In this document: one piece after another, positions 1-64,000 of the stretch
How the letters are laid out: the number at the start of each line of letters is the position of its first letter
How positions within the stretch are numbered: the first letter of the stretch is position 1
NCBI GenBank assembly: GCA_023920165.1
Contig: CP089278.1
Location: 310,001 to 374,000, forward strand
DNA length: 64,000 bases
Reading direction: 5' to 3'
Origin: Curvularia clavata
Lineage: Eukaryota
Notes under the pieces: model-generated
Database searches by the model: none
What the model was told of the DNA's origin: nothing
Seen by the model: only the letters and a program-made list of their open reading frames with translations
Made by a program: the position numbers and the translations under genes

Positions 1-47
1 AATAGCTTGGGGGAGCCCATTCCTTCTTCCAACCTCATCGTCGCGCC

Positions 48-2510
48 ATGGACAGCCATCCTTCGTCAATACAACCCATGGACATGGAACGGAGGTCCTC
101 GTCGCCCAAGCGTAAGAAGGTCCGCCAAAAATACGCGCCCAAAGCTTGTACGTCGCGCCTGCGCGCTCTGCTAACTGCCGCTCGGCACCTCGAGAGCTTC
201 ACCTGCTGCATTCCGATGGTTCCGTAGCCGCTCAAGACTGCGCGCCCAACCCGACAACACAATGGATCAAAATGAGACCAGCTTACTGACTGAGACGCTC
301 AGGTGTGCTATGTAGACGCTCCAAGCTCAAGGTACGTCTTGTCCGCTGCCAGTGCCGCGATTGTTGCTGCGCAGCTTCGGCTCCATTTCCGTTCCGAGCC
401 TCTTTCAGCTTGCCTTACGCTAGACGGCCTCCTCCACGACTCACCTTTATACACTCGCACATTCTGACTGCCCCCCCAGTGCTCTGGAGAAAACCCATGC
501 CAACGATGCGTCGACAACGGCAAGCGATGCTTCTTTTCCGAAGACCAGACGGCAGCCGAGGCCCTGCAACATCTCAGTCGTCCAACTCCTTCCCTCCAGG
601 CCCAGACGTCGACTGCCAGCGGAAACGGTACCAATACATCACGCAGGAATCTGCTGCCACATGATGAAACAACACGCAGAACGAGCGACGCCAGCGCCCG
701 CGGTATGACGATGGAGGCACGTATGGCCCGGGTCGAGGCCATGATGGAGGCCCTGATGCGCGACCGCGGCTTGACCGTGACGCCCATGGGCAGCGTAGAG
801 CGAGACGATGGAGCCAGCGACGGCTTCCGAGGAGGCGATGCTGCGTTCCCCATCCCGCCATTGGACCCCATCAACCCAGCCCTCGCTTTCATGGGACAGC
901 CATCGCTCTTCTCTCAAGAGTCCTCCAACCAGACGTCCTCTACCCTGTCCGGACCCGAAGCCTCTTTTACCGCTGAGCCACCCCATCTCGTCCACCTAGG
1001 CAATCAGGCAATGCCATTTCCTAGCCCCGCCGAATACCAACAATACCTGCTGTCCTTCTTCACCGACATACATTTGTCTCATCCTTGCATAGACGAGGCC
1101 GACTTTCGTAATCGCAGCGAACACATGTTGGCCAATCCCACCATCCCGCCCGAGGAACGTTATTTTCTTGCCCTCAACTACATCATCTTTGCTTGTTGCG
1201 ATGTGCTGCTGAACATTTCGCCGGTTGAGGCTAGCAAACCCGCCGGCGGACGTTGGTCAGAGATAGCCGATCATCTCCTCGACAAAAAGTCGTTACTCAG
1301 CGGTAACGGCGACTTGACGCTGATCCAGTGTGTACTTTTCCAGGTAGGCTACATCTGTCTCAAATGCTGTTTCGATTATCAGGGACTTCAGATGCTAATT
1401 GACCAGGCTTTATATTACACTTTCATCGATACGCCTGGCCCGGCCTACAGTAGTATTGGAATTGCTGGTCGGTTGGTGTTTCAGCACTCACTCCATCAAC
1501 AATCCACGTGGTCCGATATCACAACCCAACAAGCGTACGAGCGCATATGCGTGTTCTGGAACGTCTTTATCACAGACCGCTTCATCTCCCTAGCATGCGG
1601 CAGACCGTATAGTATCCACGAAACCGACATACAGGTCGAGCTGCCAGTGGAATTATTTCACAGGGTGAGAACAACCCCAAACCCGATCAGTGACTCGTAT
1701 ACTAATTACTACCAGGCGATGCTCCCCATGCAAATCGACCTTGAAAATGACCCAAGGGTTTTTATCAACCAGTACCTACATTACATGATCCTCTGGGCGC
1801 GTTACGCTGGTGGCTCTATGGAAGGACGCAGCTCGGATGGCCATGCACAACAAGTCATCGACACGCAAATCACACAATTCCTCGAACACGACCTTCCCGA
1901 TTTGCGTGCTCCTTATTCACAACCCGGATCTGGCATTGAAGCACCCATAAAGACCTTCCTCGTACAGAAGAAAACCGACTTGGTTCTCTGGGGCTTTCGT
2001 TCAGTCATCACGTCATTGCAATATAACGACAATCACGCGGCACACTTTAGCCATCTGGCAGCAAGCACCATCAACCGCATGGCTGCTTTTGCGCAAAACG
2101 CACAACGTCCATTCAGCCTTCGCCATTGCATGATTACATCGTTGTCTAATGCTCTTCTTGTCCTCTGTTCGCTCTTGAGCCGTGGCACATCCCAGAAGAA
2201 CCAGAGTGATGTGGATTCTTTCCGGCACGTCGTCACTCTTCTCAACGACCTCGCATACAGTCAGCCATACGCCAAACGCGTCTTAACCGATTTCGGAGCC
2301 ATACTGCCTGTAATAGAGGGTGTCATAGAAGGTAAAGATGTTCCCGCAGACGTTGCAGATTTGATTCCGTACAAGTCTTCATGCCCCCGTATTCGCCTAC
2401 CCCAGGTTGTGTCTTCACCCAACCCATCTGTTAGTGACGGAAAGACATTTACGGTCGGCAATGGCCATGCATCTCCGAGCGAGGCTGGTCATGGTGTCTT
2501 GTGGCTTTAA
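48..2510 (+). CDS. Zn(II)2Cys6 fungal transcription factor with fungal-specific TF middle domain
   Basis: Spliced model: exons 48-147, 303-331, 480-1343, 1407-1664, 1716-2510. Joining them gives ...YAPKAC-VLCRRSKLKC-SGENPCQRCVDNGKRC (six-Cys binuclear cluster), followed by a middle-homology region (ERICVFWNVFITDRFISLACGRP). Introns are canonical GT..CTRAY..AG. Confidence 0.9.
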
Positions 2511-2934
2511 AGTTGGCGTAGGTCATTGGTTTTTATCCGAGTAAAATGCATTTGTGGGATTATGGAGTAAAAGAGTACTGGGTGTTCAAGTAGGGAGTTT
2601 CCGTCTGGTTTCTACTTTGTGTCTTTGTTTCTGTATAGATACCCAATACTTGGCCACATGGGCTGAGAGCGTTTCAGAAATCCAACACTGTTAATGTCAA
2701 AACGTTGGTCACTGTGTATGTCCAATCGGATAATATCAATTAAAAGGTTTGTTCGAGTAAATTGACCCATGTGAGTCGAGTCTCATATCATTGACAACTG
2801 TCCTGGCACTTGATTTCATGCCCAATATAATTAGGTTGACGGCTTCGGCCTTTTGTGCAATATTTTGTGAAACATTTTGTGAATTACATTTTGATTTTTG
2901 AACTAATAGTCACAACCCACCTAGCTCCGCAAAG

Positions 2935-4010
2935 CTAGATCGACATATTGTTAACTCCCTCCCTCGTGGCGGCGACATCAATGTCCTCTATCTCTACGTC
3001 CTCTATTTCCCCCACTTTCTTCAACTCTGCCCGGACGAAATACAGCAACGTGCCTATCTAAGACCGACTCGAGTCACCCCAAAGACGACCTCCGAAGGCC
3101 TGCTGCTTAGGTGTCGGCACATGAGTAGTAATGGCCTTTCGAATGTCAGCCATGTTACTCTCTATCTATTCTATAGTCCTCGAGCCAGGCAGTAGTCCGA
3201 TCCATCTAATTAACTTCCAGCCGAATTTGTATACCCTCAGAGCTTCCTGGCTGCTTACTAAAGCTACGTAACCGTTATCTGTCCTTCTTGCTTGAATGTC
3301 TTGAATATTGTATTGCTCCCAAAGAAACTTAGGGTAATCTATGCCGGCGTTAAGAGAAGTAATATATTGGATCTAGATAAGCAGCTATTTTTGTAGGTCT
3401 GTAGCTATTGTGGGAGAGGGCAGTTTAAGGTAGATAAGAGTACGGATTGAAGTGATGCGGATAGGTATTTGGCGTTGGTCTAGAAGATTTGGCGATTGCG
3501 ACGAGGTAGATATGATGGGAAGATTTTAAGAATTGAAGAAGCTAATGGATGATATCTGATTGATGAGGAAGACTTTGAAGGTTTTGGGTGCGCAGTAGAT
3601 GGAAATCGGTCGGAGGGTGATGTTGATTAAGTTGCCAGGCTGGAGACTGAGTTCACAAGAGTAGGGTATTTGTAGTTGGGAGTTGTGCGCTGCGCTGCTG
3701 TTTTGCGCTTCGTGTCCTCATCATAACTATGGTTCATCGAGTGCAGATTTTGCTGCCTATAGTTGGATACCCAATAGGGTGGTTGTTGTTGTTTTGTGGC
3801 TCAGTTCTATCCGGACCAGTACTAACTTTTCGAGACGAGGGCCAGGTGGCTTTTGGTGCCTGAGGCCCGGAGCCTGAAGGGCCTCGCGTTCGGATCCCTA
3901 CTTGGACAGTGTCCTTTATCTTGACTTTTTGATTTTTGGTGGGCTGAGGGGCGGCCTGCCGCTCGTTTATGTGATGTATATTTTGGGCTAATCGCCGCAG
4001 ACGAGCCAAT
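2935..4010 (-). pseudogene. Disrupted coding sequence of unknown family, RIP-like nonsense codons
   Basis: The minus strand reads as protein-like text (AGIDYPKFLWEQYNIQDIQARRTDNGYVALVSSQEALRVYKFGWKLIRWIGLLPGSRTIE*IESNMADIRKAITTHVPTPKQQAFGGRLWGDSSRS*IGTLLYFVRAELKKVGEIEDVEIEDID) broken by TAG/TAA, as expected from CAG/CAA>TAG/TAA. The region is TpA-rich. Confidence 0.55.
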
Positions 4011-5997
4011 TATGGGAAATAAAAACAGAAATAAATAATTAGGTTGACACTGGTTGTTCTACAAATATTCTTCCAGAAGGTGAGTCTGTCAATGTACCTG
4101 CATATGCAAGTCTATGGAAGATTGCATACGCCACAGATCTCAATGCGATCCGTTCTTCCGATGCCAGATAAGGAAAAGGTAAATGGGAAAGACAGCCTCT
4201 GCGGTCATCGAGACATGGACTTAATATATGAGCCGAAAGACGGGTGTTTTTCTTCCAGCTGTCTATCCGGCTGAACAAAATTTTGTGTTTATATTGTAGG
4301 ATTCAATCTGCACACTAGATTGCATGTATGGAAAACACCACGTGGTAGCCAGAAGGAGGCGGCTAAAAAGAAATATTGAGAGCCGCATGTTCATTAAGAA
4401 TTAACAAGACCAAGTGGCCGCGACAACTCGATGGATCAGGATATACAAGCTACGTCATACCATCATGGGATAGCATTGACGGCAGCATTGGTATGTCGCG
4501 ATTCAAAGACGAAAGCTGAAAGGACTGGCTGAGAACCATCCTGCAGTCCACAACTCGGCCATGCGACCTACACACGTTTCCATTACCATTCTCTACTGCA
4601 GAATGACGTTTCAACAGCCCATCCATCACGATTGCAAATCTGTCAACCCATGTGTTACCAACCACCAAGACATCCACAAACTTCCTGAGTATCAGATAGA
4701 CAAGCCACATTCAACCTCACCACCACGCACAACCCGCACCCTCGTCATCTCCAACACGGCATCCTTCTTTTTTCTTCCTCTACCCTTGCTCAGAAACCGC
4801 ACCTGATCAAACTCGGCACCATCTGCATATTCGCCCGTGGAAAAGCAAACACCAGGCCATGTCTATACTATACAATAAACCACGCGAGATGAGATCGGGA
4901 TCCATATCAAGCCCTCTCTCCTCTCATCGCGAAATGCCCGCGCGATCGTGAATGTATGATATCACATCAAGATAGAAAAGCCAAAAAACAAAACAAATAA
5001 ACTACCGAGCCGTGTCTCTCATTCGCGTGATCACAAAAAACCCTTATACCTACAGAAAAACCCTTTAAGCCCATGTGGTAGTGGTAAGTGGGGACTCCAC
5101 CATCCCATCCCGAGGCCCACAACAACAACCAACGCAACTCCACCCATCCACACCAAAAAAAACCCACCCTACATACACGGAAACGTCCTTTACGCCCCGA
5201 ATTTCTGTACCACGCGACCAAGCTAAAACAGCCGAGCGCAGCGAACGAACGACATCAGGGCCAGAGACAAGTTTACCGTCCCGCGCCTGTTTCCCTCGGC
5301 ACTTGGAACAACACACCAACAGCCCAGTAGTAGCAGGTAAGTAGACGCTGGCGCCCAACGAATAACCCCCTGTCCCCTGAAAGGATGAAAGACGCAAGAC
5401 ATCCATCGATCCGGTTGTCCGTCTGCCACGTTTTTTTGTTTCTCTCTTCAGTAGATTTTCCGGGTTGGCGGGCCAGGATGAAGGGGGTGGTGATGGTGCT
5501 CGTGACACACCTACACACACCTGTTTCCCGTGTTGATGGGGGGCGCGGTACGCTGCGCCTCATTCACTCATTCACTCACTCGCTGGCTGGCTGGCTGGTT
5601 GGATGCCTGGGAATCCGAATCGTATCTTACATACACCTACCTTGTCATATCTTAGTATCGTGTGCGTTGGCACGGCTGTTGAACAACAGCTGAGAGAAGA
5701 GGTTGACGGGACGGCATGAAAGTCAGATGCTCCGCGCAGCATCCAACAAACAAACGAAACAATCATCTTTCGATGCTGATGATGGCGATGGCGATGGCGA
5801 TGACGCGAGTATGTCTCATACCTAGGCGCGTTGCTGTGTATCGAGCGGAAAACAAGGTCTAAGGTAACGCTGTTCAGCTCCAACAAGGCGAGAGAGAGAG
5901 AAAGTCATCACATGGTCAGACCCTTGTTTTACTGTGTAACTAGTGTAGTCTGCGTTCTTCCTATTGTTACTACACTAACTACACGTGCCGTCAAGAA

Positions 5998-6105
5998 GGC
6001 AGCAGCAGCAGCATCAGCACAAAAAACCCCATATACACACATGCATGCATGTATCGCTTACTTACTTACTTACATACATACACACATACATACATATGTA
6101 TGTAA
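5998..6105. repeat. Microsatellite cluster (GCA)n, (CTTA)n, (CATA)n
   Basis: Directly visible tandem runs gcagcagcagcagca, cttacttacttactta, catacatacacacatacatacata. Confidence 0.8.
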
Positions 6106-9100
6106 GTAAAATAAACCCCAAAAAACGCAGGGCAAACTGCGCACATACCAAGCAAGTAGGCTGCAAGATTCAATTAATCTCGCTCGGCGCTTCCTTCCTT
6201 CCCTCACCGTTTATGAACGGACACACGGACGGACACTTTTTTCCCATCAGGCGATCCCGCATCCCGAGTACCAGTCAGCTCAGGCAGCTAGCCGTCCGAG
6301 AAAGAAGGCCATCCGAGGTGGGCCCTGCCGGCCGTCTGATGTCAGCATCGTAAAAATGAACATGGCTGATTGATAGTCCTTTGAACCCCCACGCCTCTCT
6401 CTCATCGCATCCATTGCCTTCATATCGCGAGGATTTCTTTGGTTGGATTTTGAGAGAAGTGGGTTAATGGTGTGAGTGAGAGAGAGAGACGGGATAACGG
6501 CAAGGAGATACACATGAATTCCCGTAGGATGCAGTGTTCGTTTCCTACCTACCTACTTTAGTAAATAGTGGTACCAAAAAGGGAGGAGGAGGAGACTAGA
6601 TTTTCCTTCCCTTCTCTAACGTATACAACGGTTAAATTTCAAAAAGCGAAAAAAAGGGTACAGAACCCACATGTTCATCCTAATATGCATCTATGTAACA
6701 CATCTAGATCATGCGTCGTCATCTGTGTGCCTATACCATGCCGCCACCAAAAGCCGGGGGGAGGGACTCGCAAACCGGGAAAAAAGGCCGACTTTACTAC
6801 TTGCATACCATACGTACATACGTGTGTGCATACACACACGTGTGGGACAAAACGGCACACACATCCATCCAAATCCACCCACACACACACACATGGAGAA
6901 AGGAACGGCACCTACTTGAAAATTAAATAAAAAAGCCACACAATGACTTTCCCTGTATTTAACTGGCCGAATGCAGAACCCGCAACAACCCCCATCAAGG
7001 GTACTTGATAGGTCACCCCTGGTGGGAAGGGGGGCCGCTTTTTATCCAGCAACCATGTGATGATGATGACTCCGTAAACCCCGAGGACAAACAAAACGTG
7101 CCATGTGTTTTTTCTGGTCTTTCTCTCTCTCTCGGGCCGACAAGGGAAGGGGGGGAAAGCCATGTTTACCCCCGTGAAACTGGGATCCTTGCCGAAAAAA
7201 ACGACTCTTGGGACCAAGGCCGAGAGGACATCCTCGGTACGTGTGTACATTGCGTGTGCATACTAGGGGGGGAGGGGGTGGTTGGAACACTTGTATATGG
7301 CGTGATTGGGCGTGCCATATGTAATCCCCGTGGGGGGAGGAGGTTGGGAATTTTATTGTTGTTTGTGGTGATGAGACGACACGGTGCATTAGGTGTGATT
7401 CAAGGCTGCATATACCCTCTAAAAAAGGGCGCGGGAGAGATATCAAGCAAAGAAAGAAAAAGCGATGATCGTGATGATGCTGGTTTGTCCCACGTTGGAT
7501 GATTATTAGTTTGGGGTAACGAGCGCGAAAACACACTCTGTTTAATCTGGCGGTGAGCTTTGCTGTAGGCCTAAAAAATTTAAAGTGATCCGGGATGAGC
7601 ATTTGTGCGACTTTACCAAGCGAGCATCAAAAAGTCCCAAAGTGGGCAACTGGTTGTTTCCCGACACTTGCTGTTGTCCCGACAGCATGGTTACAAGGCT
7701 TTTTTTCCTTTTCGCTGGCTGCATCACAAAACTGCCGGTTTAATATGGACAGTTGTGATACACTTTTCTTGACTTTAAGGCCTACCACGAACCAAGAAAG
7801 ACCCTGCTGTAAGCCCCCCCGTTCGGAGAGGACGAGATAGATTGAAAAGATGCGCAGATGACAATAAGCAAATATGCCGTGCTACCGAAACCCATATTTG
7901 GAGTTTGTGAACCACAGACTCGGGATAACAGGAGTGAGCCTCGCCAATCAAGCCTCCTTGCGCAAGGAAAAAAAACCATGACCCTGAGCGTTACATTGAA
8001 AGAGGATCCCAGGCTTGGTAAGCTGAAAGAGCAAACCGAGAGAGGAGCGTGGGTTTTGCAAGAAACAAAAAGACAAACTTATGCACGATGCGATCCCAAT
8101 GCAGAAGGTCAAACAGGACAATTGTCAGGCGGCGGTAGCTCTGCAAAATCCTTCCGGGAGAATATGGCAATATGGTGGTGTCTCTATTGGCCAGTCGGCA
8201 GAAATGTTTTGCAACTTAAAGGGACATGGGCTACATTGTTGCAATAACTCTAGTGACTTTTGCGTGCCGCCTGCCATGTGGGCGGGCTTTCAGGCACGGC
8301 GGCAATCAAGGTTGAAACCGCCTCATCTGTCAATGCCGAATATCGCAGAGACAAAGGGTGCCTCCCCACGATGGATGGATAAGCGACAACGATAAGCAGC
8401 ACACGTGGGAGCAGGACGTTGCCATAGGTGGAGCGCCAAGCTTGGGGCGTTGCGCATGTGAACGCTGCGCCGACCGGGGTAATGAGCCTGGAGGTCCGTC
8501 GTTGGTCTCTTCGAGTCCGCGCGCCCATAGAGCGGGATACTAGGTTTCAACTGGGCGAAAGAAGCGTAACAAGGGAACCGCCATGCTTGTGACCTTCTTT
8601 GACGGAGAGACCGGCGCCTTGATCCGTCGAGTTTGTTACATTGCCACCCACGACCGGCGCTCCTACGAGTTTGTCGAGTGGATTATCCATGCGTGGGCGC
8701 AGCGATATGACCTCCGTGCCGCCTGCGCAGCGTTGGAGGTCCCAGCGCGTGCCTGGGTCCCACTGGCCAGGCAACTGGGAAGAAGATGGCTTGTTTGGGC
8801 AGCAACAGTGATGGATTCCTTCCAGGGCAATCGACGATGCTTGGTCCAAGCCGCCAGAATGAAGTCCCGGCTCACTGGAAAGAGAAGGGAAAAGGTACCC
8901 AAATCAACTTGCCAGGAGTAAAGGCCGCCGCTAACGGGGAGCACAGAAGAAAGTGCGATTCGTGTAAAATCCCTCACAATGATTCGTGCAGCACAAAGCC
9001 GGAACCTAACCTGAGCTCCCCCCGTGGGCTAAGGAGCTGATCAAGGGCTTCGTCGACGAGATAGGAAGGCCTTCCTGAGGACTAGTAACAAGTGTCGGTA

Positions 9101-12024
9101 AGATTCTGTATTGTAGTCGATGAAACCTCGGGTAATAACTGCGGCAAAGAGGGGCGCGTCACATGCGATGCAACGCCTGTGTCTTTCCTGCACGATGAAG
9201 ATTTCGGAGTGCCTGAAATGGTGGTTTCAAGCGCGCATCGTATGCGTTCTCTTGGAGAAGAACCAATAGTGTTTGAGTTTGGATCACATGATGTAAAGGG
9301 TGAAGGTTGTTCGCTAAGAAAAAGGACGTGTACATATGAATAGTTTGGGGGAGTCGGCGTGCGAGACGAATACGATGCCACGATACCTGGAAGCTTCGGG
9401 GCCCGTTGCAACGAGCCGACACAACGACACCGGTGATTGCGCACCCAGACGATTGGCCGGCCCTGCTACGTAACAGCCACGCGACGCCTCCGGATGGCGG
9501 ATGTAAGCCCCGTTCCTACAAGGGTTAGTCTGGGGACCGGATCCAAGCTGTCGGGGCCATGGCATCCAGCACCGTGTCCGGTAATGTGGCACTGTCAAGC
9601 CGCCATCGTGGTTGCAGTTGTGTTCCCCTGTTGGCATTTGTGGATGTACACAAGAGGAATACGCGCGCAGTCACGTCTTCAGCAATACATGGTTGCGCCA
9701 CAGTGTGGTCGTCGGCGAGCAAAGAAGAAAGAAAAAACATGACCAAAAGATCCGTGTGGCGCAAAGATGAAGTGCGCATTGAGTTGGTGTCGAGTAATCA
9801 AAGGGCAGAGGGCTTGCACGGCACTTGTTGGAATCGCAGGCGGCAGGCTGGTGGCTGCTTTGGGCGGGGAGATGGAACAGGCTCATATCTGCAATTTGCT
9901 CGGAAACGACGATCTTGTTAGATGGGCGTGACAGTGCTGTGACAAGTGGACGAAAAAGCAATCAGCATTGCTGCCCAGGCCCGTTTTCTCGATAGTGGGT
10001 GGCAGGTCATGCAGGCAATAAGGTCGGAATAGTTCGTCTGGTATACCATGAGCCAAACTTTGCCAGGTTGGTTGACGGTGCTCCGCATCCATTGCTCTGC
10101 ATCCCTTCACTCCGCATACGAGAAACTTTGCTGACGGCACGGTTGTACGATCTGCTCGCTCTCGTAAGTTTGGTTGCTGTTGTGTCTCGTCGTAGTAAGA
10201 CATGGGCAAGCGGGCTGGGCTCATAACGGCAGAGCAGTGAGTGGGAAGCCTTGACATGTGAGCCGTGACGAAATTGGGACCCTAGTGAGTTAGCAGCTGA
10301 GAGTGCGGGGAGGAAGATGATGGTGGTAATTGTAGCAAAGCAAATCCAACTTTAGGTCACAGTCGAGCATGTCTGTGGCCCCCACACAAAGATAAACGCT
10401 TGAGGCGACAGTGCACACCGCGACTTGATCATGTGGGCGTGACTGTTAGTCATTGCTTTTGTCGGGGTAGAATAGTGAGGCCCCGGGCTTGGGACATGAT
10501 CGGCGCAGTGACGGCGAGGCTGGGAGGGAAGTTATTCGGCTATCTAGAGGATTGGGCCAGTGGAGGAAAAAAAAAGCAGGCACCAAACGTGGCGGGCCTT
10601 TGATCCGATGAACTAGATGGCAACCATGAATGGGACGCGCGAGCGACTGGGGCCGTTCCCGAGAAGCATTGCAGCAGCCTGTTCATGTAGAGATTTGGTG
10701 GGTGTGGTTGCAAAGTGCTGGGCATCGTATGCCGTGGGGAGCATCGTGAGATGAGATGAAGATGTGGCTTCGGGGCGGGGTGGACATCAGCGACAAAGGG
10801 ACAGGGCTGGGCTAGTGGACAGGCACAGGGTCATTCAGTGTCGTAGAGATTTTGCAGCGTTTAGCTGGCGAAACAGTAGTTCCCGATGTACAAGTCATGA
10901 AACAAGCGTCACGCCGCATGTAGCGACGAGGAGCAGTCACAGCTGATGGCTGTGTGGCTTTGTGATTCGGCGGGCCGCCCCAGATGACCTCGAGAAATTG
11001 CCGTGCCATGGACTGACGTAGCATAATTGCCCAGTTTGTGGCAGGCAGAAGGACAAGCATGGGGGGTGGGCACAGAGGGGCTTGGCAGGGTACATGGCGC
11101 TACCCCAAAGTCGTGGGCAGATTATCTGGGGAAGATGGTTGTGCTGATGTTGTCGAGAGCCGGTGTGTCCTCAGCCGGTGGGCACACACGGGGCGTGTAC
11201 CTCGTGCGCACTTGACCCCTGCCAACGACCAACGCATCCAGGAACCTGGCGAACAATGGCTCGAGTCTTTTACAGGCACCGGGTCAGCCATCTGGTCGAT
11301 GCACATGGCTGTGTGCGATAGGCGGCAAATATGTCGGGCATGGCAACCGAGGTGGCAGAAGCTGATGGTGTCGGTGGTAGAGGGCCGCCCGGCGACGGCA
11401 GAAGTCAGGCACCTCGTGATGAGGAGGACCGGTGCGGGGGGTGGAAGGGAGTGGATTAGCGCAAACAGTCAGTGGCAAACAAGGCGGACGAGGCGAGGAG
11501 CGGTATTATGTTTGAGAGAAGTTGTAATTACTGGGTACCCAGGCGCGAGGCTGGCTAGGTTGGGCGTCATGTGAGGGAGGGACATTGACTCAGGGTTCAA
11601 GAGGCGCAGACGCAAAAGCCTCGACGTACCGACGAGACCAGCACCAGCACATGGGCATTGTGTCGAGGCCCAGAAGCGTGCAGGGGCCCCGTGTCGGAAG
11701 AGGCGAAGAGGGAAAAGGAACGCAGGCGGAAGAGGTGCATTGCTTCCGCGCAGGCCTAAATCTGTCACATGGCCAACCGAGGTTTGGTTGTCTTTTTTGG
11801 TGACCCAACGGCTGAATCAGCGGTAATTTATCACGGCGGAGAGAGCGTAATTTTTTGGGGGAGAGGTGGGGACGCAGCGGTGACGTGAATTGGTGTAACG
11901 GGCGACGACGAGACAAGGACAGCGGAGGCGACGGACAGGCGGAGCAGCCAGCCAGTCAGTCCAACAGTCAGTCCGCCATGCACATGTCACGTCCGGAGGA
12001 GTTGCTGCGACGGCTTCGACGCTT

Positions 12025-12090
12025 CATGGGCATTGGGCATGAGGCATGGCATGCCATGGCATGAGGCGAGGCGAGGCGAGGCATGAGACG
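12025..12090. repeat. Degenerate pentamer repeats (GGCAT/GAGGC)
   Basis: catgggcattgggcatgaggcatggcatgccatggcatgaggcgaggcgaggcgaggcatgagacg. Confidence 0.7.
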
Positions 12091-13033
12091 TGAGACAGAC
12101 GGTAGAGATGACGAGTCAGGGCGACATGTTCTGGAAGTACCAAGCGCGCACGTCCGGCAGCCATGGGAGCGACATCATGTGCGTCGTCCCCACGCCCAGG
12201 CCGAGCCATTCACGGGGGGCGAGCGTGGGCAGAACTGGCGCAGGTGGCGTTGGCTTGGGGGCCGTGGATGCGTTGTTCTTTTCTGCTGCGACGCCGTCGT
12301 GATGGCCTGGGGCTGGTGGTGGGCTCAGTGACCACGAGCGAGGCAGAGACTGACTGACGGCATGACAGGGTGAGAATCGGCCAAAGGGCGGTAGAAAGGC
12401 CGGACGGGCTCTGGATGCAATCTGCCGGGGGAGCTCCGGCGGCCCTTATCCTAGGGCTAGGGATGCATGGCTGTGGTGTGGTCGAGTGGAGTGCATGGGG
12501 GGGAGGGGGGGGGATGTGGGAGCAGGCGCGCACAAGCACAGGCGGCAAGGGCGAGGGAGGTGGTGTGGGTGCCACACTCGCGCCTTCCCTGTCCGTCGGC
12601 CCAGGTCGTTGTTGCCCACCCCGACCCCTGTCGCTGCACTTGCACTTGGACTTGCAGTCCGCGCACACGCCGTGGGCCTTTATACATACCCAGATCCACC
12701 CTCTCCCACCGGTACTGCCACGACCACGGCTGCCTTCTCACACCACACATACACAGCATACACCGCACCCCCTCGTCCACATCTACTACCCACTGTCCAC
12801 TATCAACAACAACAATACCAACAAACATCACCACCACGCCCACCACTGGTATCCCTCCATGTCTCCGCGATCTCTCTAGTCCCGCCGGCACTCTCTCTGC
12901 TCGGCACTTCTCCATTGACGCAATCCTACGCAACAACCACCACCCCCGGAACCACCATCGTCTCCTACCACCGTCTCCACCCACCGCTCCTCCCCACCAG
13001 CCCCTCCCAAACTCCCCGACGCTCTCTCCAGAT

Positions 13034-14871
13034 ATGCCTCTCCGCGCCGAACGGCCTATAGTGCGTGTCGAGCCCAGCTCCATGCGCACTATCGAAACCA
13101 GCAGCACCGAGAACCTGTTTGGCCTCTGGTCTGGTAAGTCAACACCACATGGAAAAGGACGGAACAAACATGGCTGCAAGCCGCGGCTTCATGTGCTGCC
13201 AAAAGCACATGCAACTCCCACCATGACCATCACAAACACCTGCTAACGTCATGCATAGTCTTCGCACGATGCTCGCCCGCCATGGAAGACGGCAAGCGCT
13301 ACGAGAACATGGCCTGGCGGCTGTGGTCCCGCGAGACCTTCTGCTGCCAGCCCACCCCAGCCGCAGCTCCTCGCTGGTCGCTGCCACGGCGCCTGTCGAG
13401 CAACGCCCCAGACGTGCCTGAGCTGTCGACCAGTGTCGCTTCAGACGAGTCCAATCTCGACAGTGCCATCACCACGGCCTCCCGCTCCGACCTCTCGGCT
13501 TCCCGCCCAGACCTTCGCCGCCACGACTCTGCCACCAGCCAGGCCCGCGGCAAGCACATGACACCCATTGGCCTGGAAAAGGTCGTCAACTCGATACAAG
13601 AGAAGAAGTTCCTCGAACCACTCTCGCCCCTCCCGGCCGAGCTCGCCCCTCGTCCATCCGAGCCCAAGCCCGTACAAGAAGCCGCGCCTCGCAGCGCCAC
13701 TCCCCCATCACACGCCCGCCCCATTCCTGAAGCCTCGACATCGACCGTCGCCACCAGCGTCGGCTGCGATATCATGAGCCCTGCAGTCGGCTCCGAGGCC
13801 AGCACATCGACCGACGTGAGCGAGCACAGCGTCGTCCGCGGTTTCGAGCCTGGCCACATCTCCACATCGATACGATCGAGCACCAACCTCAACCCCACTC
13901 CCATCCTCAAGAAGACATCGAGCTTCCTCTCCAAGCCCCTCCCCGCAAAGGCTGACAACAGCAAGAAGAGGCAGCCCATGTTCACGCTCGGCGGTTCATC
14001 CGAGGAAGAGAACTGCAGCTCCTTTGAGGCCTACTCAATGGCCCAGCGCAGCTCCCTCACCGAGAACCTCCGCAGGGCGGCTGCACCGATGCGCAAGACA
14101 ACCTCATTCAAGACCGAAGTCAGCACCCGCACCTTCCAGGACGCCACGTCGGAGAGCGAGGCTGCCATTGAGACTGACAGCGAGGACGACATTGACGAGA
14201 GCGCCATCGAAGAGGAGGATTCCGACGACGACGACTGGGAGGATGACGACAACGAAGAGAGCGGCCCTCCCAGCGTTGCCGACCGTCCTCTGTTCCAGCG
14301 CGTCGACTCCAAGCCCAACCTCACCTCGCGCCGATCACTCCTCACTTCTGCCCTCCACCAGGACGACCGCGCATTAGCTCTACAGAACGCTGCATCGCGC
14401 TCCTCGCCTGCTATCCGTCGCTCCCGCACCTCGACACCCAACGGCCCGTCTACCGGCAACTCGCCTCAGGAAGACAGCGGCCTCATGATGATGCGATCGC
14501 AAGCCTCTCGCCCCAAGCCCATTATCATGACCACATCCAACGTGCATCCGCCTGCCATGTCTCCCAAGACGACCAGACGCAACATGCTGACGTCGGAGCT
14601 TACCGGCAGCCTTCGACAGAACCTTTTGTGGGAGAGACAGCAGAAGAATGCTACTACCAACGCAGTAGCCAAGCGCCAACAGAGCGCAGCTAACCTGCCC
14701 GCCCTTCGCCGAGCTATGACCACCGGCGATGTCAAGGGCCTCAACAACAACGAACAACAACAACAACAAGCCGCCAAAACTGGCGCCTTCAAGGACGACA
14801 GCAAGCCCAGCAGCACGTACAACCAGTTTTTCGACTCTGGACTTGGCGACTACCACAAGTCGGGCTGGTAG
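13034..14871 (+). CDS. Mks1-like regulator (N-terminal DUF1752 motif, C-terminal DUF3295)
   Basis: Exons 13034-13133 and 13259-14871 (intron GTAAGT..GCTAAC..TAG). Shows ENLFGLWSVFARCSPAMEDGKRYENMAWRLW (DUF1752 'ENxxWR' motif), an acidic tract, and SPKTTRRNMLTSELTGSLRQNLLWERQQK...DYHKSGW typical of DUF3295. Confidence 0.85.
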
Positions 14872-17800
14872 TGTAGCATCATCACTTTTTTGTTTTGCTT
14901 TTTAACGTTTGCACTTCTAGCGGCATCTATGGTTTGGCATTGAACCAGGGCGTTTTGTGTGTGTAGTTCTTTTTAGTCCTTGTTTCTTTTTTCTTTTCAT
15001 CACATATTTGTTTTGCTCACTTCATTTGTTTGGCGGGCCGCCAGTCGCCTAGGCTGGGGCGGCCAGCTGATCTGGGGTAATGTTCCAACCCAAAAACATC
15101 AGATACCATTCAGGGCTTTGAGTCAGCCCGACGAGGCTACGAATTTCTTTGCTGCAGTTGTTGTGTTTGGACACGGGGAGGATGCGTCTTCTGCGTGGAA
15201 GATGGGTCATGGCTCACGCCTATTCTAGTCTGTACTATCACCTGCACCTGTACTTTTATCGGGGCTCCTTGTCGGAGCCAGTATACCCTGGAATGGGACG
15301 GCTTCGCGGAGCTGCCCGATCATGGCAATATCTCGCATGAAAGATAGCAGGTATTTGGCCTAGGTACTTAATGACAAAAAGCGGATTCTTATCTTATTAC
15401 TACAAAACCAACCCGTTTCCTCGTATGCTTGGTGTGAAGGTGACAATGGCTGACGAGAAGCAGCAGCAGCAGCACCCCCCCTCTCTCTCTCTGCCCCTAA
15501 TTGTCAGGTGTTCCGGGACTCGAGGTCCCAACAAGACACATGTTCGAGTCGAAGCCGTCTGTTTGGCAGGCGTCTTTACCGCTCTTCCGAATCATGGCTC
15601 AGATCAGACGAGCGCTTATGCACGCTTTGATGTAGGTCTGCTGCGGCGCTGGATAGCACCACCCCCCATGGCGTAACCCCCAAGGCCATGACTGTACGCT
15701 TTGTGCATTACACACGTCTGCTCGTGGCCTGGCAGAGGAGCAGAGCACGTTCTGCGTGTCACCATGGGTATGACGAAAGCCGGACCATGTCGCCAGGAAA
15801 AAGAGACGCCTCGCTGCCGTGTTTCTGGTCGGGCCGGCTTCCTGTCCAGTGCGGTCAAGACGAGTGCGTGCTCTGGCATGTGCTGCAACGACTGCAACTT
15901 TATCGCCGCGAAGGCCAGAAGAGGGCATGCGGCCGGCCAGGCAGACGGTGTTTGATGAAACCGCGACCGCCGTCGACATGGTACTATGTAAGCATTGTTT
16001 TGGCGTGCGTCGTGGGATCGACGGGCGAGACTCGACTGCTGCAGCTGCTGCTCAGCCTTATGGCGCAGGCGACAGAGCCGAAGCCTGACTCACTACCCAC
16101 AGCTTTCCTCTGTCCATGACACTGCCATGTCCAAGCTCTCCCCATCACGACGCGGCAGCTTTTTGGCTCCAGTGCATAATGACACGCATCCATCGATGAC
16201 AAGCATCCCACACACACATATTACCATACACATACAAGTACACACAAATACACAAACAACGTCATGCTTGCAACCGAGTCCCACGCGCCCTGCCTACCGA
16301 CCTGCCTATCCTCATTGCCTCCCCCACCCCCCTCCCTTCATCCACTGCCGTCCCGTCTGCCTACGCAAGCCTCAGCAGCTGACTGCGGATAAACCGTCTC
16401 GCCAATCTCCTCTGGTCCACACAATGAGCTCAGCATCCAAGGACACCACGCTGCCCCCGGTTCGCGCGGCCTCACCTTAGCGGGCACACGCAGCCCGCCC
16501 GCATTGTTGACCCTCATCCTCTCCAGGGCGTTTGATCATCTGGCTGCTAAAAAAACAACCAGCTCGTTGCATTGGTCGCCGGGGATGCTCTATCAGGCAC
16601 CCGCAGCGCTACCCCGCGGCAACCAAGTCGGTCTGGAGGTTGATGCGTTGGCAGGTTAGCGCCTGCGAGTGGTCATCTGGAGCCATCCTGGACGAGTTAT
16701 CGACAAGATGATTCAGCCTCATGTACAAGGCCCTCCCGCCACAAAAGTCCCTCCCTGGCCTATACTGCTGTCCTAACTCGGTCGTGACGCTGATCGTCGC
16801 TGAGCTGCACAATCACCTGGGACCGGCCCTCTCCGCACTTTTATTTGTCGCTCCCGTGGGGGGGCTTGCACCGTCACATGAACTTCTCCCCTCCCGTTGC
16901 ACATGTCCAATCCTTCATCAACAAAGCTGCTATTCCCTTTGGTGACTTGCCTCGTATGCTAACGCCGCTGGCTGCCGATCTGGCGTCTGCCCTACGTATC
17001 GAGTGCGCGTTCCCATTGCCTTGACAAAAGTGCGAGATAATCAACTGCCACCATGCGGCAAAGCAATACTCCACAAGATGCACCGTCAACACCACCGTCG
17101 GCATGGCCCTGCTCAAGCGTCGTGGCCGCGGAACCATCCCCCATTGCTTGAACGTTGAGTACGACACTCGACGCCGCCATTCCGTCAATACATCCCGCAT
17201 TACACAGCTTACGACCCATTACTCACAACCGGCCATTCCTTCTCCTCAAGGATAACGCATTCTGTCAGTAGCTCAAGCCACACGTCTCATATACACTTAC
17301 CGCTCCTGTTGACAGTGCCGTCAACCACATCCGGATGAGCAAGACAAGGTGCCGGGATGTAGTAAACTCTCCGCAGCCCGCCCCACCCCCTCATCGGCGC
17401 TGACGCCGTTGTTCGCCAGCATCAACGTTTAGACCCATCGCCTCATTTATCAAATAAGTCAGCCTACTTGGCGCCGTTTAATTATCTTCCGTTGACAGGC
17501 AGCCCAAGCCACGACTATGCCGCGCTTGACCAATGCCATACCCCTATGCATTCCACTGCAACAAAGTACCTCCAGGTTGGTAACCACTTGGTCTTTCCGT
17601 GTATACATATACTATCATCAACCACCATTTGGCCAAGTCGAATCTGCCTCGCTTACCGGAATTTCAATCTTAGAATACGTCAACCACGCCAGACCATCTA
17701 ACGCTTCATGGCTTGGAGCACATGGCCATGAAATGCCCCTGACGTAGCCTACACTAGGAGTGCCCACTGCCGTTTTTTACGTCATCTCTAGCTCGAGACA

Positions 17801-20800
17801 GTAAGTTGATCAAGGCAATATTCTAGCTTAGCTTCATCACTTGAAGGGTCAGTGGACGTGACTTGGTTTGACAGCATGTCTAACATCAAGCGCCGTCTTG
17901 CCTTGACACATCATATGTGGACCTTTTCATCGCGATCGCACGTCCTCTTTTAGGCGGATGAGCATCGCATTCTTCCCATGGGCGATCGCCAAAAGAGTAT
18001 GATGTAGAAGCAGGTCAGAGACACGCCGGCCAGAAAACACTGGGTTACTAAGGAATTTAATATTTCTTTTGCTTTTCTGTAGGAGCGGGAACAAGCATGT
18101 GCATGCTACGATGGGACTCCACTTGGCTGGACAGATCTGTGCCAAGACCAGGTCATAGCCCTACAAGGTCCAGATGTCTACGGAGTATATACATAGCTCA
18201 TGGCATACGTCATTCGACCTCCCAGCCTCCATGGCATGTCCAGATACAGGCCCGCGCAAGTGTGCAATTTGCAGCCGTTATCCACAACCTCAGCAGCGCT
18301 CAAAAAAAAAAGTCCGAGGTAGCATGCCGAGGCACATGTGTTCATGAACTCATCTCCCCTTCCCGTAGTACAAGGAGTCAGAGATTCGAGAAGAAGCCGG
18401 GATAAGGCTGTAACTCGATACCTAGGTCGGAGGGATTTCCGGCTGTTTTCCGCCAATGCCGGGTTGCGCCCCAATGCACTACTCCAAAAGGTTCCCCATG
18501 GGTTATCAAAGGGTCCGTTTTCGCATTACACTCCCAAATCTGTGTTTCCTTCCGATATCTACATAGATCATGGGCAGCTAATCGCGATTCCGGGGCTTGA
18601 TGGTGCTGGTGATGGTGGTGTGCACCTGACTCGGGGGGGCCAGGTATGTCACGCTGACCCAGAGCTTGCAAAAAAGAGATACTTGTGTATAGCAGAGGGA
18701 GATCGACGTCCAGCGAGCGCGCAGCAACCCGTAGAAAGCCTAAATGGGACATTTGAGTATGGAACCTTTCAGCAGCCATGGTTGCGAATTGGACGGCTTC
18801 CTATTTCCGTGGTTATGCGAACAAATTGGGGCCTGTTCTCCATCTCTTACACAGGTCGAGTCTGCTGTTGGTACACCCCGGTACACTAACTAACACAAGA
18901 GCACGAACCATGGAATGGAAGCGCTTCCCCGGACTTCGGGCCTATACACGTAGTGGCCATGCCATGACGGAACAGGCCCCTCCCTAACAACAAGAAGATT
19001 AGAACGGGTTCTTTTTGGTAGGCATACTGTAAGATGTTGTATTTTTCCGCTAGATGGTTTTATTACCGTCCCCTGGACTCTTTGGTCGAGACAGTAGGTA
19101 CCTGAAAAGATGGCAAGGTCAGCTGCCTGCTCGTGGACGTAGATTGGACGCGCCGGTGCTTCTTCGCTACCACTCTACGACGTATGCCCTGCCCTGCTCT
19201 GTCCTCAGCTCAGTCTTACTCATACATACTAGACAGCCACAAGATTCCCAGCGCTTGTCTCTCCGTTCAAGCATCGGGCTTGGTATAGCCAGTAAATGGT
19301 CCGGCGATGAAGGCACTGAGGTAGCTGCAATGCGAACCAGGCAACGCACCCCCACCTTGCCAGCCGGCCATGTTCCTGTTGAAGCCTCTGCCTGGCACAT
19401 GCCCGAAGAGATGAATGACTCGCAGAACTTGGTCTTTTGTGTTTGGGCAAGCTATCCTACGTGCGTAAGGAAGTTGTAACCGTTACACCTTTTTCAACCC
19501 ACGAGCAAGGGGTGCTTCGGATAAGAGGTTTGGGTGCGCGGTCCGACCTGCTCGGTTTATGAGGTGGCCCTTGTCGTTTATCCACGGGTTTCCTAGTCCC
19601 CCACGTGTCAAGAATGTCCCAAGGTGACGCCGAAGGAAACCCTGACGATCTTGGGGACATCGGTGACAGCGCCGTTCCAAGTTTTCTTTTTTGGCGGCTG
19701 CTAGACCGAGTTTCTGTCTGTTCAAATCGTGTGTCTCGGAACGTTGATTAGCTTCCCCACTGGCAGCTTTTCGTTACCCCGCAAAAGGGTTTGCTAAGCA
19801 AAACAAACTAGGAAACTTCCGACTGGGCTTGTGAACCAAGGTAAAAAGAAAAGAAAGTTTTAACAACAGAAAAACCTAGCATGTCAGGTGTTGCTGACAA
19901 GGGGCTGCGGAACCAGTGGTTACGGTTCCCCAGACGGGCAAAACCCTGGATGTTGAGGATTTGTCGAGACGACAAGGGGGCAAACCCCCGTGGTCCCTCC
20001 CTATCCACACCAGCCAAAACCCCTCCATGGATCTTCGCGGCTTGGATCTCACATCTCAATAATATCCACCGGGACTGTCGTCATCTCGTCCAAGTTCCAT
20101 AATTTCTGCTTGAAATTGCCGGTGTACGTGGGTTCTGGTCCACAAAAAGACACAATCACGGGGACTCCGCACGCAACGAGACGATCTTTTCTGGGGTTTG
20201 AACTCATTTGCTCGTGACGAGCTGAGAGCGCCGATGATGACGTACATTCTGGAGCATGCAGGTACGCAAAGCCCAGTTGCCGATCTATAGATTACCGAAA
20301 GCGGCAATCCGGATAAATTCTCCACTCTCACGCAGCCTTGCTCTTGAACACTTGCATAAACGGTGGGAGAATAGGCCCTCTGGTCGGAGATAGGGTGTTG
20401 ACAGGGTGCTGACGATTTCGCTACACCGATAACGTCGCTGCAGGCTCAGACTCAAGAAGCTGCAGGCTCATCGTGTTGAGAGCAGATGTGGTGGTCCCAC
20501 ATCCTCGACCTGATGATGGATTTCGGCTATCCCCATTCATTTGCCGAATGACCCCAGCAACCTACCTTGGCGTGCGTTCGTGATGCGGATCATACCATCA
20601 CACGCCACCATCTACGGCTGACTAGATGCAGGCTTACACCACACATGTGTACGTCGTTTGCTGTATGTAATGCTTTCGTTACTCTTTCATACATCAAAAG
20701 CACATCGGCTGGCAACGGTATTGCGTTCGCTAAGACCAAGGCTCTTGAACAATCCTTGAACCTATCATACCCGAATTGGGCATTCGCAACGGACCGGGTC

Positions 20801-22167
20801 TTCCCAAAATGGAAAATCCAAAAGAGTATTGAACACGCACTCCTGCAGGGTTACTTACTCTACATGACGGGCTTGATTGTGCGCCACCTATTCACCTCCG
20901 TGGCAGATTTGCTATTGCAATACGAGAGCCTTCACATCAACATCATCACTCCATCATGCAAAGTGTCAAACAAGATGACGAAAAGATATTTTTTTTGTTG
21001 GGAACTATGTTTACGATAACGTTGGTAAGAACGCCACGGGCTTGTGGGCTGCTTCGGGTGGCTTGCAACCAAACGAACACATGCAAGCGACTAGCTAGCC
21101 GAGCTCAGCCGATGTAGGTGTGTGTGGGGCAGGAAAATTACGCAGCCCGTTGGGGCTGACGCCAGGTATTGAGAGGTACGTACCTCCGATGCGATGCTAC
21201 CCAAACCCGCAAACATGTGAGCATTGAACTTTTTTTCCTTTCTTTAATCCGTGCGGATTCTCCGACTATTGGGCCAATGCTTTGATTTCCCCCCGTTGGA
21301 ATATCAGACTATTGGCTCCTTCCCGCTGCCAAAAAAGCTACTAGGATCCAGGTCATTGTTGTCGAAAAAAAGAGAGAAAACTCCACTTGGTTCGCAAATC
21401 AAGCAATCCTTCTCACATGTCTACATACTACAAGAAAACACCGCGCACGAGAATGACCTCGAGGCATCCGTGAATCTCCGATACTGTCCCCACCAATTCT
21501 CGCATCTACCCGCAATCTAACTATATATTCTTCCTTCTAGACCGTTCACATGTGAGCTGGACAAAAAAGCCGACCCACAACAACAAGGGCGCAAGAAAAA
21601 AATGGGACACCACTCGGTTCTCTATTGAATCTGAGAGTTGCTGCCTAAAAGAGCCTCGAGCGTGTGCTTTTTCACCGCCACGCAATTGCGGTTTCGAGCT
21701 TGCGGGGGGGAGGGAAGGGAAACGCACGCATTGCTAGCGTATTACTCTACTGGGCTAAAACGGGGGTTCGGAGGTTTAGCTTTGTAGTTTTTCCAGACCA
21801 AGGTCGCCAGAGAGAAAAATGTCGGAGGTTAAGCACCCGCCTCCCCCCCCCTCGCACTTTCTGAGCGAAGCGATACGACCAATGCCGATGGTGTCGAATT
21901 CGCTTAGGCGTTCGGCGCGCGTGGGCATGACATGGGGGTGGGAATAATGGGGCCTAAACCAACCAAGAAGCTATCTCTCTCTCTCGTTTTTTACTTTACC
22001 GGCCGGTAAAGGTAAGGCCTAGCCATTCTTATCACTTTGGTAGTATCAGACCACACACACAGAAACAGAAACAAAAAAACTTCCCGAGATTTCTTGCGAA
22101 ACCTTGTTTTCGGTGGTGTTCGCTGGAAAATGAGCGCATGCGAGTGTTCCTGCAGCACCGGTGTGAT

Positions 22168-22195
22168 ATGGCATGGCATGGCATGGCATGGCATA
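22168..22195. repeat. (TGGCA)n pentanucleotide repeat
   Basis: atggcatggcatggcatggcatggcata. Confidence 0.85.
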
Positions 22196-24871
22196 GTGAC
22201 CTAATCTTTTTTTTTCTCCGGTTCGAGACGTCAAAGAACTAATGTTGGCTTTAGAAGACTACACTGACTATCTTGTTGGTGTGGATAATGCTTGTCTCCA
22301 CAGACTTGATTGAATCGGGGGTTCCGCTAAGTTTCCTGTCCGTTCACGCTTCTACGGCCACAGGTGTAACGCGTGCGTACGTATTTCGTCAATTGCGAAA
22401 AGCCCATATCGGTCCCAGTTCCATTGTCCCCATCGCCTTGACTAAACAACGAAACCCAATTGGCTTTCTCCATCCCCCATAATAGGCATTTTACGTACAC
22501 CTCTCTAAGACTCCATTACTCCACGCCAACCTCCCTGCTACTCTCCTCTCAAGTGGCAAACCACATCAACGCCCCCCGCCCGACGCATCATCCTTCTAGC
22601 CTTTTTCCATGCCAATCTTCGTACACAGATCCATCTCAACAAAATCGCCCGTCTAGAAGCCTTCTCCCGCTAGCCAACATGGCGTGGCGTTGAATGTGGG
22701 TTCTTAACCATGCTACGCCATGCCATGCCACGCCTTATGTCCATGTTTACGACGTGGAGACACCGGACCTGACTGAGGCTCTGCGGGTAAGCACCGGAGG
22801 TTATGTGGGTCCTTCCTTTCTATCTCACTTACTTGCTAACTATCCTCTGGGTGGATGAGTGGTTTGCTAAGTGGAGACCTTTTTCGCTCAACGGATTTCG
22901 TTACGCTACGGACGCTGTTTTGTATTGAATTTTTTTTCTGCCACGGTAATCTTTTTCTTTTGCTTGCACCGTGCTTGAAGGGAGTGTGCGTTGGGTATGT
23001 GCATAGGTGGAGATATGACTAGGGAGCACGGTTGTGCGCCGCTGCCGCGGAAGGGGAGAGCAGGCGGGTGGATGTCATTGTGACGATGGCGGTGGGAAGG
23101 AAGGATGGACGGAAGGAGTGGGTGGGGAGATAACGCACGCACGGGTGTGAGGTGTTGGCACTTTTGATGATGATTGTGCTTGCATGGGTGGAGATGGAAG
23201 TGTTGGTGGTGTTGGGTGGGTTTGCGTTTCTCCACTGGTGACGAGTTGTGTATGTGATTATGTTGTGCGTGATAGACCAATGCGGACAAGGGTTGGCTTG
23301 ATAGTCGAGTAAGACAGTTCAAGAATGGGAACTGTGAGAGGTAGGTGAGTTGTCTAGCTAGTGCGTACGTCTCCATACTATGGGCATGCCGACGACAGCT
23401 ACAGTGAACTACTTTGAGCCTTACAGTAGGCTCACAGGCTGAGGCTAGCTTGCGATGTGCTTTCTTCGCTGAACGGGTACAATACCCCTAGACCGATCTC
23501 TGATACTAGAATATGTACATGCTACTGAACCCTGTTATCTTCCAACAAGCAGGACAGTGAACTCATAATGCCCATCCCTATCAGTACCCGCTATGCTTCA
23601 TAAGTGCAGCGCTCAGCAATTAGTATCCCACAGTACTCCAATGCACTCAAACATCGACACGTGGTCGAGGTAAATGTGCGAGAAAACTTCCTTTTTCATG
23701 TATATTACACAACGTTCCAGTGACATGTCGCTCTTACAAGCGGGAAAAAGCAAAGGATCCATTATATTCCACCGATGGCTGTCCACCTCTAATAATCCTC
23801 GCACCCATCCATAACCAAAGCACATAGAAAGAGTGATGAGAGGTGTAATAAGGGAGATATATACGGCATACGTGCCCTGTTCCAACAAATCTGAGCAATA
23901 TGCGTACGTATGCCTAACAAAAGAAAGTACGTAGAAGGAAAAACAGCCTACTCGTCTCACCCTCAAGATGCTGCGGGCGAAAACAAATATTGGCACGAGA
24001 TATATGGCATACACATTGTGTTGTATTGTACTTTCCTTTCTCAAAATCTGTTGTGGTCGATATTATAATAGGGCAGTGTCGTTTCATATAGAACAAGGCA
24101 TTGCAACACAGAGTCCAGGAATCACAAGCGATGACATAGCCACATACCTACGCTGGCCTTTTTCTGCAGCAGAGTATGTGCTTACGATAACAAACTCATT
24201 GACACCGGCGAGAGTGGACATTATTTGCATGCGTGTAAGATGTCATTTATATCCAACACTCATTCCTCATCGTGATCAGGCTACAAAAGGAAACACGACA
24301 GCGAGATGCCAGGGAGCCTCTCCAAGAGCTCCAAAATAAGAAGTGAAACACGCTTCGTTTTTCTAGAATCCAGAGATGGCGCATAAGATGTCAGTACTGT
24401 CAGGGTTCATACGGACTAGCTAACCATGTACACCATGCTTCTCATCTTATCAAAGGGTATCCTGGTAAAGTATGTCATAGACAAGGAGCCGTTGCTGAGC
24501 AATAGGAACATGCGAATCGATCGAGACAACACTGAAGCAACGCGTTCAACCAATCTACCATGGAAGCTGTCGAGTCAAGTGTCAGTCCTCACTAAGAGCA
24601 AACAGCCACTTGTCTCACAGACACACAAAAAGCATGTAGCTTCACCCATATCCCCGTCAAATCATCAAACATCACCACCAGTCAGCACAGTTAGATTATC
24701 ATTGCAGTCATGTGGGCACCGTAGTGCTTGTATTTCTTTTTTACTTTCAACGCCCGCGGACATGCCGTCGCATAAGCAGTTTCCAACCAACCCTGTTCGC
24801 TGGATTGGTATACCGGACTCCTACACGCAAGCCGTACATCCGGGATGATGCATACGACACAAACGCGGTGT

Positions 24872-27516
24872 CTAGAAATCCTGATCCCCGCTTCCGGCAA
24901 TGATTACATTGTTGACCTGTGAGTTGCGTTAGTCGTGCTGTGACATAGAAAAATGATGCAAAACTATCAATGGCTCTGATGCCAGTGAAGACGAACACGG
25001 GTAACACAGCCGACGTTGTATTCGTCGCATGTAACCGCGAGTACAAGCATGCATGCAGCACTTGTGCGACCCCCCAATCTTGCTTCCCCGCTTCCCCGAC
25101 ATTGCGCTTGAGTCAAAGCGGTAGTGCAAGGGAAACCCGGAGAAAAGCAAAGTTGCACAGGCCGAAGAAGAACAAAGAAGGTTTGTCGGAGAGGGATTCC
25201 GGGGTATGTTACGAAACACCAAAAGTTACAATACGCACCTTGAGTACCATGCGGCACAACTGTGTAGCGAGCAGGAGCTGCTGTCGCTTCGAGATCAGGG
25301 GATCGATAACAAAGTGCTCCTTCATATCTGCAGACGCCACGTTAGTCATGATCCTGGATATCGAATGGCTAACACGGCCCACGCCACTGTGAATAGAAGT
25401 GACAACAGGGTGCGGAAGTTTCAGATGACCCTTCTTGTCTCCACCTGTCGTGGTATCATGCCAGCGCAGCAGTCGCCGCGTGGGGAATCATACCACCCCA
25501 CCCCCACAGTGGCGTCCGTGGAGTTTGATGCCTGCGCAAAACATCCCCCACCAAACACCATGGGTCATTCAGGCTTCAACTGAGTAGCGGTGAAGACCGA
25601 AGAAAGCAGGTGCTGCTGAAACGAGTGGAGTGCATTGATTACGACAAACACTAGAGAAGGAGCACTTACCATTGGAGCCTGTCTGCATGCAGTCGACACC
25701 TAATCTGTAGTTCTTTTCCTTGGCTTGTCGGGACTTGATGTTGGCAAGCGTTTCGATTGGGCTCAGACCGGAGTTCTCGGCCAATGCCATGGGTACTGCA
25801 TCAAGGGCGTCGGCAAAAGCACGCATGGCGTACTGCTCGAGACCGGGGCTCTGCCAAAACGTTAGTTCCTAATAATATCTAGTAAGCGAAGCTTGTTTAC
25901 CTTTACTGCGGCATCTTCGACGGCAAGCGAGCATGCTACTTCAGCAGCACCTCCACCATAGACGATGCGGTTGTCTCGCACCAGGTTACGGACGACGCAG
26001 AGAGCATCGTGCAGTGACCGCTTGGCCTCGTCGATGAGCATCTTGTTGCTACCACGGACAAAGACTGTGACGGCTCTTGTGTTTGCACATTCCTCGATGA
26101 CCAGCATCTTGTCTCTTGTAGTTCCAAATGTCAATTCGCGAACAATGCCCGCAGTTCCTAGCTTCTCCGCGCTGAGATCCTCGAATCTTGGTACGATGCG
26201 GCCGTTGGTCGCAATGGCAATCAACTCAATCTCGGGACCTCCTACCCATCGCACAGCGGGGAGCTGGTTTGTAAGAAGAAGGTGGTTTGCCTCGTCATCG
26301 AAACCCCATTGACATATTACTACGTTGGCGCCAGTGTTCTTGATCTGCTCAATCATCTCGGTGAACTTGCTCGATTCGTAGGTCTGCAACTTCTTGAACT
26401 CGTCCACACTGGTAATGTCGAGCTTGTGCTTGGTCTTGGGCTTAGGGGGCTCGAATGCGCAAGTCAAGATGGCGAGTTTGGCGTCCTTGACCTCCGAAGG
26501 CATCTGGGGGTGGGAGAAGTCCTTGTCTATTATGACACCCTTGACGAGAAGTGTATCTTCCAGCGATCCACCGACCTTGCCATCGACCTTGATGAGCTCA
26601 AAGTCGACATCTTTCCGTTCCAGATCTGCTACCGACAGCACGGCGTCTACGGCAATGTTGGCGAACTGGTCGTGTGCTTTTGAAACAATCTTGCTGCCCA
26701 AACTGGTCTTTGCCACCCTGAATAGCTCTTCGGTGTTTTCCCGGGAGAAGTTGATCTCATCGCTGACCTCGTCCAGCTTGGCCACGGCGACCTCACACGC
26801 TTGGTCGTAGCCGTCTGCTATCCGAATGGGGTGGATGCCCTTGTCAATGAGGGCGGCAGCTTGTTCGAGGAGAGCTCCTGCCAACACTACGACACCTGTT
26901 GTTCCGTCACCAATCTCGTCATCCTGGGACTTTGACAGCTCGACTAGCAGCTTTGCAACGTGGTTGGAGATTTCCATCTGAGAGAGGATCGTAGCGCCGT
27001 CGTTGGTAACGGTAATGTCTCCGTCGGGCGAAATAAGGATCTTGTCTAGTCCTCGAGGTCCCTATAGCCCATTAGTTCACGTCTGAACTGTCTGCATCCC
27101 TATGATTACTGCGCACCAGAGAACTCTTGACAATGTTGGCGACCGTCTTCGCGGCCAGAATGTGGGACTTGACAGCTTCGTTGCCATGTTGTCTCTGCTT
27201 CCTGCCTTGACTATTCCACGTATTAGTCCCAGTGTATTCGCAAAAGCCTTCCAATCCAATATTCAATGCTCCACGTACTCTCTAACAATGATGAATGGCC
27301 TGCCCGCCTCATCTTTCATCACCTGTGCTGAAACCCATGGCGTTAGTCGCTGAGTTTGGAGGTTCGGAGGGACGGTGGTTTGGCAATAGGCCTGGAGTCA
27401 TACCGTTGGATAGATCGACCTCTGTAGTCACCAGGGTTAGTGTATGTTCGCTAGTAAAGTTGGTTACAAAGAGTGAATTGAAGCTCTTGCAGCCTGCACA
27501 ACTTACGCATTGCCAT
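24872..27516 (-). CDS. CCT5: T-complex protein 1 subunit epsilon (chaperonin CCT/TRiC)
   Basis: Multi-exon gene: [141 protein letters not shown]. These motifs are epsilon-specific. The last two introns are 25328-25669 and 24917-25238. Confidence 0.97.
25014..25155 (-). ncRNA. Candidate intronic H/ACA-like snoRNA in last CCT5 intron
   Basis: Two hairpins. The second (GUCGCA..pocket..UGCGAC) is followed by GAAU-ACA, with ACA 14 nt from the pocket top. No canonical ANANNA box (AGAUUG instead). Confidence 0.4.
25372..25580 (-). ncRNA. Candidate structured intronic RNA in penultimate CCT5 intron
   Basis: Perfect 11-bp inverted repeat ACGCCACTGTG/CACAGTGGCGT, GTGGTAT/ATACCAC hairpin followed by ACA, and ATGACCC/GGGTCAT pairing, all within a 342-nt intron. 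Confidence 0.4.
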
Positions 27517-27896
27517 GGTGATACAGCAGCTGGCTCACAAAGCCCTTTTTTCGAGTCTTTGCAAGGAGCTAGAATTTAGAAGTACACACGAGAAGAGTCG
27601 CGGGTATGTTAGCAGTGAGGGGTGGTGGGGTTATCCAAACAGCTCGCATGTCTCTTGAAATTTCCCCGGTCAGGGCTTGGCATGGGCGCGCACGGCCGCC
27701 CGTCGCGAACGCGTGCGCCTCATCCGCTGCTCGGCCTTCGGATGGGTACCGCATTTTACCTTTGCGCATTGCCTGGCCACAACACCTGCCCAACGTTGTC
27801 CGCTATTGCTCACAGCCGGCTGCTCTCACGCAGATTGTCTTGAACTTTGTACGGCCATCCGCATTCCCGCACCATCTCTAGCGATCACAGAACACC

Positions 27897-28900
27897 ATGC
27901 CGCGTGAGTTGCGCCAACCCACTTGCCTGGTCACTACTCTACTAGGCGTGGATTTCAGTAACTGACTTTTGCATAGCTGCACTCAGCGACAACGAGTCTT
28001 CGGGATCCGAGGATGTGCCCTCGAGGGGGAAGGGAAAGCAGCCAGTAGCTAAACCAGCGCCGAGAGACGACGAAGACGAAGATGACGACGACAGCGAGGT
28101 CGCAGAGGACGAGTACGCGCATACCAGTCTGCCCCGCATCGCCTTGCGCTGACGATGCGACAGATATGTGGTCGAGGCGATCCGCGGTCATCGCTTTTAT
28201 AAGGTGGGCAACATGGTCCGTCGCAGATTCGCAGCACTGACAGCGACAGGGTGTTCTGCAACTCGATGTCAAATGGGAAGGATACGACGATCCCAAGGAC
28301 CGAACCTGGGAGACGGAAGACAACATGTATGCCGCAGCTAGTTTTGCTTGGTCGAGCCAACGTTGACCAAATGCAGGGAGGGAGCTATTGATGTCTTGAA
28401 CGAATACTTTGCCAAAATTGGCGGTCGCCCTGAGCCAAAGGGCCAGAAGCGCAAGGGACGACCATCACTCTCAGCCGCCAAATCCGGATCGGAGACTCCT
28501 TCGACAAGCACTAAGCGTGCGAAACAAGAAAAGGCTCCGAAGGTAGACAAGGCCCCGAAAGTAGAGAAGGCATCATGGAGCCCGCCACCGGGTTCATGGG
28601 AACACGACGTCAGCTACGTCGACACAGTCGAGGAAATGCGCGACCCTAAGACGGGCAAGCTGGGCAAATTCGCCTACCTCGTCTGGAACGAGGGGCAAAA
28701 GACACAACATCCTCTCAAGCACGTTTACCAAAAATGTCCTCAGAAGGTATCTTCTTCGTGCCACCGAGTGATACGAAGCCTTGCTAACCCCCCGGCAGAT
28801 GCTGCACTACTACGAAAGCCACCTCGTCTTTACAGACACTAGCAACATGGCCCCGAATGGTGACCACGATACAGATGCCTTTGGAAAGACCGAGGATTAA
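27897..28900 (+). CDS. HP1: Heterochromatin protein 1 (chromodomain + chromoshadow domain; Swi6/HepA/hpo ortholog)
   Basis: Six exons (27897-27903, 27977-28112, 28164-28203, 28250-28326, 28377-28746, 28799-28900). Acidic N-terminus; chromodomain EYVVEAIRGHRF..DVKWEGYDDPKDRTWETEDNM with Y/W/Y cage; basic hinge; shadow domain GSWEHDVSYVDTVE..YLVWNEG..YQKCPQKMLHYYESHLVF. Confidence 0.93.
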
Positions 28901-30107
28901 CTTGCATCAAGATGAATAGAATACGCAGTCGAGCACGCTGCCTACCCTCCACTATCACGCTACGCTGCTGGGTGACTCTGCTTCGCAGATGCTTCTCGAA
29001 GACATGCTCCCCAAGCCCAGCTCTCCTATCGTGCGCAACACTTGACTGCACAAGAGATCAACTCTCGAACCGTATCCCCAACCATTCTCGACGGAATCGA
29101 TTCTCCTGTCTCCGCTGTTCTGGCAGCTCTCTCTTGGAAATCCTTACCACGCATAATCTTTGACAGCGTGGGGGTTGATCTTATTTTGTCATTTTGTCTA
29201 TTCACCTGCGTTGGGATGGCACGGCGCACGCAAGGGACGAATCATGGCATAGAATTATCTCTTTTTGCTTTCTTTGGAAAAGTTTACTTGGGTTATAAGA
29301 GAGGGCTCTTTTGCATCTATGTGGGCGTGAATACGGCGCAGTTTGGATGCCGCTTTACTTTGGGTAGGCGGAGGGTCTTTTTTATTGTACTTTTGTACTT
29401 ATCAATACCGATATCAGGATTTCAAATAAGACTTCGTCTTGTTGAATGAATGAGAAACCAGACACAGTGCATAGGGATGTCTGCTATATGGGTCAAAATA
29501 CCCATACAACGGCAATTGCTGTGGACGAAGCATCAAGACTCAGTCGTCTGTTAGTCACACGCAGTTGCACTCAATTATTCGATTTAATCATATTCGATTT
29601 CAATTCCAATGCTCTCTCATAACACAACGCAACCATCAAAAACGTTTCGGGTATATGTATCTCCCCTCCTTTCATGGTCCTATAACATTCCGACCATATA
29701 AACTCTTTTTCTTTTCCAACCCCATTATTCATCTTCATGTAAACATCTCGTAAACGATTCCTTTGCGTAAGACTACCGCGTAGCCCGTATGTTCCCAGGC
29801 AAGTCGCCTAAAAAAAACATAAGATAGATCCAATAAACGCCCAAGCCCATGCAAATGCAAGCCAAAATGTGGCAGTCGCAGACAGACAAAAAAAAGAAAT
29901 CATTCCCCGCATCTCCACATCTTGCTGCGTGCGTCGTTTATATGTCGTTGATCAAATATACACGTTTCCGCTCGTTCGTTTCGTGCATGTCGCCTCTCCC
30001 TACCCGCGCTCCCCTATACCAGCACTACAGCAGTGGTAGGTAGGATGGCGCAGGCGAAAGGATAGAGGGTAGAAAAAAAGGGACAAGGTGGCTTCTCACG
30101 TCCTCAA

Positions 30108-30251
30108 TTACGCCTCAGTCATGTCTGAGACAGAGGACGCGGTGCCGCCGACAGCCATGCGTGTTTGCAGGTAGTAGATGCCGTAAGCGATTGCGGCAAT
30201 TAGGATGAAGAGGATGAGGATGATGAGGAAGATGACGATGTTGCGCTGCAT
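30108..30251 (-). CDS. 47-aa single-pass membrane microprotein (MQRNIVIFLIILILFILIAAIAYGIYYLQTRMAVGGTASSVSDMTEA)
   Basis: Strong start context ACCGCCAAAATG, C-ending codon bias, ~23-residue hydrophobic helix, and a canonical 5'UTR intron at 30354-30459 (GTAAAA..GCTAAC..CAG). Below the ORF-track length cutoff. Confidence 0.7.
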   Translation of the reverse strand: MQRNIVIFLIILILFILIAAIAYGIYYLQTRMAVGGTASSVSDMTEA

Positions 30252-31340
30252 TTTGGCGGTATTGGTCGGCTCGTTGGGAGAAGAGTGAGTTGTTGTGAGA
30301 GAGAAAAAGACGGTGTGGGTGTTGTTGAAGGCGGAAGTCGGTGTATAGAAATGCTGCGGAGGTTGTTAGCGAAACGTGCTTCAGATTCTCTTGACGGAAA
30401 ATAGAAAAATGTATGCGCACTGCGTGGTTTGGCTTCTTCTCCTTCTTCTTCTCTTTTACTGCGCTTGAAAAGTGCGAGAGAATTGATGTCGGAATGGAAG
30501 AGAGAGCGGGTTGTTTTGGTCTCGATTGACAACGCAGCAAAGGTATGGGTCCAAGCTTAGTCTAACGTGTGTTGAGATGCTAATCACCAACAAGCACAGA
30601 GTGTAAATATGCTGAAAGTGGATTGAGCGACAGGAGGGTCAAAGTGGAATATCTTGGTGTAATGAGAAGTTTTCCAGGACCATGGAAGTAGGTGGCATGC
30701 CGCTACTTTTGTACAGAAGTGGTGGGGTGCGTGCACGTCAAGGTGGTTGGGGGCGCGGCCATGGCTCGGAGGCTGGGGAACACCGCGTGGCTGGCTACCC
30801 AGGTTCTGGCGAGGCTGGTCCCGAAACCTACCAAAGCTGAAAAAAAGATAATGTTGGGAGATTTGGTGGCGGTGGGTGACGTTGCAGAAAGGTATGATAC
30901 TTGGTTTTTTCGCTCTTTGGTCGCCTTGAATGTGGTAGTCAGGAACAGGGTGCGCGTGTCCGGCGCGGGGTGATGCGCGGTCACGTGTCGGGGCTTGGCG
31001 CGTTCTGTGTAAGCTACCAGCTATAACTACTATGAGTACGGTCTTCCGGGCGCCGACGTTGAAGCGCAATTCACCAATGGAAAGACTATGGGTCATTGCG
31101 ATACGAAATCTTTCAAGAAGAGCTCTTGGAATCCTGCATATTCACAAATCCAGTCAATTGCGACGAGAGGGTATACATACAGCCACCTGCGCGTTCTAAC
31201 CACCACTCTACTCTACCTCCCGAGACACTGTAAACCTCCGTCTTGCATCCTCCAAATAACACCACCAACTCCATCATTTTACAAACATGTAGCCGCATTG
31301 CACATGTGATTCGAAGAACAAGAATCTAGTAAAGAATAAC

Positions 31341-33209
31341 CTACTGATAAAACTTCCACTCTACCTTTTTGCACTCCCACTCCTTCTTGGCCTTGTCTAT
31401 CCTGTCAGTCATCCACCCACTCTTCCACCGCCCGTCTCCAACAATACCACCCAGCCGTATCACCTTGCCAAGGTGACACTCTCCGTCTCCGTCTCGCAAG
31501 TATCGCCATTGCATGCAATTCTCAACTTCTTCGCACGTCTTTCGGCACGCGTCGACGCTATCAGCGGCGTTGGGATACCTTCCTGGGATCTTGTCCCAAT
31601 TGGGCGGTTCTTTCTTGTCTTCTCGTCTTTGGGGTTGCGTCCCATGGGTGCCGGGAGCCTGGAGAATGTCGTCCTTGTGCTCCTTCATTAGGTCTTCCTT
31701 CTTCGGTTCATCCTGCCATTGGGGATGTGCTTCTGCTTCTTTGAGCGCTTCTTGCTTCCTCCGCTCCTCTTCGTCTTGCTGCTGCTTGGACTTCTGTGCC
31801 TCGTCTTTGATCTGCTGCTGTCTGCCCTTTGGCGCGGTAATCTTAGCATCCTCGCTCATGTTATCCCAGTCGTCCTTTTGCGTATCAATGTGCGGTACCA
31901 AGTGATCCTGGAATGCGTCGCGGAATAGATACGGTGTCTTCCAGTCCTTCTCACTGGTCCATTTCTTCTCGAGTTCCCATTGCCAATTGAGCTGCTCTGC
32001 ATTACCCCCATGCCACGAAATCGCCGGAGCGCACCAAACTCTTTTAGTATAGTCAAGACTGTTTGGCTGCTCGGTCTGGAGAAGAGGCCAAGAAGAGTAC
32101 AGTTCGACATGTGCGTCTGCCATAGCCCTTGCCAACATGAGGTCTCCGCAACACTCTTTGTCAGTGGCTGGTTCCCACTTGCTTTTGTACACCTCATCAT
32201 AAGATTTGGCAAATCTCCGCAGGGCGCCTTGAGAAATCATGATGCCTGGAGTGCGCTGGGCCGACTGAGTGCCAGAAATAAAAGCGGGAGCTCCGCTGTA
32301 GTAAGGAATCCGGTAGTCCAGTCTGCCGAGCCATTGCAATAAGTTGGTCCAACTCAGAGCAGTATCCTCCTCGATGAAGACCATGAACCTAGCATTTGGG
32401 TTCATTTGATATGCCTGGTATACCATTGGGAGCATCTTCCACTTGTCCAACGCTTTCAGCTTTGCCGCATCTGGCTTGTGTCCGGCATCCGCGCGCATGA
32501 CTTGGTATTCTTGGAATTGTTCGTTCATAAGCCTAACGTCGTGGCTAACAACGCTCAGTGCATCGTAAACTTTGTGGCCCTCAAACTCGCCCTCGTGGTC
32601 GCTGAAGATGGCAAAGGTGGGTACGCAGGAAAGCAGGGTCTGGAGTTGCGTCTTGACTTTTCCAATGTCAGCCTTTGATGTCTTCAGAACCACCATGACG
32701 TGCTCCGCCTGCGCAAGATTTCGACAGTGCTCCGCCACAACTTGCGTCGACGGAGGCGGAATGGCGACCGCGGTAGGTTCATATATCGCATTATCATCGG
32801 CGCTCTTTGGGGCAGCGATTGTGTGGGTGAGGAGTGTAGAGGGTGCAGCAGGCGCGTTGCCCTCCTTGGGCTTCTCCTTGTCCTCCCATCGTCCACCGTC
32901 CTTTTCAAACTCGGCCACGCCGGTTATGGTAGGAGAAGGAGCTGCCTGTTCCTTTGCACTTTGTTTCGCCTTGTCGTCCCATCGATGGTCATCTTCCTTG
33001 ACAGGTCGATCTCCTGTAATTGTCGCGTGTGTCTCGAGCGCAGGTGGCGGGATGATCGGGTCGGTGTGTACGTTCTTGTGCTCATAGTGGTCTATGACAG
33101 GAACCTCTGGCTGACCAGACTGGACCGGAAGCCCGAACGTCCATAGGAAGGTCAAGAGCGAGAAGGCGACGGCGATGATGGCGAGCCGGGAGGGGGTAAC
33201 GACCGGCAT
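31341..33209 (-). CDS. Glycosyltransferase family 31 (Fringe/core-1 galactosyltransferase-like), type II membrane protein
   Basis: Intronless 622-aa ORF with N-terminal TM anchor, VMVVLKTS, LDKWKMLPMV, FMVFIEEDT (DxD-equivalent), CCGDLMLARA, WCAPAISWH, and a C-terminal Cys-rich CRKTCEEVENCMQW..C module. Confidence 0.8.
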   Translation of the reverse strand: MPVVTPSRLAIIAVAFSLLTFLWTFGLPVQSGQPEVPVIDHYEHKNVHTDPIIPPPALETHATITGDRPVKEDDHRWDDKAKQSAKEQAAPSPTITGVAEFEKDGGRWEDKEKPKEGNAPAAPSTLLTHTIAAPKSADDNAIYEPTAVAIPPPSTQVVAEHCRNLAQAEHVMVVLKTSKADIGKVKTQLQTLLSCVPTFAIFSDHEGEFEGHKVYDALSVVSHDVRLMNEQFQEYQVMRADAGHKPDAAKLKALDKWKMLPMVYQAYQMNPNARFMVFIEEDTALSWTNLLQWLGRLDYRIPYYSGAPAFISGTQSAQRTPGIMISQGALRRFAKSYDEVYKSKWEPATDKECCGDLMLARAMADAHVELYSSWPLLQTEQPNSLDYTKRVWCAPAISWHGGNAEQLNWQWELEKKWTSEKDWKTPYLFRDAFQDHLVPHIDTQKDDWDNMSEDAKITAPKGRQQQIKDEAQKSKQQQDEEERRKQEALKEAEAHPQWQDEPKKEDLMKEHKDDILQAPGTHGTQPQRREDKKEPPNWDKIPGRYPNAADSVDACRKTCEEVENCMQWRYLRDGDGECHLGKVIRLGGIVGDGRWKSGWMTDRIDKAKKEWECKKVEWKFYQ

Positions 33210-33721
33210 CGCGAGGACAGGCGCTCAGCGGCCGGATGTCGAATGTTTGGTCTGTTGAGTGCGAAATTCAGTGCATTCGAGGGTTGTGTCGCATTCAAGG
33301 GGCAGACAGGGGCATCATGGCGGTGGTGATCGCCGGAGTCGCGAATGCCCCTCTGAGCGATGGTGCTAGGGACGGGTGCATGAGGCGGTGCCCTAGGCTA
33401 GTCGGCCCCTTGGCTGTGGCGCTCGGTCGCAATGGTGCACCTGCGCCATGTCTACTACAAGGACCGGCTGTCGTATTCGTAAAAAAAAACTTGCTAAATG
33501 TTTTAGCTTGTGTACACAGAACGTATCCTTGATTGAAAAGTAAACTTCACTCTTGCACTAAGTAGACATCCATAATACAAATGCTAGCGAAGACGGGACT
33601 TTGCCAAACCCCCCCTCTCTTTCATCAGCGATCGGCATATGTTAGCATTGAGCAGATGTCGAAACATGTCAGATTTTAGCTTCCGTCTCGACAAGAGAAT
33701 AGTTCGGCCAACGTCAATGTT

Positions 33722-34750
33722 TCAGTTCTCTTCCCATGTAAACTCCCCCGCCATCCATAACCTCATAACCCAGCACGCAACCAACAAGTCGCTTTTGCTC
33801 TTATTCCGCCTTACGCTGTCCATCATTTCCAGTATCCTGTTTTCATTCTCGAATCCAGTCCCAGACTTCCATCTCGCGAACCCTTCCCGAACCCAACTGC
33901 CAAGTCTACCATTCCCTTCCCGCCCAACAACCTCTCCTTCCGCATCCTCCCACACGCCCTTCTTGATGCAAAACAAAAGATGCTTTTCAGGCTCGCAGCT
34001 ACCTCGATAGTCGCAAGCCTGGTGTTGTGCCTGGCATCTAGTAACATGCCAGATTCGTGTCCACTGGCCACCCCACAAAGTCTTACCCGTCGTAAGCTGA
34101 ATGCTACCCTTCAGAGCACTTTCACTTTGTCCCTTCATCTCGTACTCTGAAATGCTGTACAATGTACTCTTTTCGTCATAGCGTATGCGTCGGCCTTGCG
34201 CTACATATCGCGCGGGTACGGAACACGAGCGTGTTTCGTGCGGATGAATTCGACGAATGTCAAGCCTTGATACTCTGCCGGTGCGGTCCAAGATGGGTTG
34301 TGTTTGATATTGCGGTAAGTTGCTTGATTGGGTTGCATATATGAAAGGCACTTGCAGTCTGAGGGTCTTTGCTTGCTCGTCCAGAGGTATTAATTCTGGT
34401 AGTATTTTTCGAGGTCCCTCTGTAGCCGCAGTCACCCGTGAAGCACGCTCGTAGATAGGAAATGTTTTTGATTTGACTATCTGACGACGGATTGGTGCTG
34501 TCGACTGCGATACAGAGACTGCCGGACTGAAAGGAGATGGGCTACTGTTTGGGCGGGCTGAGCTCGACCATGTGCTGGTAGGTGATATCGCTTCGTCTGA
34601 GACTACTTCTTCGCTCGTCTCACTCGCTCTCCGTAAAGCATCGAAAGGATTTTGCTCGTTTGCGTACACGTCGTTCTTCGATGGGCTGCAGTATGGTGAT
34701 AGTGCGATACCTTCGTCAGCTGGCGCAGAGTAATTTGGTAGCCTAAACAT
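33722..34750 (-). CDS. Hypothetical protein (342 aa)
   Basis: Long ORF with an S/P-rich N-terminus and a globular-looking C-terminus (LLFCIKKGVWEDAEG..DLLVACWVMRLW). No family recognised. Confidence 0.7.
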   Translation of the reverse strand: MFRLPNYSAPADEGIALSPYCSPSKNDVYANEQNPFDALRRASETSEEVVSDEAISPTSTWSSSARPNSSPSPFSPAVSVSQSTAPIRRQIVKSKTFPIYERASRVTAATEGPRKILPELIPLDEQAKTLRLQVPFIYATQSSNLPQYQTQPILDRTGRVSRLDIRRIHPHETRSCSVPARYVAQGRRIRYDEKSTLYSISEYEMKGQSESALKGSIQLTTGKTLWGGQWTRIWHVTRCQAQHQACDYRGSCEPEKHLLFCIKKGVWEDAEGEVVGREGNGRLGSWVREGFARWKSGTGFENENRILEMMDSVRRNKSKSDLLVACWVMRLWMAGEFTWEEN

Positions 34751-35541
34751 CTTCGGGTCCTTCGCAGTATGGCACAGAGTAATGACTGGCGGCTACATGG
34801 AAAGGGAGCACCCATCTATAAACTCGTCGACTCGGCATAGTCGTCCCGCATTCGGGCTATGTCAGGCACCGTGTTGACTCCAACCCAACCCAGCTGCGGG
34901 CGCATTATTGTGCATTCCGCGTGGACCACGTCGTGGCCCAAATGTAAAACTACAGCCGAGTAAGCCTTAGGTCCTCACAGGAATACTCGAAGCGATTGGA
35001 CAAAGTCGCACGGAACCGTCGGGTCAAGAGATCAGTAAGCGTATGAATAAGCGCTCAGCATGAACGAGCTACGCGCGGCTAGCAGCCAAGAGGTACCAAC
35101 ATGTGCCTAGGTACGCTAGAGATGTACGTTTGTAAATGAGAGCGCGGCCGGATTGGTTGTGGTGATTATAGTGAAATACGTTGCGTAGGCGGACGATGTT
35201 TTCTATGAAACAGTTCCTAGCTCCCGACACAATCGTGTTAGACCATACTTTGAGGTTACTGTAGCATTAATGCTATGCCCAGGTTTCGTTGCATTGTGGT
35301 GCGGAATCTGGCAGAAGAGCGTCAAGGACTTGTGCGTGAGTGGATAAGAGGAATCGATAAGAATGGTGGAGATTGGTGGTCTAGAACGAGAGAGGTAAGA
35401 TGTTTAGGCGCAGTGGAAGGATCCTAAGACTCGGACTGTGACCTTCGGCGCGGCCAAGACCTTCTATTAGCAAAGATGGATGCTAGGAACCGCTTGAGAA
35501 TTTTCTTCTTGAAACTTTTCCGCCTTTTTCCACGATTCCGA

Positions 35542-37113
35542 TTATATGATTGGAGCGAAAAAGTTGAATCGCCCATACGGATCATATTCCCCTTTCAGCT
35601 GTCTCAACTTTTCCAACCTCCACGGCTCAGGCCCGTACAGCTCCTCGGTCGTCTCATCACCTCTCGCATAATTAACATATGCCTTGTGGACTTTACCAGT
35701 ACCCTTGATCATCGTATCGCGCAGCTTCCCTGCATAGTACCAGGCTATGGCATCAAGACTAGCATTCTTGTTGTACGTCATGAACGGGGAGAGCAGAAGC
35801 TGTCCACTTCGGTCTGGGTACGCGGTGTTGTTACTTGGTATCTGACCAACGCGGTTCGTAGAGTAGCCTTCCAGGAGAACGACAGTCTCGCGTAGCTCTG
35901 CCGGTAAGTTCATCATGATATTGAGGACCTCTCGTAGCGAAGGCGCATCGTACGTATCTGCTGATACCGGAACAACGGAGCGACTCAGGCCTTTCTCGCA
36001 AGATGACCCTTTCCGATCTGCACCCGTAAAAACGCTCACTCCAGCAAGATCCGTTAGCCCCGATTGAGTGGATACCGGGGATAATGCGTGGAAGGGCTTG
36101 GTGTACTGTGCTGGAATGGTGGCGCCCTGATAGATTACCCACACACCAACGATTGGCTGCCTAGTCAGCATTAGCACACCTGGAACCAAACAAGAGAATC
36201 TCACATTGATTGGGTCCACTTTCGAATCGAAGTAGAACATAATGTAGTGTTCTAGTTCAATCGCCCTGTTGCGACTCTCCAACCAGGTATTCGCAACATC
36301 TACAACACCCTCCATTTTATCATGAGTGAAGTGGAAAACGTCAACCGTCCATTTGTCGAGGCTCAGTTTCCGGTCATAGATCTTGATTTCAGCCCGAGTC
36401 ACAATCCCAAAGTTGTGGCCAGCGCCACGAATCACCCAGAACAACTCGGGATTGCGCTCGTCCACAGCGATAGCGCTACCATTGGCGAGCACTATGCGTG
36501 CCGAGACGAGCTGGTCAGCTGCCAGACCATACCGACCTTGGTTCCAGCCATGCCCACCGCCGAGAATAGGAGAGATGTAATCAACGCAGGCGCATGCTGT
36601 GGTCATGGTTTGCTTTCCACGGGCCCATAAGTAGTCGAGGACGTCGCCGTTGAGAATGCCACCTCCAATGAGGGCAGTATCGCCGTTGCGCGTGATTGCG
36701 ATGTCATTCATGCCACGCATCAATATGCCGACAGCGTTTTCAACGTTGTTGAGATAGGCTGTGATCGCATGTGCGCCGGAGATAGTATGAAAGGGCTTAT
36801 TGTTTGCATTGGCATACGTGATCTAGTCTTCTGTTAGCTTGAGGCTGGAGCAGTAAAGACAAAGACACTTAACTGTCTTTTGCACATCTGCCTCTGTTGC
36901 AACCTTGACGATTATGTCGTATTGCGGGGTCTGCGCGGCTCCCCATCGTAGAGTTGCGTTGGCAAATCCTTCCGACCCAGGATAGTAGACTTCGGCAGCT
37001 TTACTGAGAGAAGCTACGAAATGACCTAGAGAGTGGGTGGGTGCCGGGGAAAGGGTTGCTATAGCACAGTTGATTGCAAAGACAGTCGATACCCATAGAA
37101 CCCTGCATGGCAT
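35542..37113 (-). CDS. Secreted FAD-linked oxidoreductase (FAD_binding_4 + BBE domain)
   Basis: Exons 37113-36874, 36822-36205, 36156-35542. Signal-like N-terminus; ISGAH (covalent FAD His); GGGHGWNQGRYGLAADQLVSA; LFWVIRGAGHNFGIVT; C-terminal YVNYA..LYG..RLEKLRQLKGEYDPYGRF (BBE). Confidence 0.88.
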
Positions 37114-40067
37114 CCTGACGTCGAATTTAGAAATCAAAAATGCACGGATGTAGGATACTCAAAATTGCAGCCTAGCGGCCCGTTGCATTACTAAGAGAGA
37201 CTTGCAGGGTCCCCGTGGCTAGTTATCGCCTCTGTTTCGGCATAAAAAACAGTTCTAAGATGCTGTGAAGTTCTGGACGGTAAACGCATTTCTTTTGACT
37301 ATCCCGCATCTCGACAAAGACTTAAGGGAACGGCATGCTGCTTACCCGAATAGAATATTTCGCGCTGTTTGCCGCCCTTTCCGAGACGACAAAGCGTGGC
37401 TCACGCCAATCAATAAGTTCCCCTGAGAGCAGGATTTTATTTCCGTCTTCAATCGATTCACCATTATGCTTCCACAAAACCACAACCTATTACTACCCGA
37501 GCTCAATGAACCGCAGATTTGCTCGAATAAACGGTTAGCGAGACGGCCATGCGCATATCACATCGGAGAGTTTGATTCAGTCACTTTCACTCACTGCGTA
37601 GATAAGCGGGATGTTGAAGAATCAATGGCACGCCGGAATTAAGGGCATTGGCAGTCTGCGGTTCCGTACTAGTCACCATGTGCGGGGGGAATCCATGACG
37701 AGAGCAGTGTTACGGCCCGATTGTTGATGATCACAGGTAGAGTATGCCATCATCTGTGGTCTGATACACGATTGAGACAGCCCTTTTCATAGTCTGCAGT
37801 CCAAATCAAGCGACGATGAGGACGAAGAAAACGACGCGCGCAAGTACAGCCCTCACAATAAGACTAAGTCTAAGGGACGGCCCTAGCCGCTTCCTTCCTC
37901 AAGCTTGTTTCATTGTTGACTCGGTGCCTCCAGGTTTAACAACCCGATGTTCTTCGGAGGTGGCTTTGCGGTATCATTCAACCGCCGAGGGAGCACAATC
38001 CCTTTGATAGCCTAGGGTTGCCGCGCACTTGATCACACCATGTACAAAAGAGGTCTGGAAAGCTTGGTGTCATTTAAGGTATACGAGTCTTCGTTTACCG
38101 AATTTTACAGACCGGCTCTATCTAAAGCGCCAAAAACAATGCTCTATCAAATTAACTAAGCCGATCTCGGCACAAAGCTTAATGAGCAACGGCTGGTCAT
38201 TCTATTTGATAAAGGTAGCCGGTTATGCGCAGGTGTTGAGTCAGGAAGAAAGCTTGCCACGTGGTCTTCAGCTCGAGAAGCAACGCCATAACCTGAGCCT
38301 TTATAAGGACTTTGAAATATGCGCCTGATATCCGGGTTGAACCCATCGAGCAGAATTCCAAATGATCATCCTTGGGAGCCCTCGATCGACATCCATCTGC
38401 AGGTGTTTGAAGCTGCAAACTTAATCCCCGCAAAGAAGGTTCGCATATCCTTGTGCTGACCGGTTCGGAATATTTCACAACAGCCACAACAGTTGCACGA
38501 TATGCGTCGCTGATCCTGCTCGCTTCCATACCTCCGCCCCTAGAATCCATGCTTAGCGACAGTATTTTGGTAGCCAGCCCTATACCAGCTTCTATTCCAT
38601 CACAAGTAGCCGTGTAATAATCTGTTGCTGTCTTCTGGGCCTACGTACTTGGCCTATGTCTCGAACGTGCAAGACTCGTTTAATTGGCCGTCCCCACAGA
38701 TTCGGTATTATCTACCGACCTGAGTGCACGTGTGGATGACGAAAAGTTTACTCAATGCCTCGAGTCCACAAGTCGCCTTTTGGAATACGAGTTACCGATG
38801 CGGATAGGGGCGCGTGTTCTTTTCTGTTTCTGGCTTTTCTATCAGACAAACTTCGGTGATTCTTATTAGTATCCCGCCCTCAGTTTACGCCAACTGAAAC
38901 ACGAAATCCTTCTTCACTCTGTTTGATAATCCAGAGCCGAGCCGCTCGACTGACTCGTCCAATGCAGGTACCACGGACCCAATTTTGCTATTCGGCCCGA
39001 CACGGGGACAAAAAAATCTACCAAGCAACCGAAAGCTAAGATGACGAAGCGCAGACGCATGCTATACCTCTCCTGACACGAGAAGAATAACCATGCTTTC
39101 CAAATCGATCATCTCAACTGCCGAGGGTTGGAAACGTGGCGTCATCGCACGAGAAGGTCAGCCGTGAGCCATGGTATGTGCACGCATGCAAGTATGCATG
39201 TGGCCTTTGGACAGGGTGTCCGGGCGTGGGTAAGTGAGATAAGATACGTAGAATGGGGTAAACGTCGTTACTCAAAATCGTATTTTTATTATAGGGTGGA
39301 GGTATGCCGACGTTACAAGCAAGGGTAAGCGCACATAGCTTGTTGCTTTACAAATGTTAACTCATGGTCCACGCTGTTGTTATTGCGATGGGGGCTTTCG
39401 TGGCCGTGCCTCTGAGCCCTGCGCTATGCAAGGGTCCTCCTTTTACAAAGTCTCCTTACCCCGTCATTGGCTATGTTCGCGTCACAAGAGGGAAAGGTAC
39501 GGTACTGTGATCACTTATCCTCCTTTCTCATGCATGAGTCTCCGACGTACCCGCTGTCGGCATGAGTCGGGTCGCCTGCCGCCGCTGTCAAACTACTGCC
39601 AAACCCAACCAAAACCCCGGTGTGCAGTGTGACGACGCTGATCGCCCCGACCACAATGACGATCCTCTTAACGACTACGTCGGTAAGGGTTGGCAAGGTG
39701 AAACCTACGGACGTTAGTCCTAGGTGGCTTGCCCATTATAAGTATGCGGAGCTAACCCCGTAGTCAAGACCCTTTGTTCAAAGACGGTCCGTTTCCCACT
39801 ATAGCTAGTCTGAGGACTAACCGCTGGAAACATTACGAGCGAAGTCGCTCATACACCGTGGTACCCCTTTGACCACCGACACAACGCTCCTGAATACGAG
39901 GCTAAACGCTTCGTACCAGCACAGGCCGTGCTCTCTTGGTGAACTATACCTTGGCGCCTGACCGCTGTTTTAACCATACTGTTGTCCTGTTATTGTAAAC
40001 CCACAAATTTCCACCTCTCTTACATAACCCTACCGAAGCTATACCACAGACAAAGCCAAGAAAAAAA

Positions 40068-41076
40068 ATGCCCAGAATCGCGACTGTCTGGTCGGGCTTG
40101 GAAGAAGATGATGAAGCAGCGAGTACTGTGCACGAAGAGGGGCTTGTAGTTACTTCAATTATGAAGAACGAACCCACAGCGCGAAACGCAGAACAATTAG
40201 AGGAGAGTCCGTTTCAAGAGGTGGCTCAGGTCAACGGCAAGCACATGATCATTTACGACCTGCCTGAAGGCCAAGCTATCGAAGATTTTGATGCGCAACT
40301 TCGCACATCAATAGGAGAGGTCCCAGACAATGCACGCTTGAATGCCCGATGTTATAATCAGATGGAGAGATACGACGGAGAATACTGGCGAGATGGTACG
40401 ATGAGATAGTGGCCTACTCCCCACAAAAGTTGTGTCATTAAAGCTAATATCTGAAAAACAGATATCCGCGACGTTCGCATGTGGTGCGTAGTTGTTTGGC
40501 AGCCCGCTGCAGATGTTCACGACGAGCTCATGGACTGGTTTATCAACGAATTCACGCCTGGAATGCTCGACAGCCCCGAACTATTGCGCACGCGCATGTT
40601 TAAGCTTGAAAATGTATCGTACATCCGCGGCCAGAAGCAAGAAGAAGTGGACAAAGCCTCTCTCCATCAATATATGACAATTTGGGAGTTTGAGACTGAA
40701 GAATTTCCATGGGAGATTATGGTTTACCTGGGCAGTTCAGAGAAGTGGAGGTTATATGTTGAGAACGGAAAGCTGGTATGCTGCAGACTTTCCGCGCGCG
40801 CTTAGGAAAGAAAACGACTGACGTAGTATGTATAGGATTGGCAGATTGCTCAATATCTGGTAAACGACCCTGAGACGGATGACGATGTTCCCACGATAGA
40901 GGTTCCAGGCGTACCCTGCCCTTAGTCGCCAAGGAAGTCGTAAGAACGTTTGTTGCGGGGCTGATATTTCATAGGAATATTGGGACGAGGACGATCGCGA
41001 TGGACTGCAGCAATCCAGTGAGGATGAAGGCACAGATCAGGGAGAAGACGATAGCGATTCGTTTGAGATAAGGTGA
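40068..41076 (+). CDS. Hypothetical protein, probable EthD-like/dimeric alpha-beta barrel fold
   Basis: ORFs 40068-40409 and 40479-40805 are joined by canonical introns (~40397-40461, 40776-40835, 40911-40973). Contains the motif DELMDWFINEFTPGMLDSPELLRTRMFKL..YMTIWEFE and an acidic last exon. Confidence 0.65.
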
Positions 41077-42839
41077 AGAGCTGGATAACCAACTGCCAGG
41101 TAGCCTTGTGTACCTGTGCTACACCCGGATCTTTTCCTTTCCCGACGTGAGGGTCTTTTTTCTCTGTATACCCGCGATATAAACGCGCAGGGATAACGCC
41201 TTTTTTCCAATCCTCCCGGCAGATTTCTTGGGATTGGGACGTATGCAGGAGTACCAGGTACCATTGTTGTCTTCGTGGTACGATCATTGGGCCTGCTAGA
41301 GTATGCGTGCACCGTTTCCGACGAAAAAGCAAGGAAGGCTAGCCGCCTCGCATGAACGTAAAGTTTAGACCGATACCCTATTTAATATCGATTCCCCTCG
41401 CTCATCCAAGGCCGGGATCGAACGAATGAATCTAGCCGCGTCAGCGCGCTGCCGGCCTTTTCTTCATTGATTTCATTGATTTCAAATGTTGGATGCTGGG
41501 TCCCTGGTCATGGTCCCTGTGATGATGTTATCTATCCCGAACCATTTTCTTACCAGAACCCTGAAACACGGCTCGGGAAGCTAGATGACGAACAAGGGCG
41601 TAAAACGATTGATAGCATGCGAAGCCAACTTACATGTGACATCCCTGCATTACTGTTTGAGGATCAAGAACTAGAAGGAAGATATCGAAGGATACAGTGA
41701 TTCTTTTCGCCTGTGAGGCGAGATTGCAGCTTAGATTACCACGTTGATCTTATTCAAAAACTAGGTAAGATGCTAGGATGAATGCCGCTCACAGCTACGG
41801 TATCTCTCAATGCAACGATCCATCTCACCACTCACTCATACACTCATTCTTTCAACACTAACCCTGTGGATTTTCAGCATTGTATCCTATATCTAGATAC
41901 TGGGTTAGCCATTCAAATGGTATATCCACTGCTTGTGGAGTTGATGTCTTTTGTCCTTAATCACAGCCTTTCTTATTTCGCCACAGTTTTCCGTCGCCGG
42001 GCCGACTGTCCCAACTCGATTCCGCGTCGACATGATACCGTCCGCTTCTCCAAGCCTACACACTGGCTACTACTTTATTAAACTTGGATTTCTCATCTTA
42101 CATTCGTACTGCCAAGCTATCGTCCGCCAGCCGTCAGCAATAGAGAAAGTCGTAATATGACGACAGCACTGCCCTATGCGGCTCGTGAGAAGAGACAAAA
42201 ACTAGTTGTTGCATCTCTAATGTATGCCACATCACACCAAGCTAGTTGGAAACTTGAGTCCTTCGCATTATGTACAGGACCAAATGTTCATTTCACATCA
42301 CCCTGTACTAGCGCCAAATGATCAATCACAACAAGTACAAGCGCTTCTGGGTTTAAACTGTGTCCTTTCACTTCAGTAACACGATGCAGCAATGCTCGAA
42401 GTGGGTATAGCCACGACTTATTGTTCTTCAACGAAACAACTATTTGCAGTTGCGGCGTCTTTTATGTTTATATATAGAGTTATAGACACCCTTTGTATTC
42501 ATGTCGCTAATCCAGAGAAAATCGCATCCTTGCTTTAGTCTAGGCCCAAGGATCCGTGGCTCACGGCTTCAAAGATCGATTGACCGCCATTCCTCGAGTC
42601 AGCATCTGCAGTCACAGCATAAGCTAATTTTCGCAAAGTAAAACACCAAGACAGGTGTTGATAGAAGAAAAATACAAGGTAAGAAGTAAAACCCAGCAAT
42701 GCTCGACGTGTTTTACACTGCTTATATGATTAATAAATCTCTTGTGAGTCTTTTTAAGACCTGCTCCATCTATGTACACATCTAACAAAAAAAGGCCGTA
42801 ACTCATTCATGGAGAGGTTGAAATCTAACCCATCATCTA

Positions 42840-44640
42840 GGCTTAGCCCCAGAAACACCGAGATACTCGGTCAGCATCTTCAATACCTGATCCGATAGCC
42901 TGTGCTACTTCTCCAACGCAGGATAATTGTCGTGAATAAAAGACACCGCATTTTTCACCACCTCGCTCTTGTTCTTTGCTGGGCGGACATACAGCTCGAG
43001 ACTCGAGATGAGCGTCCAGCTCTGCGCGTAATCGCGCAACCCCTTCTTGTCCTGCTCCACGGCAGCGTCAGAAGTAGTAGAATACGCGCTATGCCTTGTT
43101 TTCGGCGTCCTGATTCTTAGCCTTAAGACTCGTCAAGCAAGCGCAAGACAAAAGCGTCAAGATCAAAGAGTTGCTGCAGCCAAAGTGAATCCATGACCTG
43201 TCGGAAGAAGGCGGCTGTGGCGTCGACACTAAGCTCAAGCCAAAAACTCATCCATTGATATGTATTTAAGGCTCAGGGGTGCTTGACCCATTCTTTTGTC
43301 GTGAGGTCCCGCTCGCGGATGTCGATGGGTGGGGCATTTCGACCTGCAACTCAAACGATTTCTCAGAATTTGACTCCTTTGTCAGCATCATGTTGAGATG
43401 CGTCGAGACGAGGGCGGCCAGACTAGTCGTAGCTAGGAATGCTGAGACGGAGACCTCGACGTCCAAACTGCCTCCTATGCCCATGCTCATATTGCTGTTC
43501 GCACCGACCTCAAGCTGGACAAAGTCCATAGTAAAAACGTTTCCTGGAAGGTACCGTTATCGGTCGTCCACACATACGAGTTGCAAATATTCCGTTTGTT
43601 CCACTTGGGTAACTCCTTCTAGCCCAGCTTGCCATTTTCTATGGAGTTTGTAAGGTAGAAATTGGCGTAGCGGATGCGAGAGAGCCTGTAGCGTTGATCA
43701 TCACCGGAAAACTGTTCCTCGGGCCGGAGAATCCTGTCCTTGAGCGCATAGGCCTCGGTGGGCTTGAGTTATGACACGTCCCGTGGCAGACCTGCCTGTC
43801 CTGCCATAGGATAGGCCACTTCGCTTTCGACAAGTGCCACACCCTTGTTGGCCGCCTAGCTTTCAGTTGTTTTGACTCTGATGTCCAGGTTGAAATGAGA
43901 CGCAGCCGTCGACATCTCGTTGGTGAGCGAGGAAGAGGAGATGTCAAGCATAGTCTTGAGTGCGCCCGTGACATGGCCGGAGGACACTTCGGTTATGGCA
44001 CCCACGCCTACTGAGGCCCCCCTACTTTGCTCCAGCTCCCCTGGTGGAAGTAATGTTTGTGTTGAGGCCAGGTTCGTGTCGGGAACTGTATGAGTAGCTG
44101 CATTTTGTCGCATTGACAAAGCGGATGGCGCTGAACGGGCGGTCCTTGCTTGAGGCAAAGTTCTCAGCGGGGATGGGCGGCGCCCCCTCGATGTATCCGA
44201 TGAGCGTGGGAGATGTCTGCACTTGACTGACCCATTCTGTGATGAGGGCACCAGTCTTGAAGCCGGTAACGAGCACCCATTTGCCCGAGTCGGCGTCGAT
44301 GAAGGCGTAGACGCGCTTGAGTGAGCCTTCTCTACTATCCCGGGCCAATGGTAAAATCGCCAAACTCGCCAATCGACGGCCGCTAGCCGGGCCGCACCTT
44401 CCGCGCCAGCTGTGGGGTTGGCCCTGTCTGGAGCGCTTGGGCTACACACGCCGCAACCGGTGTGCCTGATACGACCAACTCGGGTGTGCCAGCGCCAATG
44501 ACGGAAAGATGCCAGCAATTGACCGACTCATCCTGAAGCCAAGGGGAATGTCGTCCTGGCGTTGTCGTACAGTTCGATGCCGGCAAGACTTCGTCAAATG
44601 GAAGGTGCAGCGCAACAGGAATCAACAAATCTCAGATCAC
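42840..44640 (-). pseudogene. Fragment of a large uncharacterised protein of the 'GYIEGAPPxPxEN' family (often LamG/ConA-domain-containing in bacteria and fungi)
   Basis: Frameshifted, stop-broken blocks: IGEFGDF / EGSLKRVYAFID..LVTGFKTGALITEWVSQVQTSPTLIGYIEGAPPIPAENF / KRNICNSYVWTTDNGTFQET / NTYQWMSFWL..FFRQVMDSLWLQQ. Family assignment is from recalled motif similarity. Confidence 0.6.
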
Positions 44641-44711
44641 TCAACCTCACGGCAATTCAAAGTTCGACAGAAATGGCTCCGTCATGCATAACGACTAGTT
44701 CAGGGGGTTGA

Positions 44712-45280
44712 TTGCTTCGCCATTTTCTTACAGAAAGCATGTGGTCAGCATCCACAACAAGGGAGTTCAAGGTAGTTCACCAATGGCTTAACGACATTTC
44801 CAGCCGGCTTGAACAACAGAATGCACAGATGTCACTCAGGAGGGAGCTCAATTTGAAGTGGTCTGAAGGCGATAAGATAACTGCTTTGAACCCGATTGAT
44901 TTTGGAACAAACGGTCATTACCACACATACGCGCAAGTTGAGTAAGCAAGCCTTCTCCTCTGGAACACCCTAGACTGGGGCATTCAGACGGGAACAGCGG
45001 AAACAGGGAATATTAGGGGTAATCGTTCGACGAAGACACACGACGAGTAGTTCGAGAAGAGGATCGAGTTTAGGAAATCGTTCAAGTCCACCCCAAAGGC
45101 ACTAAACTTCATCTATCGATTTTGCATCGAGAAAGGGGACTGAATCCGCATTTCAGTGTTCCCCGAGGACATCAGCAGCACTGGCTTCACTATGCGCCTC
45201 CACTTATGGGCTGGTAGGTTTCTCAATTTTTCTTGGCATCCTATTCAAAATCTTCCAACGCGACTAACCGAAGGTCTTTG
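44712..45280 (+). pseudogene. H-type lectin domain pseudogene
   Basis: In-frame reading across stops: EKRIEFRKSFKSTPKALNFIYRFCIEKGD*IRISVFPEDISSTGFTMRLHLW, matching the H_lectin pattern (I.F...F...P.....L......R.......I...GF.....W). Confidence 0.5.
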
Positions 45281-46428
45281 TCTTTCTTTTAGATACCTTG
45301 TGCCACAACATTGGCGCCTATTGGGTTGCGCACAAAGCAGACTATATAGAATCATAGCTGGTACGTAGAGAATGAAGCTAACTAGAGCAGCTCGGTAGTA
45401 TATGTAACGTACCCCACGGGATAGCATCGCACTTTTGCATAGACCCTACTACAACTCCCTTCTTCTAAAAATGTCTCCTTTACAAAGACAACTAGACTTT
45501 CCAAAAGAAACTCGGGTACAGGTTGCGATTATAGCTCTTTATCAGGACGCAAGTATCTCTGTAAAAGGCACTGAAGCTACCTACAAAATCCCTGAGAAAC
45601 TGTGTTACGCGAACCACGCGCTGGACGACCTTCATGCACAGATACTACTGTCAACTCACGAAAATTCTGGACAATAGCTAGGAGTTGGTAATTTTTGAGC
45701 ACGTGGATGAACGAAGACTCCGCTCGGCTGCAGGACGTGGCTTATGGGCCTACAAGGCAGCTGCATGATATTACTGATGATATTGTACTCAACGATATCA
45801 ATTCTGTTGTATGGCCACGATTCCAATCCTTGAGCCTCGCCTTGCTGTTAAGCTGAAGAACACCGAATGGCTAGTAGCTTATTTTTACAACTGCACAAGC
45901 ATTGTTTCTTGGAAAGAATAAGCAGCGTGTTTCAGGAAACGGCTTTTCAAGTCCCTTGAGCTACCAATACAAGAAATTTCTCTCGTAATTTTGACGACTG
46001 GAGGTATAGAACTCTACCAAATTCCGTTCTAATTGATTCTCACGTATTCAAGGAAACATGTCACCATGAACCAATCTCAGGCAACTTACAACATTGTCAG
46101 TTTCAACTGGGGTTTGCTCTGCATTGCACTGGATTTTGATGGAGCTACAATCTCATATCAACCGGCTTTACAATGTCAGTGTCGTCTTGCAATCATCTCC
46201 AGACATAGCCCCGTTCATCGTCAACAAAATCATAGCGCAAGGCTGAGAATATTTCCATTCGCGAACACATTAGACTATGCTATGCTCTAGCTTTGTCGAC
46301 ACGGCGAGACCATTCAAAAGAATGCGTTTTGTAGGATTGAGATCTACGCTGATGAATGACACCTTATACTTTCACAATCATCAATTTCGTCAATGCTTTT
46401 GGTCTGTTCAATTGGCCAAACCATTGAA

Positions 46429-48234
46429 TCATTCCTCAGGATCACGGCCTCCACGCTTCCTCATCTCCTCAAGGTATTCCTCATCTGTCTCGAGATCGAA
46501 AGGCACAGGACGGGTGATGGGTTCAATTGAGGCGCCATGTGCTTCGAGCTGCTTGAGACGTCGGGCAGTTTCAGGCTTGGTGGTGTTGACACTATACAGC
46601 TTTACGCGGCTACAAATGGTGTTAGAATAGCGAACTCTGGAATTTCTAATGAGACTTGAAGGGGATGCTTACTGGCACGAGGATGTTACGTGAAGATCCC
46701 AGTTCCTGCACAAGATTAGCTGGGTTCAGTACATAACGGACCATCCAAGGCTCACCATGCGCTCCGGACGAAGGTTGGCTGGGTCTATCGTTGATGTCAG
46801 CAACTCTTCTCTTCGCAATAGATAGAATGGACTGTTGGTGGTCCACAAAAATACAAGATACAAGTTACTTACGTTCAAGGCGTCATCCCAGCAGCGCACA
46901 CAAAATTCACTAGAGACAATTAGCTCCATTCATGAGTACAGCGACAGCAGAACTTACAGCCAGCCTTCAGCATCGACAGGAACATCCATCCACCATGTGC
47001 GCCAGGCATGGTAGTACTTCTTGCTCATGTTTTCGTACGGTACTTCATACCAAACACCGCCTCCATCGTTGCTGACTTCGACTCGCTCTGGCCAGCCGCT
47101 GCCACTGTATGCCCAGCCCGTCATGCGGATCTTTCCATCATGGATAATCACATCCTTTTCGACTGGCGTCATGATAGCACTAGAAACCGGCATGGTTTGG
47201 ATACTGAAGCCATTGCTGTACGTCACGTTTTGCTTGCCTTTTTGCGGCGTGTAGTACAGATATTCTTTCATCTGCACAGGTGCCATGGAAGGGCTGTCAA
47301 TGACGTTGATGCGTGTAAGCCACTTGCAGCTCCTTGCACCAATGTAGCCCATCACCACTACACGAAGTGGAGCGCCATGAATGGCAGGCAGCGGCTCCCC
47401 GTTCATCTCCCAGGCAAGCATGACTTCATTGAGGTTCACCTTGCGAGTTGGTACCGACACTGCATAGTTGTAGACCTGTCCCTTCTTGAAGTATGTGTCG
47501 GCACCGAAAAACTCGACGTGCTTTCCTTCTGGCTTGATGCCACAGTATCGGAGGACCTTCTTCAGACTGACGCCAACATAACGCGCGGTACCGATGGCGC
47601 CCTCACCCCAAGGCGCGTTGATCAGTTCGTCCCCATCTCCAGGGTAGTCGTGGATTTGCTCGATACGACGTGTGCCACTGCATTGTAAAGTAACGCAGGT
47701 GTTCATGCGCGGGAATATGCTTTCATCCTGGAGTTCTTTCAAAGTAATCTTCTTTGGCGTGTCAACGAGGCCTTCAACCTCGAAGTAGTATTTTTCAGGA
47801 TCGATCTCAGGAACTCCGCCGTGATTTCTGATGAAGTGGTCTTTGTTATTGGTAATCTCGGTCTCGACTAAGCGCTTTCGGGGCGGCTCGCCATTGTAGG
47901 GGAACTGCAAGACGTGCACCATGTCCTCGCTCTTCTCTTTCTTGACATATTCCCACGAGATGTCCGGCAGGTCCTTCGTGGTCTTTCCCAGGGCATAATG
48001 GTAGTGCTTCCAGCGTACACCTTCAAGCACAGGGTTGGTTTTGGGGAGTGGGAGCAATTGGAATTCGGGTGGCACGGGGAAATCATATTTCGCTAGGATT
48101 TCTGCAGCCTTCTTCTTCTTCTCAGGATACCTCTCCCACTCAATGTATCCTTTCCATCCTTCTCTCTCTTCTGGGAAATCGGGCTCCTCTGTCAAAAGCA
48201 CGAAAGGTTTCGCGTTGGGTTCAGCAGGCGCCAT
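46429..48234 (-). CDS. Sulfite oxidase-family molybdoenzyme (Moco-binding + dimerisation domains, no heme b5 domain)
   Basis: YNGEPP, HFIRNHGGVP, TLQCSGTRR (Mo-ligand Cys), WGEGAIGTA, LAWEMNGEPLPAIHGAPLRVVVMGYIGARSCKWL. Four 3' exons give EFCVRCWDDALN|TQPTFVRSAW|NWDLHVTSSCH|RVKLYSVN..RDPEE*. Confidence 0.92.
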
Positions 48235-50465
48235 TGTTAATGGACAATGCACAAGTTGTGAAGAAGGTAACTTTCAAGGCTTTCCACAAACAAGATTGGG
48301 GTACCTCTGTTAATTAGTGCGTCTCTGATGTTGCGGCAGCTCGAGCTCTGCATGTCATAGTAACAGGCTAATTGCTCATTCAGCATGGGTCATGCCATTT
48401 TCATCCACGGTTGCCGCAAGTAATGCATGCATGTCGCTCAGATAACATGAAATCCCGCCTATTAGCGAATTATATGAACAGTGACGTCGACAATGCGGCA
48501 TTTGAAGCAGTGTTCTGATATACAACTGCGTCACTATGAAGGGTACTAGACAGCTGGCGTGCAGGGGTTAAACCATGCCAATCGATTCCGACTGGTCCGG
48601 CAGCTGAGCTGCGAGCCAAACAGAGACAGGGGTTGCGCAATGCGCATCTCATTGATGAGTAACTATTTTGGAAGCTGGGTATGAAACCTAACCCTTGTTA
48701 AGCAGAGCTTGATTGATGACGTGCATAACATAATCGTTGTGAGATGCGGTGACAGCAAACCTCGACGAAGAATTCAGAAACCGGATTACAGGTCATGATC
48801 AGATAAAACAAGGAAAACATTACGATGACCGTTAGAGATGGAGAAAGCTGAGAATGGGGATAGTTTGAAGTCCGCGGCAGGTATTCCCACGTGGGCTTAT
48901 CGGCGATGTGCATGATGCTAGGCCCAGAACGGCGGCGTGGCCGACGACCGAATACTGCAATGCGCTCTTCGTACGACCATCCTCCAACGTACAAAAAGCG
49001 TCGATACATAGAATAATGCTTGTCTGTCGCATCCGTTATGTTCTTCTTCTGTTTCCCCCAGATTTTGAGTTCACTGCCAGCACAGTGATGCCCTCATCAT
49101 TTTGTTTCGACTTGAGGACAGGCCTGGTCTGTCTACGACAGTTTTCGCACAGGGTAACTTCCTATAGTATTTGAAACGCTTATAAGTTCCGGAAGGGATT
49201 AAATCTGTCGAGTGTACGAAGGCAAAGGAGATGAATAGCCACGCCACGCCATGCCGTCGCCTGCGCTAAACGGCGCACCAAAAAATGACGTAGAGAACTA
49301 TTTCTTTCTGGCCGTCAAGCAATCATATCTCCTACACTGTCTGAAAGAAATACATTAGGTCTCTCTCTAGCCCACTGAATGTCAAAGATCGAAGAGAGAG
49401 CTTTGTAGCCAAAGTGGCGTTTTGAAGGGGGGACTCGAGCTTCAGTTCTGGGCTCCGCATCTCGAATCAAGTAGAGGACTGTACACCGTCTTTTGAGCTC
49501 GATCACTCGGCTATTCTTGGGTTTGCATCTGCGTTTGCACCGTGATTTGCCCACGACATCGTGAAACCCCATCGAATCTTAACAATCTGCACTCCATTAT
49601 ACAATGTTCCTCTCAAGCATCATTCCACAGGTTCAAACAATGTCGTGTGAGCGTTTTCCCATGCGGTGACTACGCTAAGGGCATCCCTTGCGAAACTTGA
49701 CCGCATATGGATCTCTCCTGCGGTAAGTAACGGGAACAGGCGGGTGTTCCTGCGTAGGCTACTATGTATAGACGCGGGCCCTCCCTAGCCACAAAAATCT
49801 CCGGAAGTAGCCTTGCCAAGGTGTAGGGACAAACACATCTGTATATGTATCCACAGCTTTCACGTCCCTGCAAACTCTCCATGGGGCATCAGGACAGGCG
49901 AAGCTCGGGACTCACAGTGATGGCACACTACTCGTTTGCCTATCCTAGGGGCTGCACGGTCCATCTTCCTGTTGCCTCCAAGGAATGAGCAAAGAATGGG
50001 GTATATGCATATGGGAAAGTGGAAACAGAAGTTTTTACAGTAACATACCCTGCCACTGAGGATGATACGAGTGGCAGGCAGAGGCTACACGTGGGCAATC
50101 AAAAAACCCGTACACGGCTAGCCACTGACATGTATACCCGTATCTAGCCCGTAGAGAACCTTGCCCTTCGCTGTCTTCTGGATTTAGATGCATCTACGTC
50201 ACCGCTCTCATTTAGCCATGGCAAGTCTGCGGTCTAGTGACTGAGTTCTTGTCACGTGTGTCTGAAAGGTGGGCCTCTGGGTGTTTGTGAATATAGTTAG
50301 CGCCAGGCAATAACAGAGCAGAGCCAGTGAAAGCAGCGCCTTCCCAAAGTCCACAAATACCGCTCTTTCCCCAACCCAAAACTTCAACTCAACCTTGGCA
50401 ATCTCAACTCCACACTCTGATACCAACAACCACGAGTGTTTTTCCATCAAGATCCCATCCAAAAG

Positions 50466-52687
50466 ATGGCAGTCAACGCGCAGACTGTGCTCATGCGCAA
50501 GGCGAGAGACGCCGTCACGTTTCCCGTAGCTGAGCTCACATCCATGTTCTGGGGCGGGTAAGTCCTACACATCCTTGCCACTCCCAAGCCTACCACTAAC
50601 CCCCTGTCCCAGCGATGCAGAAGTCCGCGAGCGTCGTGCAGCCTTTGAGCGTGTTGAGAAAGTACTTGGAACACACGACACGACCAAGCTCCCACGCTGC
50701 TACACCACAACCTCTCGCCAGGACATCTTCCTGCAGGGTCTCAAGATGGGCAAGGCCTGTCTGGATGACATGGTTGCGTATAACCACGGCCAATTTATCT
50801 GGGTGACCCCACGTTACGACCTCACAAATGCCAGGTAAGTTCGATGTCTGTTTGGTCAAGTGCCTTGCTAATCATGTCCAGCCCTTTCGGCCACAAGGCA
50901 ATCTTGTTTGAGCCTGCGATCGAGCACAACGGTACGCCGGAGCAAAAGGCGTTTTGGCTTCCGCTGGCCAGGTCGGGACAAATCCTTGGTACATACACAC
51001 AGACGGAGCTAGGCCATGGATCCTTTGTACGTGGTATTGAGACCACCGCTACCTTCGATATGGCTACCGACGAGTTCGTCATTCACTCGCCTACCGTGAC
51101 GTCGAAAAAGTTCTGGCCTGCCGGCTTGGGCTTCTCGACTACTCATGCTGCAGTCATGGCAAGGCTTATCGTCGGCGACAAAGATTACGGTCCGCATATC
51201 TTCCTGGTACAACTTAGGTCTCTCGAAGACGGAACCCCCATGCAGGGGATCAGGATGGGCGACGCTGGCCTCAAGTACGGGTAAGTGCTTGTTCATCTGT
51301 AAAAAGTCAGAGATCCAAATGTGACTAACTGTAGATGAACAGTTACAACGAGGCAGACAACGGCTTTGCTTCCTTCGACCATGTCCGCATCCCTCGGTCG
51401 CATATGCTGATGGCCCACAGCCAGCTTGCTCGAGACGGTACATTCACGACGGAATCGCTAGGCTCAAAGCTATCATACTCGGTTATGCTGCTCGTCCGTA
51501 GCAAGATGCCTGCTGTCTTCACTCTCAAACTCGCACAGGCCTTGACCATCGCGACTCGCTATTCTGTTGTGCGACAACAAGGACTCGGTCCTGCAGGCTT
51601 CGAAAGTGAGGCTGCCATCATGCAGTACAAGCATCAGCATTTCAGGCTGCTCACCTTAATCGCAAAGGTCTATGCCATGTCGTATGCCTCAGGCGCCTGC
51701 GGAGCTCAGTACTCCAAGATGCGACAGATGCAGGAGAAAGGCGACCACTCTCTCCTACAGTCTGTACACGTGCTCACCGCTGGATTGAAGGCATATGTCA
51801 CCTCAGAGGCGGTCGATGGCGCTGAAGAAGCCCGAAAGATGTGCGGCGGCCATGGTTACATGAACATCTCAGGCCTGCCAGACATTATTGGCTCTATCGC
51901 CGGTAGTGCGACCTTTGAAGGAGAAAACTATGTGCTTTGGCAGCAGGTTGCCAGACATCTGCTCAAGCAGATGGATTGTCTGCTGGCAGATGACCTGCTG
52001 GAGCCAAACACACAGTACCTGGCGGACATGGACGACCCGAATTATCCCTATCTGACCGATTGTATTGGTCTCGACGACCACGATACCCACGTTGAAATCT
52101 TTCGCCACCGTGCACGACGTCTGATTGCCAAGGCCTATACGGCAGTTCGCACGTCGAGCAAGACCCCCGAGGACGCTTGGAACGAACATATGATGCTGCT
52201 CATCTCCGCTTCGAGGGCTCACATTGAATACTTCATTGTGAAAGTCTCCGTTGACTATGTCACCAATCTGCCTGACCACACCAATGACATCCTTCGTTGG
52301 GTCTTAAAGGCGGTTGTGGGTCTCTTTCCCCTCTCGACCATCGTCAACCCTAGGTCTGTCGACGCGCAGTCGTTCATCGTAACCAACAATGGTATCCCGT
52401 ATCTGTCACCAGGCCACCTCACCGAAATCAACAATGAGGTCAACGAGTTGCTAGAGTTCCTCTTACCCGAGGCCATTGGACTCACGGATGCCTGGGACTT
52501 CTCCGACGCCAGCCTTTGCAGTGCCATTGGCATGCGCGATGGCGATATCTACGAGAACATTATGCGCTGGGTGGAACAGATGCCCATCAACCAGGACACG
52601 TGGGAAAACAACGGTGTCCCAGACGGTTGGAAGGAGTATGTCAATCCGGTTCTGAGGCGGGAGCTGTCGCGTAAGCCGAAGTTGTAG
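50466..52687 (+). CDS. Peroxisomal acyl-CoA oxidase
   Basis: Exons 50466-50557, 50613-50834, 50882-51280, 51343-52687. YTQTELGHGS, ETTATFD, KFWPAGLG, DNGFASFDHVRIPR, RYSVVRQQ, RKMCGGHGY, catalytic TFEGEN, and a C-terminal PTS1-like -PKL. Confidence 0.93.
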
Positions 52688-53350
52688 AGAGTTTGTCTTT
52701 CTTGGACCGCAAGATACCCGGTGCAGATAAAGGAGGAGAATCAGACAGGGGGAGGTGATTATACAGAGAGAAGTCAGATAAGGGAAGGGAAATCCGATGA
52801 TGGAGGAATTATCAAAGCACACTAGATTGATGGAATAGGGTTTACAACTCAGGGAGGCATGATCTAGTAACAGTAGATAAATCGAGACCTCTCTTCATCA
52901 TTCTTTTTCTCCTGTCTGTTGAAATGGAGGGCAAGAAGAAATGATGGTGAATGATGCTAGGAAACACCCGGAATATGATGGACAGTATGTATCAAGCGAA
53001 GAGATACTTGATTGTATGTACAATGTCATTGGCAGGACCATCATCACCAGCTTCTGCCAATGATACTGCATCGTCGCCGCTCAACTTGTATAGAAAACGG
53101 TGTTCCAAGTGGAAGCACGCAGGGAAGCAGAGAAGAAGGGAGCCGTTTAATCAACGACATCCTTAGGTGAAAAGAAGCGAGAATCAACAATAAACAGCGA
53201 CGAAATAGGCGTGTCTGCTTGTTGTGAACACTGCTGGATCGATACGTCACAGCCTCGTGCCACATCCAGCTCACAAGGTGCATGTAAAGGATATTCTCTT
53301 CCTCTTCTCATGATGTAATATTCAAATTGTAAACATGCTTGGAAACAAAG

Positions 53351-54253
53351 TCATGACACTGGGGGCGATGCGAGTCCAGCACGCTTCTTAGGTTGGGTAT
53401 CGGGTTCCTCCTCTATGCGGCGCGTCTTTGCGCCAATTGCACCGCCAGGGTGATTCCGCCTAAAGACAGCCTTTGTGTCGTCCTGATGCAGGGCCTCGGC
53501 GAGCGTCAATGCGAGCATGTCGCCGACGGCAATGGTGACGGTTGTGCTGGTGGTGGGGGCGCACACGCCAAACGACACCTCCTCGAGCTCGTGAATGGGC
53601 GCGGGCAGCAATATAGAGTGCGGTCGGCTTCGCAGTAGCGGGCATTCTGAGGGCTTGGTATGTGATGTAATGGCAAGAATGGGCGTGTCAGAGGGAATGT
53701 GGTCAAGGAGAGCAATGAGCTCCGCGGTCTTGCCAGAGTAGGATATGAACATGACGGCATCGTTCTATCACAGAAAGTCAATGCTGGGTTCTGCGGGCTG
53801 CTCTGTAGACGAGGCGCCATGGCTCACCTTTCTGATGTCACCGAGATCCCCATGCAGCGCTTCTGCGGCGTGCATAAAGGAACTCGCAATGCCCAGGCTC
53901 TTCATGGTCGCGACAATCTTGCGCCCTACGAGGCCGCTTTTGCCAACGCCGCACACAATCAGCTTGCCTCCAGCCTCACTGTTTTTGGTGATGACTTCGA
54001 CCGCTTGGAGCAGGCCATGGCGCGCGACGTGGTCAGACTGGTACAAGAAGGTGACCTGTGACAGCGCAGTGGCGGCGGTAGACAGGACATGAACGGCGCG
54101 CGAAAGAAGACGCGTTCCCTTTGGGTCGTCGGCAGTCAATGGCGGGGTAAGCAATTCTGCGTCAGAAAGGGCGCGCTTGCGCTTGAGGGACACGGGAGAG
54201 GGAGAGGGAGACGAGGAGCGTGGTGGGGTATTTGCGAGGGGCTGCGCCATCAT
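53351..54253 (-). CDS. SIS-domain sugar-phosphate isomerase (KdsD/KpsF-like, no CBS domains)
   Basis: Two exons (intron 53765-53827): GVGKSGLVGRKIVATMKSLG..MHAAEALHGDLG..ISYSGKTAEL..APTTSTT..GDMLAL..F..NHPGGAIG. Confidence 0.88.
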
Positions 54254-54802
54254 GTCGTGAGGTATGTGTAAATGACCCAGCGCCGCTGGCAGACGCAGGG
54301 TCACCGTATATCAAGACGGCCTGGCGATCTTTGCAACGGGTCTACACATCTTCGATCTAAGTTAGTCGGGCTCGGGCAGCGCCGGAGACAAAGTCGTATC
54401 TAGTAGGCGTAATGCACTGGTCCAAAGAAGCGACAAGAGGCGATTCCATGTCATAGCACGGCCTGCCATGGCACCGCTTGATTGGAAACCATGCATACAG
54501 CCCGACCGCGGCGACGCTGATAAAATTGGTCCGTCGGCTCGTTCGTATACATGCTTTGTCAATGTTAAGCCGGATCCCGAAGCTGATTCATGTGCAAGGA
54601 GTGGTGGTGAAAAATGCATTGCGACATTGGCGCTACTTCTGACTTGCATCCCTCGACGGCCCGACGCTAGGCCGCATCTAGCCTCAGCCGCTGTCATGAT
54701 TCGAGGCCCAGCCCTCGTCGCACGTTTCTTGCATGCCAGCCTTCGATCGTTGGACACAATCAACCATGGGTATTTGTGGATAGCTGCCTACCCGAGCACC
54801 AT

Positions 54803-55327
54803 CTACCCTGTCAACGGCGCCGCGGATGCCGCTGCAGCGAGTCCCGTTCGCCGAGCCCCCATACACGTCAAGCCCACCTCCACGCCGTCCAGCCTCGCCA
54901 TGCCCAGTTCCTTCCTGTACAGTGCCTGCGCCTGCTCGTTGCCCGTCAAGAGAACCATGAACCGGAGGCATTCCATGCCAAGGCAAATCTCGCGGCAGCA
55001 AGCGATGAGCCACTTGCCCACGCCTTGCCCTTGGTGCTCGGGAGCAACGTAGACATCCGTCAAGTAAGCGAGCGTCGTGTAGTCAGTTATCATGCGCGCC
55101 ATTCCAACGGGTGTTTTGACCCCGTTCGAGACCACGAAGACGCCAAGGGTCAGGCTATTGTCGAGCATGGTCGTCAGCGTCTCGGCAGGGACTGGGTTTG
55201 CCCAAAATACAGCCTCCGTGGCATAGACATCTTGGACAAAGGCATGGGGAAGAAGCGACCGATTAGATGAGATGAGGTAAGTGTGTGCGCCAATTGAGCA
55301 CTCCCATTCGAAGATCTTTTTGTCCAT
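54803..55327 (-). CDS. GNAT family N-acetyltransferase
   Basis: VGMARMITDYTTLAYLTDVYVAPEHQGQGVGKWL (acetyl-CoA Q/RxxGxG motif) and ALYRKELG. Confidence 0.9.
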   Translation of the reverse strand: MDKKIFEWECSIGAHTYLISSNRSLLPHAFVQDVYATEAVFWANPVPAETLTTMLDNSLTLGVFVVSNGVKTPVGMARMITDYTTLAYLTDVYVAPEHQGQGVGKWLIACCREICLGMECLRFMVLLTGNEQAQALYRKELGMARLDGVEVGLTCMGARRTGLAAAASAAPLTG

Positions 55328-55974
55328 CTTTTTGAGAAATGATGCGAATTCGATGGTGCCAGGCGAAGACGATCAAGGCCATACAAATACTCCGAGGAGT
55401 ACTGAGTCACATCCTGTCTGACCTTCCTGTGTTGTACTTTGGCAATAGATAGTCCTGGTTTTGCGCCCTAGACGCCGAACGGCCAATGACTGTACACCTC
55501 CATTCCGCTGTCGGCGGGAACGCCGTCTCCTCGGCGGGTCTTAGCTATACACCTAGAATATGATTAATCTAGCCAAGAATGTATAAAACTTAAACATTCC
55601 TCCGTGTCAAAAAGCAGGGTCCGCGGAATTCAAGAATCGTGTGTCGGCTTAGAGTATGTACTGTATACGCCTGGAGTACAGTCAGCATGCTAGTAGGGGA
55701 GAGAGAGGGGCTGGGCAGTGGGTATCTCGGCCGGATGTAAACTTTAACTAACAAGAGCGTCATCTTTTGGCTCTGCTGACAGCGGCTTATCCAGTGCTTG
55801 GATGAAGTTATGAAGTTCACTTCAGTACCCGTGCTGGTGGGCAGATACGCGTGATCACGTGGCTGGGCGCCGACGCTAGGACATTCATTGCATTTGCACC
55901 TGCCATGCCATATCTCATGTCGTAAATTCATTCCTCATTTTTTTTGGTTATTTCTATCTAACTCTAGACAAACT

Positions 55975-58067
55975 CTAGATTGAAATCCATCGTCCCATCC
56001 AAGTGTCGACGATCTGCTTCGCCTCGTCTACCAGGCCCATGTCCAACAACAGCTGGGAAGTTCCACGCACAGCCGAGTCGAGTGCTGAGAAGATCCAAGC
56101 GTGGGTGTAACTTGTGTGCTCACCTGCAAAACAGTTAACTTACTTGTACGTCTAAGAACAATGTTAATTTACTTACCAACGAAGATGGACTTGTACTCGG
56201 TCTTGTAGTAGGCGGGCAGGAAGAGATCTTGCTGACCAATAGTAGGTGAGGTCCAGGCACCAGCTTGGTGTTCGTCGAGTTCCCAGCATTGACGGTTGTA
56301 TGCACCGGTGAACTGTTCGTCAGCTACATCGCCGTGGACCTCGACCATGGCGCGTTGGACCATAGCAACGTGATCCTGTTCGCTCAGGGCGGCTACGGAG
56401 CGGGCGAGATTACCGGAGACATACGAGCCCAGAATCACACCCGGACCGGTCGAGTTGATCTTGTACGAAGGATAGCAGACGCTGCCGATACCTGGAATGT
56501 CGACTGAACCGCATCCTCCAATGATTGGTGGCGAAAGCTTCTCCCAGAAACGAGTCTTGTAGTGTAGAGATACCTTGCACGACTGCTGGTAGTTCATCTC
56601 GCTAATGGCACGAGACAAGAGCGATGAGTATCTCGGGAGATCCCAGAGCCTAACCTTGGAGAAAGGAACAGCGACGACGGCGTAGTCGTATTCCTCGCTC
56701 TCGGTCTTCATCGCAAAGGGATCGTTGCGCCACTCCACGGAAATCTTGTCCTTCTTTTCGTCGTACTTCAGTCCGGTGACCTTGCGGCCCAGAGTCAACC
56801 GGTCCTGGACGTGCGGGTAGAAGGCGCGAGGAAGCGACTCCAGACCCTTGTCAATGGTTCGCCACGTGGTTGCGCCAAAGTATGCAGTATCATATTCCCA
56901 GATGGGATCCTCGGCATTACCGGTGATGTAGTCAGTTACATCAGCGCTCTGGTTCAGCGCATATCGGACGTACGCGGCTTCTGACCAATGGAACAGACCC
57001 TTCTCAACAGCATGCTTATGAGCCTTGTAAACGTTTTGGTGCATCTCGCGGATGACCTCTGGTGTCGTTCCGATGAAGTTTTCCAGCTCCTCGGTGACCT
57101 TCTCAACAGTCTTCTCATCTGGACTGCCTTCGACATCCGGCAAACTGTATGCAGTGGCGTTACTCCTAAGCTGCGCAGCGCTGGGAATGCGTCCATTAGG
57201 AAGGCGGTAGCCATTCGAGCTAGCCGGTACGTTCGGGCTGGACTGGATCCATGGGATGAAGTTGACAGCAAGGTCGCTGTCGGGGCCTCCGTTCATTTTG
57301 GTGAGAACTTCTCCAAGCTGGAAGACCATCTTGTGATCCTGGATGTCCAGGGTCTCGTTTGTTTCTGGGTAGCGAGTTGATACTGGAAAACGCATGGGAC
57401 CCATCTCTTGGTACTGGTATTGATCGGGTGTGCTTCCAGCAAGGTACTTGGTTCGGATGCGACCACCGATTCGCTGAGAAGATTCGATAATGTGCCAGTC
57501 GTGAATGCCGACTGAATCCAGCAGATGACTAGTCATCAACCCCGACATTCCTCCTCCAATGATAGCAATTCGCTTGCTCTTCTCCACCGCAACGTAGGAA
57601 GCATTGTTCTGCTTGCTCTTCATGTATGCTACACCGTCGAACCAAGGACCCATGGCGTCAGCCACTTCGGAGATATCCTCTCGCTTTTTTGGCTGATGTT
57701 TAACGCGAATTGGAGCTGAACGTCCAATGAGCGTCGATCCGGAATAGGCATGGAGACAACCGCCATATGTAGTATCCGCTGGTACAACCCAGACGAAACG
57801 TTCAGGACGAGCCGATCGCTCGATGTAATGTGAGGCAACATCGTGGTGCCTATCTCCATGGCTTTTCATTCCACATTCGCCATATACCAAGCGAACTTCG
57901 CCCTCGAAATCCTCATCGGCGAATTCTACATGGATGTTGTGTACTGAGTCCGACTTGACCTCGAGGGGCTTGAAGAAAAGAATATCTGATCGAGAGGTAA
58001 CCGGGCTGGCAATAGCACTGCCAGCCAAAGACAAAGCTGCCGAAGAGGCTGTAATGAGTCCCTTCAT
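55975..58067 (-). CDS. Secreted L-amino acid oxidase (flavin amine oxidase family) with pro-region
   Basis: Start MKGLITASSAALSLAGSAIA (signal peptide); KKR at residues 127-129; IAIIGGGMSGL FAD motif; RIGGRIRT; EMGPMRFP. Last exon (after intron 56124-56175) reads GEHTSYTHAWIFSALDSAVRG..WMGRWISI*. Confidence 0.9.
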
Positions 58068-59734
58068 GTTGGCCTTGAGCGAGTTTGTTTGAGATGGTGA
58101 GATTCTACAGCAAGGAGAATATCTTCCATTCAAATACCTTTTCCATTTTCATACTTCGGCTGGCAGGTCCTTACTAAAATGAGTATATTGAACATTGATG
58201 TTGGTCACAAATGGCTTATCATCGTAGGGCGTATGCCAATGGCTACCCGAAGCTATCATCAAGGCTCTCTATCGTATAGTGGCTGCAAACAATATCGAGC
58301 TTCGCGGCCGAGATAAGGGCAGCATGACATAGTCAGCAGTAAGTCTTGACAAAGCCGGCTCCCAGGTGCGGTTTCCCACGCGTCGAGATTCCCGTTACAG
58401 GTATCCTACAAAATGGACTCGAAGCGAGATGCAGTAGCGTAGTATGTGGCAGGCATTAGTGTGGAGTTGCATCTCGTGGCAGCGATCGGCACTTAACGGG
58501 GATAATTTTCTGTTTACCGAAAGATAACGAATATCAGTAACGGCTCCGTTCCGTCGGACACATCGGATGCCTGTAGGCCGTTGAATATGAGTTTGCCGGG
58601 ACACTTCCATACGACTTCAAGATGCTACGTCGAGTCATTGCAATGATAACGAAGGTCAAGCAGGCAAATCCCAAAGTTTCCGCAGAAACCACAATGCACT
58701 GTATCTGCATAGCGTCTTGATCCGCTGACGTTATAGTGATACTTCGCTTGGAAGTGTTGCTCAGAGTTTGGTAGCATCCCACTCTCCCGGAAGGCTTGCG
58801 CTTCCTTCCGGGTCTTAGGTGCCATGACCCGAGTTTCAGAAGCTCCGCGAGCCCGCGAAATCGGGTGGCCCGAGAAGCGCAGAATAGTAACAGTAAAGTT
58901 TTTACGGTAATGATGTTAGAGGATTACTTGGCGATGCTTAGGCGTTCAGGAATGGAGTTGGTCTTTGTGATAGCGAATCACGAACCGCTCGGCAAGCCAT
59001 GACGATCCACAAGTGGAGCCTGGCGATAGCAACCACCTATCCCGTGGGGCCTGAACAAGTGGTTCTTATCTCCAACTCCAACTACCTTTATCTTGGGTTA
59101 CGTTAGGTAGCGACCGGTTTTCCATTAGGCGTAATACACGCGCGTTACGATAGGAGATATCTTGGCGCCCAGACGCAGTTTATCCTCCAGCCTCGGTGTT
59201 TTCTCAGCCCACCACGCCCTATGTCTAAACGCAGCGAATCGGAATCTCCTTCCTTTCTAGAAAGTTTCTGTATATCTCCAGCTTTTCACTGCCCCACGTG
59301 AAATAGTCCAATCGTCTGGCGTGGGGCTGCCAATGCCAACGCCACAAGAGTCCTGCCGCGCTGGTGGAAAAACTTCGGCCTTTAAGCCGACGGCGAACTA
59401 CAAGCAATTACGAATGGAATGTACAATTTATTTCTAGGGGTAAGATACCAGGCTCTGGTTCTGCGAACCATTAGTACCGATGGCGTTCCCCGCTGACATA
59501 GGCAACAAGTCTTGTCCGGTATAGGAGAACTCGCAGCTCTTGGAAGTCATGGCATTCGGCTCAATACGGACATGATGTCTTGGTAAGTGCTCGAGTCTCG
59601 ACTAATACTGAGTCGTTACTTTACTTGTATGTATATAAATGTTGAGTAGTAGCACGTATTTCATGTATCCCAGCAACCTTCACAGCTACTGTCTCGATTA
59701 GCATAAGTACAATTTTAGACATATCACAATCATC
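58068..59734. promoter_or_regulatory. Divergent LAAO/Rid promoter with multiple GATA (AreA/NIT2-type) sites
   Basis: HGATAR matches on both strands at about 58216, 58311, 58522, 58644, 58968, 59066 and 59088, plus further GATA cores. Confidence 0.5.
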
Positions 59735-60299
59735 ATGGTGTCGTTTACTTCGATCTTTACTACATTTCTGGTGGTTACCGGTGCTGCCATTGCCAAACCC
59801 ACACCTAAAGTAGCCGAACAACCTGTCGTCACCTACCTCGGCACCCAAGGGCCAATTCTATGTAAGCACACTTTTCCTCGTTGCAACTACATATGCTAAC
59901 CTCACTCTCAGCAAGCGGAGCTTGGACTTCCAAGGGCATTGTGTACACATCCGGAACCGTGCCCTCTCTCAACGGAACAATCGTAGCAGGCGGCATTGAA
60001 GCCCAAACCGTACGCGAAACTTAATCCCTCGACCATTTTTAATTTACTTACTTGTACAACTCTAGGCCCAAGTCATTAAGAACATTGCCGCTGTGCTCGA
60101 GGAAGCGGGTACATCGTGGGACTATGTCATGAAGACAACCGTTTTCCTAGCCAACATGTCCGACTACACTGCCATGAACGAGGTATATGCTGCTATGCTT
60201 CCGAACCCAAAGCCTGCACGTACTGCGGTCGAGGTGGGCAAGCTGCCGGGAAACTTTCTCATTGAGGTTGAGGCTATTGCTGCGATTCCTGATTCGTGA
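59735..60299 (+). CDS. RidA/YjgF/YER057c/UK114-family imine deaminase with N-terminal signal peptide (152 aa)
   Basis: Exons 59735-59861, 59912-60009, 60066-60299: MVSFTSIFTTFLVVTGAAIA-KPTPK..GPILSSGAWTSKGIVYTSGTVP..GGIEAQTAQVIKNIAAVLEEAGTSWDYVMKTTVFLANMSDYTAMNEVY..KPARTAVEVGKLPGNFLIEVEAIA. Catalytic Arg and Glu are retained. Confidence 0.9.
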
Positions 60300-60406
60300 G
60301 CTTGAGCATAGGAAGGAAAAGATGGGAAATCAAATGTAATGAACTAGATATGAGTTATGAATCGATTCAGCATTTTCAATTGTTTCTCGAGGACCAGTCA
60401 TTAATA

Positions 60407-61230
60407 CAGTGGGGTGACAAAAAGAAAAAGTACAAGAAAAAATAACTATATCTCAGCTTATAGAATAGCTAAAAATAAGAAAACTTAACTCTTTTATAGA
60501 GATTTACTAGATTTTAGAGACAAGTGTTTTAAATACTGCTTAGTAATGTTACGACCCTGGAAAACCATGACACGCACGAGCCAGTAAGCAGTTTGGAGGA
60601 TTCCCACGTACGGGCACTGCGCCGCAATCCTGCAGCCGTGTCGCACCAGGTCACGTGATGTGCTCTGTGATCTGTAACGCTTGGCGGAACAGAGTAATAG
60701 AGCAACATGCATTTAATCTATTAATCTATAGTACTTAGCACGATAGAGCAACAGAGCACTCTATATAACACCTTAGTATATAGGAATAGACATTAAGCTC
60801 TTATAGCTCGATGTGTTCAACTTAAGTTACGAGTATAGTACCTACAATACAATAGTTACTGCAGAACCTTTGTTTATAACACACTGTTGCTTTATCCGCG
60901 AAAACCAACCAAAGAAGGTCTTGACACCAGAAGTCTTATATTACTTCCACTCGAGATTATACTCTTAACAAGTAAGTATATAGAATGTATAAATTAGCAC
61001 TAAAGTAGAGAGAAAAATGAATGCCAACTTTAAGCTATTATTTCGCGCTTATTTTTTTAGATTTTATATATATATCTATATATAGATAGATACTATTAGT
61101 CTATATATATATTATATATAGTTTTAAGTTATAGTTGTCTATCTAGTTAAATAGCTATATATATAAGTTATATTTTATTATTTAAATTAGATAATAATTA
61201 TAAATTACTATCTAATACTTAGTATACCAA
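60407..61230. mobile_element. RIP-degraded Tc1/mariner-like DNA transposon remnant (interrupted by solo LTR)
   Basis: TA followed by CAGTGGGGTGACAAAAAG (Tc1-type terminus) marks the abrupt switch to AT-rich, TpA-rich sequence. Confidence 0.45.
60547..60970. mobile_element. Solo LTR with 5-bp target-site duplication
   Basis: Starts TGTTA, ends TAACA, and is flanked on both sides by AGTAA (60542-60546 and 60971-60975). Confidence 0.85.
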
Positions 61231-61602
61231 TGTTACAAGTAATAAGGAAGGATCTCTCCTTGACGAGGCCGCATGGTAAGGGACTATCGGGCGACACGTC
61301 AGAAGGTTATGATCTCCGCGGGGCGAGATCACGTGATGCGCCATCTCGCCAAAGCTAGCCATCTGAGATGGCAGAGCATAATAAGATGGCAGCGGCATCT
61401 TAACCATCTCGCATAAGCAAGATAGACAAGATGTCAGGACTAGAAGTAATAGGTATAAGAATGTATTAGATTTCATTATTTACACTCGTTATAGTTAACT
61501 TAGCAAAGTATCTTTCTATAGTTACCTTTTATACTTAGATTGATACTAGTTATTCTATCTTCCAATAGAATTAGTTTTATCTATCTTTGTTAATCCCTAC
61601 TA
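61231..61602. mobile_element. Second probable LTR (degraded)
   Basis: Starts TGTTA and has a GC-richer core with the same TCACGTGAT palindrome as the first LTR. The right end is uncertain (possible CCAA duplication with CA>TA end). Confidence 0.45.
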
Positions 61603-61630
61603 CCAAATCGCTAGATAACTATTAAGAGTA

Positions 61631-62187
61631 ACGTAGTTTATAAGCGAGTCGGTCATATAAGCGAGTTGGTCACCCCTCTAGCTTTAATCACCCACCTTAA
61701 CTTTACGCGTAATATCTCTACACTACGCTTCTAAATTAACTTCTCACGAAGAAGATATTCAGCTTGCCCTTTCTTCTCTAGATAGTAATTAAATCTAGAA
61801 TATCTAACGCGCTACTATAGCCTTTAATATTCCGAAATTAATACTAATCGACTAACGCGCTAGAAGACACGCGTGGCGTAATTGCTAGCCTAATTTAAAG
61901 AAGCTATCGCAGCTAGAAGAGTAAGTAATTACTAGCTATATAATTGATCTCAATCTATATAGATTTACGTCTATCTATACTACTATACGAGATATAGCTG
62001 ATAAGCTACTAGCTACGCGCGACGCTAGCCAGGTTAGCATTTACTAGCCGCGCAACTTTGTCAAGCGTACAGACAGTCTTATAACGCGTTTTAATTAAGC
62101 GTATAATAGGTAGAGAGCCCTATATAAAGATCTAGTCTTAATTAAAAGCTAGTTTAAGCTTATAGAGCAGACGAAGACTAAATATAG
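61631..62187 (+). mobile_element. Fot1/pogo-family DNA transposon 5' part, heavily RIP-mutated transposase
   Basis: TA|ACGTAG terminus with direct repeats TAAGCGAGT(C/T)GGTCA (61641, 61658). Translates as EEDIQLALSSL..AFNIP..NLKKLSQLEE*VI..IRDIADKLLA..*PRNFVKR..R*RAL (HTH psq/CENP-B) with many stops. Confidence 0.8.
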
Positions 62188-64000
62188 TGTTAAAGTATGG
62201 GGTAGCTACTTATTCTACTAGTAGTAGACTCAGAGGTAGCTTGATCAAAGACTCAAGTAAGTAGTATATGCTAGGGGAGAGAGTTGATAGACACAATTAA
62301 CTTTGTATAAACTGCTCTAGTTTCTATCTACTAGCTATTCTACTACTATATATATTGGCTAGAGTAGATTCTAGAAGAATCTATCTAGTAGTAGCTTGCG
62401 TAATCTTTGGCGTCATAGACAGATGTCTATAGATCGATTATAGTCTTGATAGATCGACTATAGATTATAGAATCCAGGTGTGACTAAGCACCCAGATTCT
62501 ATCGTAGAGTAGCTGAGTAGCTTATCTACAACACGCCCCCTTAAGCTAGGAAGCTGTAATTTGGGATATATCTACTAGATTTGCTCCAAGTAGAAAGTCT
62601 CGAGTCTTGTCGGCGCTTGTAGCCTTAGTGAGACTGTCGGCTAGTAGACAGCTAGTGTTTTGATATACTAGCTGGATCTGTTTGGCTTCTACTTTCTCGC
62701 GAATGAAGTAGTATTGTATGTCAATATGTTTTGTCCTCGCGTGGTAGGCAGGATTTTTGGTGAGTTGAATGGCGCTTTGGCTGTCCGAGTAAACAGTAGT
62801 AGCTGTCGTGTTGGTGTCCGACAGTATTGGATATAGAGCTTTAATCTCTTTAACAAACTGAGTGAGATATATGCTCTGTTTGGCTGCTTCTCGGTAGGCC
62901 ATGAATTCAGCTTCTGCGCTAGATAGTGCCACTGTCGGCTGTAGCTTAGATAGCCAAGAAATGGCACAGTTGTTCTTGTTTAACTGAAGTAGAAATATGT
63001 ATCCAGTGGTGGATCTTCTACTATCAAAGTCGCCCCCCCAATCTGCATCAGTAGATCCGATTAGCTTAATCAGATTTGAGCTATTTGGTACAGATTGACT
63101 GTCTTTGGCGCTGTTTTGGCTGCCAGTATTGAGCTGATAGAGTAATCCTAGCTGTCTTGACTAGGATAGATATCCCCATAGGTAGTCTAGGCTGCTGAAA
63201 TGCTCAGTGCTTGGATTGGCCATAAATCTAGATAAAAGATTGACTGCGTAGGTAATGTCTGGCCGAGTAAAAATCGAGAGATAGATAAGAGAGCCAATTT
63301 GTTGTTGGTAAATATTGGTTGCGTTTGGAGTAGCTATTTGGCTGTTTCTGCTGAGCTTGATATTCTATTGCAGTGGAGTCTGCCTTAGCTTAATATCTTG
63401 CTTATTGAATCTAGCAAGTAGCCTTTGTAGATAGTTTTCTTAGATAATATAGATCGCTCGTCTAGATCTAATTACTTGGACTCCAAGAAACTCTGAGACG
63501 TCGCCTAGATCTTTGATCTCAAGCTTTGAGATAGCTGTTAGATCTTTAAATAGCTTGTATATGCTTTATTCTTGTTCTCCAAAAATAAGCAAGTCGTCTA
63601 CGTGAGTAGCTATAACAAGCTTCTGCTCGACATTGATATAAGTGGCAGTGTCAATAGACAGAGATTTGAAGCCTAGTTGTCCGAGTAGGCTTGCTAGTAG
63701 TTTCTGCCACTGTCTACTGGCTTGTTTTAGCCCGTATAGAGCCTTGTTAAGTAAGCAGACGTGCTGTGGATAGTGCTGATCTTGAAATCCTTCTGGCTGC
63801 TCGACGTATATAGTCGTGTCGATTAAAGCATTTGGGAAAGCTTGCTTGACATCCCAGCTTTTTATATGCCAGTTTTGAGCTGCTGAAATGGCTAGTAGTA
63901 GCCGGATTAGATCAGGCCGAGTAGTATTGGCAAATGTCTCGTAGTAGTTGACTCCAAGCTCTTGTTGAAAGCCTTTCGCTACCCAACGTGCTTTGAATAT
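62188..64000 (-). mobile_element. Ty1/Copia LTR retrotransposon 3' part (RT, RNase H, PPT, 3' LTR)
   Basis: Minus strand: [87 protein letters not shown]. Polypurine tract 62534-62540 and LTR 62188-62533 with TG..CA ends. Scattered stop codons. Confidence 0.93.

Follow-up and report, generated by a model that had tools for sequence, protein, structure and literature searches.

Divergent genes for an L-amino-acid oxidase and a Rid-family protein, both with predicted signal peptides, are conserved neighbours in Curvularia clavata and other Ascomycota

A divergent gene pair and its transcripts

The window analysed here, a stretch of 64,000 nucleotides from the plant-associated mould Curvularia clavata, contains two genes arranged back to back, one encoding an L-amino-acid oxidase (LAAO) and the other a protein of the Rid family (Table 1). 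The initial annotation had described both as diverging from an intergenic region of about 1.67 kb, an observation that we confirm: the genes lie where it placed them, and 1,667 bp separate their start codons. The outer limits of the pair, 55975 and 60299, are the final bases of the LAAO and Rid stop codons. An AT-rich, retroelement-bearing stretch adjoins the two genes.

All three introns, one in the LAAO gene and two in the Rid gene, are supported by joints in RNA-derived contigs, and the two Rid joints (59861>59912 and 60009>60066) are present in contigs of both run X1 and run X9. The LAAO of the window matches the annotated C. clavata protein yc1106_06753 (P0082) with 100% identity. The deposited Rid model, yc1106_06754 (P0211, 183 aa), was rejected as it splices out the stop codon; because an RNA contig runs unspliced across 60066-60325, covering this stop, and the orthologues have 152 aa, the 152-aa form is the supported one.

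Run X9 contains both sense-spliced LAAO contigs and spliced Rid contigs, and run X12, a root metatranscriptome, yielded fragments of both mRNAs. This is in line with the co-regulation proposed at the outset, yet the runs had been picked for containing this stretch of DNA, so that the co-presence of the two mRNAs is weak evidence for it. A view based on one promoter is moreover too simple, as runs X1 and X10 hold a spliced RNA antisense to the entire LAAO coding region, which makes simple co-regulation harder to hold. Its plus-strand GT..AG introns, whose splice-site letters were checked, lie at 56146-56245 in X1, and at 56193-56245 and 56931-56996 in X10. The X10 RNA has a loose end of 20 A after 58192 and comes without Rid cover; in X1, one antisense contig continues across the spacer into Rid, and a further plus-strand intron upstream of the Rid start codon implies a 5'-extended Rid transcript or read-through RNA. 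Neither a tRNA nor an Rfam match nor an ORF with a Pfam match was found in the spacer itself. It is enriched in GATA (26 observed versus 14.5 +/- 3.3, a number reached in 0 of 300 shuffles) and in HGATAR (11 versus 5.6 +/- 2.2, reached in 6 of 300), which hints at an AreA/NIT2-type control of the gene pair.

Table 1. Features of the LAAO-Rid locus (positions within the window)
Feature	Position	Strand	Description and evidence
LAAO CDS	55975-58067	-	join(58067..56177, 56123..55975); 679 aa; one intron
LAAO exon 1	56177..58067	-	aa 1-630 and first base of codon 631; signal peptide, putative beta pro-domain, linker, FAD and substrate domains; 100% identity to P0082
LAAO predicted signal peptide	58005..58067	-	aa 1-21, MKGLITASSAALSLAGSAIA, followed by SP; hydropathy rule, orthologue conservation
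LAAO N-terminal all-beta domain and linker start, to dibasic site	57681..58004	-	strands 30-123
Arg226 codon, GPMRFP motif	57390..57392	-	aligned with arginine of LAAO 'GAMRIP'
LAAO intron	56124..56176	-	53 nt, GTAAGT..CAG; X9 joint 56121>56175 (CT..AC, cut +2) = 56123/56177
LAAO exon 2	55975..56123	-	aa 631-679 and TAG; translation, X9 splice joint
Spliced antisense RNA across entire LAAO coding region	55938..58192	+	runs X1, X10
Divergent spacer, ATG to ATG	58068-59734	.	1,667 bp; GATA-core enriched; plus-strand transcription in run X1
Plus-strand intron upstream of Rid ATG	59439..59509	+	70 nt; long X1 contig, joint 59438>59509 (GT..AG, cut +1)
Rid CDS	59735-60299	+	join(59735..59861, 59912..60009, 60066..60299); 152 aa; two introns
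Rid predicted signal peptide	59735-59794	+	MVSFTSIFTTFLVVTGAAIA, followed by KP; hydropathy rule, orthologue conservation
Rid exon 1	59735..59861	+	aa 1-42 and one base; signal peptide, mature N-terminus; X1/X9 joint
Rid exon 2	59912..60009	+	aa 43-75; N63-G-T sequon at 59971-59979
Rid exon 3	60066..60299	+	aa 76-152 and TGA; PF01042 core; X9 contig unspliced through stop

Family membership and predicted export of the two proteins

The oxidase matches PF01593 (Amino_oxidase) at 2e-38, and the PDB sequences that it matches best are those of LAAOs, L-glutamate oxidase and L-lysine oxidase. Its AF2 model (pLDDT 77.9) matches the L-lysine oxidase precursor 7d4d (Z 27.5, rmsd 3.1, 455 aligned), HcLAAO4 (Z 26.9) and snake LAAOs (Z about 25), and such LAAO-type folds outrank MAO and putrescine oxidase. 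The arginine of the GPMRFP motif (Arg226), which we take to be the carboxylate-binding residue, is invariant in all 63 LAAO sequences, and exon 2 encodes the conserved C-terminal motif of flavin amine oxidases, GEHTSYTHAW (invariant columns 631-651). Together with a full-length identity of 41% to the Neurospora LAAO cluster containing UniProt P23623 (41-43% to the characterised N. crassa LAAO), the invariant arginine and the fold matches support the placement of the oxidase in the L-amino-acid oxidase group, as originally annotated.

Between its predicted signal peptide and the catalytic part, the LAAO carries a beta domain (aa about 29-123) with invariant Cys65 and Cys104, followed by a linker (126-150) that contains a dibasic site, Lys128-Arg129 (57681-57686), of whose two residues R129 is invariant and K128 is kept in at least 90% of sequences. 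The model has a pLDDT below 50 in this linker as well as at residues 1-26. Six cysteines of the protein are kept in 99-100% of 89 orthologues. A construct of the mature N. crassa enzyme (P0533) has 567 aa versus 696 aa in the precursor, 129 N-terminal residues being lost, and the beta domain of ~100 aa before the Lys-Arg of the Curvularia LAAO is probably a pro-domain.

The Rid protein belongs to PF01042 (Ribonuc_L-PSP, 8e-24) and matches the RidA/YabJ fold. The two catalytic residues singled out in the initial annotation, R127 in the motif PARTAV (60219-60221) and E142 in IEVEA (60264-60266), are indeed present and kept in 53 of 53 orthologues, 52 of which also have the sequon N63-G-[ST]. The signal-peptide Rids do not keep the N-terminal active-site motif 'GPY' of RidA, which is replaced (Ile in 46/53), and full-length members score 93-98.5 bits with the RidA model TIGR00004, under its cut-off of 106.25.

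In both N-termini, a hydrophobic run without charged residues precedes small residues at -3 and -1, with predicted cleavage at AIA/KP in Rid and AIA/SP in the LAAO. Signal peptides were called by a crude hydropathy rule (not SignalP), by conservation, and by one published list based on SignalP, the secretome of a Stagonospora sp. predicted with SignalP 4.1, TargetP and TMHMM, which includes the Rid orthologue 44970|Stasp1 (PMC4951024, S5 Table). By the hydropathy rule, 65 of the 77 Rid homologues that start with Met and 72 of the 89 full-length LAAO orthologues have signal-peptide-like N-termini, which agrees with the signal peptides claimed for both proteins. The 12 failing Rid homologues include seven models without exon 1 and two bacterial-type proteins, and the remaining LAAOs are mostly borderline. 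A second hydrophobic segment, an ER-retention tetrapeptide or a C-terminal hydrophobic tail was found in neither the LAAO nor Rid.

Distribution of the gene pair

Judged by neighbouring locus tags or by accessions that directly follow one another, the two genes keep their adjacency in two ascomycete classes, the Dothideomycetes and the Eurotiomycetes (Chaetothyriales). Among Pleosporales, neighbouring genes occur in Curvularia (C. clavata yc1106_06753/06754), Parastagonospora (P. nodorum SNOG_13149/13150 and three strain pairs), Alternaria (A. incomplexa J4E90_010919/010920, A. rosae, and two further accession pairs) and Pyrenophora (two pairs in P. tritici-repentis), and among Chaetothyriales in Rhinocladiella mackenziei (Z518_06048/06049) and Cyphellophora europaea (HMPREF1541_08341/08342). 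The LAAO and Rid are also assigned the same contig size in 12 more named species, including Plenodomus biglobosus, where their locus tags are two apart, and on further contigs of 8,448, 13,152 and 25,029 bp. Lack of conservation had been set beforehand as grounds for refuting the pairing, a test that fails in these two classes because adjacency is kept there.

The pairing is nonetheless not universal. In at least eight species or strains of Sordariomycetes (Stachybotrys chartarum, S. elegans, Paramyrothecium, Plectosphaerella, three Verticillium species, and Pyricularia grisea), the signal-peptide Rid is found on another contig than the N. crassa-type LAAO or has a distant locus tag, a result confined to this LAAO type as distinct from the Colletotrichum-type paralogue (48% identical). 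No signal-peptide Rid from Eurotiales was among 81 Rid matches, and Penicillium and Aspergillus do have close LAAO orthologues. The LAAO therefore works without this Rid in many fungi.

Relation to known systems

The LAAO of N. crassa (P23623) has the N-terminal beta domain, the basic linker, GPMRFP and GEHTSYTHAW in common with the Curvularia enzyme, but is cleaved after LKAR, ~10 alignment columns downstream of the Curvularia KKR site, and oxidases of its type in Sordariomycetes do not adjoin a signal-peptide Rid. The Trichoderma viride L-lysine alpha-oxidase precursor (7d4c/7d4d) is the best structural match of the Curvularia catalytic part, yet shares only 21-23% identity, and the match spans model residues about 157-674, leaving the beta domain (29-123) outside. 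To our knowledge, no Rid partner is known for it. This secreted fungal oxidase is described as having an N-terminal propeptide that lowers its activity (PMC7844570), and N. crassa ncLAAO1 as a purified, broad-spectrum LAAO with low (micromolar) Km and a predicted ER signal (PMC8364938).

A comparable pairing exists in Chlamydomonas reinhardtii, whose extracellular LAO1 frees ammonium from external amino acids and, according to PMC10805672, clusters with a putative RidA gene, LAO2, both products being drawn in the periplasm. A periplasmic complex of catalytic and RidA subunits is mentioned in PMC5053998, citing Vallon 1993 and Merchant 2007. The algal system, as presented in these two sources, was overlooked in the earlier statement that confines characterised eukaryotic RidA proteins to cytosol, mitochondria and plastids. 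We liken it to the fungal pair by description, not by sequence, and it belongs to an alga and has a reported physical complex; the fungal pair has divergent genes, a signal peptide on each protein and a putative Kex2-type pro-domain on the oxidase. In bacteria, genes of FAD-dependent amine or amino-acid oxidases, or of amino-acid dehydrogenases, adjoin that of an Arg-bearing Rid (PMC4433059, PMC5619798, PMC9714295), examples being G. diazotrophicus lao-cccA-ridA, described in PMC10805672 and PMC5053998, and P. aeruginosa DadA/DadY and DauA; these are prokaryotic operons, mostly cytoplasmic or periplasmic. The words 'fung', 'secreted' and 'signal peptide' do not occur in the main text of the Niehaus 2015 survey of 981 prokaryotic genomes, and no description of an LAAO-Rid pairing in fungi was found in the literature searched. 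The novelty once supposed thus holds for fungi, as far as that literature goes, but the pairing logic is not new in kind, since bacteria and a green alga provide precedents.

Proposed function and alternatives

We regard an extracellular amino-acid deamination pair, in which Rid speeds the hydrolysis of imino acids, as the best reading and a reasonably probable one; the interpretation in the initial annotation is partly supported. Imino acids also hydrolyse spontaneously, and the gain from an extracellular catalyst is therefore not self-evident. Counting against this reading are also the TIGR00004 score below the cut-off together with the lost 'GPY', the antisense RNA over the LAAO gene, and the absence of the orthologue 44970 from the experimental secretome table (0 occurrences in S1 of PMC4951024). 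The chemistry itself has a basis in vitro, where RidA and Rid2 accelerate the hydrolysis of LAAO-made imines, according to PMC4433059.

The same chemistry might take place elsewhere, with Rid, instead of being freely secreted, acting in the lumen of the secretory pathway or vacuole or else in the cell wall, where it would protect compartments of the cell itself against imino acids of an LAAO active before or without export. A signal peptide indicates ER entry only, the pro-domain with its Kex2-type site points to a late activation within the pathway, at a stage where amino acids of the lumen could be oxidised, and the missing secretome entry fits this location too. We nevertheless consider it unlikely, since both proteins are devoid of the retention and hydrophobic segments searched for, the N. 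crassa homologue with its predicted ER signal is described as produced as a secreted protein (PMC8364938), and PMC10805672 assigns the Chlamydomonas counterpart to the periplasm. There is also little probability, in our view, that the genes are neighbours without being biochemical partners, held together by shared regulatory DNA or inertia, and that Rid has another job, be it on a different imine or enamine or in a non-catalytic role. The Sordariomycetes with the same Rid clade far from the N. crassa-type LAAO, the Eurotiales orthologues that seem to lack Rid, and the low RidA score with loss of the 'GPY' tyrosine would all suit such a scenario. Gene order decays fast in Dothideomycetes, however, and adjacency persists there and in the Chaetothyriales. 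Furthermore, the oxidase-Rid neighbourhood recurs independently in bacteria and Chlamydomonas, as reported in PMC4433059, PMC5053998 and PMC10805672.

It seems quite improbable that host interaction outweighs nutrition as the main role, be it that extracellular L-tryptophan is converted to the auxin precursor indole-3-pyruvate or that H2O2 and oxo acids are released at the plant surface, Rid directing the imine to the oxo acid. In its favour, PMC5053998 and PMC10805672 link the LAAO-RidA clusters of G. diazotrophicus and Chlamydomonas to the production of indole-3-pyruvate and auxin, the named carriers are mostly plant-associated Pleosporales, a root metatranscriptome has fragments of both mRNAs, and the pair has a retroelement-bearing flank; but the pair is also found in rock-inhabiting, saprobic and animal-associated Chaetothyriales (Rhinocladiella, Cyphellophora), and the GATA enrichment of the spacer points to nitrogen control.

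In the extracellular deamination pair that we favour, the conserved divergent genes would give rise to two proteins entering the secretory pathway. The LAAO would be made as a precursor with signal peptide, disulfide-bearing beta pro-domain, exposed linker and FAD oxidase, the conserved Lys-Arg of the linker serving as a Kex2-type site for its maturation. Once outside the cell, it would convert L-amino acids to 2-imino acids and H2O2, and the RidA-like protein of 13.8 kDa, likewise bearing a signal peptide and also a conserved N-glycan sequon, would turn the imino acid into 2-oxo acid and ammonium. Structure and transcription of the two genes, the families of their products, and the conservation of key residues and of adjacency are shown directly; from these features we infer this outward export, the cleavage of the pro-domain, the action of Rid on the LAAO product, and a nitrogen control of the pair. 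Ammonium would thereby be freed close to the hypha with no build-up of reactive imines. The physiological role would likely be the scavenging of nitrogen from external amino acids, and oxo acids such as indole-3-pyruvate, as well as H2O2, may have side effects at the plant interface.

Structure and expression of the two genes

The window derives from Curvularia clavata (Pleosporales), its oxidase exon being 100% identical to yc1106_06753, the L-amino-acid oxidase precursor (LAAO). The interval proposed in the initial annotation for LAAO and the divergent Rid gene (55975..60299) runs exactly from stop codon to stop codon, with 1,667 bp between the two start codons. We aligned Logan contigs from four public sequencing runs (X1, X9, X10 and X12) to positions 55500-60800; the splice joints that these contigs carry show an RNA origin. 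Both Rid introns (59861>59912 and 60009>60066, GT..AG) were found in contigs of X1 and X9, and the LAAO intron (56123/56177, minus strand) in a contig of X9. The latter run yielded separate contigs for each gene (LAAO, 55919-57228, 57251-57559 and 57632-58083; Rid, 59681-60325) and no cover between them, and X10 gave none over Rid, missing contig cover not being equivalent to absence. In X12, a root metatranscriptome, each gene is represented by one small contig (identity at least 99%).

The deposited Rid model (P0211, yc1106_06754) counts 183 aa, that is, the supported 152 aa plus a 31-aa tail for which confidence in the predicted structure is low. Within 60297-60420, its extra predicted intron splices out the stop codon, which a contig of X9 crosses without any joint, so the deposited model is over-spliced; the 152-aa protein is the form supported by RNA contigs and orthologues.

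On the LAAO side, the genes between 46957 and 55372 show no obvious tie to the pair and include no biosynthetic core gene. On the other side, GC falls to 32-43% downstream of Rid (60500-64000), where a Ty1/copia-type reverse transcriptase fragment is found, and the pair lies at the edge of this AT-rich, repeat-derived stretch.

Features of the LAAO-Rid region and its neighbourhood (positions in the window)
Feature	Position	Strand	Remarks
Sulfite-oxidase-like molybdopterin oxidoreductase	46957-48273	-	neighbour on LAAO side
Acyl-CoA oxidase	50784-52684	+	neighbour on LAAO side
Weak SIS-domain ORF	53354-53764	-	neighbour on LAAO side
GNAT acetyltransferase	54806-55372	-	neighbour on LAAO side
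LAAO CDS	join(58067..56177, 56123..55975)	-	679 aa, one 53-nt intron
Predicted all-beta N-terminal domain of LAAO, to KR site	57681-57980	-	domain aa about 29-123; two invariant cysteines
Extra intron upstream of Rid ATG	59439-59509	+	X1 contig
Rid CDS	join(59735..59861, 59912..60009, 60066..60299)	+	152 aa, two introns
Ty1/copia-type reverse transcriptase fragment	63569-64000	-	PF07727, 3.2e-39

An L-amino-acid oxidase with a putative pro-domain

In profile searches, LAAO matches PF01593 (Amino_oxidase, 2e-38) and PF13450 (1.9e-06). Its dinucleotide-binding GxGxxG motif reads IAIIGGGMSGL (aa 167-177), with G171, G173 and G176 invariant in the orthologue alignment. Of the proteins with a solved structure, those that match it best in sequence are oxidases of L-amino acids, L-glutamate and L-lysine, and the motif GPMRFP, invariant in 63/63 orthologues, aligns with GAMRIP of a solved LAAO chain; from snake-venom LAAO structures, we take the arginine of this GPMR motif to bind the substrate alpha-carboxylate. 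An AlphaFold model derived from 63 orthologues (pLDDT 77.9) has as its top structural match the L-lysine oxidase precursor 7d4d (Z 27.5, rmsd 3.1, 455 residues), followed by HcLAAO4 (Z 26.9) and snake LAAOs (about 25), and every one of the top 20 matches (Z 24.8-27.5) is an oxidase of the L-Lys, L-amino-acid or L-Glu type. Monoamine oxidases score slightly lower (about 23; MAO B, 23.3), and Foldseek returns the identical order. The predicted fold is thus nearer to L-amino-acid oxidases than to mono- or polyamine oxidases, by a small Z gap that is supportive, not decisive. Over its full length LAAO shares 41% identity (E 1e-169) with P0444 of the Neurospora LAAO cluster; N. crassa P23623 falls into the same 90% cluster. 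Long since purified and cloned, this N. crassa enzyme (ncLAAO1) carries a predicted ER signal and accepts a very broad range of substrates with Km of 5-10 uM (PMC8364938).

The first 21 residues of LAAO resemble a signal peptide. In the predicted N-terminal beta domain that follows, the stretches GGCLHAYSG and GRSAPI are highly conserved, and an invariant KR comes after them. No solved structure in the match lists covers this domain, model ranges beginning at 129-165. The linker (residues 126-150) is of low model confidence and holds the invariant Arg129 after Lys128 (at least 90% conserved). Six cysteines of LAAO are each conserved in 99-100% of 89 orthologues. Mature ncLAAO1, as represented by the synthetic construct P0533 (567 aa), lacks 129 residues of the 696-aa precursor; the construct likewise begins within the linker, about 10 alignment columns past the KKR site. 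N. crassa LAAO reportedly matures by loss of 129 residues, as Niedermann and Lerch are said to have found in 1990. We infer that the beta domain is probably a pro-domain, cut off at a Kex2-type site.

A candidate RidA-like partner with conserved Arg and Glu

Exon 3 of Rid alone matches PF01042 (8e-24) and the RidA model TIGR00004 (3.5e-23). The model of the protein adopts the RidA/YabJ fold, with YabJ (5yu2, 1xrg, 1qd9), Mmf1 (3quw) and RidA (8v8r) as top matches (probability 1.00, TM (target) 0.72-0.88). A search by shared words listed 81 related proteins, most of them about 150 aa long and mainly from Dothideomycetes, Chaetothyriales and Sordariomycetes, plus one Leotiomycete. Arg127 and Glu142, both recognised as catalytic residues in the initial annotation, are invariant in all 53 full-length members aligned. 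In solved RidA and YabJ chains, the arginine of the "PARS" motif is the counterpart of Arg127; presumably Arg127 corresponds to Arg105 of S. enterica RidA, Glu142 to Glu120, and the "GPY" tyrosine of RidA to Tyr17. The catalytic arginine distinguishes imine-hydrolysing Rid proteins from Rid4-7. Typical RidA proteins are homotrimers whose active sites lie at subunit interfaces, and they deaminate imines and enamines. The position of the "GPY" tyrosine is occupied by Ile in 46/53 members and by Tyr in none, and an N-G-[ST] sequon is found at position 63 in 52/53.

Three full-length orthologues score 97.4, 98.5 and 93.3 bits on TIGR00004, below the cut-off of 106.25, and their matches begin only at profile position 17-19. 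Because this cut-off is missed, we term the protein RidA-like: judged by its sequence, it has the arginine by which imine-hydrolysing Rid subfamilies are defined, yet it is not a certified RidA. Against PDB sequences, P0011, a member of the same signal-peptide clade, matches Firmicutes RidA/YabJ at E about 1e-24 and yeast Hmf1/Mmf1 at about 1e-16, which puts the clade nearer in sequence to the bacterial than to the yeast proteins. An Atlas look-up with Rid returned nothing beyond its own Ascomycota cluster. A metagenome synteny scan for the pair kept 80 loci that are 44-59% identical, none of them fungal and presumably bacterial RidA; its patterns were too general, the underlying Rid alignment including two bacterial-type RidA rows, and these loci were left unused.

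Predicted export signals

Signal peptides were assessed by a crude rule of our own, combining the mean Kyte-Doolittle hydropathy of the best 9-residue window with an uncharged stretch of 15 residues or more; residues -3/-1 were also weighed. Both C. clavata proteins pass, as do most of their orthologues, which is compatible with the N-terminal signal peptides predicted in the initial annotation. For Rid, 65 of 77 homologues starting with Met pass (four of the 81 relatives were dropped for a non-Met start), the 12 failures being seven models without exon 1, two bacterial-type proteins and three borderline cases. For LAAO, the rule holds in 72 of 89 full-length orthologues (Met-starting entries of 660-700 aa among 120 listed), with failures mostly borderline or with extended N-termini. 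A hydropathy scan of both proteins detected no second hydrophobic segment. Peroxisomal, ER-retained and GPI-anchored forms were rejected, as the C-termini (...GRWISI and ...AIPDS) carry neither the known motifs for these destinations nor a hydrophobic tail.

In four Rid orthologues from Chaetothyriales (P0053, P0054, P0055 and P0056) a short stretch ending in KR or RR separates the signal peptide from the conserved start of the mature protein. The stretch resembles a pro-peptide processed by Kex2, which would be one more hint that these proteins pass through the Golgi.

The Rid orthologue 44970|Stasp1 (P0036) is part of the secretome predicted by SignalP 4.1/TargetP/TMHMM for Stagonospora sp. 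SRC1lsM3a (PMC4951024 S5 Table). Speaking against export, its ID does not turn up (0 occurrences) in the table of experimentally found secreted proteins (S1), which covers one study and one medium. The L-PSP/YjgF proteins in this experimental secretome are marked as not predicted to be secreted, and of its several FAD amine oxidases, e.g., 46217|Altal1 (detected and predicted secreted), none could be linked to the LAAO family. Where PMC7902709 and PMC4951024 speak of "amine oxidase" in their main texts, copper amine oxidases are meant rather than LAAO.

A lineage-restricted gene pairing

Adjacency in other fungi was judged from locus tags, consecutive accessions and contig sizes, the head-to-head layout being read in C. 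clavata only. Locus tags or accessions place the two genes next to each other in C. clavata and in no fewer than 12 other genomes. Both proteins also lie on contigs of equal size in Stemphylium, Setomelanomma (32,240 bp), Lojkania, Delitschia (21,600 bp), Aaosphaeria, Karstenula, Dendryphion, Polyplosphaeria, Clohesyomyces, Sporormia, Corynespora and Eremomyces, and three more contigs (8,448, 13,152 and 25,029 bp) match in size for both. Among the listed matches, no species of Dothideomycetes or Chaetothyriales has the two proteins on different contigs.

Genomic arrangement of LAAO and Rid genes in fungi (unpaired: N. crassa-type LAAO located elsewhere than Rid)
Organism	Arrangement	Identifiers	Basis or remark
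Curvularia clavata	adjacent	yc1106_06753/06754	locus tags
Parastagonospora nodorum SN15	adjacent	SNOG_13149/13150	locus tags; three more strain pairs by consecutive accessions
Alternaria incomplexa	adjacent	J4E90_010919/010920	locus tags
Alternaria rosae	adjacent	KAH6865432/33	consecutive accessions
Two further Alternaria	adjacent		accession pairs
Pyrenophora tritici-repentis	adjacent, two pairs		tag or accession
Rhinocladiella mackenziei	adjacent	Z518_06048/06049	locus tags; Chaetothyriales, class Eurotiomycetes
Cyphellophora europaea	adjacent	HMPREF1541_08341/08342	locus tags; Chaetothyriales, class Eurotiomycetes
Plenodomus biglobosus	near		locus tags two apart
Stachybotrys chartarum 7711	unpaired	Rid S7711_01804, LAAO S7711_01226
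S. elegans	unpaired		different contigs
Paramyrothecium foliicola	unpaired		different contigs
Plectosphaerella cucumerina	unpaired		different contigs
Verticillium dahliae	unpaired	Rid VDGD_02062, LAAO VDGD_06185
V. nonalfalfae	unpaired	Rid D7B24_005398, LAAO D7B24_000271
V. longisporum	unpaired	Rid BN1723_005252 / 005294, LAAO BN1723_009445
Pyricularia grisea	unpaired	Rid PgNI_02074, LAAO PgNI_04134

The oxidase family itself is widespread, with members in Aspergillus (62%), Colletotrichum (48%), Pezizomycetes, Mucoromycota and a chytrid. In the eight species or strains of Sordariomycetes tabulated, the N. crassa-type LAAO lies elsewhere than Rid. No member of the Rid clade from Eurotiales was found among the 81 listed relatives, though Penicillium LAAO orthologues reach 60-65%; this absence weighs little because the search works by shared words. 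The pairing therefore proved conserved in Dothideomycetes and Chaetothyriales, as tags and accessions attest, but not in Sordariomycetes with an N. crassa-type LAAO: the partnership is lineage-restricted, and many fungi have the oxidase without this partner.

The spacer and antisense transcription

A hidden gene in the spacer (58068-59734) was rejected, as the stretch contains no tRNA and no Rfam match, and none of its five ORFs matches Pfam. The motif HGATAR occurs 11 times in the spacer versus 5.6 +/- 2.2 in dinucleotide shuffles (reached by 6/300), and the GATA core 26 times versus 14.5 +/- 3.3 (reached by 0/300); the window-wide mean for the GATA-motif count is 4.3 per 1,667 bp. This enrichment hints at nitrogen control of the AreA/NIT2 type.

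The transcripts reveal a further layer. A single 4,037-nt contig of X1 spans 55938 to 60249 and carries the plus-strand GT..AG joints 56145>56246 and 59438>59509 in addition to both Rid introns. In X10, which stems from a related organism, a 1,963-nt contig covers 56157-58192 with plus-strand joints 56192>56246 and 56930>56997, and 20 loose A's follow position 58192. The splice-site letters of these joints were checked against the sequence. Spliced plus-strand RNA antisense to the whole LAAO coding region is thus present in two organisms (55938-58192), and appears to be polyadenylated in that of X10. In X1 it may continue through the spacer into Rid, a contig not being proof of one molecule, and the plus-strand RNA may be an antisense or read-through regulatory transcript. 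For the co-regulation initially proposed, both mRNAs in X9 and their fragments in X12 are weak evidence, as these runs were chosen for containing this stretch; given the spliced antisense LAAO RNA in X1 and X10, simple co-regulation from a shared bidirectional promoter is not the whole story.

Discussion

Precedents for such a pair exist outside fungi. RidA and Rid2 hydrolyse LAAO-made imines in vitro, and prokaryotic Rid genes cluster with FAD amine oxidases (PMC4433059); the main text of this prokaryotic survey is silent on fungi, secretion and signal peptides. In Gluconacetobacter diazotrophicus, the lao-cccA-ridA cluster is required for auxin synthesis via indole-3-pyruvate, and the discussion of the same article refers to a periplasmic complex of LAAO with a RidA subunit in Chlamydomonas (PMC5053998). 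The Chlamydomonas enzyme LAO1 is a periplasmic LAAO induced by nitrogen starvation, its gene is clustered with the putative RidA gene LAO2, and a periplasmic site of action is depicted for both (PMC10805672). As with LAO1/LAO2, in C. clavata and the further genomes with adjacent genes a LAAO gene of a predicted exported type adjoins a Rid gene. In the full-text literature (subscription journals and most supplements aside) we found no description of a fungal signal-peptide Rid or LAAO-Rid pair, in keeping with the initial annotation, whose author was not aware of the pairing having been described in fungi; nor did the literature, supplements aside, yield a study of SNOG_13149, SNOG_13150, Z518_06049 or the yc1106 genes. 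This type of system is therefore already known from Chlamydomonas and bacteria and, as far as the literature covered shows, new for fungi.

We favour, with a fair margin of doubt, coupled extracellular deamination by LAAO and Rid. The core of the earlier interpretation as an extracellular deamination module is reasonable and now better founded, but the system is known in kind outside fungi and the partnership is confined to certain lineages. A much bolder proposal, which we regard as improbable when taken as a whole, would make Rid a dedicated extracellular subunit or close partner of LAAO and add an antisense switch at the locus. Rid would then take the imino acid directly from the oxidase, by analogy with what is reported for the periplasmic enzyme of Chlamydomonas, and fungi and algae would have independently evolved a two-protein extracellular "ammonium-releasing machine". 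The locus would alternate between sense LAAO mRNA with a short Rid mRNA and a long plus-strand RNA passing antisense through LAAO into Rid, a switch that would act on a nutrient-scavenging enzyme.

Rid proteins are seen as intracellular guardians against reactive imines and enamines. If coupled extracellular deamination holds true, a secretory-pathway Rid clade beside an exported LAAO would extend this guarding role outside the cell, although its value is tempered by the same logic having been described in Chlamydomonas and bacteria, and by the many fungi that use the oxidase without a Rid partner. The pair lends itself to a simple test of how much catalysed hydrolysis of imines counts when nitrogen is captured from amino acids, and in enzyme technology a naturally occurring helper could raise the oxo-acid yields of fungal LAAOs. 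Many carriers of the pair are pathogens of cereals and vegetables or endophytes, and the products, ammonium, H2O2 and oxo acids including indole-3-pyruvate, would be relevant at the plant interface.
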